Source: Macrostomum lignano (lineage: Eukaryota). From it: a stretch of DNA of 41,924 bases. The stretch is taken from the NCBI GenBank assembly GCA_002269645.1, contig NIVC01004562.1:1-41924 (forward strand). Direction: 5' to 3'. The translations under genes and the position numbers were made by a program. Below the pieces are notes generated by a model. The model worked only from the letters and a program-made list of their open reading frames with translations, was not told the origin of the DNA and did not search any database. Shown one piece after another: positions 1 through 41,924 of this stretch (positions within the stretch are counted from its first letter, which is position 1; each line of letters opens with the position of its first letter).

Positions 1-1624
1 CAATGAAAACACAGCCTCTTATAAATCAGTCATTCACCTTTGGCCAATAGACTCAAAGCTTTCCCCCCCTAGCCATGCCTGTTCTGCAGTAGATGAGCGG
101 CCAAGCTCCTGGATTAATTCAGTGCGTCTCCCTGTCCCCAAGCTTGTCCCAGGTCTCCCCCTGCTCCCCCATTGCTTTTTGTGTACACAGGGACATACAA
201 AGCGTACGCGCGTGACCCTCCTAGTTGGCACCCCAGAACTGTACTCCATCAGCCAACAGCAGATCTGCTTGGCGGTTTTACTTCGGCTTAACCGCTGCCC
301 TTCAACCCTCCCCGTCTCACCGCCGCCCCACCCGCGCCGCTTTTAGTTTCCTCCGGCCTCGCCACCTTTTCTTGTCTCTTCCCCTTGGCCCAAATTTGTC
401 TCTCAGTCTTTCATCTCTCGCCCCCCTCTATTTCTCTCTTATCTCGACCTTCTATCTCCAATTTCCTTGCTCACACAGGCGTTGGCGGCATTCACTAGCC
501 AAAGTTCCCATCGCTTCCACCCTCTCCCACTTCTCTATCCCAGCCTCCCAAATTTCATTCCGATTCTACCGCCTCTCTTCTCGGGCCCTACCGCATTAGC
601 CTAGTTCTAACTGGTGCAGTCCGTGCCTGGTTTATTATTATTGAGTCGGCTAGCTAGACTAAATCTGCTGTTTAAGGTTTCGCTGAAATTATGGAAATAT
701 TTTGAATTAATATAATATATATTTCAATAAGCTATACTGTATTAATTCTCTTCTCCCTTTATAATGCATGCTTCACTATCATTATTTAAAATTTGCCTAG
801 AGCTTTACAAACGCGAGAAGAGTGATGGGGGGAGTACAGAAATATTGAATGGTGGACGGATAAGGCTGTTAACGAGATGTCTCGTCTTATTTCTACATTG
901 TTCGGGATAGGCCATGCGGTGCGCTTGCCCTGTAGAACAGCAAGAAGCAATGTGACAGGCCAGGCGGCAGTGGTGGAGAAGCATGAACTGCCCGCCCCCA
1001 CTCGATTGGAAGCTCTGCTGGATGCTTCCTGCTTGCAGTTGGCGTGTGTGTTCGTCTCACTAGGATAGAGTCGGAACGAAGCTGGGAACGCACTGGGGAG
1101 CTCTCGATTGAGATGCTTATGAACTGGTCCAGTCTGAGGCTACTGCAGTTTTTTGGTCGCAGTTGTGAGGAGGAGAGAATAGGGAAGAACTTAAGAGAGA
1201 GAAAGGAACGAGGAATAGATGATGGGGAGCTTTGCTCTAATTACTGCTGCCCTACTTGTGGTGCACTGTTTCCTAGTCGTTTCTAGCCGCCAGCCGTGCC
1301 TCCCTGCCTCTCCTTCCTCTGCTCTAGTTAATTTTGAGTTTCTCCTCCGGCCAGTCGCGGCATGTCAGTCTTGTGCCGTCCAGCCAACCTATTCAAACAG
1401 GAACGAAGCGTCCAATCTAACTTCAGTCTGTGTTTGCTTATGAGTAGGCTAATACCTGCCTACCGGTTCGGTTCCTAAATTTTGTAGTTTTTTGTAAGAA
1501 ACCGCAACCATAGCGTAATTAGCGGGCTTCCGTGTACCCCTTATGTTGGTATCCGATTTCCGATTTCTATCATAGCTGCGTTGGAAGTTTCCCTGTCCTC
1601 CAAAGATATTTTACTGCCTTTACT

Positions 1625-2215
1625 CTAATCCTTGAGATCACCCTCTACTCGCTTGCGAATCACCCTCTACTCCCTTAAGAATCACCCTCTACTCCCTTAA
1701 GAATCACCCTCTACTCCTTAAGAATCACCCTCTACTCCCTTGAAATCACCGTTTACTTCCTTGAGATCACACTCTACTCGCTTGAGAACCCCCCCCCCCC
1801 TACTTCTTTGGGAAACACCCTCTACTTTGAGAATCACCGCTACTCGCTTGAGAAGCACCCTCTACTCGCTTGAGAAGCACCCTCTACTCGCTTGAGAATC
1901 ACCCTCTACTCCCTTGAGATCACCCTCTACTCGCTTGCGAATCACCATCTACTCCCTTAAGATCACCCTCTACTCCCTTAAGAATCACCCTCTACTCCCT
2001 TGAAATCACCGTTTACTTCCTTGAGATCACACTCTACTCGCTTGAGAACCCCCCCTACTTCTTTGAGAAACACCCTCTACTTTGAGAATCACCGCTACTC
2101 GCTTGAAAAGCACCCTCTACTCGCTTGAGAAGCACCCTCTACTCGCTTGAGAAGCACCCTCTACTCGCTTGAGAATCACCCTCTACTCGCTTTAGAATCA
2201 GTATCTACTCATCAG
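1625..2215. repeat. Minisatellite, ~21-22 bp unit (GAGAATCACCCTCTACTCGCTT), with an internal block duplication
   Basis: Direct reading of tandem CACCCTCTACTC cores; the block at ~1640-1900 recurs at ~1900-2150. Confidence 0.9.
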
Positions 2216-4301
2216 AAACTCGCCCTCTGGCCTCTACTTTTCTCAATGAAGAATCCCACTATATTTCCGAGAGAATGGCTCTCTACTCTACAAAAAACCC
2301 CCAACTTCTCATTCGCTATTGAAGCTCCTGCACTGTTAGATATTGAATTTAGAGTTCAACCAACCCAGCCTATGGGAGCGTGGGAGCGTGAAAAACTGTC
2401 AACTGCTGCTGCTGCTGTCGCTGCGAATCGCGCGTGTCTTTGCTTCGTTTTTTAGCCCCTGTTTTCCTCCCATCGCAGGATTTCTCCCCGGCTATAATCC
2501 TCTTCCATCCATACTGTTCCTCTTGCGCCGCTAATATCTTGTCGTCCTCGTCGTCGTATGAAATCTTTTCCCTTCCTTCCCATTCTCTCTCTCTCTCGAT
2601 CGACCCGGCCCGACCCGAGTCTCTCAGAAATGACGGGTTGCGTTTAGTCGAAATTGGGTTCGAGAAAGGAGCGAGAGGGAGAGAAAGTGAAGGATAGAAG
2701 ATTTCGCTCGACTACTCGCTGCATTTGCTGTTACTGAGAAAACATACTAGGCACAGGGAGTGTCAAGGATCCGCATTATTTATCCCCTACTATCCTCTCG
2801 GTTCGTTCGTGCCGCAGTGCCTAGGCTTTGGGTTTGCTTGCCGGCTTAATAAAGCTTCGAAAAGTCTCCGGGAGCAGATGAGAGGGAGAGAGAGCAAGAG
2901 AGATTTCTGCCCTGTCTTGTCGCGTCGCGTCTCTCTGTCCAAGTGTAATTATTTTGGCACGTATATCTTTGAGAGTGTGAATATAGTTGGCTAGTCTATA
3001 TATATTTATCTTATAGGTTTGCATATTTATACATGTGACACAAGTAAACGAATGAAGAATTAATAGTTGAGCTCTGGTTCATGGTGCTGTAGTGGAGTAG
3101 CAGCTTTGAGATATTCAATGATCTAATTCAAGGTCAATTAACATGTACAAATTTTTATTTTTATTTAGCACTATTCGTTAGAGAAAAAGCCGAGAACAAT
3201 TGACATTTAATGTTTTCTCCAAGGACTTCTCAAGTAAAAGGACCGGAAATTACGTTTCTTAAAGAATGTTTTTGAGGTTGGTTTTCGCCGAAAAATATAC
3301 TGCGGAGATAGGAACTATTTTCATTTTTTCAGCACAAAAATTCTTATTGCATTCGATAGGAGGCAGACCCAATGTTCATCTTTTGATACGACGTGCCCTT
3401 TTTATAGCTCTATTGATATTCGTTTAGAAAAATAGGATTCTATGTTTTTTTTCTACGTACATTTCCTTGTACCTGAAAATCAAAGAAATGCATGGCACAG
3501 CTCGAATCTTTGGTTTTATGAATCTATTTTATCATCTATGTTACACATTGTTACACAGTCAGCTAAGAACGTTAATTAACCATTTCAATGGTTTTTAGGC
3601 ACAGGACATATGTAATTGTACGTAGAATAAAAAAATCACATATAATCCTAGCTTTTTTTAACGAAAAGCTTTATAAATCTGAAAACAGCCATCAAACTAG
3701 GGGCCAGCAATTCCCGTGATCACACTGCTTGAGGCGTATATGGTTCGTCCCTGTGCATTAATCCAGTCACGTGACTTTGATAGCTCTCAGTTGATGTCGG
3801 TGTGAAATAGCCTTTAGTATCCAAGTATGTCACAATCATTTTTGAGGCTTTCCTTTTAACTGGCAAATGTCTTTTTTAGGGTTTTTGTGTCATAACGTGT
3901 ATCATGACGCCAAATTAATTTTGGCATACAAATTTCTGAATTTGAGCTCTGTAATTTATATTTCATTTGAAGCATCATTAATATCGTTTCAGTCTCGAGA
4001 TTGAGAAGTATCGTCGCTAAATGCTGCGGACCGCAATCTAAAACGGGCTGAATCGAACTGTTTGCATTTATTTGTCTAGCTGTTTTAACAGCGACAGTCG
4101 TATCCCTGTTAATGTCATAATTTACACATAAGTGTTTTCGTGTTCAAATATACAAGTTTTTGAGTCTTGATATTGATTTTATGTTCCTTTAAGAGACTGT
4201 GTTATTTTTTTTAAACTGTTACAATTCCCAAGCTATAGATAGCTTGTCTCGTTATTGAGTACCTTCGTATGTTAGAGTAGTTAGACTTTGGCCTAAAATA
4301 G

Positions 4302-6152
4302 CAAAGTATAAAGTAGATCCTTTACACTGCCATGGCAGAGTAGAAAGTAGATCCTTTACACTGCAATGGCAGAGTAGAAAGTAGATCCTTTACACTGCCA
4401 TGGCAGAGTAGAAAGTAGATCCTTTACACTGCCATAGGAGAGTAGAAAGTAGATCCTTTACACTGCCATGGCAGAGTAGAAAGTAGATCCTTTACACTGC
4501 CATGGCAGAGTAGAAAGTAGATCCTTTACACTGCAATGGCAGAGTAGAAAGTAGATCCTTTACACTGCCATGGCAGAGTAGAAAGTAGATCCTTTACACT
4601 GCCATGGGAGAGTAGAAAGTAGATCCTTTACACTGCCATAGGAGAGTAGAAAGTAGATCCTTTACACTGCCATAGGAGAGTAGAAAGTAGATCCTTTACA
4701 CTGGCATGGCAGAGTAGAAAGTAGATCCTTTACACTGCCATAGGAGAGTAGAAAGTAGATCCTTTACACTGGCATGGCAGAGTAGAAAGTAGATCCTTTA
4801 CACTGGCATGGCAGAGTAGAAAGTAGATCCTTTACACTGGCATGGCAGAGTAGAAAGTAGATCCTTTACACTGGCATGGCAGAGTAGAAAGTAGATCCTT
4901 TACACTGCAATGGGAGAGTAGAAAGTAGATCCTTTACACTGCAATGGGAGAGTAGAAAGTAGATCCTTTACACTGCCATAAGAGAGTAGAAAGTAGATCC
5001 TTTACACTGCAATGGGAGAGTAGAAAGTAGATCCTTTACACTGCGATTGGGGGTGGAATTATGACTTCAGTCCTGGAACTTTTATGACGCACAGTGTAAG
5101 TCTTTTACACTGCCATGGGAGAGTAGAAAGTAGATCCTTTACACTGCAATGGGAGAGTAGAAAGTAGATCCTTTACACTGCCATGGGAGAGTAGAAAGTA
5201 GATACTTTACACTGCCATGGGAGAGTAGAAAGTAGATACTTTACACTGCAATGGGAGAGTAGAAAGTAGATCCTTTACACTGCCATAGGAGAGTAGAAAG
5301 TAGATCCTTTACACTGCCATAGGAGAGTAGAAAGTAGATCCTTTACACTGGCATGGCAGAGTAGAAAGTAGATCCTTTACACTGCCATAGGAGAGTAGAA
5401 AGTAGATCCTTTACACTGGCATGGCAGAGTAGAAAGTAGATCCTTTACACTGGCATGGCAGAGTAGAAAGTAGATCCTTTACACTGGCATGGCAGAGTAG
5501 AAAGTAGATCCTTTACACTGGCATGGCAGAGTAGAAAGTAGATCCTTTACACTGCAATGGGAGAGTAGAAAGTAGATCCTTTACACTGCAATGGGAGAGT
5601 AGAAAGTAGATCCTTTACACTGCCATAAGAGAGTAGAAAGTAGATCCTTTACACTGCAATGGGAGAGTAGAAAGTAGATCCTTTACACTGCGATTGGGGG
5701 TGGAATTATGACTTCAGTCCTGGAACTTTTATGACGCACAGTGTAAGTCTTTTACACTGCCATGGGAGAGTAGAAAGTAGATCCTTTACACTGCAATGGG
5801 AGAGTAGAAAGTAGATCCTTTACACTGCCATGGGAGAGTAGAAAGTAGATACTTTACACTGCCATGGGAGAGTAGAAAGTAGATACTTTACACTGCAATG
5901 GGAGAGTAGAAAGTAGATCCTTTACACTGCGATTGGGGGTGGAATTATGACTTCAGTCCTGGAACTTTTGACACACAGTGTAAGTCTTTTACACTGCCAT
6001 GGGAGAGTAGAAAGTAGATCCTTTACACTGAAATGGGAGAGTAGAAAGTAGATCCTTTACACTGAAATGGGAGAGTAGAAAGTAGATCCTTTACACTGAC
6101 ATGGGAGAGTAGAAAGTTCATCCTTTACACTGACATGGCAGAGTAGAAAGTA
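4302..6152. repeat. 34-bp satellite (AGAGTAGAAAGTAGATCCTTTACACTGCCATGGC), ~50 copies, interrupted three times by a ~69-bp variant unit
   Basis: Invariant core with variation confined to a few bases after ACACTG. Variant units start at ~5041, ~5688 and ~5927 (offsets 647 = 17x34+69 and 239 = 5x34+69). Confidence 0.97.
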
Positions 6153-6162
6153 GGCCCATCGC

Positions 6163-6170
6163 TATAAATA
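6163..6170 (+). promoter_or_regulatory. Candidate TATA box (TATAAATA) for the methyltransferase gene
   Basis: Consensus TATAAATA lies immediately after the satellite and ~40 bp before an in-frame ATG at 6209. Position and motif only. Confidence 0.3.
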
Positions 6171-6271
6171 AGTAGAATTGAAAGTAGAACCGTTGCTGTC
6201 AATTCTCAATGAAGTGGATCCGTCGCCTTAAAAATGAGCCGAACTCCCAATGACAGCTGAATGATTTCGCA

Positions 6272-9200
6272 TTGCTGCTACCCGCATTCGGTTATCCGCC
6301 CATCGCGGGCTACCAGCCGATGCCTGGCCGGCTCGGCCAGCAACTGCTTCATCATCAGCATCATCTTCATCATTCCATGCTGGCTCAACAGCCTGGCGCT
6401 GTTGGAGTCCAGACGGCAGCCCAGTCGGCAATGGTTAGCGGCACAGGCGAAATCGATAAGAAAGGCGAGCCGTACTGCAAAGCTGTGTACGCTGTTGCGG
6501 AGCGCTATTTGAAACACATGTCGCCTGAACAGCGCGAAGATATGCGCAAATTATTCAATTCGTGGAAGAATGCACCAGATAAGCTTGACGTTAGTTTCAT
6601 GTACAAATTAAGCGGTTGGCGCGCCGTCTACACATTGAATCTGTTTCGCAGTCGAATTCAGACAGTTTGGTTCTCGTTGAAACAGTTGCTATCCAGCCAG
6701 AGCGGTATTGGGCCGCAGTTGGCCGAGATTTTGAATCGCACCCAGCGTATTGTCAGCATCGGCTGCGGCCCTGGTCCTTGCATAGCCTCCATCCTTATCG
6801 CACTCCGAGACTACGTCGGATTCACCAAGTACGTTAAGCTGATTGGCATCGACCAGTTCATTGGCTGGGGCCCGTATGTCACTTCGATGAATAGCGTTGA
6901 AGAGGCCGGTGCCAGTAGTGTCGAATTCTGGCACGAACGAGTAGAAGAGGCCACTATAGATTCGCTGCCAAATGCGGATGTGGCTATAATGTCTTACACT
7001 GACGCAGCTATTCATACGCCAAAGTTCTGGGAGACGATGCGCATGAAATTTGCTTTCATCCTGGTGCTAGACCAGCGCAAAGGCGCTCTGTCACGCGAGT
7101 TGCAGCGCCAAGGATTCGGCCACTTCGAATACGAGTTCAAGGGTAGCAAGCGAGTGTTTTATTACATTAATCCGTTTGGCGAGTTTCTTAAGCTGGCTCA
7201 CGGAGCCGGTGGCGGCGGCGCCCGCGGAACATTCGATGGAGCCGGTGGCTTGCGGGCAGGCGGAGCTGACGACGACGACGACGACAATGATTCTTCCGTG
7301 TTTGACGACGACAGCTCTCTGTCGACATCGTCGTCTTGCTCCGGCTCGTCCTATTCGTCAGATGAAGAAGAAGATAACGCAGCTTCTGCCGCTCTAGAAG
7401 ATTCTGAAACGGTTGCTCGCGAAGTTGAACAGGTTGTGACGTTCCTGCTCGACAAAACCGAGGAGTCGCTGCTGCTTGGCCGCGACGAATCGATACGTCC
7501 GCACGCCGTCACCCCGGAGGAGATCGCCCTAGCCGCGGCGGTTGTCCGCCAGGCGGAGGCGCACGATCGAACAATTGATAAGCGGCGAGTTGTTGAAAAC
7601 ACCATTGACGTGTCGCTAGAACTGGAGGCCATCATCACCAAGGAGCTCGTGGCCGCTGTTGAAAGTATGAACGCGTCGGCTGCTGCCGCCGAAAACAGCA
7701 AATCGTCTTCTTCATCGACCAAGTCCAAGAAGCAGCACCGACAGTCCCGTCGAAGTCGCCAATCCAAGACAATGTTGGCGACCACAGTGGAGTTGGACGA
7801 AGACGAGCTGTCGACGCTGAACGACGCCAACAGTTCGAGCGACGCTACCATAGTCGACAAGAAGTCCTCAACTCAACAGTCTGCGCCGACATCATCGACG
7901 CCTGGTCGGCCAGCTGCACCAGCGCCGGTGTTTGTGTCGGTGCCAATCTCGCAGATCGCCGAACTGGAACAGGTTCGCCGTATCGAACAGGAACTCGGCC
8001 TGCCGTCGGTGCCAAAACGTAAAGTTGAAAATCTCAATCTGTCGCGCAATCGGCACAGAGCCCAGCTGAATAAGACTCAGCAGGACCAGCTAGTCAAAGC
8101 GCTACTACGCGACATGGGCGAAGATCCCGACGAGGCTGCCGCCGGACAAGGCAGCGGCAGCTCTAGTAGCAGCGACGACGAAGAAGAAGAAGAGAACGAG
8201 AATGTCAACGAGCTGTGCGACGCTGATATTGAGGAGAAGTACTTTCCAAAGCTTGACAAATCGGCTGCTGGTAGCGGCGCAAAGGCCGCTTCTTCAGCAG
8301 CAGCAGCTACAATATCAACAACTACAGCAGTCTCGGTGTCGCAGCCGACCCAGTCGAAACCAACGCTGGCACCGACACCGATGAATAAAGTCGGCGTCAG
8401 CGCTGCAGCGACAGCCGGCGGCGGCAGCGAACGAGTCCTATCGGTGAAGATGCCGGAGTGGGCGCAGTCTCTCATCCACAGCTGGTCAGGCGAGTCGTCT
8501 GGCCACATTCTCAGCGCTTCTCGCCGACCCGGCGCCGGCGGCAATAAATCTGCCTGTATTATCAACCTGACTGGCGGCCCGATGCCGCCTATTGGAGCAG
8601 TCGGTCCCAGCAGGCCGATGCAAAATCAGCAGCAGCAGCAACAGCAATGGCGCAGTCCAGCGCCTAATAATAATCCCCAACGCCAACCGGCTCCATTGGT
8701 GCATTCGCCTGGCGGGCCGATTTCAACTGGCTATCAGCAGCGCCCAGTCATGGCCCCGCCGACTATGCCACCTCGGCCTTCGCTTGCGCAGGGCTATCAG
8801 CATCAGGGCCAAGCTGCGGAGCCGCCAAGCCAAGTCGCTGGCTATCCAGCCAAGCCCGCTGCCGCCGCCGCAGCCTCCGCGCCTTTGTCGGCAGCCGCCG
8901 CCAGACGGATGACTGAAGACGAGCGAATCCTTGAAGAGGAGACCCAGAAATTTCTCGAACGGATGGGCGTTATTAAACCGAGCGGAGGCGGCGGCAGCAG
9001 CGGTGGCAGTCGGGAACGCGACAGGGACCGGGACCGAAATCGAGATCGGGATCCGGACTATGGGCGCGGTCGGGATAGAGATCGATTTAGTCGCCGGCGG
9101 CAACTGTCCTCGCAGCGACGCTCGCCGCCCCGATCCCCGCCTCGATCCCCGTCTCGGTCGCCGTCTGAATCACCGAAGCAGCAAAAGCAGCAGAGGGTGC

Positions 9201-9937
9201 CGCGATCGCCGCCTCGATCGCCCAGGTCGCCGCCTTCGTCGCCGAAGCGACGTCGACAATCGTCGCCGCCGCCGCCGCCGCCGAAGTCTTCGCCACAGCG
9301 GCAGCAGCCTCTGGCAGCCGCTACGGCTGCCACGGTGTCGCCAGTGGCCAGACAGACCAGTCTGGTCTCTGTTGTCGTTGCAGCCGATGCCGGTTCTGGC
9401 GGCGGCTCCGTGTCGAATTCTTCGTCGACGTTGAAGCGATCGTCCCGACAGCGGCAAGCCAGCGCCAGCAGCGGCAGCAGTAAACGGCAGAAACTGCCGA
9501 AGCCTTCCCCCGAGAGTAGCCGAGATCAGGTCAAGGACAAACGACGGTCGGCCGAACTCAAGAAGGAACGCGATAAAGAGAAAGAAAAAGAAAAGGAAAA
9601 AGAGAAAAAGAAGCGACACGAACAACGCCAGCTTGAGGAGAAAAAGAAGAAGAAAAAGCATCACCAGCATCATCATCATCATCACCGCGGCAGTGCCGAG
9701 AAGGACAAGCGACAGTCCTCAAAGTCGGTTAAAACAAAGGACAAAGGCAGCGCCAACAACAGGATCGACTCGCCCGACCTGCGGGCACTCGAGGATCTGG
9801 AATTTGTTAGCGAAGATTCTGATCTTGAGCAGTTGAACTATGCTCACCAGCTGGCTGCAGAAGCGGCGGCTAAAAAGCAACAGCAGCAGGTTCTTAACGG
9901 AACCAGCGATAATAAGCGAATCAAATCAAAGCGATAA
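6272..9937 (+). CDS. Class I SAM-dependent methyltransferase domain protein with long intrinsically disordered tail (~1,205-1,220 aa, single exon)
   Basis: 3.67-kb uninterrupted GC-rich ORF. Motif I RIVSIGCGPG (~6746-6775), acidic post-I strand KLIGID, motif IV-like ADVAIMSY; domain spans ~6470-7190. It is followed by acidic/Ser, Pro/Gln, RD/RS-SP, KE, poly-K and poly-H tracts. First ATG in the open frame is 6320 (MPGRLG); the true start is uncertain. AATAAA at 9982. Confidence 0.85.
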   Translation: MLLPAFGYPPIAGYQPMPGRLGQQLLHHQHHLHHSMLAQQPGAVGVQTAAQSAMVSGTGEIDKKGEPYCKAVYAVAERYLKHMSPEQREDMRKLFNSWKNAPDKLDVSFMYKLSGWRAVYTLNLFRSRIQTVWFSLKQLLSSQSGIGPQLAEILNRTQRIVSIGCGPGPCIASILIALRDYVGFTKYVKLIGIDQFIGWGPYVTSMNSVEEAGASSVEFWHERVEEATIDSLPNADVAIMSYTDAAIHTPKFWETMRMKFAFILVLDQRKGALSRELQRQGFGHFEYEFKGSKRVFYYINPFGEFLKLAHGAGGGGARGTFDGAGGLRAGGADDDDDDNDSSVFDDDSSLSTSSSCSGSSYSSDEEEDNAASAALEDSETVAREVEQVVTFLLDKTEESLLLGRDESIRPHAVTPEEIALAAAVVRQAEAHDRTIDKRRVVENTIDVSLELEAIITKELVAAVESMNASAAAAENSKSSSSSTKSKKQHRQSRRSRQSKTMLATTVELDEDELSTLNDANSSSDATIVDKKSSTQQSAPTSSTPGRPAAPAPVFVSVPISQIAELEQVRRIEQELGLPSVPKRKVENLNLSRNRHRAQLNKTQQDQLVKALLRDMGEDPDEAAAGQGSGSSSSSDDEEEEENENVNELCDADIEEKYFPKLDKSAAGSGAKAASSAAAATISTTTAVSVSQPTQSKPTLAPTPMNKVGVSAAATAGGGSERVLSVKMPEWAQSLIHSWSGESSGHILSASRRPGAGGNKSACIINLTGGPMPPIGAVGPSRPMQNQQQQQQQWRSPAPNNNPQRQPAPLVHSPGGPISTGYQQRPVMAPPTMPPRPSLAQGYQHQGQAAEPPSQVAGYPAKPAAAAAASAPLSAAAARRMTEDERILEEETQKFLERMGVIKPSGGGGSSGGSRERDRDRDRNRDRDPDYGRGRDRDRFSRRRQLSSQRRSPPRSPPRSPSRSPSESPKQQKQQRVPRSPPRSPRSPPSSPKRRRQSSPPPPPPKSSPQRQQPLAAATAATVSPVARQTSLVSVVVAADAGSGGGSVSNSSSTLKRSSRQRQASASSGSSKRQKLPKPSPESSRDQVKDKRRSAELKKERDKEKEKEKEKEKKKRHEQRQLEEKKKKKKHHQHHHHHHRGSAEKDKRQSSKSVKTKDKGSANNRIDSPDLRALEDLEFVSEDSDLEQLNYAHQLAAEAAAKKQQQQVLNGTSDNKRIKSKR

Positions 9938-9977
9938 AATCAACATTTCAAAATGCATTGATGACAGCGACCTGGCT

Positions 9978-9987
9978 ATTAAATAAA
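9978..9987 (+). terminator. Polyadenylation signal (overlapping ATTAAA/AATAAA)
   Basis: Lies ~45 bp after the TAA stop at 9937. Confidence 0.55.
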
Positions 9988-10387
9988 AAAACACAAATGC
10001 CTACTCTTTGAAATATGCATTTACTCGCGCATTCATGCCTACCAAAAACTCTTAATAAGCGCTTTTACATGCGTCTGTGCGTATGTGTCTATCACCGGTG
10101 CTTCATTCAAGCGTCATGTAATAATTATTATTTTAACAAGGTTATTTAGGGAAAATCATATATGGTCGTATTATATAGTTGCTGTGTATCGCAGATACCA
10201 GAATAACTACTAGATGTTGTCCCTCGCAATTAAAGCTGTCGAAAGTAGTTGCGTCTACTCTTTTTTCAGTAGTTTGTCTGCGCAGTGTCACTAAAATTTC
10301 AAGTGGCAGCTAAAATTTGCGGCCTCAAGAACATATGTGGTTAAGAACAAGCTTTTAATTCGGTGTACACAAGTAAACACAAAACGA

Positions 10388-10615
10388 ACTAAACTCAGTC
10401 TGGGGGCAGGCCTAATCTGGCTCAGCCAATGGGAGAGCAGTAAGGAGAGAGGTCGAAGTCAGACACACGAAACTCAGTCTAGGCCTAGGGGGAAGGCCCA
10501 ATTTAGCTCAGCCAATGGGAGAGCAGTAAGGAGAGAGGTCGGTCGAAACTTAGCCTAGGGGGTAGGCTCAACCTTGCTCAGCCAATAGGAGAGCATTACT
10601 CGTAAGGAGAGAGAT
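10388..10615. repeat. Three degenerate ~70-80 bp tandem units sharing GCTCAGCCAATRGGAGAGCA...TAAGGAGAGAG
   Basis: Core seen at ~10421, ~10506 and ~10576. Confidence 0.7.
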
Positions 10616-11449
10616 CAAAAGTTAGACACAATCGGGCAAGAGAGAAGCCAAGAAAGGCCTGGCTAGGGGCCGCCATCCCTTTTCTCTCTTGCTCGCTATG
10701 CATACACTGGGTTTGGATTTTTATTTCTTTCATTTCTTTGTTAAGAATTTTCGGGTCTGATGCTGGGAGTCGGTAAAACAAGATGAAGATGCTAATCTAA
10801 TGGTTCCGCTTGCAGAAAGCCAGAGACAATTTAAAAAAAACTTGAAAAAAAATCTTTTATAATGTAATCATTTTTTCTCATATAGGCAAAAACGCTATTT
10901 TGCTACTGAAAACAGAGTAGATAAGCGCATTTTGCAAGTGACATCTATCAATAGTTATTCTAGTATCTGTGATATGTATCGAATTCTTTTGTTGCAAAAA
11001 GGTTTCTTTAAAAAGACAAAAAAATTCTATAACAGATAACCCTTTCAATTTCCCATTTTGTCTAAGTTACAAAATCACAATATGTGTTGCTTTGTGTAGA
11101 TACACAACTCCTAACTTCATTAAAACAATTTTTAGATTTCAAAATGTGTTTGTTTAAAGCTTTGATTGCCTTTCATATTGCGATAATTGATGGTATTTTT
11201 TATTATACAGTGTTCGATTCGAATATATGTTCTCTCTGTTTATATTGTGTCTCTTAAAGTCCTATTGCAGTCTGCTAGCTCTACTGAGACTGGGGTAACC
11301 CTCAGTACAAACTACAAAGGCTGTATACTTACTATGTAAGCCAGGACCCAGTTTATTTTCAGCAAAATTAATATGCGGTTTAGTTACATTGGATGAGAAC
11401 TTGTGTATAGATTACCTTGTCCTTTGGATTCACTCAGTACTAGCTTCTG

Positions 11450-11540
11450 CCTGTCTGTGCCTGTCTGTCTTTGAGGTCTGTCTTAGTGTCTTAGTGTCTT
11501 AGTGTCTGTCTGTCTGTCTGTCTACATGTCTGTCAGTCAG
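11450..11540. repeat. (TGTC)n/(TTAGTGTC)n microsatellite
   Basis: Direct reading. Confidence 0.8.
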
Positions 11541-12764
11541 TTTTATTGTACAGACTTATCTCGCTACAAACACACTTTGAATCCAATGGTTGTCTCAACT
11601 TCAACTTTCAATTTATTATCCATTATTCTTAATGGAATTATTTATAAGCAAAATTAAAAAACCACAAGGACTGTTTATCACAGCCAGTCAAGTTCTAGAA
11701 CCTATATCGCTGATTAAGCCAGTTTGCACACGTGGTGTCCCATTAATTTTTTTCTGTTTTAAATTATTTCTTCTAGGTATTTTTTGCTTAGAAGACCCAC
11801 CCGTATGAAGAGTTTAGAATTTGTCTGTTTTATTAATTAATTCCTTTCGCACGCTACTGAAGAAATTGGAAATTTGCAAGTAGTATATAATAGCCTCGCG
11901 CGCTGCTTGTTCTGCGTTGCCATGGGCAAATTATCATGCTGCATCATCTTATAGCCTTGGCTTTGTCTGTTTTTTTTATTACTAAATTTGCTGTTTGCGT
12001 AGTTAAGCTGCTTAAGGTAATAATAAATACAATTATTGGCTACTTGTAAGACAAGTTTTTTCCTATATTACTGAAGAACTAATGCTTTTTGTGCAATGAT
12101 AATTTCATTTTTTGACCTTTAGTTGGGATATAATGCTTAAATGCACAGGCTGTGTATTTTGGCTCGACTTGCCTGTTTATTTCTTAGTTCATCTGCACTG
12201 GTCTATTTTCTCTTCAGTCTTGTTATTTTCTTACTTTCTCCTTCGCTGCCTTCCGATTCAAAGACATGCAATAAGCGATTGTCTATGGTTGAAACCTTTG
12301 CAGTTTTACAACTCGTACTCGGTCTAGGATATTTTACGCACTTGAAAAACATAGATGAAGGAATATCAAATACATGCAACTCAGGCTCCCGTAATTTCCT
12401 CACTAAATCGTGGGTGAAATAATGTAAGATTACTACTAGGCTTTCGTAGTAAGCCTAGTAAGCCTAGTAGTAGGCATATTGTCCCATGACTGAGCGTGCG
12501 TTGAAAAAATTCTTCGTCACAGCACTGTACTTTATTATCTGCACGCTTTTTGTTCCTGCAGCTAGGAGTTCCTACCATAGACATTTTCTTAGTGACCATA
12601 GACAATTTCTTGCTATGCACAAGCTTCTGATCGTGAGTTTGGCCCCATATGGATTCATTGTTTAGCAATTTGACGATCATTATTCACATTTTTAATGCAG
12701 AACAATCCATTACTACAAACAATGCATTGTCTGTAGGATCGTCAAACAGAAAAACAATGCAAAG

Positions 12765-12840
12765 AATCAGCGGTCGCAGTGCGTGACAACGGTAGGCGCA
12801 AGCCATAGACAATCGTTGTCACGCACTGCGACCGCTGATT
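12765..12840. repeat. Perfect 27-bp inverted repeat with 22-nt loop
   Basis: AATCAGCGGTCGCAGTGCGTGACAACG (12765-12791) is the exact reverse complement of 12814-12840; the loop contains CCATAGAC. Confidence 0.95.
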
Positions 12841-12864
12841 ATTTATCCATTATTTCCTAACGGC

Positions 12865-13310
12865 ATGACGGCCGGTGAGATCTCCCACCATTTGGAGTGG
12901 GCCGACGTTGAGAAGCTTGTAGACGAGCAGTTACGTCTCCAAGCAACTAGTGTGGACGACAACGAGGAGCTGAACCGCCTATTCGACTCCATCCCTGATT
13001 TGAACGACGACTTGGCCTCGATCGACCTTGACGCATCAATCCGGGCGCTGGAGCAAGAGACCGATGTAAATCGTCTAAGAAGCATGAGGCTCAATACGTC
13101 GCGAAATTTCGCGATTTCTTGGTCAAGTATCCGCACCTGCGCGTCGATTTGGACACCTCGCAACCTGAGGAGCTGAGCGTTGGCCTGCGCTACTTTTACG
13201 GCACTCTTCGCAAGACTGATGGCCAGCCGGATGCTCCTAGCAGCCTCGTGTGCATTCGCGCTGCCTTGTTCCGCTACCTGATGAAGAACCGGGGCATCAA
13301 TAAACGTTGC
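12865..13310 (+). mobile_element. Truncated, frameshifted Crypton-type tyrosine-recombinase element (N-terminal core-binding region only)
   Basis: Joining ORF 12865 to ORF 13119 across a frameshift near 13105 gives FRDFLVKYPHLRVDLDTSQPEELSVGLRYFYGTLRKTDGQPDAPSSLVCIRAALFRYL. This matches the recalled CryptonA/DUF3504-associated pattern EL..LL..FY..VRK.DG..Y.PSSL..IR..L.R.L found in Crypton elements and ZMYM/QRICH1/KCTD1. No catalytic R-H-R-Y half is present. Confidence 0.75.
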
Positions 13311-13343
13311 TTGCAAACTGCTGTTTTTTGTGGCGCTGTACGC

Positions 13344-13402
13344 TATTATCTGCACGCTTTTTCATTATCTGCACGCTTTTTTCATTATCTGCACGCTTTT
13401 TT
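13344..13402. repeat. Three tandem ~19-20 bp copies of ATTATCTGCACGCTTTTT(T)C; a solo copy at ~12534
   Basis: Direct reading. The motif lies on both sides of the Crypton remnant. Confidence 0.8.
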
Positions 13403-13881
13403 GGCTAAGCCGCATAGGGTTGGGCCATAGACTGTAAGATTAATGCACGCTTTTTAACAAAAAACGCACGCTCAGTCATGGGACAATTTTCTATAAGATT
13501 TATTAGATCCACAGTGATTAGATCTATAAGATCTAAATGCAAATTTCGACAATTAAAACGGGACGCCATAGACATTCAAGCCAGGCCACATCACACCCTA
13601 GTCATGGACTTAAGCAGTTTAGCAAATTCTTCCCCACTTGGCTGGGCCGTGTCTGTCTATGGTTCAATGCTTTTTTCATTTCTTTGGCCCGGTCCAAGTT
13701 TGTAAAAAATAAGTTTTTTCCGTTTCTTTCTGTCTATGGCCCAAAGTCCCCGGCTAAGAGCTCGCTTCTAGGCCTCAGCCAAGAAACGAGCTCCTCAGCC
13801 GAGGAATTCGGGCCAAAGAAGGGAAGAAACGGAAAGAACTTATACGTCTACTGAGGGAGGCTTGGCCATAGACTATAACTT

Positions 13882-14382
13882 TGGACATTCAATATGGGAA
13901 AAAGCCATTCAAAACGGGAATCGGACTGAGATTTTATAGCTCTCTGTTTGCTCGTCTTTGGCCTGAAGGCGACCCCAATTCAATGGCGCCAACAATTCCT
14001 GTAGCAGATTGCCAGCGGCTGATTGATGCGATCGAACAAGGGTCCTCCATCGCAGGAAGCTGCAAGAATCTTGCAAATCAAGAAAACAACCGCATTCCGA
14101 ATCGCTGCCAACTTTCGACTCTATGGCAGAGTGCAGAATCCCTTCCTCGCGGTGGTCGGAAGGAAGGATTGTGCAAGGCCGGTCAGGAAATGAGAATTCT
14201 TGGATGAGAAACTCGATGAAAATCCTTTCCTGACGCTCAAGGGATTCTGAGTTACTTTTGTTTTGCATCCGGTAACGGACACTTTGCTCACTTTTAAATA
14301 CTCCAGTGGCCCGGAGATATAAAAATACATTAAATTGGCCGAATTCCCGTTTTGAATGACTTTTCCCCATTTAGATTGTCCA
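13882..14382 (+). mobile_element. Internally deleted Tc1/IS630-like element with imperfect ~45-bp TIRs and a frameshifted transposase HTH
   Basis: From ATG 13983, across three frameshifts: MAPTIPVADCQRLIDAIEQGSSIA/EAARILQIKKTTAFRIAANFRLYGRV/ESLPRGGRK.../FLDEKLDENPFLTLKG, a typical Tc1/IS630 double HTH with GRPR-like RGGR linker. Left end TGGACATTCAATATGGGAAAAAGCCATTCAAAACGGGAATCGG is an imperfect reverse complement of 14336-14382. Confidence 0.7.
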
Positions 14383-14476
14383 TTCCACATTCTATGGTTG
14401 TGTACCTCGTATTACCAAACAGCTGTCCTGTTTGATTGTCAAAAATACCATTTAGATCGTCAAAAGCGATACTACA

Positions 14477-15092
14477 AGTATTGGTTTTTGCGAGCTATCT
14501 CAGCCAAGGAGCAAGCAAACTCATCCATCCCATAGATTTCAATACGACGAAGGAGGTGGTTTGAACCATAGACTATCACGTTTTTTCAACCAAACTCATC
14601 CAACGGGCGAGCAATCTCAGCCATAGCTTGTTTATTAAGCGAAAAATTTAATTGGTTCGTATATAAGAGACTTTATGATAGAGCAGCACATCAATCTTGC
14701 TTGATTCCTCCCTTATTCCGCCACGTTGGAGAGCAGCAATTCTTCCAGTAGCTACGTAAGTCCGGATTATATGTCTGGACGTCTTCAGCTTTATCCGAGA
14801 ATGCGTGAAGCAGTGCTCAAATTTTGTCCGTCATTCCATGCGTTGATTAGCTTCTCTCTGTCGGAGTTGGATGTTTGTCGCAACTGAGCCATCGGAGGAG
14901 GAGGAAAGAAAGAAGGGAAGAGGAAATGAATGGGCAGACAAGCTATGGCTGAGATTGCTCGCCCGTTGGATGAGTTTGGTTGAAAAAACGTGATAGTCTA
15001 TGGTTCAAACCACCTCCTTCGTCGTATTGAAATCTATGGGATGGATGAGTTTGCTTGCTCCTTGGCTGAGATAGCTCGCAAAAACCAATACT
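14477..15092. mobile_element. Foldback/MITE-like element: 155-bp apparently perfect inverted repeats around a 306-bp spacer
   Basis: 14477-14631 equals the reverse complement of 14938-15092 as read by eye. No target-site duplication found. Confidence 0.75.
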
Positions 15093-16133
15093 GCTTTTTG
15101 CTTTGTTCGCGATATACATTTGCCTTCTGAGACGAACATTTCTATACTGAAATGAACATTTAAACATCTTCCACGGAAATAATTTAGATTTCCCTACATG
15201 TACCTTACATGTAAAGGTTTTGAAAGTTACCAACTGTTAACGATAATTTGATAAGCGACACAGCTAGTTTTTTAATTCTAAAAACGCATATTGCACACAT
15301 TAATGACAAATCAACTCTTTAAAATCTGTTTAAAACACCAATCTTATTAACTCGATGCTTGAAGTATCTTCTGTTAGGATTGACCAATACGAGTATATGA
15401 CAATTCACCACGGCAACTGACAAGTACAGACCAAAATTCTTGGTCAATAAACTTGTATAAAATCACATCGAACCAGCTTCAAATGATGTCTAAAAAATGA
15501 CTAAATGGTGCATAAGTCGGTCGCCAATTACCAAGATTTATATTATAGTTAAACTACTACACAAGGACGCCACACGCATGCACAGCTCCCGCCTGTGGAG
15601 CCGTGTGCACAGGCGGTTAGTTTCAACAATATATTTGATGTCTATGGAGAACAGACAGAAAAGCACATTGTTAATGCAGATGCGCAGACAATGGCAATGC
15701 ACTGTTTTTATGCGCTTAATAGCAGCCTTTGAAACAGGTTGGCGAGAAGTCTAGTTAAAAAACAATTGAGGACACAGCCCGAGCAAGAATGTAACGAATT
15801 TCATGAAGACCGACGTGCAAACATGAATCGAACTATTAAAATGGTACTAGCTACTTATAGTAGTATAGGAAATGACGGGAATGGAAAAAGAGGGGACGGC
15901 GATATCTGCCCAAAAATGGCACGGAATGTTGATGATGATAATAAAGTAGGAATGCATGCGATCTATTACAATTAAGTAAATACAATCAATTGTTTTATTT
16001 AAGTCTCGGACGCAGGACAAAAGCCTGGTTTAATTTTTGACTACGAGCATTTCTGTGGGTGCAAAATGGACCCTAAGTAAGCGTGAGCATTAATAGCTAC
16101 TAATATAATTACTGTCATTATACGCATGCTTGG

Positions 16134-16289
16134 GCGCAACCTTGGGATTCACCCGGCCGTTTCTATTGGCAACACATGCATGTAAGTCGCTATTGGCTGA
16201 GAGCAGTCACGTGACTACTGTTCTGTCCAATAGCGACTTACATATGTGTGTTGCCAATAGAAACGGCCGGGCGAATCCCAAAGTTGCGC
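16134..16289. repeat. Palindromic MITE-like element, ~63-bp arms with ~4 mismatches and central AGTCACGTGACT
   Basis: GCGCAACCTTGGGATTCACCCGGCCGTTTCTATTGGCAACAC...GTAAGTCGCTATTGG (16134-16196) pairs with 16227-16289. Confidence 0.8.
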
Positions 16290-16399
16290 ATGTTAAAATT
16301 TATACGGATATCAGTACTGATGTGAAGTTGCTTAAAGAAATTAATTAAGAACTATGCCTTAGGCTACCCTACATATCACCCCAAATGTACAACAACCGG

Positions 16400-16557
16400 C
16401 TAAGTGTACACTAACCCACCCTTAGATGTACACTAACCTACCCCTAGATGTACACTAACCCACCCCTAGGTGTGCACTAACCCACCCTTAGATGTACACT
16501 AACCCACCCCTAGATGTACACTAACCCTTCCCCTAGATGTACACTAACCCACCCCCT
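16400..16557. repeat. 22-bp minisatellite (AGATGTACACTAACCCACCCCT), ~7 copies
   Basis: Direct reading. Confidence 0.92.
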
Positions 16558-17334
16558 ACATTAACACACGCCCAACGCTATGCCCAAACATTCTTGCGAA
16601 ATTAAAAGTCAAAGTAAGCACAGAAGAATACAAAAAATTCTCTTCTGGACGGAGTGGAAGTTAAAAAACTGAGAGAACAGAATGGACGCAAGTCTACTAA
16701 AAGAGCATTGCAAACGAATGACAATTGAAAATTTATATATGTGAACACAGTTCAAAAACATCAGAATGGACGGGGCCTAGGGCGACAAATGAGACGCTAA
16801 AAAATCGAACTCAAAAATCTAAATTACACAGAATCATATGCAAAAGCCAAAGAGGACGGTTCTCATGAGAAAAAAAGCAACTCAAGACGGACATAATGCG
16901 CAAAGGCATTGATACTATGGAATGTAGTTAACTCATGGTATCACAACAATTCAAATCTGACAATGTTGGGCTTCTGTCAAACAATATACATACATGTTGC
17001 GAGAGATTTTTGTGTTTTTTCAAACTTATCACAATATATTTCGACATGCAGAAAATATGCAAGAAAAACTACAATGAGTATTATTATTTAATAGTAATTA
17101 GCTACCTAAGGAATTCCAGTTCCATTTTGTTTAACTCGAGTGATACGGAAATCTTTAATTACGAGCGTAATTAAAAATTAAAAGTGCAATGCATGGAAGA
17201 ATTCGCGTACGAGTCAGGCCTTTTACTGTATGAGAATGTGAATGTTGAAACCCATTTTTTAACATCTATTGATAGATTTGTACTCTTAGCCCTTGGTTCG
17301 GTAAGTAGCTATCTTAAGCTGGAGTAGGAAAAAG

Positions 17335-17457
17335 GATATTCAGGGGGAGATGCTGTCTCTCAGCTGGGGGTATTCAGAGGGAGATGCTGTCTCTCAGCTG
17401 GGGTATTCAGAGGGAGATGCTGTCTCTCAGCTGGGGGTATTCAGAGGGAATGCTGTC
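17335..17457. repeat. 33-34 bp minisatellite (GGGTATTCAGAGGGAGATGCTGTCTCTCAGCTG), ~3.5 copies
   Basis: Direct reading. Confidence 0.9.
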
Positions 17458-17549
17458 TGCTTCATGGCTACACATCCCCATAACGTAAACAAAACAGATA
17501 ATAAAAAAACGATATAAAAAGTACATAAAATAAAAAGTACAGAAGTGAA

Positions 17550-20500
17550 TTACAACAATGAGGCAACTTCGCCTAACAATTGAGCAGCTGAGCTGTTATT
17601 GGCAACTGAGAGTCCAGCTGTGGCGGTAGCGCCACCACCTGCCAGATCCAATGGCGGCAGTCTGCGGCCGCAGATGCTGTTGTCCGACAGGCGGGGATCG
17701 CGGCCGCAGACAAAGCGACGTCGAATTGAGGCGGGCGGTGGGACAGCCGTAGTAGCGGCGGCGGTCAGGCTGGGTGCGCGCGTGAAGTGCGTTACTTAGA
17801 TACTACTGTCAAACTGGCTAATAAGTAGTGCGTTCTGCTTTTTAGAAACTGAAGTGTCTCTTTTGATACAAAAACCGAAAAAGTGACCAATTGGAAACTA
17901 CTGACAATGGGATGATATTATGAGGGCGATGACCAATCATCATGAAGGGAAGACCAATCAGCATGAAGGGGATGACCAATCAGCACGTAGGGGATGACCA
18001 ATCAGGATGAAGGGGATGACCAATCAGGATGAAGGGGATGACCAATCATTATGAAGGATATGACCAATCATTATGAAGGGGATGACCAATCATTATGAAG
18101 GAGATGACCAATCATTATGAAGGAGATGACCAATCATTATGAAGGGGATGACCAATCATTATGAAGGGGATGACAAATCATCGTGAAAGCTATGACAAAC
18201 CATAACAGAAAGGAGGAAGTTGTATGCATAAAATGAAAAGACAGCTGTTGGAACAATACAGACTATTTTTTGTTTAGTCAGATAGAGATACTATTTTAAA
18301 TTGCAGGGAAGATCTGAAAGAAGACTAGCGCCATTATTAATTAATGCTATATATTTCAATACGTTTTACTACTAGGGGCCCGAGCAACTGACTGTAAAAC
18401 GAAGAACGCAATGCAACACTATGAAAATTAGATACCCAGTTACTGAAACAAAGTCAGTGCATAAACACAGACTGTGGTGTGCGAAAGGTAAAGGTAACAC
18501 ATAGTACGGACATTGATGCTTTGCTTCAATAAGCAAGCTTTGTCAAACTCTTCAGCTAATTAGTTATTCGTATGCAAAGTATAAACATAGGCCGGAAGTC
18601 TGGAGCGCTAATTTAATACTCGAACTAATTTAAATATGCGCTCATTTCAGATTCTTTGGTATGGCCTGTTGCTCACGATAGCTACATCTTATTCATCTAA
18701 TTTCGGGGTGTGAAGAATATTTATGAACCTCCTCCTCTGTGGTAAATTAAGTTGCAAAATGTGACAGCTAAGATGTGAATGAAGCTCCAGGTGTGAATGA
18801 AACTCAAGGGTGCAAATGAAGCTGCAGGGTGTGAATGAAGCTCCAGGGTGTGAATGAAGCAATGACTATTTTGATCTATGAAGTTTCAAGATGTGAATTA
18901 AAAGGTTCCAAGATGTGAAGATTGAAGTTCCAGTATGTGAAAGAAGCATCAAGATGTGAATGAAGAGGCTTCAAAATGTGAATGAGGAAGCTCTAAGATG
19001 TGAATGAAGAGGCTTCAAAATGTGAATGAGGAAGCTCCGAGATGTGAATGAAAAGGCCCCAAAATGTGAATGAGGAAGCTCTAAGATGTGAATGAAGAGG
19101 CTTCAAAATGTGAATGAGGAAGCTCCGAGATGTGAATGAAAAGGCCCCAAAATGTGAATGAGGAAGCTCCGAGATGTGAATGAAAAGGCCCTAAGATGTA
19201 AATAAAGTTCTAATATACGTGTAAACAGTTTCAGGAAGTGAACAAAATGCCAAGAGACTCGGCAAGCCGGGGCATCCCACACTCTCCAAGCCAAAAATGC
19301 TCACCAGTCGTTATGATTAAAAGCAGCTCCGAGCTGTCTCGCAGCGGCCACAGAAGATGTGGAAGACCCACCGCCGCCACCGCGCACTGGGGCAACATCG
19401 AACAGGCGCCTGAGCGAGTCCTCCGAATCGAACGCCGAACAGACCAGCACCGTGCTGGAGCCGGCCGGGGCGGCGGTCGACGTTGGCGACTTGCAATTAG
19501 ACGAAGATTTACCGGCAGCCGCTAGCGATTTGGGCAAATGGCCTTGCGTTGGGGGTAGCGAGAATGTCGGATTTGTTAATCACTTGTCTATACGCGTGTC
19601 TTTTAGCCTTCTCAACTAGTCCATTGCTTCATTCTTATCTATCATTCATCTACTTCTTATCTGTTCTTTAGTTACTTCTCACCTGTTCTTTAGCTACTTC
19701 TCACATGTTCTTTAGTTATTTATCACCTGTTCTTTAGTTACTTCTCATCTGTCCTGAAGTTACTTCTCACCTTTTATTTATCTACTTCACACCTGTCCTT
19801 TAGTTAATTCTCACCTCTTATTTATCTACTTCACACCTGCCCTTTAGTTACTTCTCACCAGTCCTTTAGTTACTTTTCACCTGTTCTTTATCTACTTCTT
19901 ACCTGTCCTCTATCTACTTCTTACGTGTCTTTTTTTCTACTTCTCACCTGTTCTTTATCTACTTCTTACCTGTCCTTTATCTACTTCTTACGTGTCTTTT
20001 TATCTACTTCTCACCTGTCATTTATCTACTTCTCACTTGTCCTTTATCTTTTCTCACCTGTCCTTTATCTCCTCACCTGCCCTTTATCTACCGGTACTTC
20101 TCACCTGTCCGTTGTCTTTTTCTCACCCGTCTTTCTCAATTACCAGCTATCCTCCGCTACAAACACACAGAAAAAGGAAACAATCAAGCCAAGCCTTCTC
20201 ACCAGCCAAATCCAGCGGCGGCAGGGCCGGACTGTACATGGGCACATTGGGCTCTATCCAGATGGACGGCGGCAGGTGTCGACATCGCATCGGCACGCTG
20301 GCCGCCGCCATAGCTGGCCGGGACAGTCGAGTTGCTCGAGACTGAAGCGGCTGCGGCTGCTTCTGGGGCTGCTTCTCCTGAGTCCTGTCTTCTTCAACGT
20401 CTGGCAGTTGTTTTCCACAACAAGCTTGAAGGATCCGACGATGACGCCGGTGCTGCTCGTCGAATTCCATTTCAAATTCGTCAATAAAATCGTCGTCTCC

Positions 20501-20668
20501 TCTGCCTGTTAAAATTGACGATCGAGGCGAGGGCGACGCTGTTGGCGAGTCGGCAATCAAGGAATTCGACGTTGTTGGCGTGCCGAGACCCGAATCGGCG
20601 TCTGCCTCTGCGGACATGTTCGAATCCGCCTGGTGCTGCCGTATCATGGACCTGGTGGCGCTGTCCAT
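17550..20668 (-). CDS. FAM181-like putative TEAD-interacting protein, 3 exons, ~307 aa
   Basis: Exons (minus strand): 20668-20203 (donor G|GTGAG, phase 1), 19542-19305 (acceptor AAG|GC, donor TG|GTGAG, phase 2) and 17769-17550 (acceptor CAG|C, stop TAA). The phases join exactly into one ORF. It contains VPMRCRHLPPSIWIEP (cf. recalled FAM181A PMRKRQLPASFWEEP and YAP MRLRKLPDSFFKPP) and HRRILQ (cf. FAM181 HRKYLQ). Gene structure is better supported than the family call; the 5' end is uncertain. Confidence 0.7.
17928..18197. repeat. 22-bp intronic minisatellite (GATGACCAATCATTATGAAGGG)
   Basis: About 12 tandem copies in intron 2 of the FAM181-like gene. Confidence 0.92.
18770..19200. repeat. 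22-23 bp intronic minisatellite (GATGTGAATGAGGAAGCTCC variants) with alternating dimers
   Basis: ATGTGAATGA core repeated; located in intron 2. Confidence 0.85.
19640..20110. repeat. 22-bp intronic minisatellite (CTTTAGTTACTTCTCACCTGTT)
   Basis: Fills intron 1 of the FAM181-like gene; explains the spurious ORFs at 19925 and 19992. Confidence 0.9.
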
Positions 20669-20924
20669 GCAGCAAAGTTTAGAGTACTGTATGTAAGACG
20701 TGCAGCTGCGTTGTGCACTGCTCACTCTCGTATTCTACATCTGCTTTCTACATGTTTTCATGCAAAACTATATAATGGCCATCTAACTTGGCACGCAAGC
20801 CAACTTTACAAGTACATGATCTAATGTACATATCGATCAGTGGTACTGGTATTATAGGTCTATATGGGAATACAGACGGCATAGAATCCTGACTTTGAGA
20901 ATGGTACCCTGAGTCTTTTTTGCC

Positions 20925-21643
20925 ATCCTGACTTTGATTATGCTATTCTGAATTTGATCATAGTTTTCTGACTTTGATTATGGTATTCTGAATTTGATTA
21001 TGGTATCCTGACTTTGATTATGGTATCCTGACTTTGATTATGGTATCCTGACTTTGATTATGCTATTCTGAATTTGATCATAGTTTTCTGACTTTGATTA
21101 TGGTATTCTGAATTTGATTATGGTATCCTGACTTTGATTATGGTATCCTGACTTTGATTATGCTATTCTGAATTTGATCATAGTATTCTGACTTTGATTA
21201 TGGTATTCTGACTTTGATTATGGTATCCCGACTTTGATTATGGCATTCTGACTTTGATTATGGTATTCTGACTTTGATTATGGTATCCTGACTTTGATTA
21301 TGGTATCCTGACTTTGATTATAGTATTCTGAATTTGATTCTGGTATACTGACTTCGATTATGGTATTCTGAATTTGATTATGGTATCCTGACTTTGATTA
21401 TGCTATTCTGAATTTGATCATAGTATTCTGACTTTGATTATGGTATCCCGACTTTGATTATGGCATTCTGACTTTGATTATGGTATTCTGACTTGGATTA
21501 TGGTATCCTGACTTTGATTATGGTATTCTGATTTTGATTATAGTATTCTGAATTTGATTCTGGTATACTGACTTCGATTATGGTATTCTGAATTTGATTA
21601 TGGTATCCTGACTTTGATGATGGTATGCTGACTTTGATTATGG
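20925..21643. repeat. 20-bp minisatellite (CTGACTTTGATTATGGTATC), ~36 copies
   Basis: Period of 20 is visible directly in the 10-base blocks. Confidence 0.97.
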
Positions 21644-21647
21644 GTAG

Positions 21648-21810
21648 CCATTCTTGAACAATTTGCGTGACACCTATGTGAATGTCTATGGACCTGACAA
21701 AGGAATTAAGTATTGATGAGTTATTATTTCTTTACAAAGTATGCCCAGACTTCAAATAGTATATTCCAACTAAGTATACTAGGGACAGCATCAAGCTGTA
21801 CTGTGCTTGT
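21648..21810 (+). mobile_element. piggyBac transposase fossil
   Basis: PFLNNLRDTYVNVYGPDK/ELSIDELLFLYKVCPDFK*YIPTKYTRDSIKLYCAC matches the recalled piggyBac pattern ELSIDESM..FKGR..FKQY.P.K..RYGIK, including the first catalytic Asp. One frameshift and one stop. Confidence 0.7.
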
Positions 21811-22004
21811 TAGCATTGAAAATTTCAAATAGGAATTTCACATTAGCAATATATCCAGATATAGTAAAGTGTAGATGTAACTTGTTGGTTCAGATATGTA
21901 TGCATGGTCTTTTCAAACACATCATGTACACATATTCAACTTTATTCTAAGTATAACCCTAGGCAAGCTGCAAGAAATTGGTACTGCTAGTTGTATACCA
22001 ATTA

Positions 22005-22320
22005 GGAACCAACCAATCAGGTGCTGCCACTAGAAAAGCCACTTAATCAAATACCACAGCTAGTGAAACTACCTAATCAGGTGCCATTATTAATAGAACT
22101 ACCCAATCAGGTGACATTATTAGCAGAACTACCTAATCAGATGCCATTATTAGTAGAACTACCCAATCAGATGACATTATTAGCAGAACTACCTAATCAG
22201 GTGCAGGTGCTATTATTAGTAGAACTACCCAATCAGGTGCCATTATTAGTTGAACTACTTAATCAAATGCCAATATTAGCAAAACTACCTAATCAAGTGC
22301 CATTACTAGCAATTCACAAA
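22005..22320. repeat. 30-bp minisatellite (GAACTACCTAATCAGGTGCCATTATTAGTA), ~10 copies
   Basis: Produces the 10-aa periodic ORF at 22021 (ELPNQVPLLx). Confidence 0.92.
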
Positions 22321-22321
22321 T

Positions 22322-22880
22322 GATGGTGTAGAAGATAGTCACTATCCTGGGTATCTCATTGGGAAGTGTCATCATAAACCTGCATAAACAACTATACCTT
22401 AGCAAGGTGGTGTCTGCATGATGGGTCTCCTATTACCTAACTAAATAACAAAAGCAGCATAGGGTGGAATGCTATACAGGTTCAATAGTAGTAGCTCAAA
22501 CTTAGTGTCTAAGGTTGTAAGTGGCAATGAGACCTGGGTATACAATTACAACCCTAAGTCCAAGCAGCAGTTGGCATAGTAGATGCCCATTGGTGGTAGG
22601 CCAATGACAAAGCTAATGTGATCTCACAGCATTGCAAAGCAGATGGTGGTAGTTTTCATGGCCTATAGCAGCTTAGTGGCTACCTACAATGCCACTAGTG
22701 ACATAGTGCACAATGACCGCCTGCTAGTACGTGACCAATTGCTTGCCAAAAGTTCTACAGGCAATTGGCCAGCAATGGCCAAGGACTAGACATCATGGCA
22801 TGCTGTTGCACCAAGACAATGTGCCCGCATAAATGGTGCAATAGATGTAGCAGTTTTTGTAGCAACAGTGAGTGCAACTA
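22322..22880 (+). mobile_element. Decayed mariner transposase pseudogene
   Basis: Across stops and frameshifts: GISLGSVIINLHKQLYLSKVVSA*WVSYYLTK*QKQHRVEC (WVPHEL-like region), VVSGNETWVYNYNPKSKQQ (GDETW motif, ~22523), KQMVVVF, and CLPKVLQAIGQQWPRTRHHGMLLHQDNVPA (HDNA motif, ~22812). Confidence 0.85.
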
Positions 22881-23797
22881 TCTTCCTTGCTTATTTGCTA
22901 CATAGATTAAGTAGAAATTATTCCTATAGTACTGTGGGGATAAGCATTGCCTTTATATTATTATAATATAAGATAAGACAATATAAGATGATATAAATTC
23001 TATAATCTATAACCATAGCTACCATTTGGCAAGATCTCTATAGCCACAATCCATAACCAAATTCTACTAAAAAGTGTTGCCCTAAGTTTCCCCATAAGGC
23101 CATAACCATAGCCTTAATTATGGTAGAACACTACAAAACTATTATAGGCCTACAGTTCAGATAAATATGAGGCCTAGCAGTAGCACAATGGCTCTTGACT
23201 TTGCTTTGCTTTTAGTTTTTGGCTTTATTACCCTAGAAAATCAAGCTAATATGGCAAGAGTTAAAATTTAAAAAAGTTTCTTGGTAATAATTACTATCCA
23301 AGTTCTACTAGGCCTAATCTAGGCCTAAAGCTTAAACCAGTCAGAAAAGCCATGTTTTCTAAAACAAATATCATAACATGAAAGATCCATTTTAATGAAG
23401 CAAAACCAAACTAAGCTAGTAGGTCTAATACGTATATTTACTGGGGTCTAACCTACGCTTTTTAGTTTTGAAAAGGGCCCTGTACTGATACTGACAGTTA
23501 TTATTTTAAAAACCGGCAGTCAATTATCTAGTTAAAAAAGTGCGCTTTACAAGTTAAGAATAACAACTTAAAGCAACAATAAGCTAAGTTAATCTTAAAA
23601 CCATAATTTTCTGCTATTTTTACTTAAAATTTAAACTTAGCAATCAGTTCATTCAGTGTAAGATAGACAGTAAGTTTTTCATACAGTTTTGTAAGCAAAT
23701 TCAACATGATTTAAACATTTATTTAAATCATTTAATTTTGTCGAAGCAAATATTTAAAGTCGTTACCAAATTGACTAAAATATCATTAGATATATCA

Positions 23798-26700
23798 ATG
23801 GAGGGTCGAGAAAGCTTTGCTAGTATTGCTTTTAATGAAGAACCACTACACACAAGATGTTGGTTACTGCCTGAAGGAAGGAAGGCAAGGTAAGAGAACT
23901 TAGATGCTAGTTATATGAGAGTACTTACTTTTATTCTCTTGTCTTAACAATATCTAATTTGACTTAAACTTCTCATTTTAGAGCAATTTTATTTATTGCC
24001 CATGGGTTAGGCGAGCACTCTGCTTGTTATGACAAACTTGTTGATATATTTGTATCCAAGGATATTCTTGTCTACTCCCATGATCATTGTAAGTCTTAGC
24101 ATTTGGCTTTGCTTGATTTTGCTATAAAAAGTTATTTAATATATAGCTCAGAATAGTAACGTATATACTATGTAGAATAGAAGCTTTTCACTAGTCCAAT
24201 ATTCATTGTCTATAATTTTTCTTTTTATATGAATAGTTTATGATTCAATATATCGTATTATTTACTAAAAAATCTATTATACATGACTAGGTCAAGAGAC
24301 AGTAAGACATTAGCCATGTTACAATGCTATTACTTCATTATCTCATTATTATCTTATTCTATTAATAAATAGATTAGGAATTTTGTAGTATTACTTTAAT
24401 GAGATTGTTGGAGTTCTATTCCCTCACTCTGCTCTAGTTTCTAGAGTTCTATTCCTATATTCTACTCTAGTTTCTGAGTTCTATTCCTTCACTCTACTCT
24501 GGTTTCTAGAGTTCTATTCCCACATTCAGCTGTCAGCTCATAGTTTTTATTCCACCAAAGTTCTACACCCACCCCATTAATTGCACAGATGGGCACGGTC
24601 TGAGTCCTGGTGTGCCAGGCCTAGTCTCGAACATGCAGGACATTGTTGATCCAGTGCTAAGCCACGCCAGACAGATTCGGTCAGCCAATCCTGGCACACC
24701 AATTTTCCTCATGGGTCACTCCATGGGCGGACTGGCTGCGGTGCTGTGCGCAAAAGCTGAACCTGGTCTGTTTCGCGGCCTGTTGCTCAACGCACCAGCT
24801 CTGGGCGTTAATCCAGCATTCGCGCCAGCTTGGAAGATTACCGTAGGCAGATGGTTGGCCTACCTGTGTCCGCAGATGGTTATGCCGTTCTCAGAGATGA
24901 AGGTGCTGCGACTTTCTGTCTTAATTATTAACATTATCCCCAATCGTCATACCTTTTTAAATTGTAGCTTATGCCAGTCCATTGTTTAGAGAGGCAGACT
25001 ATTTGATTCCCTGTGAAACCTACCGTTTAATTCCCTGTGAAACCTACCGTTTAATTCCCCAAGCGGCCGACCGTTTATTCCCCGAGCGGCCTACTATTTA
25101 ATTCCCCGAGAGACCGACCGTTTAATTCCACAAGAGGCCGACCGTATAGTTTCCCGAGAGGCCGACTGTTTAATTCCCTGTAAAACCTACCGTTTAATTC
25201 CCCGAGAAGCCTACCGTTAATTCCCTAAGAGGCCGACCGTTTAAATCCCCGAGAGGCCAATATTTTAATTCCCTGTGAAACCCAGCGTTTAATTCCCCAA
25301 GCGGCCGACCGTTTAATTCCCCGATAGGCCTACCGTTTAATTCCCCCAGAGCCCAACCTTTTAATTCCCTGTGAAACCTTCCGTTTAATTCTCCAAGAGG
25401 CCGACCGTTTAATTCCCTGTGAAACCTTCCGTTTAATTCTCCAAGAGGCCGACCGTTTAATTCCCTGTGAAACCTTCCGTTTAATTCTCCAAGAGGCCGA
25501 CCGTTTAATTCCCTGTGAAACCTTCCGTTTAATTCTCCAAGAGGCCGACCGTTTAATTCCCTGTGAAACCTTCCGTTTAATTCTCCAAGAGGCCGACCGT
25601 TTAATTCCCCTAGAGGCCTACCGTTTAATTCCCCCAGAGCCCAACCTTTTAATTCCCTGTGAAACCTTCCGTTTAATTCTCCAAGAGGCCGACCGTTTAA
25701 TTCCCCTAGAGGCCTACCGTTTAATTCCCCCAGAGCCCAACCTTTTAATTCCCCTAGAGGCCCACCGTTTTATTCCCCGAGCGGCCTACTGCTTGATTCT
25801 CCATGAAACCTAATTGAGAAGATTTATTGATTTCTAAAGATTTGAATTTACTTACTAAGTAGCGCACAGCGCAAATTTATTATGTGTTTTATATTACTAA
25901 AAAACAGGTGGAATACCTGACCTCGGACGAGGCAATGCGGGAAGAGTTAAAGAACGACCCGCTGCAGTTTAGTCGCGGAGTTCGCTGCGCCTCGGGCTTG
26001 GCTATCATTGACGCTATCGAGTCGCTGGCCGAGTACCGAGCTGACTTCCCCTTCATTGTGCTGCACGCCAGGCCCGACATGCTCACTTATTATCAGGGTA
26101 GCGAGCGATTCTTTCAACGGGCTGTCACTGAGGATAAAGAGTTTGTTAGCTTCGACAATCTGGGCCACCAGCTGCACTATGAGGTAAGCCTAAGGCATTC
26201 GGCACACTATCGGTGTTTCATTGCGCGTGAGCTCATTGGTCCTCAATCGGTGTTGTCGTGTGTTTTTTCTGCTTTCACTGACCACAATTTGTGTCTTGTA
26301 TGTGTCTGGTCTTATTGATCATCAGATGTGTCTCATTGATCATCAGATGTGTCTCATTGATCATCAGATGTGTCTCATTGATCCTCAGCTGTGTCTCATT
26401 GTCATTGATCCTCAGTTGTGTCTCATTGATCCTCAGTTGTGTCTCATTGATCATCAGATGTGTCTCATTGATCATCAGATGTGTCTCATTGATCCTCAGC
26501 TGTGTCTCATTGTCATTGATCCTCAGTTGTGTCTCATTGATCCTCAGTTGTGTCTCATTAGTCCTCAGTTGTGTCTCATTGATCCTCAGTTGTGTCTCAT
26601 TAGTCCTCAGTTGTGTCTCATTAGTCCTCAGTTGTGTCTCATTAGTCCTCAGTTGTGTCTCATTAGTCCTCAGTTGTGTCTCATTAGTCCTCAGTTGTGT

Positions 26701-27012
26701 CTCATTAGTCCTCAGTTGTGTCTCATTAGTCCTCAGTTGTGTCTCATTGATCCTCAGTTGTCTCTCATTGTCATTGATACTCAGTTGTGTCTCATTGATC
26801 CTCAGTTGTCTCTCATTTATTGGTCCTCAGCTGTGTCTCATTGTTCCTCAGTTAGGTCTCATTGGTCCTGTTTATTTACAAATTTAATGCCTCCTACTTA
26901 TCAAGCTAGTAGTATATAGCGAAATTGATTTCCCTTTCAATTTATCCAGGTCGAGCCTTACCGGAGCCAAGTCCGAGAGGCGATGTGCAATTGGATTCTC
27001 AGCAGGTGTTAA
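23798..27012 (+). CDS. MGLL: Monoglyceride lipase-like alpha/beta hydrolase (Hydrolase_4), 5 exons, ~283 aa
   Basis: Exons 23798-23889, 23982-24088, 24589-24902, 25908-26183 and 26950-27012, all GT-AG with matching phases (2,1,0,0). Motifs: FIAHGLGEHS, HDHYGHGLS, nucleophile GHSMGG, catalytic Asp in LHARPDMLT, catalytic His in GHQLHYE. Confidence 0.92.
24412..24521. repeat. 33-bp intronic minisatellite (GAGTTCTATTCCCTCACTCTGCTCTAGTTTCTA), ~3.3 copies
   Basis: Located in MGLL intron 2. Confidence 0.8.
25005..25805. repeat. 24-bp intronic minisatellite (TTCCCTGTGAAACCTACCGTTTAA / TTCCCCAAGAGGCCGACCGTTTAA) forming 48-bp dimers
   Basis: Located in MGLL intron 3; CCGTTTAATT core recurs every 24 bp. 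Confidence 0.93.
26313..26870. repeat. 21-bp intronic minisatellite (GATCCTCAGTTGTGTCTCATT)
   Basis: Located in MGLL intron 4; gives the 7-aa periodic pseudo-ORFs at 26221, 26275 and 26291. Confidence 0.95.
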
Positions 27013-27669
27013 TTATGCCTAATTAACTCCGCCAATCGATTAAAACAAATTGGTACAATTAAACTACAAAGTAAAGCTCGCGAAAACGAAGATAATTGCT
27101 GACTCTTATCAATTCATCGGGAAAACTTCTTAAGTCACTTTACATTCGCTTGCTAGCATGATTTCAGAAATGTTTGTTTTAAAAATCCTACTAGCTTTCT
27201 ATTCTGTCTGTAGTAATTAATTGTTCTCATGGTTTTGTTTGTCACCCCTCCTTAACTGTTGTGTGCGCATTGCCTACTTCTCTATCCAGTTTAATCCCCT
27301 GTGAAACAATCAGTTAATTGAGTCACTTAATGATTAAGGGGCACTGCGGCTATTCAAGGCGACAGCCAACCAGCCATCGAGGACGCAAGCTGTCATGTCC
27401 GTCACTGACTACTAAAAGTAGAAGGATGGGAGACCTCGTTTCTTGGAAAAAAATTCATTTGCTTTACGCTAAATTCACTACTTAAAAAGGTTTACAAATA
27501 TTTTATTGAAAATTATTTAATCATTTGCGTAAGAATACTTGACTTCACAAAATCACCAAAAGATATATTCAAAGACGATCAGTCGATCTGCATCTGGCAA
27601 AACGCATTGTTGAAAGTTTCTATGAAAATTGTCTCAGATACAATCTGTTTTCAATAAAAAACATTTTGT

Positions 27670-27910
27670 GTTTCTAAGAAAAAAAATTAAAAATTCTAAG
27701 AAACAATCATCGGTCTATTTGTTTTTAACAAAAAGCATTTATCGTGTCTAAGAAAATTTTCTAAGAAACGATTATTTGATAGTTTGCTCCTAGCAAAAAG
27801 CAATTTTCCTCGTTTTTAGTAAATTTCTAAGAAACGAATAGTTGATAATCTGCTTCCACAAAAAAGCAACTTTTCTTTCTAAGAAAAATTTCTAAGAAAT
27901 GACGCCCCCG
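27670..27910. repeat. Degenerate ~65-bp repeats built on TCTAAGAAA, possibly subterminal repeats of a DNA transposon
   Basis: TCTAAGAAA occurs about 7 times in 240 bp; the region ends in GACGCCCCC. Confidence 0.45.
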
Positions 27911-28459
27911 TCCCTCTGCTGTCATTGCTGATCATTTATTTTTAGTGTCTGAAGTTTTTAGATTTTAAAAGAATATATAATTATTTTCCGCGAAATTTTC
28001 TGTTTTTCTGTCGTGTTTTACTTATTAAATTAATAATCTCTATAGTAACTGAACTGATTGCTGTTATTATCAACACAGCGCCAGTCTGCGTGCACCAACG
28101 TGTTCATTAGGTGTCTTTGTATCTCATTAAGTCAACGATTATCTGAAATTGTCATTTTTGCAAGTGCATTAAAACTATTGGCTAATTAGCTCGGTTTATT
28201 TTGTTAGGCAAATGCAGACAGGAAGGCCATAGCCAAGAGAGTTAAGGGAGGTCCGTCACTCTGCCATCTGCTTATTCACACCAAGTAAAATCAAACTCCC
28301 TTGTGCTGTAGGTCGTGTAACGGGCCTCATCGATTCTGAGAGATTGATGGACGGAGACAGAAAATGAGAATAAAATTAGCAAACAGCGCCCCACAAGTTG
28401 GGGAGCCAACAAAGAATATAATAAAAAATTGAATAAACTGCATGCAGCTTCTGATCTCT

Positions 28460-28818
28460 CAGCCTTGACATTTCGGCAATTCCCCGTCAGCCTTGACATC
28501 TCAGCAATTCCCCGTCAGCCTTGACATCTCAGCAATTCCCCGTCAGCCTTGACATCTCAGCAATCCTTCCCCTCAGCCTTGACATCTCAGCAATTCCCCG
28601 TCAGCCTTGACATCTCAGCAATTCCCCGTCAGCCTTGACATCTCAGCAATCCTTCCCCTCAGCCTTGACATCTCAGCAATTCCCCGTCAGCCTTGACATC
28701 TCAGCAATCCCCCCTCAGCCTTGACATCTCAGCAATCCCCCCTCAGCCTTGACATCTCAGCAATCCCCCCTCAGCCTTGACATCTCAGCAATCCCCCCTC
28801 AGCCTTGACATCTCAGCA
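28460..28818. repeat. 28-30 bp minisatellite (CAGCCTTGACATCTCAGCAATTCCCCGT), ~13 copies
   Basis: Direct reading. Confidence 0.95.
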
Positions 28819-29716
28819 AAGAAGCTACAGAACGAGTGTAGCATGTACTGTCTGATCTCTCTCCTTCGCTCACGCCCTAGCCTTCTCCAACGTGCCCCGG
28901 CATCGCTTTTTCGCTCTTGCATTGTCACACAACAATGGCACGCTGTGCTCACTATGCACTACTAAAGAAATTTATAATATATATAAGCTCACATATACGT
29001 CCATGAAGTTATATAACAATCGAGTGACCAATGCATGCAGCATTATTTGGTCACTCGTTATACCTGTATACATGTAGCTTCTTTGGTCACTCGATCTCCA
29101 GGCTGCTCGCTCAAAATGCTGGTAAGCTTGATCTCCATCTCCACCCAGAAATCCAATATAAAAATCTGTGAAAAGCCAAATTTCCTGCCCTGCAATACGA
29201 GCATGGAACTTGTTGCCCTGTGAATTATCCTAATACAGTTTTTCCATACATGAATGCTAATCTTATTTCTGCCAAAACTCGAGCTGGCTCTCCATCGCGC
29301 AAGGCCTCGCCTTGGAAATCAATCGACTTTTTGCTCTACAGAGAGCATGCATTATTATTATTCGGTGACATCTGACTCGCAGAGAGAGAATTTAGATTAA
29401 TACAGTGCCATATCACTTTCATCTCTCGGTCGATCGTATCAGCATTCGGTTGGAGAGCCACTCCATCCCCCAGTCCGAGGACCCCTTGGGATCTGCTTTC
29501 TTGCATCGATTAATTCGATTATGATGCCACGTGAATTCTATTTCAATATTCACTGAGAGACTGGGAGAGGGTTTCTCAGGCTACTCGATACAGAGACATG
29601 TGAGTACCGTTGCCATGAATTGTGTATTAGGATTGCTTTTGGAATTATATAGCTGATTATCTTTATCTGGCCTTTAAAACACTGTATGCCCATACTTTGC
29701 AGTGGAGTTCTAGAAA

Positions 29717-31053
29717 TTCAGCTTCTTTGGTACCTCGTTGTGTAGCTTCTTTGGTACCTCGTTGTGTAGCTTTTTTGGTCAGTTGTTATTTGGCTTCTTT
29801 GGTCACTCGTTATGTAGCTTCTATGGTCACTCGTTATGCAGCTTCTTTCGTCACTTTTTATGTAGCTTCTTTGGTCACTCGTTATGTAGCTTCTTTGGTC
29901 ACTCGTTATGCGGCTTCTTTCGTCACGATCGTTATGTAGCTTCTTTCGTCACGATCGTTATGTAGCTTCTTTCGTCACGATCGTTATGTAGCTTCTTTGG
30001 TCACTCTTTGTGTAGCTTCTTTGGTCACTCGTTGTGTAGCTTCTTTGGTCACTCGTTATGTTGCTTCTATGGTCACTCGTTATTTAGCTTCTTTGGTCAC
30101 TCGTTATGTAGCTTCTTTGGTCACTCGATCTGTAGCTTTTTTGGTCACTCGTTATGCGGCTTCTTTCGTCACGATCGTTATGTAGCTTCTTTGGTCACGA
30201 TCGTTATGTAGCTTCTTTCGTCACGATCGTTATGTAGCTTCTTTCGTCACGATCGTTATGTAGCTTCTTTGGTCACTCTTTGTGTAGCTTCTTTGGTCAC
30301 TCGTTGTGTAGCTTCTTTGGTCACTCGTTATGTAGCTTCTTTCGTCACGATCGTTATGTAGCTTCTTTGGTCACTCTTTGTGTAGCTTCTTTGGTCACTC
30401 GTTGTGTAGCTTCTTTGGTCACTCGTTATGTTGCTTCTATGGTCACTCGTTATTTAGCTTCTTTGGTCACTCGTTATGTAGCTTCTTTGGTCACTCGATC
30501 TGTAGCTTCTTTGGTCACTCGATCTGTAGCTTTTTTGGTCACTCGTTATGCGGCTTCTTTCGTCACGATCGTTATGTAGCTTCTTTGGTCACGATCGTTA
30601 TGTAGCTTCTTTCGTCACGATCGTTATGTAGCTTCTTTCGTCACGATCGTTATGTAGCTTCTTTGGTCACTCTTTGTGTAGCTTCTTTGGTCACTCGTTG
30701 TGTAGCTTCTTTGGTCACTCGTTATGTTGCTTCTATGGTCACTCGTTATTTAGCTTCTTTGGTCACTCGTTATGTAGCTTCTTTGGTCACTCGATCTGTA
30801 GCTTCTTTGGTCACTCGATCTGTAGCTTTTTTGGTCACTCGTTATGCGGCTTCTTTCGTCACGATCGTTATGTAGCTTCTTTGGTCACAATCGTTATGTA
30901 GCTTCTTTCGTCACGATCGTTATGTAGCTTCTTTCGTCACGATCGTTGTGTAGCTTCTTTGGTCACTCGATCTGTAGCTTCTTTGGTCACTCGTTATGTA
31001 GCTTCTTTGGTCACTCGATCTGTAGCTTTTTTGGTCACTCGATCTGTAGCTTC
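29717..31053. repeat. 24/26-bp satellite (TGTAGCTTCTTTGGTCACTCGTTA / TGTAGCTTCTTTCGTCACGATCGTTA) with a ~296-bp higher-order unit
   Basis: Identical pseudo-ORFs at 30378 and 30674 are offset by 296 = 8x24 + 4x26. Confidence 0.96.
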
Positions 31054-32028
31054 TTCTTGGCATACATCTTGATGCATACTGTAAGACGCGAAATTCAGCT
31101 TATACGCCCCATGCATAGGAAATATTAGCTACGCTTCTGGGTCTCACGTCGCCTTTGCAGCTCTCTAGGAAGAGATGTTTTACGGGAGAACCCGTGCCAT
31201 TGAGTGGCAGTCCTTGGGAAGAGCCTGACCCAAAGCCTGACCTCATTAATGCCTCTGAATACGCTCGCAGGATGTCTGCTTGAAAAGTCGCGGCTAAAGC
31301 AATCGCGGCAAGACCAAGCTATAAATTGGCCTCCTAGCAAAACTTCTTTTTCTACCCTCCCCCTGGCTGTGCTTAATTTCGCGCTCCGTTGAGATTTAAA
31401 ACCTCACTATAGAAAATAGGCAGTACTCATACTAATATATAAGCTACTCAGCAAAAACTGGTTCCGCAGACGATTTGCATCTAATCAAAGCTCAAAAGAC
31501 TCGTTTCGTTTTTTTTGTTCTGAGATGCAGACAGTTGAAAGAAGAGAGGCACTGAATTAATTATTTAATGGCAAATAGTATGGGCATCGAATGGGACGGA
31601 CTGACTTGTTTATAGAGACCTGAATTGAAGGCAAGCAGTTGGCACAATGAAAGCGAGTCGTGAGCAAGCCAAGCGAAAGTTAAAGTTTCTTGCTTTCTAC
31701 TTTGCTCCCTGCTCTACGATGCTGTATCACTCTGGTCCTATTGAGCAGCGCCATTAACTGGTTTATTAGTGTAGAGAGCAGTGAAGATAACATCTCTCTC
31801 TCTCTGTTCTCATCTCTGCCTCTGATTGTCTGTCTTTCTACAGCTTGGTTTGGCTGATGCCATGGTCTCTTCTGGTTTGCTGAGCCCAGCCTTGGCCAAT
31901 GGAGAGAGCGCAGCGACCCGTCAGTCAGTCTACGGCTCCTTATTCCCACTGGGGGAGCTAGCTTCAGCTAATATCTCTCTCTGTCGGCTCTACACTGGAT
32001 GCATAACCTTCGACGGTTTAGCATAGCC

Positions 32029-34619
32029 ATGACTGCTCAGCTTCTTTGTCGTCTTCATCAACTCATCTTGCTGTCCAATTTGTTGGCCTTTTCATCTCAA
32101 CAACAACAGCAGCAGCCGTGGCAGCCTCCGCAGGCTGAACTGCCGTCGCCTCAATGCGTCTGCTTCGTTCGTAGACCGGACAGTGAGCACCCGCCGCACC
32201 AGCAGCAGCATCCGCAGCAGCAGCTGTTCTGCCGGAACCGGCACTCTCTGCCGGGCGACCCCGCCACGACTTCAGCCGGTCACGTTGGCGGCCGGCCAGT
32301 GGCCAAGGACTTTCTTTGCTCCCACGGCCGCCTGTTCGTCCGCGGCGCCGGCGTCACCGCTATCGAGGGCGAACTGGCGCGCAGTCTGGAAGTGGCGCCC
32401 AGACTGCAGTGGCTCGACTTGAGCGACAATCAGCTTGGCGCCCTGCAGCAGCCGCACTTCGCTTCGATGCCAAACTTGCGTCGTCTTGAGCTACAGAACA
32501 ACGCCATCGCGTCTGTCGGCTTCCAGGCGTTCGATCGGCTTCGATTTCTCATCTACCTGGACCTCAGCCACAATCGAATCGACGAGGTCACGGCGCTCAC
32601 CTTCGGCACGAGGCGAGTCCGCGAGCGCCACCCGAGCGCCGGCTCGTCCTGCGGCATCCGCAGCCTCCGCTTCCTTTATTTGAACGACAACCGCATCAGT
32701 CGCGTCGAGCCGAACAGCTTCGAATGCCTCGAAGCGCTCGAGGAGCTCCGACTGGAGCGCAACCTCATCGCTGTGCTACCGAACTTCGCTTTCAAATGGC
32801 TGAACTCGCTCAACAGTCTGAAGCTGCATGGCAACCGGCTGGAAAGCGTGGAGGAATTCGCATTCGGCCACTGCTGCGGCCGCCTGACTCAGCTCAGCCT
32901 GGTGGACAATCAGCTTGGCTACCTGCCGGACCATCTGCTCATCGGCATGCCGAATCTCACCGGGCTCTACCTGGACCGAAACCAATTCGATCGAGTGCCC
33001 AGCGTTCGAGGACCAGCCAGACTAATCGACTTTCACCTGCAAAGAAACCACATTGTCCGAATTAGGCGCCGGCATTTCCTGGCCTGGTCAGCCGCGGCCG
33101 AGTCATTGAACATGTTCGACAACAGCCTGCGCTGGATCGAGGACGGCGCCTTCGGCGGCCTGCCGCCGGGCACGGTCAGCCTTGTGCTGCAGAAGAACGA
33201 GCTGAGCAGCTTGGGCCAGCGGACACTGGACGGCTTGACTCACCTGAGGTACCTGGTGCTGGCAGACAATCGAATTGACAGCATCGAGGATGGCGCCTTC
33301 GGACACCTGGTCCGGCTGGAGACTCTGTCGCTGGCCGGGAACCGGCTGACCAGCCTGCGGCCGAACATGTTCGCCGGGCTAAATCGGACATTTGCGCTGA
33401 GCTTGGGTAGCAACGAGATTTCGAGGTGTGTTTCTATTTGTGTTTTCATTCGCGAGCAACTGCTAAAATGCTCCATATCCCCTCCCTATCTTACCCTAAC
33501 AGCCTCCCAACCAAAGCGTTCTCCCGCCTGCCCAGTCTGAAGTATCTCTACCTGGAGAAGAACAGCCTGGACTCTGTGCCAGCCGGCATGCTCTCGGGAC
33601 TGAACCGCCTCAAGAAGCTGGACCTCAGCGACAACCGCATCTCCAGGCTGCACCCGCAGGCCCTGGCCAGCCAGACTGACCTCGCCTTCCTCGACCTAAG
33701 CGGCAACCGGCTCAGTCGGCTCTGCTCAGCTCAGCTGCTCGGACCCGCCAATCGGCTGAGCTTCCTGTCTCTGGCCAAGAACCGCCTGACCCGACTCGAC
33801 CCCGACCTGCTGTCGGGCCTCAACCGCCTGCAGGTGCTCGACCTGAGCAGCAATCGGTTGACTCGATTCGACGGCGACCAATCCGACTCGCGGCTCACTG
33901 GCGGGCCGGCCCGGCTGCGCTCGCTGGATCTGGCCGGAAATCCACGGCTGCAGCTCACCGGCTGCTCCCTGTGCGGCCTGGAGACTCTGCGTTACGTCCG
34001 TCTGCCCGGAGTCGTCAACGGCAGCGGCATCGGCGACCTGCTGCAGGACCCGTCGTCGCCGTGCTCCTCGCCCGGCCAGCGAGCCGCCTGCCAGACGCTG
34101 CGGCGAGCTGAACTGGAGCAGCTGCGCACTGCGGCTTGTCGACAGCTGCCAGAAGACGCATCGATTCAAGGAGGAACCGCGCCACCGTCCACTGCGGCAG
34201 CGGCGGCAGCAGCAGCAGCAGCTGGCGATGCCAGTCTGCATCGGGCGATGCTTCTCGTATCGCTGCCGGCTGTGAGCCTCCTGCTGCTGACGCTGCTGGC
34301 CATAGCAACCGTGTACTGCTGCTTGGCCTCGATGCGGAAGCGGCGGCGGCAGCAGCAGCGCTCAAGACCGGTGGACGAGTCTGGGCCGGCAGCGGGTCTG
34401 TCGGCTGAGCTGACTCTGCCGGCGTCAGCGAGACATCGGCAGCTGCACGACGATTGTCAGCCCGGCGTCGGCCTGTTGGAGTTGAACATCGCGCAGCAGC
34501 GACTGTTCCAGCAGCGGCAGCAGCGGCAGCACAGAGGCTCCTGTTGCTCATCGTCTGTCGCGTCGTCCGGCTCCGAGATGCCGAAGTTTTCCAACAAAGT
34601 GTACAGCAACCTGCTGTAG
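32029..34619 (+). CDS. Type I transmembrane leucine-rich-repeat receptor, ~20 LRRs, no TIR domain, 2 exons, ~837 aa
   Basis: Exons 32029-33425 and 33503-34619; the 77-bp intron AG|GTGTGT...TAACAG|C joins the two track ORFs in frame (EISSLPTKAF). Features: signal-like N-terminus, Cys-containing LRRNT, ~20 LxxLxLxxN repeats, hydrophobic TM at ~34248-34335 followed by RKRRR, and a ~95-aa tail ending VYSNLL. Alternative ATG at 31999. Confidence 0.9.
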
Positions 34620-34871
34620 TTGCGACTGGATGATTCCTGTCATGCATGCAGTTTTCTCCTGATTAAATTTGACACTTCTATTAACCAATTAAACAAAAAA
34701 AAGTTTTCAAAATTTCTATTCTTAATTTTTCATCAAAACTATTGAAATTTGAACTTTTTCTCTAGGTTACTTTTGAATTGAGAAGTAATTGGAGATTACT
34801 TACTATAAACACTTGCAATTTAGAAGTCGCATTAGCGCTAAATTGCTATGAATCATACTGAGGTCAGGTTG

Positions 34872-35150
34872 AACATTAGCTCGGAGGTAAACGCGTTCGA
34901 CTCTCGCACCACGACCCCTGGTTCGATTCCCTGAGCAGCCTAAGGGATTTTAGCCTAGTGGTCAGAGCGTCGGACTCGCGACTTGAAGGTCGGGGGTTCG
35001 ATTCCCGATCCCACTCGGAACAATTTGTGACTTTGAGCAAGACCAATTAACTCTGCATTGCTTCAGATGCGCCGCGCAATAGCTGCGGCTGAGCTGTCGG
35101 TTGACGGTTGCACATCTGGCCCAATTGGGGCAGGTGTAATCAATTAATTA
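34872..35150 (+). mobile_element. tRNA-derived SINE with two tandem tRNA-like heads
   Basis: Head 1: box A TAGCTCGGAGG (34877), box B GGTTCGATTCCC (34920). Head 2: box A TAGCCTAGTGG (34951), box B GGTTCGATTCCC (34995). Body CTTTGAGCAAGACCAATTAACTCTGCATTGCTTC resembles common SINE central domains. T-stem and anticodon stem are degenerate, so these are not functional tRNAs. Confidence 0.7.
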
Positions 35151-35295
35151 TTAATTGTTGTGCACAATAAATTAACTGGGGTTGGGCCAACCCACAAGGC
35201 ACAGAGACTGTACATGCCTGGCAATTAGAAAGTCGGGGCTGCTGTACACCTGTGTGAGCGCGTGTTTGAGTGCGTGCCTGCGTACAGTATTGGCG

Positions 35296-35984
35296 CGCTT
35301 GTGCTCTGCATGCCGGACGACATCGAGGCTGCAATATTCTGCCGAGGCGCTGACGGGCAGGCGACCGAGCTCCCGCGATGTCAGCAGTTTGTCTACCTCG
35401 GCTGTCTGGTTCCAGACGCTCGCGAGGACCTGCGACGCCGCCGCGGGCTTGCCTGGGCTGCCTTTCGTTCTGTGAGGGCAGTCCTGCAGTCCGAGGCCCT
35501 ACCGGACCGCCAGAGGGCGGCGCTGTTCCAAGCGGTAATCGAGACCGCCCTGCTCTACAACGCCGAGACCTGGACGCTGACGGACTCACTCGAACAACAA
35601 GTCGATGCGGCGCACGCTGGCCTGCTGCGCGCTGCCTTCAACATCGGCGTCGAGCGAGTCAACAACGCGGCACTCTATCGCCGCGCTGGCCTGCCACGTC
35701 CAAGTGATCTACTGCGCCGTCGGCGACTCCAGCTCGCAGGCCATCTCATCCGCGCCGAGTCGTACTGCCCACAGCCGGTGCAGGAGGTGCTGCTGCTCAC
35801 GCTGCAGGCACCCTACCGGCGAGGTCAAGCGCGAACTCGGCGTTACGTCGACTGTCTGCTGGCTGACGCCGGCGCCCCGGACACTGCCGGTGGCGCGGCC
35901 TTTGTTCGCGCCCAAGCCATGAAGCGCGCCCTGTGACGCTGACTTTTGCCATCCTGACAGCGTATTTTGTTGTTGTTGTTGTTG
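35296..35984 (+). mobile_element. 5'-truncated RTE-clade non-LTR retrotransposon (RT C-terminus plus tail)
   Basis: FVYLG, RRRRGLAWAAF, LLYNAETWTLT, RRRRLQLAGHLIR and RRGQARTRRY are RTE-type RT C-terminal motifs. Stop at 35936; (TTG)6 tail at 35967-35984. Confidence 0.88.
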
Positions 35985-36829
35985 ACTCTCAGGAGTCAGC
36001 GGAATGGCCAGCAGTGCCGTCAGCACTGGCTGTGGAACAATGTCGCCGAATGCTTCAGAGTGCGTCTGTCTTTAGGGCGCCAAACTAGCGCCAAGGCAAG
36101 ACTATTCAGTTGTTGATATTTTTGGCTCGACCCTTTCAAGAAAGTGAAGGATTCCATGCGTGTCATTAGCTGTCAAATCTAAGGTTTCCATGCATTTTCT
36201 GTCATGAATATTCTCGAATCTTCTTGTTTCTCTCGTGCTAATTCAGAATCATTTTTGTCAAGCATTTCCTTTCTCTGCAATTTTTTATCATTTTTTATCA
36301 TTTAGCTAATGGGAGATGATTTCATTTGAATTCGAGCGGTTATTTAAGCTGCATCAAAGGAGAAATTTCCCAATAAATCAAGCATATGCCACAACCTTTG
36401 AGAACGAAGATGAGCCCGTCAGCTGGGGATTGCAAATTGGAATTGGAATGGAATGCTATATTTTGTACTATTAAAAATTGCAATAAATTTTGTGTACTCA
36501 TTATTTTGCTTGCTGGTTGCAACTGTTGTCATCTGCTTGCACCACAGAGGTTTGATGGATAAACTGACTTTACCTCAAGCCCTGGCCTATCTGGTATCTT
36601 CATGTACACTACTCTCTCTGCATCCTCCTCAACCTCTTCCTCCGCTCGCGCCATCCACTCCCTCTCTCTGTTTCATCCTCTTTTTCTCCCTCTATCTTCC
36701 CTTCTTTTATCCCTGCTTCTCTCTTTATTGTTTTCTCCTCTCCCATCTCAGCTCTGACTTTTACTGTCTATACTTTCATCCCCTCCCCTCTCTCTCTCTC
36801 TATTTTCATCTCCCTACCATCCCCTCTCC

Positions 36830-37240
36830 CTCTACTTCCATCTCCCTTCTTCTCATCTCTGCCTCTACTTCCATCTCCCTCTCCCTTTCATCTCTCCCTC
36901 ACCTCCATCTACCTCTCCCTCTCATCTCTCCCTCACCTCCATCTACCTCTCCCTCTCATCTCTCCCTCTCATCTCTCCCTCACCTCCATCTACCTCTCCC
37001 TCTCATCTCTCCCTCACCTCCATCTCCCTCTCCCTCTCATCTCTCCCTCACCTCCATCTACCTCTCCCTCTCATCTCTCCCTCACCTCCATCTCCCTCTC
37101 CCTCTCATCTCTCCCTCACCTCCATCTACCTCTCCCTCTCATCTCTCCCTCACCTCCATCTCCCTCTCCCTCTCATCTCTCCCTCACCTCCATCTACCTC
37201 TCCCTCTCATCTCTCCCTCACCTCCATCTCCCTCTCCCTC
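36830..37240. repeat. 34-bp pyrimidine-rich minisatellite (CTCATCTCTCCCTCACCTCCATCTACCTCTCCCT) within a CT-rich tract starting ~36620
   Basis: Period of 34 read from ACCTCCATCT at 36901 and 36935. Confidence 0.9.
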
Positions 37241-37828
37241 TCTTTTCTCTGTTCGCTGCATCTGCCATTATTTTGTTTTGATATTCTCGTTTTAAACGCA
37301 ATTATGTTTTGTACTTTTACTTAGATTCCTCTCGGTAAATTCCCATCTAGCTGCCTATCGAGTCTGTTAAACGTAAATAATTGAGCACAAGAAATGCAAA
37401 AAACATGGATTGCTGCCTGTTAGGTGGAAGGCAGGATAATGCAAGCTAGTGAAATCCATTTATACAATTGTCATGCACTGCTACTCTCCCATCTCCTATA
37501 CGGTGTACACACGTAACGCAATTATACACAAACCTCATGGTGCGTTGTGCTTTCCCCGAAAAGCTAATTCAATTTACAACAAAAATGCCTACATGGAAGC
37601 AAACTTCAGATCAACTTTGCGTTGTCACCTCTTGACCTTGAAATCGGCAGGCTGTATAGTGTCTTTAGGCTCGTACACGTGATTGCTGTCACTATATCTG
37701 TATCTCTGATTTCATCCGCTCAATCAGTTTGAAAATTTTGAAAGTTTTACGCCGAAATTTTGGGATTGTTGAATTTTAGAATTTTGTGAAATTTTGGGAT
37801 TGGGAAAGCGCCCCTTGGAAAGTAAGTG

Positions 37829-37885
37829 TATTTCGGCCATGAGAATTTCGGCCATGAGAATTTCGACTATGAGTATTTCAGCTAT
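37829..37885. repeat. 15-bp tandem repeat (ATTTCGGCCATGAGA), ~4 copies
   Basis: Direct reading. Confidence 0.75.
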
Positions 37886-38350
37886 TATAGACAAGACGCA
37901 GTAAAGTTTATCAATTCAAATAAGATATTCATGCATCAAATAGATTTCATTAGTGCACTTGCAGGTGTTTCTAAAAATAGATGCTTTCAAGCAATGGTTA
38001 AAATGGCCGCAAGAACTCTGCTATTGCATTGTATTTGCTAGCTGGAAACAATTCTTACGTTAATAAGTATAGATTTTGATCTTTCTCTAATTTTGTTAGC
38101 AATTTCTGTCCGTCCAGAAATCTCACTGCGCTACTTTACTGCTCTATTTGACAGCATGCAGAAGTAAGTGCTGTTGTGACAATGCTTTTAATTTCAGATG
38201 GAGGCGGAGGAGATGGAGAGGCCACCATTAGGGGTTGGTACACGCATTTTAGGACCTAATTTTTGTATGTAGCCTTTTTCTTCTGCCAAGCATTGACGAC
38301 ACTCTCTCAACCTGGAATGTGATAGCATTTTATTTGCGCACTCGCTATTC

Positions 38351-38655
38351 ATGCTGACACATCTACTGACACTGACTCGATGCTGACACATCTACTGACC
38401 AATGACTCGATGCTGACACATCTACTGACCACTGACTCGATGCTGACACATCTACTGACCACTGACTCGATGCTGACACATCTACTGACAATGACTCGAT
38501 GCTGACACATCTACTGACACTGACTCGATGCTGACACATCTACTGACCACTGACTCGATGCTGACACATCTACTGACCACTGACTCGATGCTGACACATC
38601 TACTGACCATTGACTCGATGCTGACACACTACTGACCACTGACTCGATGCTGACA
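38351..38655. repeat. 30-bp minisatellite (TGCTGACACATCTACTGACCACTGACTCGA), ~10 copies
   Basis: Direct reading; gives the 10-aa periodic pseudo-ORF at 38511. Confidence 0.95.
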
Positions 38656-40238
38656 CAAACTTCCCCCTCCCATTGAACGTGACCGCGGTTTTGTAAATCC
38701 AAAACCAGCTGTTTCGAGCCAACTAAATCCTTCTTCTTGTTCATTTTAAAGCTCCCAGAACCGACAAAGAAAAGACAACAGAAACATGGGAGAGCAATTG
38801 TTAAGCGGACATTCCAAAAAGTGCAGAGCGCCATTAGCGCTTCCTAAGCTTTCAACTACTTTTTGAGGCTCTCTCGTCCCTAGAAAAACCTGTAATTGAC
38901 GACAGTTGCTACCCGAAAATCGACCTGCGCCTCATCTATCTAATTCTGTTTGGCTTGCTGCCTGCGACTTAAACAAAAACTATGTCCGTGCTGCAGAGTG
39001 GGTGGCCCGCCATTGTCAATAGGTATTGTGGCTGCAGTGTAGATTTGGAGGAATTTTCCATTACTGTCACGGCCACAGGGTCTAATTTTACATTCACTGC
39101 AAAATCTTCACTGCAATTCTTCATGCCCCAGCGGTCCTTTTTAGAACCAATTTCGGCTTTCAGGGTAGCGTGGTCTTGCTTTGGCTCAAAGAATGTTATT
39201 TTCACGATATATTTTTACTGGGTACAAATAAAACTACATTTTTTGTTGTTGTTTCTGCACGAGGGCCGCGCGCATTTATTGAAATTTTTTTAGTTAACAC
39301 TCTGCAACTGTGTGCACATATGGGCAACCTCGTCCTCAATATTTAGAAACTAAGCGCCTCGAATATTTAAAAGTTAGTACATGAACCAAACAAACCGAAT
39401 ATTTTTTACTACGCACGAATGCAGCTCTGATAAATTAGCTCAAGCCAGCCAACGGATGATGATGACTCGACAGATTTTTGGAGATGAGATTCAGAAATTC
39501 AGAAGAAAGTAAAAGAAATGCTGATTTACCAATGAAATAATGTATACCTTAAAATTACGATAGCCATCGTTGAGACAGCCCAATTACAACATCTTTAATC
39601 TATTTAATTCTGTGTGAAAGTTAAATATATTTTGTTAGTACTCACTTAATTTCGTGCACATTTTTAAATAAGATTTCTGTTAGTAATTTAGAACTAGATC
39701 GAGTATAGCACGTGGCACGTGAGCACACTTAGACCTTGTTCCCCATCTGTTTGGTTGAATGGTTGTTCTTAACTTCTTACTCGTGTCAACACTGTAACTC
39801 TGTAAAAGTATAAACTCATAGTAATCAAAGCAACCCGAAGTAACAATATTCTTTTAAAAAGTATTTGATTCTAAAATTTCCAGGACTCCTAAAATCTTTT
39901 TTGAACGATGCCAATGAAAGCTAAACCAAGAGTTCGAAGGCAGGCTGACTCTAAGCCACTCGCAGGTATGAAACAAAGTAGCTATTGCATTAATTTTATA
40001 TATTGACATTAAATTTATGTATTTAAAAAATTCACTTTCGTGACATAGCCATAGCCATTAGCATAGGTTCTTGGCCTTGGCCTATATTAGGCTATATTGA
40101 ACTTGTTCAGAATCAGAAGATTCAAGTTTCAACAAGCTTTGTCTTAAAATAGAAAAAAAACTTGTAATTGAGTTCCAACATAAGAGTCATTAGGCTTAAT
40201 ATAAAGTGCCTAAAAAATATTCTTTCATTAGGGCCTAA

Positions 40239-40350
40239 GGCTATCCTGTAGTTTCGCACGTTAAATTATTACCCCCACCCCCCACCACCCTTGAATAGAG
40301 GGCGAAATAATTCCGTAAAATAATTTAACGTGCGAAACTACAGGATAGCC
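40239..40350. mobile_element. 112-bp MITE with perfect 32-bp TIRs and 8-bp target-site duplication
   Basis: TIR GGCTATCCTGTAGTTTCGCACGTTAAATTATT (40239-40270) equals the reverse complement of 40319-40350. GGGCCTAA directly flanks both ends (40231-40238 and 40351-40358). Confidence 0.9.
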
Positions 40351-40964
40351 GGGCCTAAATTAAATTAATTTTTTTAATAAGAGTAACATTGAATCTTAAA
40401 GTGTGACCAATATGTATCAAAAAATATTTCTTTTTTTCAATAGCTACATATATATAATTGCAGCCATAGTCTAAAATGATTTCATGTTACTCTTAAAAAA
40501 ATTTAATTTATTTAAAAAAATTCCAATAAAAAACTCTGACTTTTCAATTGATCTATCTTTTCATCCAATTGATGATTATATACATGGCATGGCAGCCATG
40601 CCTATAAGCTCCAATGTTAGAGACACAGCCATCTACCATGTCTCTAAGTGTGAACTCATTCAATATTAATAACATGGCTGCCATGCAAGTTTCATTGACA
40701 TTGACATAGTAGCCATGTCTCTAATAGTGACTAGGTCTATACTTATAAACACTTTTATAGACACTTTACTTATAGCCTACTTTTAATGTTAGTAAAAACC
40801 AATCAAACAAAGTTATTTTCATATTTTTTATTTCTTTATTGGGAGTTAAAGTCATTTTAGCCCATAGTCCCAAGTATGTTTTATGTAGGCCTAGTCCCTA
40901 GGCTTATGCCACAAAAATTTTTGACTGCATGTGTCAAAGTGGTTCTTGTTCTCTCTATTTAAAT

Positions 40965-41110
40965 CTCAACTGCTGACACCAAAGTTGTCAAAGTGTAATT
41001 GCTCTCACTGAAATTATCCCACTACTGCAACCAAGTTGTCAAAGGGCTGATTCTTCTGTCTCTTCAAATGATTCCACAGCTGTCACTAAAGTTGTCAAAG
41101 GGCTAAACTC
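40965..41110. repeat. Degenerate ~58-bp tandem repeat with AAGTTGTCAAAG core, 3 copies
   Basis: Core at ~40982, ~41034 and ~41090. Confidence 0.55.
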
Positions 41111-41924
41111 CTGTTTATAAATGTTGGTAGCTGCCACCAAGACTATTCTATTAATAAATTATGAGTTTATTAATCTTAGAATAAGTCTGAGAATATTTCT
41201 TAGAATAGGTCTGAGTATTTAGTCTGCATATTTAGTATGAGTATTTAGTCTGAGTATTATTCTTAGAAAACTATTAGCCCTGAAAAAATTTACTCCTCTG
41301 TTATTCTGGTAGCATTTTTTCTGATTCCGGTAACGTTCACTATACTTTTGGCCTGAGTGGTCTGTTGGCTATACTAGTATATGTATTCCATGTACTTTGC
41401 AAATCCTTGGGCGTTACCGAGATCAGAGGGTCACAGCCTCCAGTTATTCTTACACATATCAATTCAGATCTGCTTTGTATTCTCTTACTACTCAATACTG
41501 CTGCTTCTTAATAGTATGTACTGTATACTCTTCAGTCTATTTCACTCTCACTTCTTAAAAAGAATCAACACAGAAAACACTTCTTCAATTCTTATTTTCT
41601 CGGAACTATTATTCTTCAATATGACTGTTTTGTTAGTGAGCTGCGATGCACAAGGTTGTTTCTCCCTCTGCCAAATCGAAATTTATACTAAAATTTGCTA
41701 AAGTTTTAAACAAAAATTTGTTAGCACAAAATATTATAGAAAATACAAGTATTAAAACAAAATATGTTTCCTAGTTTTGGCGTGAATTCAAATTGACTAA
41801 ACAGTGACTATTTTATAAAGAAATTGCGAGGGGCCCTGCACACATGTTGCCCCTATAGGAAAAGTTATAAAATTGTGGATGGTGTTTGGTGCACTTTAGA
41901 CATTTTTATAATGTGCACTGCCCT

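Follow-up and report, generated by a model that had tools for sequence, protein, structure and literature searches.

Class I methyltransferases share a fold with the strand order 3-2-1-4-5-7-6, in which strand 7 is antiparallel, and three described groups of such enzymes bear comparison with the gene considered here: the Bmt6 25S rRNA (uracil2843-N3)-methyltransferases, the carnosine N-methyltransferases (N2227, PF07942) and the Rsm22/METTL17 enzymes. Bmt6 proteins are not known to have a long disordered tail. For the tail of the gene the natural comparison is with SR proteins, in which the C-terminal RS domain, by the accepted nomenclature, covers at least 50 residues with an RS content above 40%.

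The gene lies in 41,924 nucleotides of the flatworm Macrostomum lignano (contig NIVC01004562.1, assembly GCA_002269645.1), a stretch called the window below. It is predicted to have the class I fold, but with a helical cap and invariant residues of its own, and its tail resembles SR proteins only locally.

A single-exon gene and its second copy

The segment 6254-9937 is a genuine, expressed, single-exon coding gene; it is counted real and expressed because its frame exceeds chance length, because it equals a gene model derived from RNA-seq, and because changes between genomic copies are biased towards synonymous ones. The frame (about 1,220 codons, forward strand) is preceded by TGA at 6251-6253 and closed by TAA at 9935-9937. 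A stop-free run of 1,227 codons has a chance of about 1e-20 at the local base composition; the remaining five frames carry 24-59 stops each across the same interval, and the same ORF is present on three separate contigs. From residue 4 onward the translation is a 100% match to P0020 of M. lignano (GCA_002269645.1), annotated ‘hypothetical protein’ and flagged partial. The public model consists of one CDS of 3,657 nt, and M. lignano gene models were built with RNA-seq (PMC5730564). The long frame described in the first-pass annotation is thus borne out, and its single 3.7-kb exon agrees with the public model; also borne out are the motifs and tracts it had listed (VSIGCGPG, LIGID and ADVAIMSY; the His/Gln leader; the acidic/Ser, Pro/Gln, RD, RSPP, KEKE, poly-K and poly-H tracts), all of which were located (Table 1).

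The TTG at 6272 is where an ORF lister found the first start codon of the bacterial code; it is not the real start. In M. lignano the trans-splice acceptor motif is [T/C]TNCAG, and the spliced leader, 35 nt long, has ATG as its 3' end (PMC8629364). A second genomic copy of the gene reads TTGCAG at the place of 6272-6277, which fits the motif, and the annotated 5'-partial CDS begins directly after it. The window copy reads TTGCTG; without the AG acceptor, neither its 5' end nor its start codon can be placed with certainty. The mRNA probably acquires its 5' end by spliced-leader trans-splicing, and the terminal AUG of the leader could serve as the start codon: a donated ATG would be in frame at the CAG of 6254-6256, itself in frame, and at the 6272-6277 site alike.

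Comparison of the two copies also bears on selection. The domain differs by nine synonymous and no nonsynonymous changes, and the tail by 18 synonymous and nine nonsynonymous (dN/dS 0.16), with two single-codon indels that keep the frame; residues 1-60 show no substitutions, and this leader is absent from the paralog P0002. The whole ORF is, on this sequence comparison, under purifying selection, with constraint on the tail weaker than on the domain. The earlier proposal that domain and tail form one protein gains from this: in the copy comparison, as in the paralog alignment, the tail belongs to the same conserved coding sequence.

Table 1. Features of the gene and its flanks, in window coordinates; residues are numbered from the codon at 6272.
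Feature	Position	Strand	Basis or remark
Complete open frame	6254..9937	+	Encodes P0020 (1,218 aa annotated, 5'-partial)
Probable 5' end and trans-splice region	6254..6280	+	Copy alignment, acceptor motif
First genomic in-frame ATG (MPGRLGQQ...)	6320..6322	+	Alternative start if the mRNA is without trans-splicing
N-terminal leader, residues 1-60	6272..6451	+	Pro/Gly/Gln/His-rich; LLHHQHHLHH at residues 25-34
Helical cap, residues 61-156	6452..6739	+	Helices H2-21, H25-40, H54-80, H87-96 (AlphaFold2)
Class I (Rossmann-type) core, residues 157-300	6740..7171	+	Seven predicted strands including the strand 6-7 hairpin
Motif I VSIGCGPG, residues 161-168	6752..6775	+	Predicted Gly-rich SAM-binding loop after strand 1
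Strand 2 LIGID, residues 190-194	6839..6853	+	Ends in invariant Asp194; invariant Trp199 next
Strand 4 motif ADVAIMSY, residues 235-242	6974..6997	+	Asp236 invariant, Ser241 nearly invariant
Strand 5 ILVLD	7058..7072	+	Ends in invariant Asp267; invariant Trp253 upstream
C-terminal tail, residues 311-1221	7202..9934	+	Low hydrophobicity; Ser/Ala/Arg/Pro/Glu/Lys/Gln-rich; alternating acidic/basic blocks
Acidic/Ser tract, residues 333-368	7268..7375	+	Composition
Tail island 1, residues 384-467 (EVEQVVTFLLDKTEESLLLG ... LELEAIITKELVAAVESMN)	7421..7672	+	Common to paralog P0002
Tail island 2, residues 557-618 (VPISQIAELEQVRRIEQELG ... QLVKALLRDMGED)	7940..8125	+	Common to P0003; acidic run next
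Tail island 3 RVLSVKMPEWAQSLIHSWSG, residues 721-740	8432..8491	+	P0002 counterpart KVLSVHMPDWARDLIANWSTG
Pro/Gln region, residues about 770-850		+	Composition
Arg-rich block, residues 914-1005	9011..9286	+	RD run 914-938; RSPP/RSPS/SP repeats 949-1005
KEKE repeat, bipartite NLS-like KKKRHEQRQLEEKKKKKK, poly-K, His run, residues 1097-1138	9560..9685	+	Composition, repeats
C-terminal acidic island LEDLEFVSEDSDLEQLNY, residues 1173-1190	9788..9841	+	Conserved; P0002 counterpart EEFVSEDSDLDLLDY
AATAAA polyadenylation-signal consensus	9982..9987	+	Begins 45 nt past the stop; sequence pattern alone

The predicted methyltransferase domain and its kin

From a shallow input alignment of 13 sequences, AlphaFold2 predicts for residues 61-310 seven strands that follow one another along the sequence as expected, terminal hairpin included (pLDDT 88.7, pTM 0.87). 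This segment can be assigned with confidence, on the strength of the model, to a class I SAM-methyltransferase domain consisting of a four-helix cap and a seven-stranded Rossmann core. The first-pass annotation had proposed structure prediction followed by a Foldseek search as a check on its Rossmann-type assignment, and the assignment came through. Against the PDB, Foldseek returned 193 matches at E<=1e-3; the 50 listed are without exception methyltransferases or enzymes of methyltransferase fold; the TM-scores are low (0.36-0.47), the matches are generic methyltransferases, and the top ones are mostly small-molecule O-methyltransferases (DnrK, RdmB, ChlM), not RNA enzymes. In the BFVD structure search, too, the named matches are mostly methyltransferases.

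Like the superfamily at large, the domain is predicted to have the seven-stranded sheet and the strand 6-7 hairpin; motif I, of GxGxG type, follows strand 1, and strand 2 closes with an acidic residue. A four-helix N-terminal cap and the invariants W199, W253 and D267 set the family apart. Over 29 homologues, G164, G166, D194 and D236 are invariant as well, and P167 and G168 nearly so; Asp194 occupies the position that in class I enzymes binds the SAM ribose. The cap carries family-conserved motifs, Y..W and (F/W)RAxY, with conserved columns Y35, W38, F56 and Y60. The residue that follows GPGP (GPGx) is Cys in both M. lignano long-tail genes, and Asp or Glu in most relatives.

The fold is familiar; the domain family is uncharacterised and centred on flatworms. 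No Pfam or NCBIfam model reaches threshold for the window domain, and no PDB sequence matches a 29-sequence family profile at E<=10, as the earlier statement that no named family could be assigned would lead one to expect. The lone Pfam family that recurs among the weak matches is PF11312 (Methyltransf_34), the Bmt6 family (PMC5307852). Four of 13 members match it, at best with E 0.0099; the clade C consensus does so with E 0.0093 and 15.7 bits, for a curated gathering cut-off of 26, and the window protein gave no match to it in the Pfam search. The likeness lies in a similar length ahead of motif I and in an alignment of profile positions 50-145 with residues 70-170; the aligned stretch is, however, mostly the generic region from motif I to strand 2, all scores are sub-threshold, and any homology is tentative.

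Two other names are not supported. Several cestode members of clade B bear the UniRef name ‘N2227 domain-containing protein’, and both families are class I enzymes with N-terminal helical extensions; PF07942 nevertheless matches none of 13 members even at E<=10, nor, at E<=1, the Hymenolepis protein that bears the name, and a structure of the carnosine N-methyltransferase type is absent from the top 50 Foldseek matches. A loose resemblance to Rsm22/METTL17, suggested earlier, extends to the class I fold and a GxGPG-like glycine loop; it found no support in a match to the Rsm22 profile (PF09243), among PDB sequences or in the top 50 Foldseek matches, and the window tail has NLS-like clusters, not the hallmarks of a mitochondrial presequence.

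An exhaustive search through 1.84 billion representatives turned up 19 hits only. Those with names come from Macrostomum, cestodes, trematodes and monogeneans, all flatworms, and none is named bacterial or viral; the lineage restriction claimed in the first-pass annotation is upheld to that extent. The family has three branches: single-domain proteins of about 300 residues from trematodes, cestodes, monogeneans and Macrostomum (clade B); eukaryotic sequences without species names; and a divergent, long-tailed branch that includes the window gene (clade A). Relatives in Hymenolepis and in DRR639838 carry introns, at differing positions. The M. lignano paralog groups are anciently diverged, and the coding sequences are single-exon in three of three; intron loss would therefore be old or general, not recent at the window locus, and the lack of introns ceases to be the peculiarity of this gene that it had been taken for.

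The charged tail

The tail, of about 900 residues, is fast-evolving and disordered; it is charged and only locally RS/RD/SP-rich, and does not qualify as a canonical SR domain. It is collinear and homologous with the tail of P0002 (Smith-Waterman 278, shuffle maximum 121), and P0003, a relative from another species, shares island 2 (107, against a maximum of 80 over 100 shuffles).

The description of this tail as ‘SR-protein-like’ survives in part. What holds is that residues 914-1005, a block of some 90 that carries RD and RSPP/RSPS/SP repeats and is flanked by K/E-rich and His-rich runs, resemble SR/SRRM-type proteins; composition of this K/E, His and RS type is also known from nuclear speckle and nucleolar proteins. 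What does not hold is the rest: neither an RRM nor any other Pfam domain was found by Pfam search in the 1,221-residue protein, so that the one or two N-terminal RRMs of canonical SR proteins are missing, and the tail falls short of the length and RS content by which their RS domains are defined. Over the whole tail there are 21 RS/SR dipeptides, where composition alone predicts 21.7. They cluster locally in about 50 residues (some ten within 940-990, mostly as RSPP/RSPS units); even there RS dipeptides take up only about one-third of the local block, in RSPP repeats rather than (RS)n; the remaining tail is acidic/Ser-, Ala- and P/Q-rich. The Arg-rich block also contains an NLS-like KRRRQ at residue 992. 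A 12-bp tandem repeat occupies 9131-9166.

Proposed function and rival readings

The reading that we favour, and think rather probable, is that this expressed clade A gene encodes a SAM-methyltransferase of the flatworm-centred family joined to a nuclear-targeting disordered tail, with RNA weakly favoured as the substrate. Binding of SAM and methyl transfer by the domain are most likely, since the GxGPG loop and the Asp that ends strand 2 are intact. The tail most likely directs the enzyme to the nucleus and to compartments there that are highly charged and rich in RNA (for example nucleolus or speckles); its composition and its several classical NLS-like K/R clusters may point to speckles or other condensates, low-complexity charged tails being unspecific predictors of protein localisation. 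The slight preference for RNA comes from the sub-threshold similarity to the Bmt6 rRNA m3U methyltransferases, and nuclear RNA methylation is, judged from sequence, plausible.

A second perspective has the domain methylate a small molecule or a protein, say as a metabolite O- or N-methyltransferase; its cap would close over a small substrate, and the fast-evolving, low-complexity tail would have no targeting role. This is an unlikely reading, although it has the most to recommend it among the rivals: the best PDB Foldseek matches are natural-product and small-molecule methyltransferases that likewise carry N-terminal helical domains (PsoF, DnrK/RdmB, ChlM, and norbelladine O-methyltransferase from a plant); clade B members are pan-flatworm, compact (about 300 residues) and without a nucleic-acid-binding module; and several cestode members carry the N2227 label. 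Those structural matches, however, have TM-scores of 0.36-0.47 and include the RNA enzymes METTL16, RumA, Trm5a and MnmM, Pfam N2227 matches none of the 13 members, and the conserved islands, the NLS-like clusters and the dN/dS of 0.16 argue that the tail is not neutral filler. Less probable again is a pseudo-enzyme or scaffold, in which the fold would be retained as a binding module and the relevant activity would reside in the disordered tail. Motif I of P0002 is disrupted (RVHRL--RSGPC for RIVSIGCGPGPC) in a domain otherwise 80% identical, and the Cys that both long-tailed M. lignano genes have in place of Asp/Glu after GPGx might be read in the same sense; but the window gene has motif I and all family-invariant residues intact, with a domain free of nonsynonymous changes between copies, and the P0002 lesion resembles a short frame-shifted stretch and, coming from an older assembly, may be a sequencing error.

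Two further explanations concern the origin of the gene rather than its activity. Its single-exon CDS, set against an average of about five introns per M. lignano gene (PMC5730564), and the introns of the Hymenolepis and DRR639838 relatives could reflect horizontal acquisition of the catalytic module from a bacterium or virus, as the first-pass annotation had raised, or a recent retrocopy; the best single BFVD structural match is in fact a Marseillevirus LCMAC101 methyltransferase (TMq 0.64). Both are very improbable. At 12% sequence identity that match is a likeness of fold only, and the search described above yielded no sequence homologue from bacteria, archaea or viruses, the opposite of flatworm sequences nested in a bacterial or viral clade; capture is not supported. 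Against a recent event at this locus stand the three single-exon paralog groups, and against retroposition the lack of a poly(A) remnant beyond the normal AATAAA signal and of an intron-containing parent copy across the Macrostomum genomes. Least credible of all, and already largely refuted, is an annotation or assembly artefact, that is, two fused genes or a non-coding low-complexity tail open by chance. The tail is compositionally biased, stop codons are fewer in GC-rich sequence, and the public model is flagged partial; against this, the frame is far beyond chance with stops abundant in the others, it recurs on separate contigs, its substitutions are biased towards synonymous ones and its indels come in multiples of three, the tail is collinear with that of the paralog, and RNA-seq underlies the gene model.

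A real, expressed and conserved gene

The frame that opens at 6254 belongs to a real gene that is expressed and conserved. At the local base composition a run of 1,227 stop-free codons has a probability of about 1e-20, and each of the other five frames of the interval contains 24-59 stops. The TTG at 6272 is merely the first bacterial-code start given by the ORF listing; the first in-frame ATG lies at 6320. The elements that the first-pass annotation had read from the translation (VSIGCGPG, LIGID and ADVAIMSY; a His/Gln leader; acidic/Ser, P/Q, RD, RSPP, KEKE, poly-K and poly-H tracts) are all present where it placed them.

The annotated protein of assembly GCA_002269645.1 (P0020) is identical to the window translation from residue 4 onward, and a different contig carries a copy with 99% identity (PAA74335.1, annotated ‘hypothetical protein BOX15_Mlig009940g3, partial’). 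The window is the third contig with the locus; the CDS is identical and the upstream satellite is of another length. Copies on three contigs fit the redundancy of this assembly, as portrayed in the annotation passages of PMC5730564. By the same passages, public M. lignano models come from genome-guided RNA-seq assembly, with gene boundaries trimmed to trans-splice and poly(A) sites that had been mapped by experiment (PMC5730564); the locus is thus transcribed. The public model has one exon and a CDS of 3,657 nt. A literature search with the gene identifier, Mlig009940, gave no match.

Comparison of the window CDS with a second genomic copy (L004) gives the substitution counts in the table; in the tail the two also differ by two indels, of exactly one codon each. 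The bias towards synonymous changes, together with the one-codon indels, indicates that the tail is translated and constrained, less strongly than the domain. These features and the one long frame led us to reject a fused-gene artefact.

Features of the window and of the encoded protein (residues in ORF numbering)
Feature	Position	Strand	Details
22-bp tandem array	1623-2200		27 copies, CTCTACTCGCTTGAGAATCACC; C-rich, GC skew about -0.2
34-bp tandem satellite	4305-6153		54 copies, 87% match; consensus AGTAGAAAGTAGATCCTTTACACTGCCATGGGAG
Open frame	6254 to TAA 9935-9937	+	preceded by TGA at 6251-6253
Domain, window vs L004	residues 60-320		9 synonymous, 0 nonsynonymous; dN/dS 0
Tail, window vs L004	residues 321-1221		18 synonymous, 9 nonsynonymous; dN/dS 0.16
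RD/DR in tail	residues 311-1221		18 observed, 9.1 expected from shuffles
SP in tail	residues 311-1221		16 observed, 10.0 expected from shuffles
KE/EK in tail	residues 311-1221		15 observed, 9.3 expected from shuffles
RS/SR in tail	residues 311-1221		21 observed, 21.7 expected from shuffles
Classical NLS-like clusters	residues 992, 1071, 1112-1129, 1215		1112-1129 bipartite
Two overlapping ORFs	31999-34619	+	513 and 397 aa; GC about 0.61

The 5' end of the mRNA is best considered with the copies side by side. For M. lignano, PMC8629364 gives [T/C]TNCAG as the trans-splice acceptor motif and a 35-nt spliced leader whose last three bases are ATG. In L004 (9975-10003, compared with window 6254-6280) a TTGCAG that fits this motif directly precedes the annotated 5'-partial CDS (CTA CCC ...), and an ATG contributed by the leader would open the same frame (M-LPAFGYPP...). 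The window and a further copy (L001) have TTGCTG here (6272-6277), the AG having been lost; 21 nt farther upstream, at 6254-6256, both carry a CAG in frame, a position at which L004 has CAA. Given this reciprocal presence of CAG, each copy keeps one candidate acceptor, in frame with the leader-donated ATG. The window copy may use either acceptor, and its start codon may be the leader ATG or the genomic one at 6320. The identifier carries the suffix ‘.g3’, which may denote a gene in third place within a transcriptional unit, if the published annotation scheme applies; as outlined in its annotation passages, that scheme cuts such units at trans-splice sites (PMC5730564).

The predicted methyltransferase domain and its family

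Named families give little purchase on the protein. Pfam, run on all 1,221 residues, returned only DUF4719, below threshold and driven by low complexity; NCBIfam gave no match; PDB sequences, searched with phmmer and two family profiles, gave nothing meaningful (best an acyl carrier protein and a dehydrogenase, E>0.06). Structure prediction is more informative, provided that an alignment is supplied: single-sequence AlphaFold2 was unusable (pLDDT 39), whereas a 13-sequence alignment (A2) gave pLDDT 88.7 and pTM 0.87. The predicted model runs from four N-terminal helices through strand 1, the GCGPG loop, a helix and strand 2 ending in Asp, to a strand 6-7 hairpin; its topology is that of a class I SAM-methyltransferase. 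Foldseek agrees, and the Rossmann fold proposed at first reading is thereby borne out at the level of prediction: against the PDB it gave 193 matches at E<=1e-3, and the best 50 of the 193 are all methyltransferases or methyltransferase-fold enzymes, with TM-scores of merely 0.36-0.47 among the matches listed. The best structural match in either library, PDB or the viral models of BFVD, is a 635-aa Marseillevirus LCMAC101 methyltransferase (BFVD A0A481YR48; TMq 0.64 over 272 columns at 12% identity, against TMq 0.47 for the best PDB match). G164, G166, D194, W199, D236, W253 and D267 are invariant in a 29-sequence alignment. The predicted class I fold thus comes with intact cofactor motifs.

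The domain belongs to an uncharacterised, flatworm-centred family, whose members are named solely ‘unnamed’, ‘hypothetical’, ‘N2227 domain-containing’ or ‘Class I SAM-dependent methyltransferase’. A word-indexed search with the window domain found nothing, whereas alignment queries did retrieve relatives; phmmer, run exhaustively against 1.84 billion representative proteins, gave 19 matches in all at E<=1e-3, and single-sequence search found no named taxon outside flatworms. Cluster look-ups, profile search and a neighbour-joining tree resolve three branches. Clade A holds the window protein, its M. lignano paralog P0002 (1,094 aa, domain 80% identical), P0003 from the Logan assembly of run DRR639838 (592 aa, domain 50% identical), and P0004 and P0014, likewise from Logan run assemblies; all three full-length members have long tails. 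Clade B is compact (~290-346 residues) and spans Schistosoma, Trichobilharzia, Heterobilharzia, Clonorchis, Paragonimus, Fasciola, Echinostoma, Taenia, Hymenolepis, Rodentolepis, Mesocestoides, Spirometra, Protopolystoma, Cichlidogyrus and M. lignano itself (P0016). A second M. lignano group in clade B (P0010/P0026/P0027) has an 11-residue tandem-repeat tail; therefore the domain gained a tail more than once in Macrostomum. The repeat unit of this group (L006 4001-5326) is GSQPVSAAGDA, its copy number varying from one genomic copy to another (386-, 397- and 441-aa proteins). Clade C (~240-310 residues) comes from large ORF-poor contigs, apparently of eukaryotes, in environmental assemblies. 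Its homologues are uninterrupted ORFs (L002 6001-6792 and L003 6001-6924) on contigs of 0.36-1.17 Mb and about 40% GC that appear eukaryotic; flatworms therefore do not account for the whole family.

Two oddities attach to P0002 (UniRef A0A1I8IXL6). Its motif I, at residues ~133-142, reads RVHRL--RSGPC in place of RIVSIGCGPGPC and resembles a short frame-shifted stretch: either an indel error, the assembly being an older one, or loss of the SAM loop in this paralog. Its UniRef name, ‘FERM domain-containing protein’, is unsupported by anything in its sequence.

One way to explain a single-exon gene is to suppose horizontal transfer or a retrocopy, and the first-pass annotation saw in the lack of introns a possibility of retroposition or horizontal capture. 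The CDS is equally single-exon, however, in both further paralog groups of M. lignano (P0026 and P0016); having no introns is therefore a family trait in Macrostomum and no evidence for a recent retroposition or capture at this locus. Elsewhere introns occur, at positions unlike between lineages: three in the Hymenolepis gene, and one directly before RALYT in the DRR639838 relative (P0014 looks like the upstream exon, read into the intron). An AATAAA starts 45 nt past the stop codon, and no poly(A) relic was found downstream of the gene. Horizontal transfer is rejected because the phmmer scan of the 1.84 billion representatives, on which this point rests, returned no sequence homologue from bacteria, archaea or viruses.

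The remaining alternatives concern what the domain does. It could be an RNA methyltransferase, a metabolite or protein methyltransferase, or a pseudo-enzyme. When 13 members were scanned one by one against Pfam at E<=10, the sole family matched by more than one was PF11312 (Methyltransf_34; 4/13, best E 0.0099), the family of the yeast 25S rRNA uracil2843-N3 methyltransferase, EC 2.1.1.312 (PMC5307852). The clade C consensus matches its profile positions 50-145 at E 0.0093 and 15.7 bits, the curated cut-off being 26 bits. This resemblance is a lead, not a demonstration, and hints faintly at an RNA substrate. The PDB structural matches listed span many unrelated subfamilies (DnrK/RdmB, ChlM, METTL16, RumA, Trm5a, MnmM). 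As to a pseudo-enzyme, the modelled fold and its cofactor motifs make SAM-dependent catalysis likely. The same scan disposed of two other affiliations: Pfam Rsm22 was never matched, which leaves the suggested likeness to Rsm22/METTL17 without footing, and N2227 (PF07942), the source of the UniRef name, was absent, so membership was rejected.

The disordered tail

The tail is disordered, fast-evolving and homologous within clade A. It is 14% Ser, 11% Ala, 8% Arg, 8% Pro, 7% Glu, 7% Lys and 7% Gln, and along it blocks of strong net negative charge (-9 to -13 in 50 residues) alternate with strongly basic ones (+8 to +12). Composition-adjusted BLASTP found no significant similarity between paralog tails. 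By unadjusted Smith-Waterman the tail is collinear with that of P0002 over ~870 residues (score 278; maximum of 100 shuffles 121) and shares one island with P0003 (score 107, against at most 80 in shuffles), and is therefore ancestral to clade A. Short islands are kept at residues 384-467, 557-618, 721-740 and 1173-1190.

The description of the tail as SR-like holds within residues 914-1005 only; over its whole length RS/SR dipeptides are at the expected level. A canonical SR protein was rejected on this ground and for want of an RRM in the Pfam scan. Nucleolar and speckle proteins typically contain acidic-Ser tracts together with KEKE, poly-K and His runs; since the tail has all of these, its sequence suggests that it may associate with either compartment. 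Nuclear localisation via the K/R clusters is plausible.

Significance and neighbouring features

The boldest reading, which we consider improbable, would make these proteins an unrecognised flatworm-centred family of RNA-modifying methyltransferases, possibly a remote, highly diverged sister of the Bmt6 rRNA m3U enzymes, occurring in all major lineages of parasitic flatworms (Schistosoma, Fasciola, Clonorchis, Taenia, Hymenolepis, monogeneans) and without a sequence-detectable relative in vertebrates; the disordered tail fused to one Macrostomum paralog would direct it to nucleolar or speckle condensates. Rather than a system of a new kind, the gene represents an uncharacterised family variant of a very familiar fold, with an unusual architecture in one lineage.

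If the domain is active, this is a methyltransferase family without a Pfam model, solved structure or characterised member, conserved in schistosomes, liver flukes and tapeworms as well as in the free-living Macrostomum. Such a family might carry out RNA or metabolite chemistry peculiar to its lineage, and could offer a parasite-selective target. RNAi and transgenesis are established in Macrostomum; the long-tailed paralog thus offers a natural test of how a disordered, charge-patterned tail redirects a small enzyme. If the family proves an ordinary housekeeping methyltransferase, diverged beyond recognition, the gain is one of annotation only, from ‘hypothetical protein’ to ‘class I SAM-methyltransferase-fold protein’. 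Interest would grow with demonstration of a Bmt6-like RNA link or a parasite-relevant function.

The 34-bp satellite stops ~100 bp upstream of the ORF, within the putative outron/promoter region; its exact core copies number 14 in L004, 42 in the window and 53 in L001. No convincing ORF was found in the C-rich stretch that contains the 22-bp array. Downstream of the gene (10400-10620), three copies of a ~60-65 bp unit containing GCTCAGCCAATGGGAGAGCAGTAAGGAGAGAGGTCG can be seen by eye; Tandem Repeats Finder at its default score did not report them. Farther along, leucine-rich repeats (LRR_8) are found in each of the two overlapping ORFs, at E 5e-62 and 1e-33; the pair is probably one LRR gene, with an intron or frameshift near 33430-33540.
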